A stretch of DNA of 32,000 bases from an archaeon GW2011_AR10 (GTDB lineage Archaea; Iainarchaeota; Iainarchaeia; Iainarchaeales; GW2011-AR10), in contig CP010424.1 of the NCBI GenBank assembly GCA_000830275.1, positions 450,001-482,000 on the forward strand, given 5' to 3'. The translations under genes and the position numbers were made by a program. Below, piece after piece: positions 1-32,000 of the stretch. How positions within the stretch are numbered: position 1 is the stretch's first letter; the number at the start of each line of letters is the position of its first letter. Under the pieces are notes generated by a model. That model was not told where the DNA came from, searched no databases, and worked only from the letters and a program-made list of their open reading frames with translations.

Positions 1-1
1 G

Positions 2-88
2 GTTGTCGAGAAAACAATTGTTAGAGGCAATATTGTGTTCGACAATGCCTTGTTTGCTTCTGATTTCAGGGGAAAAGAGGTTTTTTGA
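2..88 (+). CDS. 3' end of an upstream gene (partial); possibly a dihydroorotase-like amidohydrolase
   Basis: Frame 2 is open from the window edge: VVEKTIVRGNIVFDNALFASDFRGKEVF*. Its TGA overlaps the pyrE ATG (TGATG). The product guess rests only on the C-terminal pattern and the pyrE-pyrF context. Confidence 0.3.
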   Translation, partial: VVEKTIVRGNIVFDNALFASDFRGKEVF

Positions 89-684
89 TGGATGAAAAAA
101 AGATTTGCTTGGACCTTTTCGAGATTGGCGCAATAAAGTTCGGAAGCTTTACGCTGAAAAGCGGGAAAAAAAGCCCGATTTATATTGACTTGAGGGTGCT
201 TGTTTCTTATCCGAGAGTGCTTAAAGATGTAGCGGCAGCTCTTTATGACAAGACAAAGGGCCTTGAGTTTGACCGCATTGCAGGAATTCCTTACGCGGCA
301 ATCGCAATAGCAACAGCTGTAAGCCTTCACGCAGAGGTGCCAATGATTTACCCAAGAAAAGAGCAGAAAGAGTACGGCACCAAAAGGGCAATTGAAGGGG
401 TTTTCGAGAAAGGTGAAACAGTGCTTGTGTACGATGACCTGATTACCACCGGGGCAAGCAAGTTTGAGGCGATTGCTCCACTGGAAGAGGCAGGGCTGAA
501 AGTTAAGGACATTGTGGTTTTGGTTGACAGGGAGCAGGGCGGAAAACAAGAGCTTGCAGTAAAAGGCTACAAGCTGCATGCAGTCATGACAATTTCAAAG
601 CTGCTTGAATGCCTGATGGAAAGCAGAAAAGTAACAGAAAAACAGTTCAGGGAAGTAAAAAAATATTTGGATGGAGAAAAATGA
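88..684 (+). CDS. pyrE: Orotate phosphoribosyltransferase
   Basis: PRPP-binding motif VLVYDDLITTGAS. N-terminal FGSFTLKSGKKSPIYIDLR is typical of OPRTases. ATG at 88; the ORF track begins at a TTG at 85. Confidence 0.9.
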   Translation: MDEKKICLDLFEIGAIKFGSFTLKSGKKSPIYIDLRVLVSYPRVLKDVAAALYDKTKGLEFDRIAGIPYAAIAIATAVSLHAEVPMIYPRKEQKEYGTKRAIEGVFEKGETVLVYDDLITTGASKFEAIAPLEEAGLKVKDIVVLVDREQGGKQELAVKGYKLHAVMTISKLLECLMESRKVTEKQFREVKKYLDGEK

Positions 685-1388
685 GTTGGCCTATAAATAA
701 GAACAAGAGCATTATTCCTGCATGCGACTTTTCTTCGCTTAAAAAACTAGGGGAAATCGTGGAAACCACGCATGACTTGAAGGGCGTTGGAGCATACAAA
801 ATCGGTTTCCAGCTGGCATTATCGCATGGGCTGCCAAAAGTGGTTAAAGAAGTAAGGGAATTCACTGACAAGCCAATAATTTATGACCACCAGAAAGCCG
901 GCACTGACATTCCTGAAACAGGGAAAGGGTTTTCGGGGGTTTGCAGCAGTGCAGGAATTGATGCCGTTATTCTTTTCCCTTTTGCTGGCATTGAAACAGA
1001 GGCTGAATGGATTCTGGCATGCAGGGAAGCACGCCTTGGAGTAATAGTTGGCGGGGAAATGACTCACAAGGGCTTTCTTGAAAAAGAAGGGGGCTTCATT
1101 TCAGAGAAGGAGGCAGAAAAAATTTATTTTACGGCAATTGAGAATGGGGTGAAAGATTTTGTTGTTCCGGGCAACAAGCCGGAAAAAATCAGCCATTACA
1201 GGAAACTGATTGATGGGAAGGTAGCTGAAGCAACTCTTTACTCTCCAGGCCTTGTAGCGCAGGGAGGAAAAATAACTGATTCTGGAAAAGCTGCAGGCAA
1301 AAAATGGCACGCAATTGTTGGAAGAGCAATTTACGAATCCGGGAATCCAAGAAAGGCAGCTGAAGAGCTCTCCAAGGAACTCAAGTAA
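681..1388 (+). CDS. pyrF: Orotidine 5'-phosphate decarboxylase
   Basis: ODCase landmarks are present: ACDF, AYKIGFQL, DIPET, SPGLVAQGG, IVGRAIY. ATG at 681 overlaps the pyrE stop (ATGA). The longer 609 start lies inside pyrE. Confidence 0.85.
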   Translation: MSWPINKNKSIIPACDFSSLKKLGEIVETTHDLKGVGAYKIGFQLALSHGLPKVVKEVREFTDKPIIYDHQKAGTDIPETGKGFSGVCSSAGIDAVILFPFAGIETEAEWILACREARLGVIVGGEMTHKGFLEKEGGFISEKEAEKIYFTAIENGVKDFVVPGNKPEKISHYRKLIDGKVAEATLYSPGLVAQGGKITDSGKAAGKKWHAIVGRAIYESGNPRKAAEELSKELK

Positions 1389-1389
1389 T

Positions 1390-2220
1390 TCATTTCCTTA
1401 AAATTAGGAAAGCAATAACTGCAACTGCAATAACCAAGAAGACAAGCACGCCAAACAACAGTATTGCAATGATTACTCCGCCGATAATGAGCCACGTTAA
1501 AGTGTCGTTAGAAGGGCTTGTTGGGTTTATTGAATCACTTGGAGTTATGCCTTCATCTGGCTGCAGTTCAGGCTGCCCCGGCTGCTGGTTTTCATCCTCT
1601 GCTCCAATTTCTGGTTCCGGTTCAGTTTCTGGTTCAGGTTCAGTTTCTGCTTCAGGCACTGGTTCTGGCTCTGCTGAACAAGAAGCAGGTTCCTCTAAGC
1701 TGAAGGAACTATAAATTGGGGTAAAAGTTTCAATTGAACCACTGTATTGGGAAGAAGGAATAGTGAACGCAACAGAGTAAATGTTTTTCTTGCTGCCAAC
1801 CGTTTCACCGATCATTAGAATTTCTTTCCCGCGATAATTGGTTGAAATTTCCCTGTATTCCTGCGAGAAAGCCTTGAAGCCACCTATCAGGAAAGAGACT
1901 GAAGCACCTTGCTTTTCTAGGTCTCCTGTATAGGTTGTGTCAAAGTAGGCTGAAGCATAATCTGCCGGATCAGAGTAAGTGCTGACAGAATAGGAGTCGC
2001 TTTTAATGAGCAGCCTTTGCCTGTCATTGCTGTAAATCTGCTTTCCGCCGAATTCCTTGAAGAACTCCCAAGCTTCGGGCACAACAAAATAGAAATTTGA
2101 GGCATCGCTGTGGCGGAATTCAAGCACTTTCTCTCCTTCATCAAAGCAAACAGCAAAAGCGCTTTGAGTTAAGGTAGCCAGAGCAAGCAACACCAGAAAA
2201 ACAGAAATTAGTCTTTTCAT
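1390..2220 (-). CDS. Secreted, membrane-anchored hypothetical protein with an acidic Pro/Glu/Thr linker
   Basis: N-terminal signal-like segment MKRLISVFLVLLALATLTQSAFA. EPEPVPEAETEPEPETEPEPE linker. C-terminal TM helix ending in LRK. ATG start at 2220. Confidence 0.6.
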   Translation of the reverse strand: MKRLISVFLVLLALATLTQSAFAVCFDEGEKVLEFRHSDASNFYFVVPEAWEFFKEFGGKQIYSNDRQRLLIKSDSYSVSTYSDPADYASAYFDTTYTGDLEKQGASVSFLIGGFKAFSQEYREISTNYRGKEILMIGETVGSKKNIYSVAFTIPSSQYSGSIETFTPIYSSFSLEEPASCSAEPEPVPEAETEPEPETEPEPEIGAEDENQQPGQPELQPDEGITPSDSINPTSPSNDTLTWLIIGGVIIAILLFGVLVFLVIAVAVIAFLILRK

Positions 2221-2270
2221 CTCAGAAATATATAATCCACAGAGTATAAAAATTTTTGGTGGGGTTCATA

Positions 2271-2340
2271 AAGGTTGTTGAATACCTTTACCTCACCTAT
2301 ATGGAGGCACTAATTAAGTTAATAAGTATTCAACACCCTT
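2271..2340 (-). terminator. Long imperfect hairpin directly after the stop of ORF 2340..3056
   Basis: Arm aaggTtgttgaatac (2271-2285) pairs with gtattcaacaCcctt (2326-2340). That is 14 bp with one t.c mismatch and a 40-nt loop. TATA-like boxes for gene 1390..2220 lie just to the left. Confidence 0.35.
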
Positions 2341-3056
2341 CATCTAAGCCTTAAAAGTCTTTTCACTCTTTGCCTGCCAATGCTAAGAGGGAGAATGTAA
2401 GGTTTTTCGCCCCTGAATTTTCTTGCAAAGTACCTGTCCCTTACTTTTGCAGGCAGAACCTCTCTTCCACTTTCAAGGTACTGATGCAAAGAAACCCCTG
2501 CTTTATGCAGTGGCCTGTACGATTCAATTATTCTGTCCATGAAAACTTCAAACCATGGCTTTCCAAGAATTTCGTTGGCTTTCCTTACGTCAGCACCCTT
2601 TTCCCCTTGGAATAAAAGCATGCCAATGTTCCTACTGTTGCTTTCAAACCTTGTATAACCTATTGGGATTCCAGGAGGGCACTCAAATACATTTACGTAT
2701 TTTGTAACGGATTTGTCTGGCCATTGATGCGATTGTTTCAATGAAATCCGGAATTTTCCCAGCAAAGGAACCGCGTAGAGATTTTCATAGAACTGGGTTT
2801 CAGCCCTTAACCTTTGCTTGAGTTTTTCAACAGTCTTAATTCCTTCAGCAAAATCAACCGTTGACACAACAACAACTTGGGCAGGAGTCAATTTTCTTGA
2901 CTTAAATTCAATATTGCTTACGCCATACTTGAGCTCCAGCAGCCTATCCCAAAAGCCCCTGACTTCCAATTCCTCAGCAGATAGTCTGCTTTTTTCCTTC
3001 AACAGCAACTCTACCAAAAATTTGTGGACTAAACCAGAGTATTTTGTCTGCAGCAT
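2340..3056 (-). CDS. Hypothetical protein, no family recognised
   Basis: 238-aa ORF with an ATG start, divergent from the AMP phosphorylase gene. Composition is protein-like and no competing ORF exists. Confidence 0.55.
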   Translation of the reverse strand: MLQTKYSGLVHKFLVELLLKEKSRLSAEELEVRGFWDRLLELKYGVSNIEFKSRKLTPAQVVVVSTVDFAEGIKTVEKLKQRLRAETQFYENLYAVPLLGKFRISLKQSHQWPDKSVTKYVNVFECPPGIPIGYTRFESNSRNIGMLLFQGEKGADVRKANEILGKPWFEVFMDRIIESYRPLHKAGVSLHQYLESGREVLPAKVRDRYFARKFRGEKPYILPLSIGRQRVKRLLRLR

Positions 3057-3139
3057 GACTTATTCATTAATGCGACCAAATGATTAAATATTACAATTCC
3101 ATTCTATTTACTGGTTTCATGGAGCAGTACAGCCGGAAG

Positions 3140-4639
3140 ATGAAGGTAAAAGTCTTAGACATTGAGTCAGGGAAACTGATTTCACTGCTCAACGAAATTG
3201 ACGCAAAAGAGCTTGGAATTCTGCCGCTGGAAAGGGTTCAGATAACCAACCCAAAGACAGGGCACAAAATCAATACTGTGGCTGATAAAACCGACACAGT
3301 AGTGGAAGAAAACGAAATAGGGTTGTTTGAAGATGTTGCAAGGCTTTTAGAGGTAAAGGATGGTGCAACTGTTGAGGTTCAGGCCTCAGATAAACCAAAA
3401 AGCGTGCAGTTCATTAAAAAGAAAATGAACAAGGGAAAACTTAAAGAAAGCGAGATAAAGGAAATAGTTGAGGACCTTTCCTCCAACAAGCTGAGCGAGG
3501 TTGAAGCAACTGCCTTTGTTTCAGCAGTCTACATTAACGGCTTTGAGTTAGATGAAATAATCTCTATGACCAAAGCACTGGTTGAGAACGGCAACACGTT
3601 AGTGCTGGATGTTTCACCGGTTTTGGACAAGCACTCAATCGGCGGCACCAATGGAAGGTCAACAATGATAATCGTGCCCATAATTGCCTCTGCAGGCTAC
3701 TACATACCGAAAACCAGTTCAAGGTCCATTACGAGTTCTGCTGGAACAGCTGACGCAATGGAAGTGCTTGCCCCTGTAACGCTGTCAATGGAAAAAATAA
3801 AGCAGGTTGTTGAGCAAACAGGCGGCTGCATTGTTTGGGGTGGCGCAGTAAACCTTGCACCAGCAGATGACAAAATAATCAAAATAGAGCACCCGCTCTC
3901 GCTTGACCCAGAAGGCCAAGTGATTGCCTCAGTGATGGCAAAAAAGGTTTCTGTGGGCTCAAAGCACGTTGTAATTGACATTCCAATCGGGCCTGACGTG
4001 AAAATAAAAACCAAGGAACGGGCAGAGGAAATGGCCCTGAAATTCCTGGAAGTTGGAAAAAAATTCGGAATAAACGTGGAAGTCATGCTAACCAATGGCG
4101 CGGAGCCAAGCGGCAGCGCGTTTGGGCCGGCGCTTGAAGCAAGGCACGTAATGGAAATACTTGAGGGAAAGCATTTTGACAACCTCGCCAAAAAAAGCTG
4201 TGAGCTTGCAGGCGCTCTGCTGGAAATGTCGGGCAGCACAGAGCCTGGAAAAGGGCACGACAAGGCGAAAGAGATTCTTGAATCCGGAACGGCACTTGAA
4301 AAAATGAGGGAAATAATCAAGGCACAAGGGGGAAAAATTTTTTCCTCCAGCGCAGTCAAAATGGCTCCCTTCATGAAGGAAATAAAATCAAGGGCCAATG
4401 GAAGAATCTACAAAATAAATGTAAGGCACTGCATCACCATTGCAAGAATTGCTGGCGCTCCAGGCGACAAAAAAGCTGGCCTGCTGCTGAAAGTGAAGGA
4501 TGGAACAAAAGTAAAGCCAGAGCAGCCCTTGTTTGAAATCTACGCTGAAAACAAGAGAAAACTTGAATTGGCGGAGCAGTTCGCCAGATCTGTTGACGTA
4601 ATCGAACTCGATAAAACCATTCTGCAGAGGATCTCCTAA
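3140..4639 (+). CDS. deoA: AMP phosphorylase (archaeal thymidine-phosphorylase family)
   Basis: The N-terminal extension MKVKVLDIESGKLISLLNEIDAKELG is typical of archaeal AMP phosphorylases. Core motifs are DKHSIGGTNG and SSRSITSSAGTADAME. The ORF-track start at 3080 is probably too far upstream. Confidence 0.85.
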   Translation: MKVKVLDIESGKLISLLNEIDAKELGILPLERVQITNPKTGHKINTVADKTDTVVEENEIGLFEDVARLLEVKDGATVEVQASDKPKSVQFIKKKMNKGKLKESEIKEIVEDLSSNKLSEVEATAFVSAVYINGFELDEIISMTKALVENGNTLVLDVSPVLDKHSIGGTNGRSTMIIVPIIASAGYYIPKTSSRSITSSAGTADAMEVLAPVTLSMEKIKQVVEQTGGCIVWGGAVNLAPADDKIIKIEHPLSLDPEGQVIASVMAKKVSVGSKHVVIDIPIGPDVKIKTKERAEEMALKFLEVGKKFGINVEVMLTNGAEPSGSAFGPALEARHVMEILEGKHFDNLAKKSCELAGALLEMSGSTEPGKGHDKAKEILESGTALEKMREIIKAQGGKIFSSSAVKMAPFMKEIKSRANGRIYKINVRHCITIARIAGAPGDKKAGLLLKVKDGTKVKPEQPLFEIYAENKRKLELAEQFARSVDVIELDKTILQRIS

Positions 4640-4870
4640 TTACTTATTCTTTCTGCCGGAAACAGTTCCCTTCCTTTTTCTTCTGTCAATGTGCCAGTGG
4701 GTTTTGTGTACACTGCCAATGTACTCTGCACCCTCTATTTTTTTCTTTGTGCCAAAAGCTTTTGGGTACTGCCTGAACTGCGCTGCAATTATTTGTTCTA
4801 CAGCAGTGCCCTTGCCATTGCTCCTCCTTTTTTCTTCTGGATCAATTGCGGCGCGAAAAAATACTGGCAT
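4640..4870 (-). CDS. Small basic protein, possible SRP19
   Basis: MPVFFRAAIDPEEKRRSNGKG...HKTHWHIDRRKRKG loosely resembles the archaeal SRP19 pattern (IWPxYIDxxxSRxEGRK ... YPRxHW). It is the last gene of the L21e-RpoF-DUF655-KsgA operon. A TTG at 4978 would give 112 aa. Confidence 0.35.
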   Translation of the reverse strand: MPVFFRAAIDPEEKRRSNGKGTAVEQIIAAQFRQYPKAFGTKKKIEGAEYIGSVHKTHWHIDRRKRKGTVSGRKNK

Positions 4871-5021
4871 TCCTTTTTTGTAGAGTCTTCTGCTTGATTC
4901 ATCAATTAAACTGAAATTTTTTCTAATCTTTTCTTTTTCTTTCCTTGGTTCTTTCCTCTTAGGCGGCACTAAAAACAAAGGAATTTTGTTTTATTTAAAC
5001 TTAACCATTGCATTCATTGCA

Positions 5022-5855
5022 TTAGTAGAGCTCGTTGAATATTCCGGCGAATTCTTCAGCTGAAAAAAAGCAGACCTTTTTCTCTGTTTCCTTCAGCTTG
5101 GAGCACTTTTCCCTGAACTTTTCCTCGCTTAAGCCTAGCTCTTCGCGGAGGAAAGGAAATGATTTCTGGAGAGCATTGCTCAGGTTCTTGTTCTTGAGGC
5201 GGAACAGCTCCTTCAGGAAGCGCCTGAACTTTTCCTCGTCCTTCACCTTAATTTCAGGCTCCTTTCTTCTCAGAACAACAAGGCTGGAAAAAGAATTTGG
5301 CTTTGGGTAAAAGTTTTCAGGCGAAAGGTTCTCTATAAGCACTTCACCAGAAAAATGGTAATTCACCAAAACGCTTAGAGAATTGTATTCCTTGAAACCT
5401 TCAACTGAAAGCATTTTTCTTGCAAACTCTCGCTGGAAACCAACAACTGCCAGCTCAAAATCATGCCGCAGAAGCCAGAACGCCAGCTCGGAGGAAATAG
5501 TGTAAGGCGGCAAAGCAACAACCTTGTTGAATTTTGGAACCTTAACTGAAAGGATGCTTCCCTCAACCAGTTTCAGTTTTCCTGATTTTATTTCATTGGC
5601 AAATTGTTCTCTGAGAAGTGCTGCAAGAGTTTCATCTAGTTCAACTGCAATTACTTTTGAGTGCTTTAATAGTTCCCTGGTGAGAAAACCGGTGCCTGCG
5701 CCTACTTCAAGAACCTTGTCTGATTCCTTCAGCTGTGCAGCGCTTACCATTTTGTGAATTACTTCACCGTTTATGATGAAGCACTGGGCCATTTTCCTGT
5801 TTGGCCTGAAGTGGTAATTCACCATCTGATTGTTGAGTTCAGCGAACAAAGACAT
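5022..5855 (-). CDS. rsmA: 16S rRNA (adenine-N6,N6)-dimethyltransferase KsgA/Dim1
   Basis: SAM-binding motif VLEVGAGTGFLTREL. N-terminal RPNRKMAQCFI resembles the KsgA xLGQNFL box. ATG at 5855; alternative starts are TTG 5873 and ATG 5825. Confidence 0.9.
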   Translation of the reverse strand: MSLFAELNNQMVNYHFRPNRKMAQCFIINGEVIHKMVSAAQLKESDKVLEVGAGTGFLTRELLKHSKVIAVELDETLAALLREQFANEIKSGKLKLVEGSILSVKVPKFNKVVALPPYTISSELAFWLLRHDFELAVVGFQREFARKMLSVEGFKEYNSLSVLVNYHFSGEVLIENLSPENFYPKPNSFSSLVVLRRKEPEIKVKDEEKFRRFLKELFRLKNKNLSNALQKSFPFLREELGLSEEKFREKCSKLKETEKKVCFFSAEEFAGIFNELY

Positions 5856-5887
5856 AAAAAGAAAAGGGGGCAAAAAAATTGCTTGAA

Positions 5888-6487
5888 TTACTCTCTTCTG
5901 CGGAATTCTCTCCTGAAAGGCTTTTCCACTGCCGGGGGCCTCACAAAAAGGAAGTGCTTGTCAAGGTCTCCTTCAAGTTCTTCCATTATCCTTTTCACTA
6001 CTAGCCTAACAGGGTTAGGCATAAGGTGGACTCTCTTCTCAATATCATCAAAGCTTTTGAACTGCTGCTTTTCCCTTTCACCCAGTATTTCAACCATGTG
6101 CTTTTTTCCAAGGCCCGGCAACAGTTCAAGCTGGTGGCGCTTAAGCGAAATCGATTGCGCGTTGTTGAAGAACCCCACAAATTTTTCAGCCTGCTCTAAG
6201 ACAAGCTTTTCAATCATTTTCTCTATTTCCGCTGAAGAGTTGGCGGTTAGCTCGCTGAACGAAATCCTTTTTTTAATGAAATCAATTTTGTCCCTTTCCT
6301 CTTTGCCCACATAAACCTTTTCACCTGCTTTAAATGTTACCCCTTCCTTTGGCACAACCTCCAGCAGAGTAAAGTACTCTGTTCCAAGCACTTGAGCGAT
6401 TGGCTCGGACTTGTAACTGGAGCTTTTGCCTCGCGGTAAAAAATCCAGAACTAGGGCGTATTCCTCGACTTTCACGGCTTTCACCAA
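5888..6487 (-). CDS. DUF655-family protein (OB-fold plus helix-hairpin-helix)
   Basis: EEYALVLDFLPRGK N-terminus and an HhH-like segment LELLPGLGKKHMVEIL. It holds the conserved position between rpoF and ksgA. No ATG is available, so the start must be TTG 6487 or GTG 6484. Confidence 0.8.
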   Translation of the reverse strand: MVKAVKVEEYALVLDFLPRGKSSSYKSEPIAQVLGTEYFTLLEVVPKEGVTFKAGEKVYVGKEERDKIDFIKKRISFSELTANSSAEIEKMIEKLVLEQAEKFVGFFNNAQSISLKRHQLELLPGLGKKHMVEILGEREKQQFKSFDDIEKRVHLMPNPVRLVVKRIMEELEGDLDKHFLFVRPPAVEKPFRREFRRRE

Positions 6488-6496
6488 AAAAAAGTT

Positions 6497-6847
6497 TTAT
6501 TTATTCAGGTATTTGGAAAGCAAGTCAAGCACCTTGCCTAGTTTTGCGTCATCGAATTCAGGGCTTTTTGGAACAAGCAGCCTTAATTCAGCCAAGTCCT
6601 CTGGAAGAATGTCCACAATCTTTAATGCAAGATCTTCGCTGATGCCTTCAATTTCGCTGAGCTCTTTCAACAGCTTTTCCTGTTTCGCGTTTGAGAGCTT
6701 TGAAAACTTTTTAGAGTACTCGTTTGCAAGGTTCTGCTCATAGCTTACTTCCTCGCCTTTTTCCTTCACTGCCAGCCTTTCCTTCATTGTGTCCTTGACC
6801 TCTAAAAGGGAAAGGTTCTTAACCGAGCTGATATGCTTTCCAATCAT
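6497..6847 (-). CDS. rpoF: DNA-directed RNA polymerase subunit F (Rpo4)
   Basis: 116-aa helical, acidic protein. Its ATG overlaps the L21e stop (ATGA on the minus strand), which is the conserved archaeal L21e-RpoF arrangement. Confidence 0.75.
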   Translation of the reverse strand: MIGKHISSVKNLSLLEVKDTMKERLAVKEKGEEVSYEQNLANEYSKKFSKLSNAKQEKLLKELSEIEGISEDLALKIVDILPEDLAELRLLVPKSPEFDDAKLGKVLDLLSKYLNK

Positions 6848-7140
6848 TTTCTTTCACTTCCAACTGCATGCAAGTGCGCCGGGCTGACAACAAGCTGCCT
6901 GCTTGTTTTCCCGACCCTTAAGCCCACAACAAAAGCATTGCCTTTTCTGCCAATAACCTTGGCAGTTGCACCATGATAACGGTGGTGCGGAATTCCAGAA
7001 TGAAAGGAACTGTTGATTTTAATGTTCACTGTCTGCCCGCTCTTCAGCTCTTGGAGGAGCTGGTTAACAGTAATTTTTCCTTTTCTCTTGAACTTGTCCC
7101 TTGTCTTGGCTCTTAAGCCCTTTGCCTTCTTGCCCGACAA
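6844..7140 (-). CDS. rpl21e: 50S ribosomal protein L21e
   Basis: Contains GLRAKTRDKF and GIPHHRYHGATAKV, which are L21e signatures. The protein has no internal Met, so the TTG at 7140 is the only candidate start. Confidence 0.9.
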   Translation of the reverse strand: MSGKKAKGLRAKTRDKFKRKGKITVNQLLQELKSGQTVNIKINSSFHSGIPHHRYHGATAKVIGRKGNAFVVGLRVGKTSRQLVVSPAHLHAVGSERK

Positions 7141-7316
7141 TCAAATCACTACCTACTTCAAATACAATAAAATACTCTTCAAAAGAAAACCTTTTAAAGC
7201 AGTGGATTGCAACGAGAAAAGCCATGCTCGCTGGAAAACAATTTTAAAGCAAAATGCAGTACTCTTTACAGGAAATCCTGCACAGAATGCCAGAATTCAA
7301 AACGGAGGGTTAGTGA

Positions 7317-7616
7317 ATGAGGGGAATAATGAAAAAAACGCCAATGCAAGAGTTTTTAGCCAGGAAAGAGAAACCACGGCAAGTAAAAAAGCCGCCGGAG
7401 TTCTCGGAAGAGGAAAAGGAACGAATCCAGCAGGAGGCACGGAGTTCTTCGATGGCACCCCCGCCTGAGAAAGGAATGTATAATGTAAGCATTGATACGT
7501 TGAACCCGCAGAACAGGAGAAGAGAAATCATTCGCGGAGAAATGCCAGAGGGAATGAGGGAAGAGTTCGAGCGCGCGAAAAAACTCCGCAAAAAAAAAGA
7601 AGGAAAACCAAGATGA
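7317..7616 (+). CDS. Small highly charged hypothetical protein
   Basis: ATG at 7317 is preceded by GGAGGG (7304-7309). The protein is Lys/Glu/Arg-rich. The competing antisense ORF 7310..7591 looks spurious. Confidence 0.45.
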   Translation: MRGIMKKTPMQEFLARKEKPRQVKKPPEFSEEEKERIQQEARSSSMAPPPEKGMYNVSIDTLNPQNRRREIIRGEMPEGMREEFERAKKLRKKKEGKPR

Positions 7617-7685
7617 TGCAGCGCGAAAAAAACTGCTTTACTGGTTCAAGCAAACAATTAAATTATAAAAAAATAGTGCCTTGTT

Positions 7686-8174
7686 ATGGCTGAAAAGAAA
7701 AAGTTAGGGGAAGCAGCTTTTGGTGCGGGCTGCTTTTGGGGAGTTGAAGCAGAGTTTATGAATGTTAAGGGAGTAAAGGAAACAGAATCAGGGTTTATGG
7801 GCGGGCACACAAAAAACCCATCATATGAGGAAGTGTGCTCTCACACAACCGGCCATGCAGAAGTAGTGCACTTGAAGTTTGACCCCAACACTGTTTCTTA
7901 CGGGAAACTGCTTGACGGCTTCTTTAAAATCCATGACCCCACGCAGTTAAACAGGCAGGGCCCAGATGTTGGGTTCCAGTATCGTTCAGCGATTTTCTAT
8001 TATTCCCCTGAACAGAAAAAACTTGCAGAACAAAAAATCAGGGAACTTGAGAAAATCAAAAAGTTTTCAGGAAAAATTGTTACAGCAGTTGAACCTGCAA
8101 AAGAATTCTACCGCGCGGAAGAATACCACCAAAAATACTTGCAGAAGCGCGGCATCGCAAGCTGCCACATTTAG
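7686..8174 (+). CDS. msrA: Peptide methionine (S)-sulfoxide reductase
   Basis: Catalytic GCFWGVE motif; full-length MsrA architecture of 162 aa. Confidence 0.95.
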   Translation: MAEKKKLGEAAFGAGCFWGVEAEFMNVKGVKETESGFMGGHTKNPSYEEVCSHTTGHAEVVHLKFDPNTVSYGKLLDGFFKIHDPTQLNRQGPDVGFQYRSAIFYYSPEQKKLAEQKIRELEKIKKFSGKIVTAVEPAKEFYRAEEYHQKYLQKRGIASCHI

Positions 8175-8262
8175 CGTATGCTGCCTTCAACCTAAAAAAA
8201 ATAAAAAAATAGAGAAAGAATTTTTGCAAAAATTTCTAAAAAATTTTGTGAAAAATAATTTT

Positions 8263-8406
8263 TTACCATTTCAGCTGGTGCAATTCGCTGCCGCAGCCGT
8301 CGCAGGTCATAAAACCCTTCTTGGATTTGAATGATTTGTGGCCCATTTTGAATGTATGGCATTCATTGCAAACACCGTAAATCATATCTGAAGCTTTCAT
8401 GTCCAT
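8263..8406 (-). CDS. 47-aa zinc-ribbon protein, below the ORF-track length cutoff
   Basis: Hand translation: MDMKASDMIYGVCNECHTFKMGHKSFKSKKGFMTCDGCGSELHQLKW*. It has the pattern CxxC-x18-CxxC. GGAGGT lies 6 nt upstream of the ATG (8413-8418 on the plus strand). Confidence 0.5.
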   Translation of the reverse strand: MDMKASDMIYGVCNECHTFKMGHKSFKSKKGFMTCDGCGSELHQLKW

Positions 8407-8686
8407 AATCTAACCTCCTTAACATTGAAACATTTTATTATTGGCAATAACAACCCAGAACAAGAATATAAATACTTATTTTTTAGCTTTTCAACTGCAG
8501 CTTGAACCGAAAAATTAATAGGGGGTTCTGCCTCTGCGGAAAAATCCCGGGCTGTAAAAAGGATTAAATACTTGGAGGGGCACTTTATGTATGGGCGTGG
8601 CAGCTTTGTTGTTGTGGCGGCTAACCACTGATTCTAGCAAAAAAGCATGATTCTGCACTATCCAAGTGAAGAACGGAGGCTTTTTC

Positions 8687-9061
8687 ATGAATGAAAAAAC
8701 TATTGTGCTTGAATTAAGGGAAGGTGAAGACATCCTTGATGCGGTTAGGGAGGCATCAAAACAGTATTCCATCAATTTCGGGTTTTTTGTTGAAGCAGAC
8801 GGCACCCTGAAGGACTGTGAACTGGTTTACAATGAACCAAAGCGCGGAATAGTGAAAACCGCTTTCAGGGACACGTTCAAAATAACTGCAATAAGCGGCC
8901 AAATACAAAAAGAAAAAGACGGTTCAATAAACCCACTAATGAATGTTGCATTGCTTGGTTCCAGAACAGGCTCAAAGTCAGGACTGCTGGTCGGCGGGAA
9001 AGCATCGAAAGCACTCAAAATAAGGCTCAGAAAAGTCGACCTCGCGAAAATAATTAAGTAG
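8687..9061 (+). CDS. PPC/DUF296-like domain protein
   Basis: KITAISGQI...DGSINPLMNVALLG...GLLVGG resembles the PPC (DUF296) core. ATG at 8687 is preceded by GGAGG (8675-8679). The ORF-track start at 8666 is a GTG. Confidence 0.55.
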   Translation: MNEKTIVLELREGEDILDAVREASKQYSINFGFFVEADGTLKDCELVYNEPKRGIVKTAFRDTFKITAISGQIQKEKDGSINPLMNVALLGSRTGSKSGLLVGGKASKALKIRLRKVDLAKIIK

Positions 9062-9088
9062 GGGAGAACACAAGGCTTCCCTGCTCTA

Positions 9089-9222
9089 TAGCAAACAGCT
9101 TTAATTTTTGAACATCTAATTTGCTGTTTGCTAGTTGCAAAATGCAATTTTTTTTCAAATACACGGGCATTTTGCTCTACTTCCCCATTAACGCGTTTAA
9201 TGGTTTGTTAATAATGGGAAGT
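9089..9222. repeat. Array of three long-stem hairpins (locus A); the first belongs to a module repeated at 23257-23315
   Basis: H1: 9089-9099 pairs with 9123-9133 (11 bp, 23-nt loop). H2: 9137-9145 pairs with 9167-9175 (9 bp, 21-nt loop). H3: 9179-9190 pairs with 9212-9222 (11 bp with one bulged C). Three-nt spacers separate the hairpins. A T8 run lies at 9148-9155. Confidence 0.8.
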
Positions 9223-9369
9223 GAACATGAGAGGAGGTTTGGACCTAAAAAAAGAGGGCTTTTAATACCCTTCGTACAGAAGTATAGAATTGATTATTCC
9301 TCAAAAAAAGCGTTTTTCTTTGAAAAACTAATTTTTTTTGGAGTAACGAGAAAAAAAAGGAGAGGTAGT

Positions 9370-9546
9370 ATGGGATTCAGGGACAACAGGTTTGGTGGCC
9401 CAAGGCAAATGTTTGACGCCGTTTGTTCTGACTGCGGGCAGGACACTCAGGTTCCGTTCAAGCCAACCGAGGGAAGACCTGTCTATTGCAGGGACTGCTA
9501 CGCAAAGCACGCCCCCCCAAGAAGCAGAGACCGAGGAAATTACTGA
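9370..9546 (+). CDS. CxxC-x17-CxxC zinc-binding small protein
   Basis: MGFRDNRFGGPRQMFDAVCSDCGQDTQVPFKPTEGRPVYCRDCY... has exactly 17 residues between the Cys pairs and the VPFxP...RPVYCxxC pattern. GGAGAGG lies upstream of the ATG at 9370. The 9121 extension is implausible. Confidence 0.7.
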   Translation: MGFRDNRFGGPRQMFDAVCSDCGQDTQVPFKPTEGRPVYCRDCYAKHAPPRSRDRGNY

Positions 9547-9593
9547 AACAGTGCGCTAATTCAAGAAACAATTTAGGAATCGCATTTCACGAC

Positions 9594-9628
9594 TGACAGG
9601 CTAGAAGCCTGTCACACCTATTTTTTTT
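9594..9628 (+). terminator. Hairpin plus T8 tract downstream of the CxxC gene
   Basis: tgacaggct (9594-9602) pairs with agcctgtca (9606-9614), giving a 9-bp stem and 3-nt loop. A T8 run follows at 9621-9628. Confidence 0.5.
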
Positions 9629-9721
9629 AGAAGAAAAACAATTAGTCAAAATGTTTAGGAATCGCTTGACTTTAAGAGCAAGTGCCACTTTTAGAGCAAA
9701 GCCCCGCAACCAAAAGAAAAA

Positions 9722-10273
9722 CTACTTTCTGTTAGCTTTCCCAGATGGCTTTTTCTTAAAGCCGCCACCGTGAAGAAATGTTTCCTCTGGTTGGAGCCGG
9801 TCATCAAAGCCTTCCCTGACGCCTTTTTTCAGCTTCTCCAAGAGCTTCATCTCTACCTCTGGCGCGCGCCAATAGTGCTCGAAGCCCTCTCCCCTTTCTC
9901 GCCAATACTCGGCAGTCTGCCCTCTTCTTTTCCAGTACTCAGAGGGCGTCTCTCCAATCCTGAGTTCTAGCCTCACCTTTGCCCTTTCAGTAATCACCCG
10001 CCGCTGGCCAAGACTGTGTTCCACGGCAAACCTTTCTACTGCAACATGATGTTTTCTGTAAGAAGCCAGCTTTACACCAAAAACACCAGCGGCAATCATA
10101 GCCGCTATGCCCACAGTTGCCCCAAACTTCTTCAGGGAACTCCAACCCTGAACCCTCTTTGAAGAACGCCCTTTGTCAGAACCCAATAAGCCCCTTCTCC
10201 TTAAAACCATGAAAAGAATAAGCACTCCTAGAATAAAAATCTTTTCAATTAATTGAAAAACTTGAAAAGTCAT
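9722..10273 (-). CDS. Hypothetical membrane protein with two predicted TM segments
   Basis: ATG start. Two hydrophobic helices. The C-terminal part has three EYW/HYW-xxRG-like repeats (EYWKRRG, EYWRERG, EHYWRAP). Confidence 0.55.
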   Translation of the reverse strand: MTFQVFQLIEKIFILGVLILFMVLRRRGLLGSDKGRSSKRVQGWSSLKKFGATVGIAAMIAAGVFGVKLASYRKHHVAVERFAVEHSLGQRRVITERAKVRLELRIGETPSEYWKRRGQTAEYWRERGEGFEHYWRAPEVEMKLLEKLKKGVREGFDDRLQPEETFLHGGGFKKKPSGKANRK

Positions 10274-10390
10274 AGTTCTTCAAAAATAAGGCTCATTTAA
10301 CTCCAAGGCCTGCGCTGCAGGGCTTTGCACAAAAAGAGGCGGATTTAAAGGCAGCTTGAACACAAAGTAGTCTCCTCGCAAACAACTAAA

Positions 10391-10420
10391 GCTTTAAATA
10401 TGTAGGTGTATATTATATAC
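10391..10420 (+). promoter_or_regulatory. TATA-like box plus palindromic candidate operator upstream of the toxin-antitoxin pair
   Basis: gctttaaatatg (10391-10402) is followed by gtatat-t-atatac (10408-10420), an inverted repeat of perfect 6-nt arms. Both lie about 27-55 nt upstream of the ATG at 10447. Confidence 0.4.
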
Positions 10421-10446
10421 ATATGAAATGTATGTGGGGTGCATAA

Positions 10447-10698
10447 ATGGTTGATGCCAGGGTTGAGTTAAGCAAATATTCAAACAAGGTTTTGACTGTT
10501 GTTAAGGCAAAATATGATCTAAAAGACAAAAGTCAGGCGATAAACAAATTCATCGAAACTTACGGCGATAATGAGGTGGAGCATGAGGTAAAGGATAGTT
10601 ATGTGAAAAAACTTTTAGAAATAGAGGAAAAACATTTCAAAAAATACGGATTTAGAAAAATGAGTGATAAAAAGCTTGATAGGTTATTTGGAAAGTGA
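10447..10698 (+). CDS. Putative antitoxin (small DNA-binding protein paired with RelE)
   Basis: 83 aa. The N-terminal VELSKYSNKVLTVVKAKYDLKDKSQAINKFIE looks like a strand-helix DNA-binding module. Its stop overlaps the downstream RelE-like ORF. Confidence 0.6.
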   Translation: MVDARVELSKYSNKVLTVVKAKYDLKDKSQAINKFIETYGDNEVEHEVKDSYVKKLLEIEEKHFKKYGFRKMSDKKLDRLFGK

Positions 10699-10985
10699 AA
10701 TCAATGCCTTTTAACTATGATTTCACTAATAAACTCAAAGACATAATACAAAAATTACGAAAAAAGGACCCAAAAAGGGCAGAAATAATTTACAAAAAAG
10801 TAAAACAAATAATTAACTCAGACGAAACAGAAATGGAACATTATAAAAATCTAAGACAGGATATGAAAGACCAGAAAAGAGTTCACATCGACAAAAGCTT
10901 TGTATTAACATTCAAATACTTCAAAGAAAAAAAATACATTTTATTCCAAGATTTTGACCACCACGACAACATTTACAAAAAATGA
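10695..10985 (+). CDS. RelE/ParE-superfamily toxin
   Basis: YKNLRQDMKDQKRVHIDKSFVLTFKY...ILFQDFDHHDNIYKK matches the archaeal RelE/StbE pattern (YRxRxGDYRxxY...GHRxxxY). Candidate starts are GTG 10695, which overlaps the antitoxin stop, or ATG 10704. Confidence 0.7.
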   Translation: MKSMPFNYDFTNKLKDIIQKLRKKDPKRAEIIYKKVKQIINSDETEMEHYKNLRQDMKDQKRVHIDKSFVLTFKYFKEKKYILFQDFDHHDNIYKK

Positions 10986-11061
10986 GCCATAGTAAAAGAC
11001 AGAATCACAGGGGAAATGCGCCTTAATTACTTTTAAATATGCTTTTCTCAGTTCTTGAAAT

Positions 11062-11712
11062 ATGCCCTACAAGTTTTCTCCGTCAAGTCTTGCATTGCTG
11101 AAGGAATGCCCCCATTGCTTTTGGCTTCAATTTAATAAAGGCATTAAAAGGCCTGACGGTGCTTTTCCTTCGCTTCCCTCTGGAATGGACAGAGTGCTAA
11201 AAAAGCATTTTGATTCGTTCAGGGACAGGGAAATGCTTCCGCCAGAGTTAAATGAATTGAAAGGGTATAAGCTGTTTGAGGACGCTGAATTGCTTGAAGA
11301 ATGGAGAAACAACCGCAAAGGAATCCAATGGGAAGACGAAGAAGGCAACATCTTGAAGGGGGCAGTTGATAACATTCTCCTGAAAGGGGATAAACTTGTA
11401 GTTTTGGATTACAAAACAAGGGGTTATCCGCTAAAGGAAGATACTGCAGACCACTACCAAGACCAGCTTGACATCTACAATTTTTTGCTAAGAAAAAACG
11501 GCTTTGCAACAGAAAACTATGCTTACCTGCTTTTTTACATTCCAAATAAAGTCAATGCAAAGGGAGATGTGATTTTTGATGCTGAACTCGTGAAAAGAAC
11601 TATCAATGTTGACAATGCCTCTTACATTTTCAACAAGGCATTAAAAACTTTAAGTGGAAATGCTCCAAACCCAAACACAAACTGCGGATTCTGCCAATGG
11701 AAACAACACTGA
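11062..11712 (+). CDS. PD-(D/E)XK nuclease, Cas4-like, with four Cys (probable Fe-S or metal site)
   Basis: Motifs VLDYKT (D..D/ExK) and QLDIY (QxxxY). Cys pairs are C16-x2-C19 at the N-terminus and CGFC at the C-terminus. A TATA-like cttttaaatat lies about 25 nt upstream of the ATG. Confidence 0.7.
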   Translation: MPYKFSPSSLALLKECPHCFWLQFNKGIKRPDGAFPSLPSGMDRVLKKHFDSFRDREMLPPELNELKGYKLFEDAELLEEWRNNRKGIQWEDEEGNILKGAVDNILLKGDKLVVLDYKTRGYPLKEDTADHYQDQLDIYNFLLRKNGFATENYAYLLFYIPNKVNAKGDVIFDAELVKRTINVDNASYIFNKALKTLSGNAPNPNTNCGFCQWKQH

Positions 11713-11761
11713 ACCACTAAACTTAAGAAATTCTAAAAAGTTGTCTACATAAATTTTAACC

Positions 11762-11801
11762 GAAACCCTTTTTATATAGGTTTTTAAACCTTTTTAAAGG
11801 C
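11762..11801 (+). promoter_or_regulatory. Two tandem TATA-like elements upstream of tbp
   Basis: gaaaccctttttatatagg (11762-11780) and taaacctttttaaaggc (11785-11801). They share the aaacc(c)ttttta core about 23 nt apart. The GTG start is at 11848. Confidence 0.4.
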
Positions 11802-11847
11802 TTTTTAGTGTAGGGTATTAGTTTACTCTGTTTTTTGGGGTGGTTGA

Positions 11848-12495
11848 GTGGTTAAGTACACGATTGTGAATTTGGTTGCTTCAGCTAATTTGAATGCAAC
11901 TCTGGACTTGTATAATCTTGCAATAACGATTCCGAACATTGAGTACGAGCCGGAGCAATTCCCTGGAGCAATCCTGAAGCTGAAGGAGCCAAAGGTTTCA
12001 ATGCTCTTGTTCAAGAACGGGAAAGTTATTTGCAGCGGGGCAAGCAATGAAAAGGACATTTCGTTGGCTGTTTTTAAGGCAAGCAAGCTTATACACGAAA
12101 TTCAGAAAAGCGTGAAAATACAGAAGAATGCAGACTACACTGTTGTAAACCTTGTGGCAACGGCAAACCTCAACATGACTCTTGACTTGTTCAAGACTGC
12201 AATGAACTTAGACAACGTTGAGTACGAGCCGGAACAATTCCCTGGAGCAATTTTAAGGATACACGAGCCAAAGCTGACTCTGCTGTTGTTCAAGAACGGC
12301 AAGCTTATTTGTGCTGGAGCAAAAAAAGAGGAGTTCCTGAAAAAAGGCTTAAGGAAAGCTGGAACGCTTATTAGGTCAGTCAACAAGGAAGCGAAAAAGG
12401 CAAAACCTGAAAAGCCTAAAACCCCGAAAAAACAGAAAGAAAAGCCTGCAGCAACAGGAAAAACCGCGAAAGACGACCAAAAGAAGAAAAAGTAA
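11848..12495 (+). CDS. tbp: TATA-box binding protein with a C-terminal Lys-rich extension
   Basis: Two TBP repeats, each with NLVAS/NLVAT, EYEPEQFPGAIL and LLFKNGK. A stop lies immediately upstream, and the first ATG would fall inside repeat 1, so the GTG at 11848 must be the start. Confidence 0.95.
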   Translation: MVKYTIVNLVASANLNATLDLYNLAITIPNIEYEPEQFPGAILKLKEPKVSMLLFKNGKVICSGASNEKDISLAVFKASKLIHEIQKSVKIQKNADYTVVNLVATANLNMTLDLFKTAMNLDNVEYEPEQFPGAILRIHEPKLTLLLFKNGKLICAGAKKEEFLKKGLRKAGTLIRSVNKEAKKAKPEKPKTPKKQKEKPAATGKTAKDDQKKKK

Positions 12496-12527
12496 CCCTT
12501 AAAAAAGTAATTTTCCTTAATTATTAC

Positions 12528-12645
12528 TGATTAGCGACCACAGTGGCAGGGAAACACCTGGTCTCATCTCGAACCCAGAAGTTAAGCCTGCTACGATTAA
12601 GTTCGCGCTGGGTTTTTACTTGGAGCGGCTGGTTGTTGCTAATCA
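12528..12645 (+). rRNA. 5S ribosomal RNA, not linked to 16S/23S in this window
   Basis: ...gcgaccacagtggcagggaaacacctggtctcatctcgaacccagaagttaagcctgctacg... matches the conserved 5S core. The terminal helix pairs tgattagc with gctaatca. A T-run follows at 12654-12661. Ends are uncertain by about 3 nt. Confidence 0.85.
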
Positions 12646-12657
12646 CTTGAAACTTTT

Positions 12658-12756
12658 TTTTAAGAAAAGGTTTATCAAAATGCAGCTTCGCAAAAACCTT
12701 TTAAGAAAAGGTTTATCAAAACGCAGCTTCGCAAAAACCTTTTAAGAAAAGGCTTT
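12658..12756. repeat. 41-nt tandem direct repeat (2.4 copies) with palindromic unit junctions
   Basis: The unit ttttaagaaaaggtttatcaaaaYgcagcttcgcaaaaacc occurs at 12658-12698 and 12699-12739 with one mismatch. A partial third copy follows. The junction forms aaacctttt-aag-aaaaggttt, a 9-bp stem. Confidence 0.9.
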
Positions 12757-12782
12757 GCCGTAAAACAAAAAGCTTAGCCACA

Positions 12783-13493
12783 CTATCTTTTTCTTTTTCT
12801 AGGCTGGGAAGGCTTTACTCTGCCTTCAAGGAAAAAGTATTGGTAGAGCACGGCAGCCGCAAGCGCTCCAAGGATTGGGCCAATCCAGTAAACCAAGTGC
12901 TGTATGGGAAAGTACTGGCTTGCAATTGCAGGGCCGAACGCACGTGCAGGATTCAATGCTCCCCCTGTAAAAGCGCCGCCAATTAGCACGCCGAAAGCAA
13001 GGGTTAATCCTGCAGCAAGGCCGCTTAACTCTGAAATGCCGCGCCTGTCAACTGAAACACCGAAAATAACGAAGACAAGGAAAAAGGTCAGCACTGCTTC
13101 AAGCAGAACGCCCTGAGAGAACGAAACTCCTTCAGCCAAATCGGTTGCACCAAGGTTGATTACTGCTGGAACGTGGGGGAAAGCAGCGAGAAGCGCTAAT
13201 CCAGCCAGAGAAGCGCCAATCAACTGGAAAATAATATAGTAAATGCCGGTTTTCAAAGGAAGCTTTCTTGTTGCAACAAACGCAAGCGTTACAGCAGGAT
13301 TAATGTGCGCTCCTGAAACATTTCCAACAGCGTAAATCATTGCCAAAAGCACTAAACCGTGGGCTAAAGCAATTCCAAGAATGCCTAGGCCGCCATCAGT
13401 TAAGGCATTTGCAATTACTGCACCTGCTCCAATGAATACTAGGGCAAATGTTCCAATAAGTTCAGCAGCATAGCGCTGGACTTGCTCATCCAC
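12783..13493 (-). CDS. Aquaporin / MIP-family channel
   Basis: Two NPA boxes (HINPAVT, LNPARA) and six hydrophobic segments. Starts at GTG 13493; there is no usable ATG. A ttttatataag TATA-like box lies about 30 nt upstream. Confidence 0.9.
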   Translation of the reverse strand: MDEQVQRYAAELIGTFALVFIGAGAVIANALTDGGLGILGIALAHGLVLLAMIYAVGNVSGAHINPAVTLAFVATRKLPLKTGIYYIIFQLIGASLAGLALLAAFPHVPAVINLGATDLAEGVSFSQGVLLEAVLTFFLVFVIFGVSVDRRGISELSGLAAGLTLAFGVLIGGAFTGGALNPARAFGPAIASQYFPIQHLVYWIGPILGALAAAVLYQYFFLEGRVKPSQPRKRKR

Positions 13494-13688
13494 AAAAACA
13501 CCTGTTAGAACATACGCTAAACTTATATAAAAGCGTTATTCCAGCAAATTAAAGCAGTTGAAACCAAAAAATAGAAATGCAAAAACACAAATTAAAACAG
13601 TTTTACAGCTTTTGAGTTGAACGCAAACCATTAAAAAGAAGAGGGCAGTAAAGGTATCTTACGTGAAACCGTCTTCATGTGATAATGT

Positions 13689-13931
13689 ATGCCAAAATTT
13701 CAGATAATCCACAAGCATGACCTATGCATTGGATGCGGAGCGTGCGCTGCAATCGAGCCAAAGCACTGGGTAATGGATGGAGACAAGGCCCACCTTATTA
13801 ATTCAAAGGCGAAGGAAGGCACTCCTGATGGCAAAATAGAGGAAAAAGAAGTTTTGGAGCTGGATGGAAACCAAGAAGCAGCTGATGCCTGCCCTGTGCC
13901 GTGCATTTTCGTGAAAAAAATCGGGGATTAG
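13689..13931 (+). CDS. Small ferredoxin-like protein with a single Fe-S cluster motif
   Basis: CIGCGAC...C(P)VPC arrangement (CxxCxxC ... CP). Confidence 0.7.
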   Translation: MPKFQIIHKHDLCIGCGACAAIEPKHWVMDGDKAHLINSKAKEGTPDGKIEEKEVLELDGNQEAADACPVPCIFVKKIGD

Positions 13932-13992
13932 CCTCAACTTTTGCCCTGTTATCTTTAAATTCTTTTAACCCTTTATTCTCTAAGGTGAAAAT

Positions 13993-14730
13993 TTGCCGGT
14001 TCAGGAGTTCAATGCACGGCTTCTTGAAATGAAGGACTACACCAATGAAGGGGAACTCATAGTTAGGGTAATGAAATTTTCAACTGAGAAAGCAAAGGAC
14101 TTCTCTTACAAGCCAGGGCAGTTCGTGATGATTTCAGTTGACAATGTGATGTCCCCAACTGACCAAACCAAGTTAAAGCAAAGCGCGATGAGCATTGCTT
14201 CAGCGCCGCACGAAAAAGGATACATTGAGTTGTGCATCAAGATGCATGACAAGCCAGGCGTAAGCAAGTACATCAAAGACAAGGTAAAGGCCGGGGGTGA
14301 AATAACTGTGAAAGGGCCTTTCGGGGTTTTTGGCTTGGTGGAATCGCAGGAGCAGGCAGTGTTTGTTTCAACCGGCACAGGAATTGCACCACTAATGAGC
14401 ATGGCAAGGCATTTAGTGAACGCAAAGTTCAGTAAGCCGGTAAAGTTTTTTTACGGGTGCAGGAGAAAAGAAAACTTTTTGTACGGCAAAGAGCTGCAGC
14501 AGTTCGCTAAAAGCATGAAGAACTTTGAGCTGAACGTTATTTGTTCAAGGGAAAATTTTAATGGAAGGCAAGGGCACGTCCAGGAATTATTGAAAGGATA
14601 CAAGTTCAAGGGAAACATTGGCGGAACGCATGCTTATGTCTGCGGCAACCCGCAGGCGGTTGAAGAAATAATTTCAGCGCTTAAAGAAACTGGCTTGAAA
14701 GCCGAAAACATCCACAAAGAACAATGGTGA
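13993..14730 (+). CDS. FAD/NAD(P)-binding oxidoreductase, ferredoxin-NADP reductase family
   Basis: Motifs GQFVMISV, AMSIASAP (the RxYS-type FAD site), VSTGTGIAPLMSM and YVCGNPQAV. TTG start with AAGGTGA 6 nt upstream; alternative ATG at 14029. Confidence 0.8.
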   Translation: MPVQEFNARLLEMKDYTNEGELIVRVMKFSTEKAKDFSYKPGQFVMISVDNVMSPTDQTKLKQSAMSIASAPHEKGYIELCIKMHDKPGVSKYIKDKVKAGGEITVKGPFGVFGLVESQEQAVFVSTGTGIAPLMSMARHLVNAKFSKPVKFFYGCRRKENFLYGKELQQFAKSMKNFELNVICSRENFNGRQGHVQELLKGYKFKGNIGGTHAYVCGNPQAVEEIISALKETGLKAENIHKEQW

Positions 14731-14743
14731 ATTAACATTTTAG

Positions 14744-15277
14744 TTATTTTCTTCTTTTTGGAAGTGGCATTTTAGTTATTTTTCTTCTTTTTGGAAGAGT
14801 TTTCTTCCATTCAATGAATTTTTTTTCCTTTGCGTTTGTTGGAACAGGAACCCTTCTTCTCCCGATAGTGAACAGCCGGCTTAATCTTGGGGCACTGTTT
14901 TTTCCGACAAGGTTTCCTTTCACGTCCACAACAAAGTAGGGGTGCATTGAAAGCTTTCTGATTGCTGGGTGGCTTTTTGACTTTTTGACTGCAAAATAGA
15001 GTTCAGCAAAATCTTTTCTTAGCTGGTCTGCATGCAGCCTTAAACCTGCCGGGGTTAAAGCCAGCGTGGCCAAGCCTGCTGAACCTGCACTTGCCATTAA
15101 ATACTTTAATATTTTCTCTGAAGTGAGCGCTGCTCCAGCAAAAGAAAAAGCTGCCAGCGTTCCGGTTAAGGTTCCCCAAATGATTCCGCTTTTTTTGAGA
15201 AGCTTCCTGTGGTTAAGAATTATTATGATTTTGGTTTTCACGTTTTCAGGCAGGTCATCAAATTTTACTGTTGTCAT
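14744..15277 (-). CDS. Hypothetical membrane protein with a duplicated basic C-terminus
   Basis: ATG start. Central hydrophobic and Gly/Ala-rich segments. The C-terminus LPKRRKITKMPLPKRRK is encoded by a 29/30-nt direct repeat. Confidence 0.5.
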   Translation of the reverse strand: MTTVKFDDLPENVKTKIIIILNHRKLLKKSGIIWGTLTGTLAAFSFAGAALTSEKILKYLMASAGSAGLATLALTPAGLRLHADQLRKDFAELYFAVKKSKSHPAIRKLSMHPYFVVDVKGNLVGKNSAPRLSRLFTIGRRRVPVPTNAKEKKFIEWKKTLPKRRKITKMPLPKRRK

Positions 15278-15288
15278 TTCTGCTGCAC

Positions 15289-16149
15289 CTAAAGCGCTTG
15301 GGATATGAGGAAAAGAATCATTACCAGCGCAACAACCTCAAACCCTAAAACTGCAAAAGTTGAGCGCTTGATGTTCTTTGATTCAAAAACAGTGAAGCCG
15401 AGGAGGATTGCAGCAAGGCTGAGGTTTGCTTCAAAGAAAAAGAAAAACAAGAGCGCCAAGGTAAGCAAAGCAGAAAAAATCTGCGCCAGGAAAAAGAACG
15501 CTATTACCATTGCAATGAAAAGGAACAGCTTGACAACATAAATTGTTTTCAGCTGCAGGCTGTTGGAGCGGAACGAAACAATCAAAGGAATGGTCATGAA
15601 CGCAGCGAACACAAATAATGCAAGAAATGGCGGGGAAGGCTGCGGCTTCGGCTGAACCGCTGCGTGGTTTAGTATAACTGCGCATGCAATCCTGTCGTTT
15701 TCAGGCTTGAACTGGGGGCAGTGGTTGATGAATTTTTCATTAATCTGTGTTTCCGGAAAAAACTGCATTGTGGTCTTCATTTTTCTTCCCTCGTCGCACA
15801 ACACAAAGAACTGGATGTCGTGGGTGTCAGAGCCAGTGAAAGTAATGTTTTTCCCGTCCGGATCAATTCTCCAGTCAGAAGCGCCAGCGTATTTTCCAAG
15901 GCTCAAGCACACTTGCCTTGAGTCAATGCTTTCAGCAAACTCCGAAATCAAGCCAGCGTCAATTACTTCGTCAGTGGAAACAGAGGAAAAGCTCGTTGTG
16001 ATAGCGCTGCCAAGGTTTTTGGCCGTCTGGTCAAGCTGCGTGGAAAGCTTGTCCACAAGGCTCTGCTCTTGCCCAAAGGCAATGGCGAAAATAAGCAGGA
16101 AAGCTAAGAAAAAGGCAACAGATTTAAGCGGTTTCATCACTTGTTTCAT
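15289..16149 (-). CDS. Hypothetical signal-peptide protein with a multi-TM C-terminal half
   Basis: MKQVMKPLKSVAFFLAFLLIFAIAFG signal-like N-terminus, a soluble middle and four or more hydrophobic helices at the C-terminus. ATG at 16149; the ORF-track start at 16152 is a GTG. Confidence 0.55.
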   Translation of the reverse strand: MKQVMKPLKSVAFFLAFLLIFAIAFGQEQSLVDKLSTQLDQTAKNLGSAITTSFSSVSTDEVIDAGLISEFAESIDSRQVCLSLGKYAGASDWRIDPDGKNITFTGSDTHDIQFFVLCDEGRKMKTTMQFFPETQINEKFINHCPQFKPENDRIACAVILNHAAVQPKPQPSPPFLALFVFAAFMTIPLIVSFRSNSLQLKTIYVVKLFLFIAMVIAFFFLAQIFSALLTLALLFFFFFEANLSLAAILLGFTVFESKNIKRSTFAVLGFEVVALVMILFLISQAL

Positions 16150-16305
16150 CACCTTATATCATTTATTAATGAATTAAAGTAATATTTATTGCTTAGCAGC
16201 GGGCTTTTCCGTTTAAATTTTTGAAGAATTCAGTTAAAAGCACTTAAACTGCATTAGAATATATAGTTAATGGAAATAAATTTGTAAGAAAAAAGGGGAA
16301 AACTA

Positions 16306-18228
16306 ATGGAAGAGCAGAAAAAGAAAAGCCTTCTGGAGAGAATAGACAAGAAAGAGCTGTTCTTTGTATTGCTGATTTTCCTGCTTGCATTCGGAGTAAG
16401 AGGGCACCTAATGAGGTATGACTTGCCTTTCGGATTTGACCCGTATTTTCATGCAAGAGTTGCTGGTTACGTTGCTGAAACATTTACCATTCCCCAATAT
16501 GACTGGCTAGGTTACTATCAGCTTGAAAACCCTGACATGCCTAAAACAGGCGCATTCTTCTGGTTTTTCACTGCAATCTTATACAAAATCTTCACGCTTG
16601 GCGCAGCATTCAACAAAGAGCTCTGGACAAACTTTGTGAAGTTTTTTCCGGCATTTTTTGGGGCATTAATCAGTGTTTCAATGTATTTTCTTGGCAAGGA
16701 AATGTACGGCAAGAAGGCAGGAATTGTAATGGCGCTGTTTGCTGCGATTGTGCCGGCCTTTGTGTACAGGACAATGGCCGGAACTTTTGAAGAGGACTCC
16801 CTTGGGTTCCTCTGGATGGTTGTTGGCTTAATTTTCTTTGTTCGGGCTGCAAAGCCGTTAAGGTTCGACAAGCCGGCAATAATAAACTCTCTTGTTGCTG
16901 CAGTATTTTTTGCTGTGATGGCTTGGACATGGGAAATGTTCTTGCTGATACCTTACATTATGCTTGCGTACATGGGGTTAACCGGTGCAGTAATGTGGTT
17001 CAGGAATGAGGATAAAGAAAAAATTTTTAGCCTTGCAAAAGTTTTCGTGCTGACAATGGTTGTGTTCTCGGCTCTTACAATTGCATTCATTGGCATTGGG
17101 TGGCTTGACAGGTTCACTGGCTACATAACACAGTATGCGCCGATTTCGCCTGAAAACATTGAACGAGCCACCACTAGAAACACCAGCACTGTTCTTGGAT
17201 TAACTGTTGGGGAAGAAAATACTGGCAGGCAGTTCTGGGGAGAAAAATACAATGCCCTGATAATTTTTCCTTTCCTTGCGCTGCTGTTAATCCCTTACCG
17301 TGTTTTCAGGAGCAGGCAGGACCATTTGTCGTTCATTATTTTTTTCTGGGTTCTTTTGACAATGTTCATGGCGTGGGGCAAGCTGAAGTTCACTTACACT
17401 CTGGGTTTGCCGATTGCTGCTGCAGCAGGCATTGTTTTCTCTGAGGTTTTAGTTTTCCTTGGAAACAGGACACAGTTCGAGAAGAAAACAGTGGGCATAG
17501 CGCTTGCATTCATGGTTCTGATTGGATTGGGGGCTGCAAGCATTTTTGTTACAACAAAGGTGCCAAACATTGAGCTGAACACAGGGTGGAAGGAAACACT
17601 GTACTGGCTGAAGGATAGCACGCCAACTGATTCAAAGCTCTTCAACTGGTGGGACCAGGGCCACTGGCTGACTTACGTTGCAGAGCGAGGCACAATAACA
17701 GACAACAGGAACTTGAGCGGTGAAGCAAACTCGGCTTACGGCCTGTTTGTTATTGCAGAGGATGAGGAGGAGGCTTACTCGATTGTGAAAGAGTTTGGTT
17801 CGGATTATGTTATTCTTGGCGCGGACATAGTGGAAAAGCTTGGCTCAATTGGCCTCTATGCTTACAATACGCCGAATGGTTTGGATCCAAGAGTGCAGAG
17901 GCTTGACCGCTCTGGAATAATTTTTGAATGCAACAGGAACGCTGACCAGCTTTCAGGGCAAGTAACGTACCAGTGCGGCGGCAACAATTTTTCGGAAGCA
18001 CAAATGCTGAGCTTTCCCACAACATACCTTAATGCGCCGAACCAGGTTATTGACCAGAGGAACCTTGGCTTTGTTTACAGGTCCAAGGACAATTCTCTGC
18101 TAGTAGTACTCAACCCTGTTGGCAACAAGTCAATGGCTGCAAGGCTCTGGTTTAATGACCCAAACATTAAGCACTTTGAGGAAGTATTTTACAGCAAGCA
18201 GGTAAAGGTATTCAAGGTAGTGGATTAA
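16306..18228 (+). CDS. aglB: Oligosaccharyltransferase AglB (STT3 homolog)
   Basis: WWDQGHW (the WWDxG catalytic motif), N-terminal multi-TM domain with FGFDPYFH and FEEDS acidic loops, and a soluble C-terminal domain. Confidence 0.9.
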   Translation: MEEQKKKSLLERIDKKELFFVLLIFLLAFGVRGHLMRYDLPFGFDPYFHARVAGYVAETFTIPQYDWLGYYQLENPDMPKTGAFFWFFTAILYKIFTLGAAFNKELWTNFVKFFPAFFGALISVSMYFLGKEMYGKKAGIVMALFAAIVPAFVYRTMAGTFEEDSLGFLWMVVGLIFFVRAAKPLRFDKPAIINSLVAAVFFAVMAWTWEMFLLIPYIMLAYMGLTGAVMWFRNEDKEKIFSLAKVFVLTMVVFSALTIAFIGIGWLDRFTGYITQYAPISPENIERATTRNTSTVLGLTVGEENTGRQFWGEKYNALIIFPFLALLLIPYRVFRSRQDHLSFIIFFWVLLTMFMAWGKLKFTYTLGLPIAAAAGIVFSEVLVFLGNRTQFEKKTVGIALAFMVLIGLGAASIFVTTKVPNIELNTGWKETLYWLKDSTPTDSKLFNWWDQGHWLTYVAERGTITDNRNLSGEANSAYGLFVIAEDEEEAYSIVKEFGSDYVILGADIVEKLGSIGLYAYNTPNGLDPRVQRLDRSGIIFECNRNADQLSGQVTYQCGGNNFSEAQMLSFPTTYLNAPNQVIDQRNLGFVYRSKDNSLLVVLNPVGNKSMAARLWFNDPNIKHFEEVFYSKQVKVFKVVD

Positions 18229-18304
18229 GGCAGCCTGTCCAGCTTTGTACCAAAACCCCTTTAAAAAACGACTAAAGGTTAATTATTGTTGGAATGGTGT
18301 TTGA

Positions 18305-19333
18305 ATGGGCGATTTCCCCCTCGTTATTTTAGCTACTTTTTTAAGTGCCTTTGCTGTAACCGCTATTGTAACTCCTTTCCTCATCAAAAGGTTCAAGGAA
18401 AGGGGCTTAACCGGCATTGACATGAACAAGTACAGCAAGCCAAAAGTGCCGGAAATGGGGGGCATTGCAGTTCTTTTCGGTTTTGCTTTCTCGGTCATGG
18501 TTGCATTGGGTGCCTACGGCTTCCTTGGCTTTAATTCACTGAACCTAACTGCATTGCTCGCGGCTTTTTCAACAGTGCTGATTGTCGGCTTAATTGGAGT
18601 CTTTGATGATTTGATTGGCTGGAAAAAAGGAATAGAGCAATGGCAGCACGCGCTTGTGCCTGTTTTTGCTGCTCTTCCACTAATGGTTCTCCCTGAAAGC
18701 ATTGGTTTTACCGAGCTGACAATTCCTTTCATTGGGCCGGTTGCGTTCGGCACCCTTTATCCGCTGGTTATTGTGCCACTAGCAATAACAGGTGCAAGCA
18801 ATGCAGCGAACATGCTTGCAGGCTACAATGGCCTTGAAGCAGGAATGGGTTCAATCATTTCCTTCACTATTCTTGCAATAGTGTTTTTCCTTCCATTAGA
18901 CCATGCGGGAAAATTTGAGGTAATGATTTTGATGGCTGGAATGCTTGGAGCGCTGCTCTCATTCCTTCGATTCAACTGGTTCCCTGCAAAAATTTTTGGC
19001 GGGGATTCCCTTACTTTAATGATTGGCGCAAGCATTGCCGCGGTTGCAATCATCGGCAACATTGAAAAGATTGCTATGCTGCTTTTTGCAATATACTTTG
19101 CGGAATTGGTGTTCAAGCTGGGAAGCAGGCTTAAAGCAGAGTGCTTTGGTTTGCCACAAAAAGACGGAACGCTGAAAGCACACCCAAAAGGAGGCAGCCT
19201 AACCCACTGGGTTCTCCGCAGAGGCATTAACACTGAAAAACAGGTTGTTTTCGCAATTCTGGGATTGCAGGTTATTGTTTCAGGCCTCGTGTTTTTTCTG
19301 TTCTGGTTCAAGCTTTTCAAGCTGATAGGTTAA
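18305..19333 (+). CDS. GT4-family UDP-GlcNAc:dolichyl-phosphate GlcNAc-1-phosphate transferase (Alg7/AglH type)
   Basis: NAANMLAGYNGLEAG has the eukaryal/archaeal AGxNGLE form rather than the bacterial DGxDGL form. Also VFDDLIGW and FGGDSLTL; polytopic membrane protein. Confidence 0.85.
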   Translation: MGDFPLVILATFLSAFAVTAIVTPFLIKRFKERGLTGIDMNKYSKPKVPEMGGIAVLFGFAFSVMVALGAYGFLGFNSLNLTALLAAFSTVLIVGLIGVFDDLIGWKKGIEQWQHALVPVFAALPLMVLPESIGFTELTIPFIGPVAFGTLYPLVIVPLAITGASNAANMLAGYNGLEAGMGSIISFTILAIVFFLPLDHAGKFEVMILMAGMLGALLSFLRFNWFPAKIFGGDSLTLMIGASIAAVAIIGNIEKIAMLLFAIYFAELVFKLGSRLKAECFGLPQKDGTLKAHPKGGSLTHWVLRRGINTEKQVVFAILGLQVIVSGLVFFLFWFKLFKLIG

Positions 19334-19343
19334 ACTGAGTCAA

Positions 19344-19808
19344 ATGGCTAAAGAAGTTGCTTTGAAGCTGTGCCTTGCTTGCTCTGGCGGAGGGCACTTA
19401 AGCGAATTAATGCAGTTAGAGGAATTCTACATGGAACAAGAGCGCTTCTTTGTTACTTTCAAGAGACCTAATTCTGAGGAACTGGCAAAAAAGGAAAGAG
19501 TTTACTTTGTAACTGACCCAGGCAGAAACCCTGTTGCATTGGCAAAAAACTTTTTTGAAAGCATGAAGGTTTTTCGAAAAGAGAAACCGGATGCAGTTGT
19601 AACAACAGGGGCAGGAGTTGCTTTCCCCATCAGCCTGATTGCAAAGCTTGCTGGGAAAAAGGTTGTTTACATTGAGAGCTTCTGCAGGATAAGCAGCCCG
19701 AGCCTCAGCGCTAGGCTTTTTTACCCGATTGCGGACAAGTTCTTCGTGCAGTGGCCGCAGATGAAAAAGTTTTTTCCGAAAGCAGTGTTTGCCGGAGGGG
19801 TTTTCTGA
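19344..19808 (+). CDS. Alg14-like glycosyltransferase subunit
   Basis: CSGGGHLSELMQL, PDAVVTTGAGVAFP and YIESFCRISSPSLSARL..FFVQW match the Alg14/PssD pattern. No N-terminal TM helix. Confidence 0.85.
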   Translation: MAKEVALKLCLACSGGGHLSELMQLEEFYMEQERFFVTFKRPNSEELAKKERVYFVTDPGRNPVALAKNFFESMKVFRKEKPDAVVTTGAGVAFPISLIAKLAGKKVVYIESFCRISSPSLSARLFYPIADKFFVQWPQMKKFFPKAVFAGGVF

Positions 19809-20287
19809 TGATTTTCGTAACTGTGGGAACGCACACGCAGCAGTTCAACAGGCTGCTGGAAAAAGTTGATGAATTAGTTGAGGGAAAAAAAATCAAGGAA
19901 GAGGTTTTTGCGCAGACAGGCAACTCTTCTTTTGAGCCAAAAAACTTTTCCTTCAAGAAGTTCCTGAATGCAGCAGAGTTCGAGGAAAAAATAGGGAAGA
20001 GTTCCATTGTGATAAGCCATGGAGGTGCGGGAGCAATAATCAGCGCGCTGCGACACAATAAACCATTGGTTGTTGTGCCAAGGCTGCTTGAGTTCAAGGA
20101 ACACACCAACTCACACCAGGTTGATTTGGCCAAAGCACTGCACGAGAAAGGGAAAGCAATAGCGGTTTTTGAATTGAACGGATTGGAGAATGCTGTAAGG
20201 AAAGCGAAAAGTTTTTCTCCGAAGGTCAGCGAGGAAAGGAAAAGGCTAGTAAAAGCATTAAACGATTTTTTCGGTGAAGGAAAATGA
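19808..20287 (+). CDS. Alg13-like glycosyltransferase subunit (GT28 C-terminal domain)
   Basis: MIFVTVGTH.QQFNRL, ISHGGAGAI and PLVVVPR...HTNSHQ..LA match Alg13/PssE. The ATG overlaps the Alg14 stop (TGATG). Confidence 0.85.
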   Translation: MIFVTVGTHTQQFNRLLEKVDELVEGKKIKEEVFAQTGNSSFEPKNFSFKKFLNAAEFEEKIGKSSIVISHGGAGAIISALRHNKPLVVVPRLLEFKEHTNSHQVDLAKALHEKGKAIAVFELNGLENAVRKAKSFSPKVSEERKRLVKALNDFFGEGK

Positions 20288-21273
20288 ACAAGCAAATGAT
20301 TGTTTCATACCTTGTCAGCTTGTTGCTTGTTGCAATAATAATCGCTTTTGTTGACTTGGAGGAAGTGCTCAGGCAGGTAATTGGCTTTGGTGCAGTGCAT
20401 TTCACTGTTATTTCAGTGCTTTCAATTGCAACATTCGTGTTTAGGGGAATTATCTGGAAAGAGCTTCTGAAGCCGTTCACTGAAATATCGCTGCTGGAAT
20501 CAACTTACATCACAACAATAGGTTTTTTTGCAAACAACGTGCTGCCGCTGCGAATCGGTGAAATAGTCAGGGCTTACGTGCTCTCAGTGCACAAAAAAAT
20601 CGGAAAAGTGAAATCGTTTTCCTCTGTTTTGGCGGAGAGAATAGTTGAGGGCTTAACGCTTGTGGCTTTTTTTGTGGCAGGAATTGCTTTCCTGCCAAGC
20701 ATTGGCCCTGAACTGAAGCAGCTCATTCTCTTGCCTGTTGCGTTGTTCGTTGCGCTTCTGCTCGTGTTCTTGTTCCCTGGAAAAGCGCTTGCAATCACAA
20801 GGAAACTGTTTTCAGGCTTTAAGTTTTTTTACAAAGTTGAGCACTTGCTTGAGGATTTTGTAAGCGGCGGAAAAGCAATGAGAAATGGCTTGAGGCCGAA
20901 CGCAATTATTTGGGGTGCGTCAATTGCAACCTGGGGTTTGCTTGCAGTAATATACCATGTTGCGGCAGTACAGCTTGGGCTGGAGTTTTCTTTGGCTGAG
21001 CTCCTGCTTTTGGTGTCTGTTACCGGCCTCAGCGTAATGATTCCATCTGCTCCCGGCTTCATTGGCACGTTTGAATTTGGCTTCATTCTGGCTTTCAGTG
21101 CCCTGGGTTTAAGCGCTGAAGCAGCAACATCAATGGCAGTAATACTCCATCTTGCATTCTGGATTTCCACAAACATTGCCGGCCTTATTGCATTGAACAG
21201 GCTGAACCTTTCGTTCAGCAGCATAATGGCAATGGAGAAAGTGGAGGAAGCCAAGGAACGGGCTGTTAAATAA
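20284..21273 (+). CDS. Flippase-like / LPG-synthase-TM (UPF0104) family membrane protein
   Basis: About 8 TM segments and the FFANNVLPLRIGEIVRAYVL family motif. The ATG overlaps the Alg13 stop (ATGA). Confidence 0.75.
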   Translation: MNKQMIVSYLVSLLLVAIIIAFVDLEEVLRQVIGFGAVHFTVISVLSIATFVFRGIIWKELLKPFTEISLLESTYITTIGFFANNVLPLRIGEIVRAYVLSVHKKIGKVKSFSSVLAERIVEGLTLVAFFVAGIAFLPSIGPELKQLILLPVALFVALLLVFLFPGKALAITRKLFSGFKFFYKVEHLLEDFVSGGKAMRNGLRPNAIIWGASIATWGLLAVIYHVAAVQLGLEFSLAELLLLVSVTGLSVMIPSAPGFIGTFEFGFILAFSALGLSAEAATSMAVILHLAFWISTNIAGLIALNRLNLSFSSIMAMEKVEEAKERAVK

Positions 21274-21305
21274 AGTTTTTGCTCAAGAATTTTTTAGTGA
21301 GGCAA

Positions 21306-22133
21306 ATGCCTGAGAAAGCAATGGTTTCAATCCTAATCCAGCACAAGAACGGTGAAAAAGTGCTGGAAGCCTGCTTGAGGTCACTCAAGGAGAATACTTC
21401 CTACAAGCCGCTTGAAGTAATCCTCTTAGACAACGGCAGCACGGACAAAAGCATTGAAGGGGTGCTGGAAAAGTTTCCTTGGGTTAAGGTCATAAAAAAC
21501 AAAAAATTTGTTTCACTGGCGGATGGGGTTAACGTTGGTTTTGGGAAAGCAAAGGGCGCATATCTAATGTGGCTGAACAATGACACGTTAATGGAGAAGG
21601 GCTGGCTTGAAGAGCTTGTAACTGCGTTGGAATCCAAAAAAGAGGTTGCAGCTGTCTCTCCAGTTATTCTGCCAATGGACGCTGAGCCAAAAAAAGAAGC
21701 GAGAACGTATGTTGAAAAAATTTCCCTTATCGGCGCATGCATTCTAATCAACAGGAGGGCATGGGAAAGGGTTGGGGGCTTTGACGGAGAAAACTTTAAG
21801 CCTGCTTACGGAGAGGAAAATGACTGGTGTTATCGCGCGAGAAATGCCGGCTTTAAGCTGCTGGAAGTGCGCTCAAGCCAGGTATGGCACTTGGGCTCTT
21901 ACACTGCGGAAAAAATTGTAAAGCAAAGGTATTTGCTTGAGAACACGCACAGGCTGAAAGCAATGCTTTACAATCTTAAGTTGCCTGATTTGATTAGGTT
22001 TGTTCCGGGGCTTACGCTGATTTTCCTGAATTCTTTAAGGCAGGGAAGCACTTTTTTCCTGCTGCAAAGCTACTGGGAGAACCTGAAAAACATTAAAACG
22101 ATTTTTGCTGAAAGAAAACATAGGTTAGGATGA
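21306..22133 (+). CDS. Family 2 glycosyltransferase
   Basis: VSILIQHKNG, LLDNGSTD, NNDT and GEENDWCYRARNAGF are typical GT2 (RfbF/WbbL-like) motifs. Alternative starts are TTG 21279 and ATG 21321. Confidence 0.85.
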   Translation: MPEKAMVSILIQHKNGEKVLEACLRSLKENTSYKPLEVILLDNGSTDKSIEGVLEKFPWVKVIKNKKFVSLADGVNVGFGKAKGAYLMWLNNDTLMEKGWLEELVTALESKKEVAAVSPVILPMDAEPKKEARTYVEKISLIGACILINRRAWERVGGFDGENFKPAYGEENDWCYRARNAGFKLLEVRSSQVWHLGSYTAEKIVKQRYLLENTHRLKAMLYNLKLPDLIRFVPGLTLIFLNSLRQGSTFFLLQSYWENLKNIKTIFAERKHRLG

Positions 22134-22161
22134 GAAAGTGAATGAAAACTCTTTAAAGGAA

Positions 22162-23136
22162 ATGAAAGGGCAGAGAGTGCTTGTTCTCGGCGGCCTCGGA
22201 TTTTTTGGCAGCAATATTGTTCACAAATGCGTTGGGCTTGGAGCAGAGGTAACGGTTTTTGACGCAATGATTGAGCCATACGGTTTTAACCTTGCAAACC
22301 TTAAAGGAATTGAGAAAAAAGTTGGGCTGCTAAAACAGGACATGAGGAATTTTGGGGATTTGAGCAAAGCAGTTAAGGAAAAGGATTTGATTTTTAATTG
22401 CGCTGGGCAAGTAAGCCACGTTGACTCAATGAAGGAACCATTCCTTGACATTGAACTCAACATTGTTGCAAACTTGAACCTGCTGGAAGCGTGCAGGAAA
22501 TTCAATGGTAATGCAAAAATCGTTTATGCAGGCACGCGCGCACAGGTCGGCAAGGCAGAGTACACTCCAATAGATGAAAAGCATCCCACAAACCCTGTTG
22601 ACGTTTACGGCATTGACAAGCTGACAGCTGAAAAGTATCTGCTGCTTTACAGCAGCGCTTACGGAATTAAAGGCGTTTCAATTCGCTCCACCAACGGTTT
22701 TGGCCCGAGGCACCAGATGAAGCACGGCCTTTACGGGATACTTAACTGGTTCATTCGGCTGGCGCTGGAGGGAAAAACAATTTCGGTTTATGGAACGGGA
22801 GAGCAGTTAAGGGATTACCTCTACATTGACGACATTGTTAATGCAATGGTTTCGTGCGGGCAATCGGAGAAAGCAAACGGGCAAATTTACAATGTGAGTT
22901 CAGGGAAAGGCATTAAGTTCATTGAAATGGTGAAAAAAATTATTGAGTTCTCAGGAAAAGGAAAGTATGAGCTGAAACCGTTTCCAGAGGAAAGGAAAAT
23001 GATTGAAACAGGCGACGTTGTTTTAAGCTACAAAAAAATTAACAGGGAGCTTGGCTGGGAGCCTTTAACTTCTTTTGATGACGGCCTGAAAAAAACCATT
23101 GATTTTTATAAGAAGCACTTGAAGGAATATGTATAG
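22162..23136 (+). CDS. NAD-dependent sugar epimerase/dehydratase (extended SDR)
   Basis: VLVLGGLGFFGSNIV Rossmann motif and YGIDKLTAEKY (YxxxK). Alternative GTG start at 22138. Confidence 0.85.
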   Translation: MKGQRVLVLGGLGFFGSNIVHKCVGLGAEVTVFDAMIEPYGFNLANLKGIEKKVGLLKQDMRNFGDLSKAVKEKDLIFNCAGQVSHVDSMKEPFLDIELNIVANLNLLEACRKFNGNAKIVYAGTRAQVGKAEYTPIDEKHPTNPVDVYGIDKLTAEKYLLLYSSAYGIKGVSIRSTNGFGPRHQMKHGLYGILNWFIRLALEGKTISVYGTGEQLRDYLYIDDIVNAMVSCGQSEKANGQIYNVSSGKGIKFIEMVKKIIEFSGKGKYELKPFPEERKMIETGDVVLSYKKINRELGWEPLTSFDDGLKKTIDFYKKHLKEYV

Positions 23137-23161
23137 CAAAATGCTTATGTATTTGAGCAAA

Positions 23162-23316
23162 TAGCGAATGACTTTAATAATGGTAAAAAACAAGTCATTC
23201 GCTAGTCGCAAAAGACATTAAGAAATTACCAAAACCAATGTCTTTTGCTAAAAAACTGCATTTTGCAACCAGCAAACAGCAAATTAATGCTCAAAAATCA
23301 AAGCTGTTTGCTATAA
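23162..23316. repeat. Array of three long-stem hairpins (locus B); the third hairpin module is an inverted copy of 9087-9146
   Basis: H1: 23162-23174 pairs with 23192-23204 (13 bp, 17-nt loop). H2: 23208-23219 pairs with 23237-23248 (12 bp, 17-nt loop). H3: 23271-23280 pairs with 23303-23312 (10 bp, 22-nt loop). 23257-23315 aligns to the reverse complement of 9087-9146 with 56 of 60 columns identical. Confidence 0.85.
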
Positions 23317-23335
23317 AGTAAAACGCGGTGAACAA

Positions 23336-24364
23336 ATGAGCGAGCTTGTGATTGGCGGAGCAGGCTTTATTGGAGTAAACCTTGCTGAAAGGCTCTTGCA
23401 GCATGGAAAAAAAGTGGTGGTTTTCGACAACTTTTCAAGGAAAGGAACAGACAAGAACATTGAGTGGCTGAAAAAAAATTTTCCAAGCGTAAAAGTGGTG
23501 AAAGTAGACATCAGAAAAGATTTAATGGCACTTGAAAACTCGGTGAAGGATGCGGAAAACGTTTACCACATGGCGGCGCAAGTGGCTGTAACCACTTCTG
23601 TCACCAATCCGAGAGAGGATTTTGAAATTAATGCGCTTGGAACATTTAACGTTTTGGAAGCAATGCGGAAAACCGAAAGCAATGCAATGCTGGTTTTTGC
23701 GTCAACAAACAAGGTTTACGGCGCATTAGAGCAGGTGGAAATTGAAGAGACCGCAAAAAGGTTTGACTTCAAAAAACTAAAAAAAGGAGTCAGTGAGGAA
23801 ATGCCTTTGGATTTCCACAGCCCTTACGGCTGCAGCAAAGGAGCAGCAGACCAGTATGTTAGGGATTACAACAGGATTTATGGCTTGAACACTGTTGTTA
23901 TGCGCCAAAGCTGCATTTACGGAAAAAGGCAGTTCGGCATAGAAGACCAGGGCTGGGTTGCTTGGTTCAGCATTGCAACTCTTTTGAATAAAAAAATTAC
24001 TTTATACGGCAACGGAAAACAGGTTAGGGATGTATTGGATGTGAGGGATTTGGTTGACGCGTTTGAACTGGTTGTGAAAAACAAAAAGAAAACAACTGGC
24101 GAAATATTCAATGTTGGTGGCGGCCCTGCAAACGCAATTTCTTTGCTTGAGTTCCTTGAAATTCTTGAGCATAAGCTCGGGAAAAAAATTTCTTACAAAA
24201 AAGCTGGTGAAAGGCCAGGCGACCAGCCTGTTTACATCAGCAACAACAAAAAAATAGAGAAAACGCTTGGCTGGACACCAAAAATTTCTTACAAAAAAGG
24301 AATTAATGACTTGGTTGAATGGATTACACAAAACAAGGAAACAATAAAAGAAGTATTGCAGTAA
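23336..24364 (+). CDS. NAD-dependent epimerase, CDP-paratose 2-epimerase (RfbE)-like
   Basis: GGAGFIGVNL, FDNFSRKGTDKNIEWL, DFHSPYGCSKGAADQY, GLNTVVMRQSCIYG.RQF...DQGWVAWF and GNGKQVRDVL closely follow the RfbE/tyvelose-epimerase pattern as I recall it. Confidence 0.8.
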   Translation: MSELVIGGAGFIGVNLAERLLQHGKKVVVFDNFSRKGTDKNIEWLKKNFPSVKVVKVDIRKDLMALENSVKDAENVYHMAAQVAVTTSVTNPREDFEINALGTFNVLEAMRKTESNAMLVFASTNKVYGALEQVEIEETAKRFDFKKLKKGVSEEMPLDFHSPYGCSKGAADQYVRDYNRIYGLNTVVMRQSCIYGKRQFGIEDQGWVAWFSIATLLNKKITLYGNGKQVRDVLDVRDLVDAFELVVKNKKKTTGEIFNVGGGPANAISLLEFLEILEHKLGKKISYKKAGERPGDQPVYISNNKKIEKTLGWTPKISYKKGINDLVEWITQNKETIKEVLQ

Positions 24365-24439
24365 ACCAGACGATTTAAGACAACGTGCACTTGATTTTAG
24401 AAAAAATAGGAGTATTTGAACTGCTAATAGGCAAATTAT

Positions 24440-24844
24440 TTATTTAAACGCCCTATCAATTTTTTCAAACTCTTTTTTCCTAGCCTCATAGTTTTTTTTC
24501 ATGGTGTCAAAGCTCATCAAATACCTTCTTAAGCGAGCTTCCTCCAGCAAATCCTCTCTATCATCATCAAACGCTTCCCTGATTTTCTTCATGTTCCCCC
24601 TCTTAGCTTTTTTCAGTTTCCCATCATAACGGGCAGTCAAAGAACCAATTTGTTTCCGGTAAATCGTGTCATGCTCGTAATACTCTTTCTCCTCAGCAAC
24701 CTGCCTAGCCGTCTCAAACACAGGCATACTAGATAAAGAAGGCGTATGCCATGCCCTCCAGCGCTCAACCTCCCTCAACAACTCAGGAGGGTAATTGCTT
24801 GGATAAACGGCCTGTTCTTCCTCCAACACCTTTCTTTTAGCCAT
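24440..24844 (-). CDS. Hypothetical charged alpha-helical protein, divergent from the KaiC-like gene
   Basis: ATG at 24844 (MAKRKVLEEEQ...). The ORF-track start at 24985 would overlap the KaiC-like gene and its promoter. A TATA-like catttatataat lies in the shared intergenic region. Confidence 0.5.
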   Translation of the reverse strand: MAKRKVLEEEQAVYPSNYPPELLREVERWRAWHTPSLSSMPVFETARQVAEEKEYYEHDTIYRKQIGSLTARYDGKLKKAKRGNMKKIREAFDDDREDLLEEARLRRYLMSFDTMKKNYEARKKEFEKIDRAFK

Positions 24845-24912
24845 AAAACCAACTAAATTAATGCAAATAACATTTATATAATACTTTTGCCATTCTATAA
24901 AGAGGGAACAAC

Positions 24913-25650
24913 ATGGTTTCAAGAATCCAGACATCCATCCCCGGATTAGACAAACTAATCCAAGGAGGCCTCCCAAAAAGCTCAATCACCCTAGTATCTG
25001 GCACACCAGGAACAGGAAAAAGCATTCTCTGCGCGCAAATACTCTACCACAATGCATTACAAGGAAAAAAATGCTTATACCTCAACCTAGAACAAAACGA
25101 AGGAAGACTTGAAAGCCAAATGCAGCAATTCGGCTGGAAACCCGAAAAACTAAAAAACCTCAAAATAATTGGAGTGGACAGCTCAGACCCAAACCTAGTA
25201 GAATACATCCTAAAAGAAATCCAAAAAACAAGATACGACTTAATAGTACTGGATTCGCTTGACTCAATCTCAAGCAACCCACTCACACTAGAAGAAGTAA
25301 ACCAAAAAAGCCTCCAACAAATAGCAGAATTCACAATCCCCACAATGCTTGACAGCCCAACAATAGGCAGACTAAAACTAAAAAAAATTTTCAGTGCAAT
25401 AGCAAAATCAAAAGCAACCGCACTACTAACAAGCGAAAAAGTAGAAGGAACAGAAGGATTCAGCAGAGATACTATATCAGAATTTTTATGTGATGGAATA
25501 GTACTTCTCAACTATGTTGAAATTGGGATAACTGATTACAGAAGCTTGATTGTTAGAAAATTAAGAAACAGCAACCACACAAAAGATGTGGTTCCATTCA
25601 ACATAACTAACAAAGGCATAGAAATAATAAAAAAACAAAAAAATGATTAG
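24913..25650 (+). CDS. KaiC-like / RecA-superfamily ATPase, single domain
   Basis: IPGLDKLIQGGLPKSSITLVSGTPGTGKS (Walker A) and DLIVLDSLD (Walker B). This is the typical archaeal KaiC/Rad55-like architecture. Confidence 0.85.
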   Translation: MVSRIQTSIPGLDKLIQGGLPKSSITLVSGTPGTGKSILCAQILYHNALQGKKCLYLNLEQNEGRLESQMQQFGWKPEKLKNLKIIGVDSSDPNLVEYILKEIQKTRYDLIVLDSLDSISSNPLTLEEVNQKSLQQIAEFTIPTMLDSPTIGRLKLKKIFSAIAKSKATALLTSEKVEGTEGFSRDTISEFLCDGIVLLNYVEIGITDYRSLIVRKLRNSNHTKDVVPFNITNKGIEIIKKQKND

Positions 25651-25679
25651 GAGGTGATTTTATCCCCTTCTACGACTTT

Positions 25680-26228
25680 ATGCAGAAACTAGTTTTAGCG
25701 AAACAAATTAAGTTTGATCAAGGAAAAATAGAACTTTTGAACCAAAAATTATCAATATTTCCTGTTTCTGTATTTTCAACAATAGTTGATAACAACCCAA
25801 AAGTAGTTCCGGATGTATATCAAGCAACAAAGGAATCAGCCCAAATGTTTGCTAATGAGATTAAAAAAAGACATAAATTTACTGGGCAACAATTAAAAAG
25901 TTGGTTGAAAGATATTGTGAGTTTTGCAGGATGGGGAAAAGCCGAGTTTATAATTTATGACGAAAAAAATTTTGCTTCAATTGTCAGAGTTCAACAATCA
26001 CCAGTTGCAGAAATATCAAAAAAAAAGGGATACACTGACCATGCATTGAGGGGTTTTTTTGCAGGTGGCGGCTCTGCAAGCATGGAAACAGACCTTGACT
26101 GCATTGAAATTAAATGTGTTGCAAAAGGAGATTCAATCTGTGAATTTGTTTTAGGTAAAAAACAAATTTTAAAAAAAGATCACCCAGAATTTTTCAAGTC
26201 ACAACTTTGGTGGCTTAATGAAAAATAA
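25680..26228 (+). CDS. V4R (4-vinyl reductase) domain protein
   Basis: The C-terminal HALRGFFAGGGSASMETDLDCIEIKCVAKGDSICEFVL matches the V4R Gly/Cys pattern. Confidence 0.7.
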   Translation: MQKLVLAKQIKFDQGKIELLNQKLSIFPVSVFSTIVDNNPKVVPDVYQATKESAQMFANEIKKRHKFTGQQLKSWLKDIVSFAGWGKAEFIIYDEKNFASIVRVQQSPVAEISKKKGYTDHALRGFFAGGGSASMETDLDCIEIKCVAKGDSICEFVLGKKQILKKDHPEFFKSQLWWLNEK

Positions 26229-26736
26229 AAAACAACCTCTTTCAGTTTTATTAAGCAACAATTGGTTATTTCATGACAAAAAAAAATACAATTTAATTGA
26301 AGAAAACTCAATAAACTTATTAATAGAACTTGGTTATAATGAATCAAGTTCTAAAAAAGCAGGCAAACTAATTAAAAAATTATATGAATTTGCAGACAAA
26401 ATACAAAAAATAGATTTAAACACCTATGAAAAAATGAATTCATTATGTGATAAAATAGACCATTATCTAAAAAGAAATAAAAATGCAAAAAATGAAATTA
26501 AATGGTGGAAGGCAGTTCGAGACAAAAATTATTTCTTAGCCACTTATTTTATTTTTTTAGACCAACTCTCAAAACTGGGCTGGAAAAACGCCTTTTTATC
26601 TATAAAAGCAACAAAACAGCTTTACCGTGCAGGAATTGAACATGACAAGAAAAATTGGCAAGCGGTTCAAAACCACTGCCAAGAATATTGGAAAATCATA
26701 AAACGAGCAAAAGTAGACAAATTTATTGAGTTTTAG
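26218..26736 (+). CDS. Hypothetical protein, very AT-rich, no family recognised
   Basis: 172-aa Lys/Asn-rich helical ORF that overlaps the V4R gene by 11 nt. Confidence 0.5.
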   Translation: MKNKKQPLSVLLSNNWLFHDKKKYNLIEENSINLLIELGYNESSSKKAGKLIKKLYEFADKIQKIDLNTYEKMNSLCDKIDHYLKRNKNAKNEIKWWKAVRDKNYFLATYFIFLDQLSKLGWKNAFLSIKATKQLYRAGIEHDKKNWQAVQNHCQEYWKIIKRAKVDKFIEF

Positions 26737-26799
26737 GCATATTTGCTGCTTAAACAAAACCCCTATTTATATAAACTGTAATATTATTACTGTTTTAGA

Positions 26800-27474
26800 A
26801 TGCTAAACCATGTTCTAATTATTCCTGATGGGAATAGGCGCTACGCAGAACAGAAGGACATAGATCCTAAAGTAGTATACAAGTGGATTTCGGATAACAC
26901 CACTACTGAAATAATCCGTTTTTTCTTGGTTCAAAAGAAAATCAAGGAATTAAGCATTTTTGCAATATCCAGAAACAATGTGCTGAACAGGAAAAAAGAG
27001 CACTTGCAGGACATTTATGACGCCCAAACAACTTTGTATGAGGAGTGGGCCAAAAACAAAAGCTTTGCAAAGGCAGGAATAAAATTTAATTTTATAGGCG
27101 ATTTCTCATTAATTCCAAGCGCTTACAGAAAAGCCGCTGAAAAACTGCAAAAAGAATCCATGGACAGAAAAAACCATTTATGCAATTTGCTTGTTGCCTA
27201 TGACGGCCAGCAAGAAATCATTGAAGCAGTCAAAAAAGCAAAAAATTCTTTGGTTGCAGACTCAAAACAATTCTTCAAGTTCCTGCAAATCAGAACGCCA
27301 ATTGATCTAGTGATTAGAACTGGAAAAGAAAAAAGGTTTTCAGGCTGCCCATTATACCAAACCTCTTACTCTGAATTCATTTTCGCTGATTACCATTACC
27401 CGGAACTCACAATAGAAAAACTCGAAGAAATAGTAAGGGAATATGACAACCGAAACAGAAGATTTGGCGTATAA
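26800..27474 (+). CDS. uppS: cis-Prenyltransferase (undecaprenyl/dolichyl diphosphate synthase family)
   Basis: HVLIIPDGNRRYA and DLVIRTGKEKRFSG...YSEF, with a C-terminal RNRRFG. A TATA-like ctatttatataaa lies about 30 nt upstream. Confidence 0.9.
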   Translation: MLNHVLIIPDGNRRYAEQKDIDPKVVYKWISDNTTTEIIRFFLVQKKIKELSIFAISRNNVLNRKKEHLQDIYDAQTTLYEEWAKNKSFAKAGIKFNFIGDFSLIPSAYRKAAEKLQKESMDRKNHLCNLLVAYDGQQEIIEAVKKAKNSLVADSKQFFKFLQIRTPIDLVIRTGKEKRFSGCPLYQTSYSEFIFADYHYPELTIEKLEEIVREYDNRNRRFGV

Positions 27475-27481
27475 AGCGCTC

Positions 27482-27769
27482 CTAAATCTTGCCAGAATTC
27501 TTTAACTTTAAAAGTTCGGCTTGCATTTCAATGTCTGTTAAAAAGCCCGGCACTACAACAAATTCTTTTCCATGCAATTCAAGGAAACGGATTTTCACAA
27601 AATAATCCAAAATTTCTTTTATTCCCTTTTCATTTGCTTTATTGTTAATTTTTTTAATTGAATCAATTATTTCATTCAATTTTCCTTTTTTGTGGATAAC
27701 AAAATACATGAAAACCTCTTCCTTTAGAGGGTTACCACGAAATTCCTCAAAAACTTTTCCAGCATCCAC
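27482..27769 (-). CDS. Small winged-helix-like protein, third gene of the Lrp operon
   Basis: LNEIIDSI...GIKEILDYFVKIRFLELHGKEFVVVP resembles an HTH plus wing. GTG start 6 nt after the upstream stop; alternative ATG at 27709. Confidence 0.45.
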   Translation of the reverse strand: MDAGKVFEEFRGNPLKEEVFMYFVIHKKGKLNEIIDSIKKINNKANEKGIKEILDYFVKIRFLELHGKEFVVVPGFLTDIEMQAELLKLKNSGKI

Positions 27770-27775
27770 AAAAAT

Positions 27776-28018
27776 TCACTTTTGTTTCTCTCTTTCAATT
27801 GCTTCCATTATTGCTTTGCTTACAAGCCTGTCAGCCTCAACTGCTGAAATTTGGTTAAAGTTGAGCTGGGCCCTGATATCATTAATTCGGCTCCTGAATA
27901 CTGAATCAATTTCGCTTAAGCGCTCAACAAAAAAAAATGCTTTCCTATAACGAATGTTACCTTTAGGCAAAACCATTTGGTAAGCCTGCCTGTCATACCT
28001 GTGAATTCTTCTCGGCAT
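27776..28018 (-). CDS. Small hypothetical protein, second gene of the Lrp operon
   Basis: ATG at 28018 lies 2 nt after the Lrp stop (MPRRIHRYDRQ...). Basic N-terminus and helical C-terminus. Confidence 0.45.
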   Translation of the reverse strand: MPRRIHRYDRQAYQMVLPKGNIRYRKAFFFVERLSEIDSVFRSRINDIRAQLNFNQISAVEADRLVSKAIMEAIEREKQK

Positions 28019-28020
28019 AA

Positions 28021-28488
28021 TCAATCCTCTTTCAAAGCAGAAGGATTAGAAGAAAACTTGTAAGAATGAATTGAAAGGTTTCCATGCACATCCTTTACTT
28101 CATCACGCTTCAAAAGCCCACTAATCAGCTCCTCCAATTCAGTTGGAGACTTAAACAAAGCCAAAACCAACAAATCATAGTTACCGCTCATCTTAAACAA
28201 ACCCACAACATTAGGGTTACCAACCAAGCTATCCTTAAGCCTGTCAACATCACGCATATTATGCACTTCAACCTCCAAAGCAGCAAAAACCCTGTAACCC
28301 AAAGCCTCCAAATCCAAAACAGGAGCCAACCTCAACAAAAAACCCTTCCTACGCATGGATTTAATTCTATCATAAATCGTGGAAGCAGGAATACCAACCT
28401 TCTCAGACATCTTATTATAATTCTGAATATCATGCTCCAAAAGGTAATTAAGAATCTTGTAATCCGTCAAAGAAAGCCTCTCAACCAT
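28021..28488 (-). CDS. Lrp/AsnC-family transcriptional regulator
   Basis: N-terminal HTH (LTDYKILNYLLEHDIQNYNKMSEKVGIPASTIYDRIKSMRRKG) and a C-terminal RAM/ACT-like domain (VFAALEVEV...YDLLVLALF). Confidence 0.9.
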   Translation of the reverse strand: MVERLSLTDYKILNYLLEHDIQNYNKMSEKVGIPASTIYDRIKSMRRKGFLLRLAPVLDLEALGYRVFAALEVEVHNMRDVDRLKDSLVGNPNVVGLFKMSGNYDLLVLALFKSPTELEELISGLLKRDEVKDVHGNLSIHSYKFSSNPSALKED

Positions 28489-28529
28489 GCAAGAAAAGAA
28501 AAGAACAAACTAATATAAATAATTTACGC

Positions 28530-28661
28530 AAAACACCAGAAAATACACTAAAACCGACAAAAAACACTAAAAAACCATAAAATAAACGAAAAACAACAAA
28601 ATTCTATTAACAAACATAAAATATCCGAAAAATTGGGGGTTAAGTTAAAAACAACCAAAAA
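28530..28661. promoter_or_regulatory. Phased A-tract array (predicted intrinsically curved DNA) between divergent regulator genes
   Basis: Runs of 4-6 A start at 28530, 28540, 28550, 28559, 28569, 28579, 28589, 28598, 28618, 28628, 28647 and 28657 (hand indexed). The period is about 10 bp. The plus strand here is almost free of G and T. Confidence 0.6.
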
Positions 28662-28792
28662 CACAGTGTGATAAGGGATTAGAAGACTTCCCAACCATTT
28701 ACTTGGATTTGGCGGTCACGCTGCCCCCTCAAAATTGGTTAAACCAGTTGGTTGAGCGCAGGACGTAGAAAGCAATTTAAGGCGTGAAAAAA

Positions 28793-29134
28793 ATGCTTTT
28801 AGTAGAGACAAGGAACATGGACGTTACAATAAAACTGCCGACCTTAAACCAAAAGGATAAAACAATTGCTGAAATGGTCGTGATAATGCTCATAGAAGAA
28901 TGGCCGCTCTCACCCAAAGGAATTTACAACAGAGTCATTAGAACGCAAGCAAAACCAGTATCCTTCCAAGCAGTCCACAAAGCAATCAAAAAACTCCACT
29001 CAGAAAACATTCTCACAAAAAAAGAAAAATACTACAAACTCAACCCAGAATGGCTCAAACAAATAACCAGCTTCGGAAACCAAGTAGCAAAAGATTATGA
29101 GGAAAACGAAGTGAACCTAAAAGACCTCCCATAA
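28793..29134 (+). CDS. Winged-helix DNA-binding protein
   Basis: LSPKGIYNRVIRTQAKPVSFQAVHKAIKKLHSENILTKKEKYYKLN resembles an HTH plus a beta-wing. The start is uncertain among GTG 28784, ATG 28793 and ATG 28817. Confidence 0.55.
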   Translation: MLLVETRNMDVTIKLPTLNQKDKTIAEMVVIMLIEEWPLSPKGIYNRVIRTQAKPVSFQAVHKAIKKLHSENILTKKEKYYKLNPEWLKQITSFGNQVAKDYEENEVNLKDLP

Positions 29135-29324
29135 AAAAAATCAACTTTTTAGTTGAACTCAAATCAACCAAAGCATTATTAAAGCTCGCCCCCTAATCAT
29201 TTTCATTTATTTAAAGTTCGAACCCACATTTTTACAAAGGGACTTTAAAGAAATTGCGGGGATTTAAATCAAGCCTAGCAAGATTGTCTTAGGATTCGTT
29301 GGCTTTTGCGCTATTGCAGCAACA

Positions 29325-29999
29325 ATGCTTTTAGGGCTACTGCTAATCAAAAGTAGTTATTCGCAGTCTCTGCTGGAAATATTTTTAGTGTTATCAATTA
29401 TCATCTTGGTTCTGGTAAACACTCTCTCCCATAAAAGCACAAAAAAAGCCAAGAACCAAAAAAAAGCATACCCAGTTTTTTCACTGAAACAAATTTTTGC
29501 AAATAAATTTGCGTTAGGCCTAGCTCTAACAATAACCTTAATACTAATCGCGCTTTTCTTCCCCCTTCAAGGCATTTCCTCTATTGTGAAAAACAATTCG
29601 TTTGAAATAACACAGTTCTCGACAAGCATAACAGAACAGCCCCTAACAAAAGAAATCCAAAGAATGATAACCGAATCAATTTCTGACATCACAGGAGACC
29701 AAAAAAGTCCTCCACCAACACCAAAAAACAGCAACGAAACAAACCAAGCATTCCCCTCGGATTCAACAGATACTAACCCAGCACCATACCCTATTGGAGT
29801 GCCTGATGCAGTGCTTGATGACGTCGTTGATAGTCATGGATTTACACCTGACTGGGCAGACACGCCAGAGTATAGTCCAGTATTGGTGCCAACTGCAGAA
29901 GGTATTTTTGGCTTACTTGTTTTACTTATTGGAGCCGCTGTCCCAGTTTTCTGCATACTAGTAAGCAAAGGGACTGTAACTTGTCCAGTGGTAGCGTGA
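29325..29999 (+). CDS. Hypothetical membrane protein with a Pro/Thr/Asn-rich linker and C-terminal TM
   Basis: Two N-terminal hydrophobic helices, the linker QKSPPPTPKNSNETNQAFPSDSTDTNPAPYP, and the C-terminal helix IFGLLVLLIGAAVPVFCILV. Confidence 0.55.
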   Translation: MLLGLLLIKSSYSQSLLEIFLVLSIIILVLVNTLSHKSTKKAKNQKKAYPVFSLKQIFANKFALGLALTITLILIALFFPLQGISSIVKNNSFEITQFSTSITEQPLTKEIQRMITESISDITGDQKSPPPTPKNSNETNQAFPSDSTDTNPAPYPIGVPDAVLDDVVDSHGFTPDWADTPEYSPVLVPTAEGIFGLLVLLIGAAVPVFCILVSKGTVTCPVVA

Positions 30000-30003
30000 T
30001 TGT

Positions 30004-30408
30004 TTGAAAAACGGAAAAATAATTTGGGAAAAGATGATGGACTTTGCTTTAGAGAATGGATTTGATTTCTTCAGGCTAATTTATTTTGACAAAAAAGAAT
30101 TAGATAAAACGCTTTGGAAGTTTAAGGAGGAGGAAAAGAAAAGTAACTGGAAATGGTTCCTTGGCGGAAAGGATGGGTTTTGGTATATCGAAGGAAAACT
30201 AACAGAAGAATCTGAAAAAGCATTGAAAGAAATGAAATGGAATGGATTCGGGTTTGTCAGAATTTATGTTTTTGACAAACAAAAAACCAAGCATATTCGA
30301 TTAAACGCTGATAACTACATTTTTTTCAAAACACCCAACAAAAAAGAACAAAGCCTATTAAATGAAATCCTGAAACCACTGGGAAGCTCAAAACAATTAA
30401 GTTTTTAA
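30004..30408 (+). CDS. Hypothetical Trp/Phe-rich soluble protein
   Basis: ORF begins 4 nt after the upstream stop. The start is TTG 30004 or ATG 30034 (MMDFALENGF...). No family recognised. Confidence 0.45.
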   Translation: MKNGKIIWEKMMDFALENGFDFFRLIYFDKKELDKTLWKFKEEEKKSNWKWFLGGKDGFWYIEGKLTEESEKALKEMKWNGFGFVRIYVFDKQKTKHIRLNADNYIFFKTPNKKEQSLLNEILKPLGSSKQLSF

Positions 30409-30413
30409 AATTA

Positions 30414-31148
30414 TTAACTGAATTTTTTCCTGAAAAATGCCACACAAGCAACAAAGCTTAATACTGTTACGAAAAATAATATCAGCAAACTGTACAATGG
30501 ATCAAACTCATAATAAAGCCCCAACGAAAACCTCAACAAATCAAAAGTATACGTTAAGGGGTTCAACAATACAATTTGCTTTAAAATCAGGGGCATTTCC
30601 TTTAAAGGCAAAAAAGCATTTGAAACCACTATTAGTGGAAAACTTGCTAACGCAACAATTGACTGGAATGAAACAGACCTCTCAATAACCAAAGCAATGA
30701 TTAAAGAAGTGCAACCCAAATAAAAAGCTGTCAATGCAATTGAAGCCAGTCCAAACAACAAATTAAAATTTAGCTCCGGGCCAACAAAACCCAGCAACGA
30801 AGAAGCTATTAATAAAATAATTGGAAAAATTACGATCATCATAGCAGAAAACAAAATACGGCCCAAAATGATTTCAGTGTTAGAAATCGGGGCTGCCAAA
30901 ATTTCCTTGAAAGTCCCGAATTCCTTTTCAGTAACAAGCGTTAGACCAGCTGAGAAAGCAGGCAAATAAGCGCCAAGAACAATAAAGGTACTAATCAAAT
31001 AAAGGGTTGTAGAAGGCGAAACACTGTAAAAAAACAGGTAAAGAAAAACAATAAGCAATAAAGGAGTTAACACAAACGAAGCAAGCACCGCTTTAGCCCT
31101 GAACAACCTAATCAAATCGGAATAAATTATTGCAAATACTGCTCTCAT
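30414..31148 (-). CDS. ABC-2 type transporter permease
   Basis: Six hydrophobic segments. The ATG overlaps the stop of the upstream ATPase gene (ATGA), the typical ABC-2 exporter pairing. Confidence 0.8.
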   Translation of the reverse strand: MRAVFAIIYSDLIRLFRAKAVLASFVLTPLLLIVFLYLFFYSVSPSTTLYLISTFIVLGAYLPAFSAGLTLVTEKEFGTFKEILAAPISNTEIILGRILFSAMMIVIFPIILLIASSLLGFVGPELNFNLLFGLASIALTAFYLGCTSLIIALVIERSVSFQSIVALASFPLIVVSNAFLPLKEMPLILKQIVLLNPLTYTFDLLRFSLGLYYEFDPLYSLLILFFVTVLSFVACVAFFRKKFS

Positions 31149-31864
31149 CTATTCCCCCCCAGCAATTTCTCCAGCCCAGCCTTATTAATTTCTTTTTTAC
31201 TTAATACAGATAAAATTTTTCCATCCTTAAACACAATTACCCTGTCAGCCATTTTCACTGCCTCATCAATATCCTGTGTCACTAACAATACGCTTAAATT
31301 AAACTTCCTCTTCAATTCCGCAATGTAATCCCAAATTTTTAACTTAATTGAAGGATCCAAATTTATGGTAGGCTCATCCAGCAATAACAGTTTAGGTTTA
31401 TGAATTAATGCCCTAGAAATATCAAGTCTCCGCCTCATTCCCAAAGAATAAGTTTTAACCAGTTTATCAGCATAGTCATTTATTTCCATAAACCCAAGCA
31501 ACTCATGCGCCTGCTTTTCCAATTCCTTTTTTTCCACCCCATAAAGTATTCCATGAATCAGCAAAGTTTCCCTTCCAGTGTAAAAACCTTCAAGCACATG
31601 CTCCTGAAACACAACTCCTCTAATTTTTTTAGCAGACTGGTTGAAAGGTTTTACCCCCATAATTTCAGCCTGCCCCGAAGTAGGCTTGTCAACACCAGCA
31701 AAAATATTCAATGCAGTGGTTTTCCCTGAACCGTTCTTTCCCAAAAGCACTAAAAATTCGCCTTCCTTCAAAGAAAAAGACACATTATCTACTGCCTTTT
31801 TGTCCCCAAACTGCCTGCAAAGCCCTTCAGCCTTCAAAACAACAGAACTGCTTCTAACACCCAT
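31145..31864 (-). CDS. ABC transporter ATP-binding protein
   Basis: Walker A GKNGSGKTT, signature-like YSLGMRRRL, Walker B LLLLDEPT and H-loop VLLVTQD. Confidence 0.95.
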   Translation of the reverse strand: MGVRSSSVVLKAEGLCRQFGDKKAVDNVSFSLKEGEFLVLLGKNGSGKTTALNIFAGVDKPTSGQAEIMGVKPFNQSAKKIRGVVFQEHVLEGFYTGRETLLIHGILYGVEKKELEKQAHELLGFMEINDYADKLVKTYSLGMRRRLDISRALIHKPKLLLLDEPTINLDPSIKLKIWDYIAELKRKFNLSVLLVTQDIDEAVKMADRVIVFKDGKILSVLSKKEINKAGLEKLLGGNR

Positions 31865-31932
31865 TTTATCACTTAACTATTTTGCACTCCAAACTAATTA
31901 AAACCTATTCAAAAACCAACAATGAGCTCCTC

Positions 31933-31968
31933 CCCCGCCTGAAGGCGGGGTATCCAAGTTTCTTTTTT
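31933..31968. terminator. GC-rich hairpin with a distal T-run at the window edge
   Basis: ccccgcc (31933-31939) pairs with ggcgggg (31944-31950) around the loop tgaa. A T6 run lies at 31963-31968. It may terminate a minus-strand gene lying beyond 32000. Confidence 0.3.
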
Positions 31969-32000
31969 AGCTAGAGTAATCCGCTATTGTTGTTTGCTCT

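Follow-up and report, generated by a model that had tools for sequence, protein, structure and literature searches.

The recurrent paired hairpins in this 32-kb stretch of archaeal DNA, the whole of which we call the window, are very probably copies of a 93-bp, non-coding and non-autonomous transposable element of the MITE type, belonging to a family common to the Iainarchaeota/Diapherotrites archaea of the DPANN assemblage. Its members are scattered and non-coding, have sharp boundaries, can be nested and differ in presence between lineages, and they combine conserved termini and subterminal motifs with hairpins that have been maintained. The window itself comes from a representative of Candidatus Diapherotrites (Iainarchaeota, DPANN) and carries archaeal genes, such as those for TBP, Rpb4/RpoF, L21e, KsgA, a KaiC-type ATPase, AglB/STT3, and Alg13/Alg14-like and other glycosylation proteins. 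Protein domain scans detected no transposase encoded within these 32 kb.

The first-pass annotation had reported a ~60-nt hairpin module present twice in opposite orientation, and realignment reproduces that match exactly: the reverse complement of 9087-9146 and the segment 23257-23315 are identical in 56 of 60 columns, with three T/C transitions and one 1-nt indel accounting for the remainder. The stem then proposed (AGCAAACAGC/GCTGTTTGCT), with its loop of 22-23 nt, is found at both loci, here termed copies A and B, and the chance expectation for such a stem-gap-stem pattern in the window is 0.02. An inverted-repeat search returned, as the top inverted repeats of the window, 9117-9159 with 23244-23286 and 9084-9115 with 23287-23318, each pair being 91% complementary. 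The module length was, however, underestimated: 9150-9180 also matches the reverse complement of 23131-23161 (81%), which extends the unit to 93 nt and adds a second hairpin. The homopolymer runs described as accompanying each module do exist (T8 at 9148-9155 and A6 at 23250-23255), but instead of being adjacent to it they lie inside the element, in the loop of this second hairpin. A search with a covariance model of the family (R1, built from 15 copies; cmsearch) recovered three copies in the window, one of them nested in another (E = 7e-18, 1e-11 and 1e-8), and no further copy within the 32 kb beyond these (Table 1). Copies A and B are 84% identical.

Table 1. Copies of the element and their hairpins in the window
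Feature	Positions	Strand	Details and basis
Copy A, complete 93-nt element, canonical orientation (TATAGC...GCTCTA)	9087..9179	+	cmsearch R1, 94 bits, E 7e-18, model 1-93; regex extraction
Copy A, hairpin X	9089..9133	+	Stem TAGCAAACAGC (9089-9099) / GCTGTTTGCTA (9123-9133), 23-nt loop with TTTTTGAAC; inverted-repeat search; RNA fold
Copy A, hairpin Y	9137..9175	+	Stem GCAAAATGC (9137-9145) / GCATTTTGC (9167-9175), 21-nt loop with T8 and TCAAATA; RNA fold; alignment
Copy B, host element, inverted relative to A, Y loop interrupted	23132..23315	-	Inverted repeats; alignment; cmsearch 23204-23315 (-), 65.1 bits, and 23132-23199 (-), 23.1 bits
Copy B, outer arm of Y and start of its loop	23132-23159	-	
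Copy B, remaining Y and X	23253-23315	-	
Copy B, stem of X	23271-23280 / 23303-23312	-	
Copy B, stem of Y	23136-23144 / 23258-23266	-	
Nested copy, second subfamily, in Y loop of B	23160..23252	+	cmsearch R1, 50.8 bits, E 1.2e-8, model 1-93; inverted repeats; fold
Nested copy, first hairpin	23163-23174 / 23192-23203		AGCGAATGACTT / AAGTCATTCGCT; joined to the second hairpin by GTC
Nested copy, second hairpin	23208-23219 / 23237-23248		GCAAAAGACATT / AATGTCTTTTGC

The full unit runs from TATAGC to GCTATA and consists of two hairpins, X and Y, with stems of 9-13 bp and loops of 21-23 nt, set tail to tail across a linker of 3-4 nt. Similarity among the 17 full-length copies begins at the TATAGC and ends at the GCTATA, with unrelated flanks beyond; these copies are 92-99 nt each and non-coding, and the element is at this length too short for a transposase. 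In all full copies the loop of X and that of Y align as reverse complements of each other, the former holding TTTTTGAAC and the latter (G)TTCAAATA. The conserved termini form an inverted repeat, TATAGCAAA...TTTGCTATA, which is perfect in most copies. It is part of a longer, imperfect inverted repeat of ~27 nt at the ends that includes the conserved subterminal motif TWTTTGAAC, located ~19-27 nt from either end, and the whole element is accordingly a near-palindrome with ~27-nt imperfect inverted ends. The outer 9-13 nt of each end can also pair with a complement of their own in the interior of the element, and it is this internal complement that yields the two-hairpin fold; end-to-end pairing appears in the folds of copy B. 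At locus A the layout on the plus strand is TATA-GCAAACAGC-(23 nt)-GCTGTTTGC-TA-GTT-GCAAAATGC-(21 nt)-GCATTTTGC-TCTA, and the outer ends form the terminal inverted repeat TATAGCAAA...TTTGCT(A/C)TA. The extra stretch of ~89-93 nt that separates the two matching blocks of copy B, in its Y loop, is the nested copy: it shares the family layout TAGC-stem...GCTA-GTY-GCAAAA-stem...TTTTGC, with inner stem sequences that differ.

By RNA folding the hairpins are stable, with z-scores from -3.7 to -8.9, and the value is -3.65 for a 106-nt stretch at copy A. In the 15-copy alignment, 99.3% of the stem cells form standard pairs, and 5 of the 20 stem pairs show compensatory changes, on both sides and between lineages, with the covariation resting on ~4 independent lineages. 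The search pattern by which copies were gathered did not force complementarity in X and left Y wholly unconstrained. In 500 shuffles neither the pairing score nor the covariation score was ever as high as observed, and pairing is lost when the partner columns are slid. We take the covariation as good, if not overwhelming, evidence for a maintained structure; templated repair within palindromes could mimic selection on the stems.

Both window copies had been described as intergenic. For copy A this stands: it lies between a PCC-domain gene (stop at 9061) and a small zinc-finger gene, the start of which is probably ATG 9370 (a 58-aa protein, the version annotated by NCBI in one MAG) rather than TTG 9121. 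The mechanical ORF 9121-9546 takes as its start the TTG 9121 inside hairpin X, with the zinc-finger domain far downstream, and other gene callers extend the same gene to 134 aa, back to ~9142, again inside the element. Copy B is not strictly intergenic. It sits between two epimerase/dehydratase genes (22138-23136 upstream and 23336-24364 downstream) at the end of an N-glycosylation cluster, and its terminal TATAG furnishes the upstream gene with its TAG stop codon (23134-23136); orthologues of that gene end at the same residue position. The cluster (16306-24364) looks complete for an archaeal N-glycosylation system, comprising AglB/STT3, a GT4-family transferase, Alg14- and Alg13-like proteins, an LPG-synthase-like membrane protein, a GT2 and the two epimerase/dehydratases; a relative at ~60-70% identity (L123) has the genes in the same order. 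The terminal TATA of copy B was considered as a promoter for the downstream gene and rejected: archaeal TATA boxes sit around -26/-27, and the TATAAAG here, only ~20 nt from the ATG, is too close. A read-through transcript, or one from an internal promoter, would be the more likely source of expression for that gene, which has a GGTGA Shine-Dalgarno motif in the flank. The earlier remark that the hairpin is oriented as a terminator for the upstream gene at locus A and not at locus B is only partly relevant, since termination in archaea depends on oligo-T runs and not on hairpins; moreover, the T8 run is peculiar to the Y loop of copy A and is not a family-wide feature. Elsewhere in the window, a lone 5S rRNA gene (12530-12644, plus strand; 70 bits) directly follows the TBP gene (11848-12495), with neither a 16S nor a 23S rRNA gene in the window, and is followed in turn by two 41-nt tandem direct repeats (12658-12739, 98% identical) with the palindrome AAACCTTTTAAGAAAAGGTTT.

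Beyond the window, relatives of the element were recovered by two kinds of scans. The scan of a genome collection used a stem-only pattern, and the matches listed include at least ~80 chance palindromes in unrelated bacteria; the relevant ones among those listed are L035, L059 and L075 only. These place the complete element in two contigs of a Ca. Iainarchaeum MAG, with an X stem identical to that of the window and a Y stem of GTGAAATGC/GCATTTCAC, and a single copy in the MAG of another uncultured archaeon, whose second-hairpin stem is unrelated, yet which the covariance model scores over its full length. The metagenome scan, with a pattern that required stem, loop motif and stem, yielded 20 further loci, 13 of them from a single Hainich groundwater sample (coverage 3-5) and two from other Hainich samples. 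That one sample holds ~12-13 distinct left flanks, and at least 5 other sources carry copies; the element also occurs in Rifle and other groundwater metagenomes. The Hainich stems (AGCAAACTGC/GCAGTTTGCT and GCAAAGAGC/GCTCTTTGC) belong to copies near-identical to each other; when set against the 84% identity of A and B, this indicates that copies differ in age. The copies are mostly intergenic, often only a few bases from a stop codon, occur in both orientations and lie between tandem, convergent and divergent gene pairs. Many Hainich copies are at contig ends, as expected of a repeat that breaks assemblies. Scans of viral contigs gave nothing, or chance matches devoid of the hairpin.

Contigs near-identical to the window come from Rifle and other groundwater metagenomes, and when we sought strain variants among them copies A and B proved to be fixed in all contigs seen. 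In the MAG GCA_013332025.1 (L001, 9877-9980), copy B seems to lack 80 nt, but this is an NN scaffold gap and was discarded as an insertion polymorphism. One Logan contig (L137) ends inside copy A. In another pair of contigs, the right flank in L112 (333-360) is, with one mismatch, the reverse complement of the left flank in L121 (114-140), and the same site adjoins the Y end in one of the contigs but the X end in the other, reflecting either an inversion of the element or misassembly through the repeat.

An insertion is recorded in the spacer between convergent deoA-like and ksgA genes, which constitutes a filled-versus-empty orthologous pair with the element edges at the TATA ends. The filled site, seen in Hainich contigs where the end of L114 overlaps the start of L108, reads TGA gcaaacggcact [TATAGC...GCTATA] gtg TTA. 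Between the same convergent genes, two relatives whose KsgA is 86% identical to that of the filled site have empty spacers of 17 nt (L128; TGA gcaaaccgcgcttggtg TTA) and 19 nt (L127; TGA gcaaaccgtgctttgtatt TTA). Retaining one TA of the filled site restores a 17-nt spacer like that of L128, with 14 of the 17 positions identical. The spacer length would thus favor a 2-bp TA duplication as the best fit, with a 4-bp TATA duplication or none at all also fitting. TA (or TATA) is present at both boundaries in 16 of 17 copies, where it is inseparable from the TATA ends of the element itself, and for the nested copy, taking TAGC...GCTA as the ends leaves AA...AA as flanks. At the epimerase locus, relatives at 62-72% protein identity have no element between the two genes, indicating that the operon does not include it as a conserved component. 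Relatives examined for a clean empty site for copy B offer none: L123 has a different, GC-rich repeat at this position, and L124-L126 have an extra gene. The repeat in L123 (9818-10000; Diapherotrites MAG GCA_043808785.1) is a ~62-nt tandem repeat with CGCGGTTTGAACCGCG hairpins, which shares a TTTGAAC core with the loops of the element and is not detected by the family model.

Nesting and clustering recur outside the window. In the contig L117 (115-395), at least 5 hairpin units of several subtypes stand in a row, among them the second subfamily known from the insert in copy B, and one canonical element has apparently inserted between two hairpins of that subfamily. The trailing 76 nt of this array, made up of a second-subfamily hairpin and the 3' half of Y, are identical to the window at 23128-23203 (reverse strand) in 71 of 76 positions. 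Solo or truncated hairpin units are found in L111, L115 and L121. In L115 (1-1500), an IS with a 388-aa DDE_Tnp_1 transposase directly follows hairpin X of the Hainich copy at the ksgA/deoA-like site. We considered this transposase as a partner of the element and dismissed it, as it belongs to a separate IS with its own inverted repeats (GGGGGTTTCTAA / TTAGAAACCCCC) that landed after hairpin X. What lies beyond the far end of this IS is not the remainder of the element, pointing to a rearrangement or a chimeric low-coverage contig.

We posit that a transposase whose gene lies elsewhere in the genome would mobilize such an element in trans, recognizing the termini together with the subterminal motif. 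Insertion would probably be at a TA dinucleotide, which is duplicated in the style of IS630/Tc1-mariner elements; this would explain the TA|TAGC...GCTA|TA configuration at nearly every boundary. A TA-duplicating DDE enzyme is favored by these near-universal TA...TA boundaries, by the symmetric, TIR-like ends, and by the resemblance of the conserved outer 10 nt and the motif at 19-27 to a cleavage site and a binding site, respectively. DDE cut-and-paste alone leaves unexplained the co-variation of the internal complements with the termini. The hairpins may be kept by selection or by templated repair, and they probably act on single-stranded DNA during mobilization or else in read-through transcripts. 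For the host, the predicted side effects include the provision by copy B of the stop codon of the upstream epimerase gene, the placement by the same copy of four stable hairpins in any transcript that would span both epimerase genes, and the positioning by copy A of a T8 run, a putative archaeal terminator-like signal, behind the PCC-domain gene. No autonomous IS with the same termini (TATAGCAAAC...GTTTGCTATA) was found in the window and the loci examined.

Among other explanations, the main rival, which we nonetheless consider unlikely, takes the ~44-nt hairpin as the basic unit and the 93-nt element as its tail-to-tail doublet, akin to REP/BIME/REPIN sequences and copied via single-stranded DNA by a hairpin-recognizing HUH/Y1 enzyme of the RAYT or IS200/IS605 TnpA-like kind, possibly a single-copy domesticated one that would account for long vertical persistence. 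Units are indeed modular, as seen in the L117 cluster and the solo or truncated units, and they form inverted doublets as do REPINs and the HH/TT REP dimers (PMC3733652, PMC3116915). Further, changes in the stems are coordinated so that the hairpins persist, each of three G-T wobble positions is on the canonical strand, and the element is 69-80% identical across genomes whose orthologous proteins are only ~45-65% identical. Vertical persistence of this kind would explain the conserved termini, the loop motifs and the compensatory stem changes between genomes with proteins only ~50-65% identical; however, the sharing between lineages could equally stem from horizontal spread among groundwater archaea that occur together. 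The stems of 9-13 bp fit the 5-13 bp reported for REPs, but the loops of 21-23 nt are just above the reported 2-20 nt, and an unpaired GTAG or CGTC tag is lacking, the TAG in the head TATAG being paired with CTA in the opposite arm (PMC3733652). Like TIRs, the ends show a symmetry that suits double-strand recognition, and no Y1 transposase (Y1_Tnp) is present among the proteins scanned or in the Pfam lists of the loci, which represent a small part of each genome. In the literature found, REP/RAYT systems are described for bacteria only. The bolder version, in which the hairpin doublets are the archaeal counterpart of REPINs, copied through single-stranded DNA by an HUH/Y1-like or a new enzyme and kept vertically for very long across the Iainarchaeota, strikes us as slightly less probable still.

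That the hairpins are instead structured small RNAs or cis-regulatory RNA or DNA signals, such as terminators, processing or stability elements or palindromic operators, kept by the host and not mobile, appears highly improbable. The stability of the hairpins (z = -3.7 to -8.9), their covariation, the conserved loop motifs, the intergenic position of the copies near gene ends and the T8 run behind the gene at copy A would all suit such a role, but the neighboring genes have no common function (purine synthesis, ksgA, an aCPSF/FttA-like nuclease, epimerases and a DHH phosphoesterase), and the copies are placed in both orientations between convergent, divergent and tandem genes. The element is also missing from orthologous sites in relatives, and a near-identical burst in one population together with nesting is typical of proliferation rather than of a regulon. 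No Rfam family supports this role either: the element has no match in Rfam 15 at the gathering score, where only the 5S rRNA passes in the window, and permissive thresholds give weak, sub-threshold matches at A and B to unrelated families. The first-pass annotation had proposed a mobile MITE/REP-like element beside an sRNA or protein-binding-site family. The former is borne out by the many copies with unrelated flanks in several related archaea, the sharp boundaries, the nested insertion and the filled-versus-empty site; the latter two may be secondary properties but are not needed to explain the data. As for chance similarity or a one-off segmental duplication within the genome, the 32 kb of the window show just two obvious copies, as this would have it, but we accord it next to no weight. 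Its prediction that only two copies exist, duplicated along with their flanks, fails against dozens of copies in other genomes and flanks that are unrelated, and the similarity, which the annotation had allowed might dissolve, persists on computational realignment. With a chance expectation of 0.02 and covariance-model E-values down to 7e-18, this explanation is already refuted.

A MITE-type element has good precedents in bacteria, where small MITEs are <200 bp long, A+T-rich and intergenic, with TIRs and 5'-TA-3' termini (PMC2229807). The Correia/NEMIS elements of Neisseria and the RUP elements of Streptococcus pneumoniae are likewise non-coding units of ~100 bp that are A+T-rich, mostly intergenic and bounded by TIRs with 5'-TA-3' ends; their transcripts fold into stable stem-loops, and RUP is thought to be moved by IS630-Spn1 (PMC2229807). 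RUP also inserts into other mobile elements (PMC2229807), comparable to which are the nesting and the IS within a copy seen here. In contrast to the mainly single, long end-to-end stem of Correia/NEMIS and RUP, the archaeal element has two arm hairpins with large conserved loops, and no sequence relationship between them is claimed. The REP/BIME/REPIN sequences with their RAYTs are similar in stem length, inverted doublets, clusters of units, complementary-stem subfamilies and apparent long persistence (PMC3733652, PMC3116915), but the archaeal element differs in its 21-23-nt, sequence-conserved loops, in having no GTAG/CGTC tag and in that no RAYT was seen in the loci examined. Like the element, the CIR repeats of Caulobacter and Brucella consist of two independent stem-loops with a short linker rather than one end-to-end stem (PMC2229807); these are, however, bacterial, have no TIRs, carry a GANTC methylation motif and have no known sequence relationship to it. 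Palindrome elements derived from IS200/IS605 have hairpins in the same orientation and no TIRs, whereas here the hairpins are mirror images and the ends form TIRs. Among archaea, Redder et al. are said to have described in 2001 the Sulfolobus MITEs SM1-SM4, reportedly derived from identified IS elements. These share with the present element their non-autonomous nature and bounding TIRs, but have an identified parent IS, where we found none. A 2024 census of MITEs reports high MITE densities in some DPANN genomes (PMC11602168). We found no description of the family in the literature searched, and it is apparently undescribed, if of a well-known kind; for the census (PMC11602168) this comparison concerns its descriptions of elements.

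DPANN archaea have very small, compact genomes and are known almost only from metagenomes, and in such genomes a sound, well-delimited family of this kind is of practical value for assembly and annotation. As a recurrent 93-bp repeat it disrupts assembly: several contigs terminate within it, and in one public MAG copy B contains an NN gap. It can also mislead gene calling, with callers extending ORFs into the element. The element can also change where genes end and how operon transcripts are structured; here it supplies a stop codon and sits within an N-glycosylation cluster. Strain typing can make use of it, as can efforts to follow gene flow between groundwater archaea that occur together. 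A more unusual possibility, of small likelihood, arises if the dependence on the hairpins is real: this would extend REPIN-like biology to the Archaea, and, were the copying through single-stranded DNA likewise true, the family would represent the first REP/RAYT-like replicator system in that domain.
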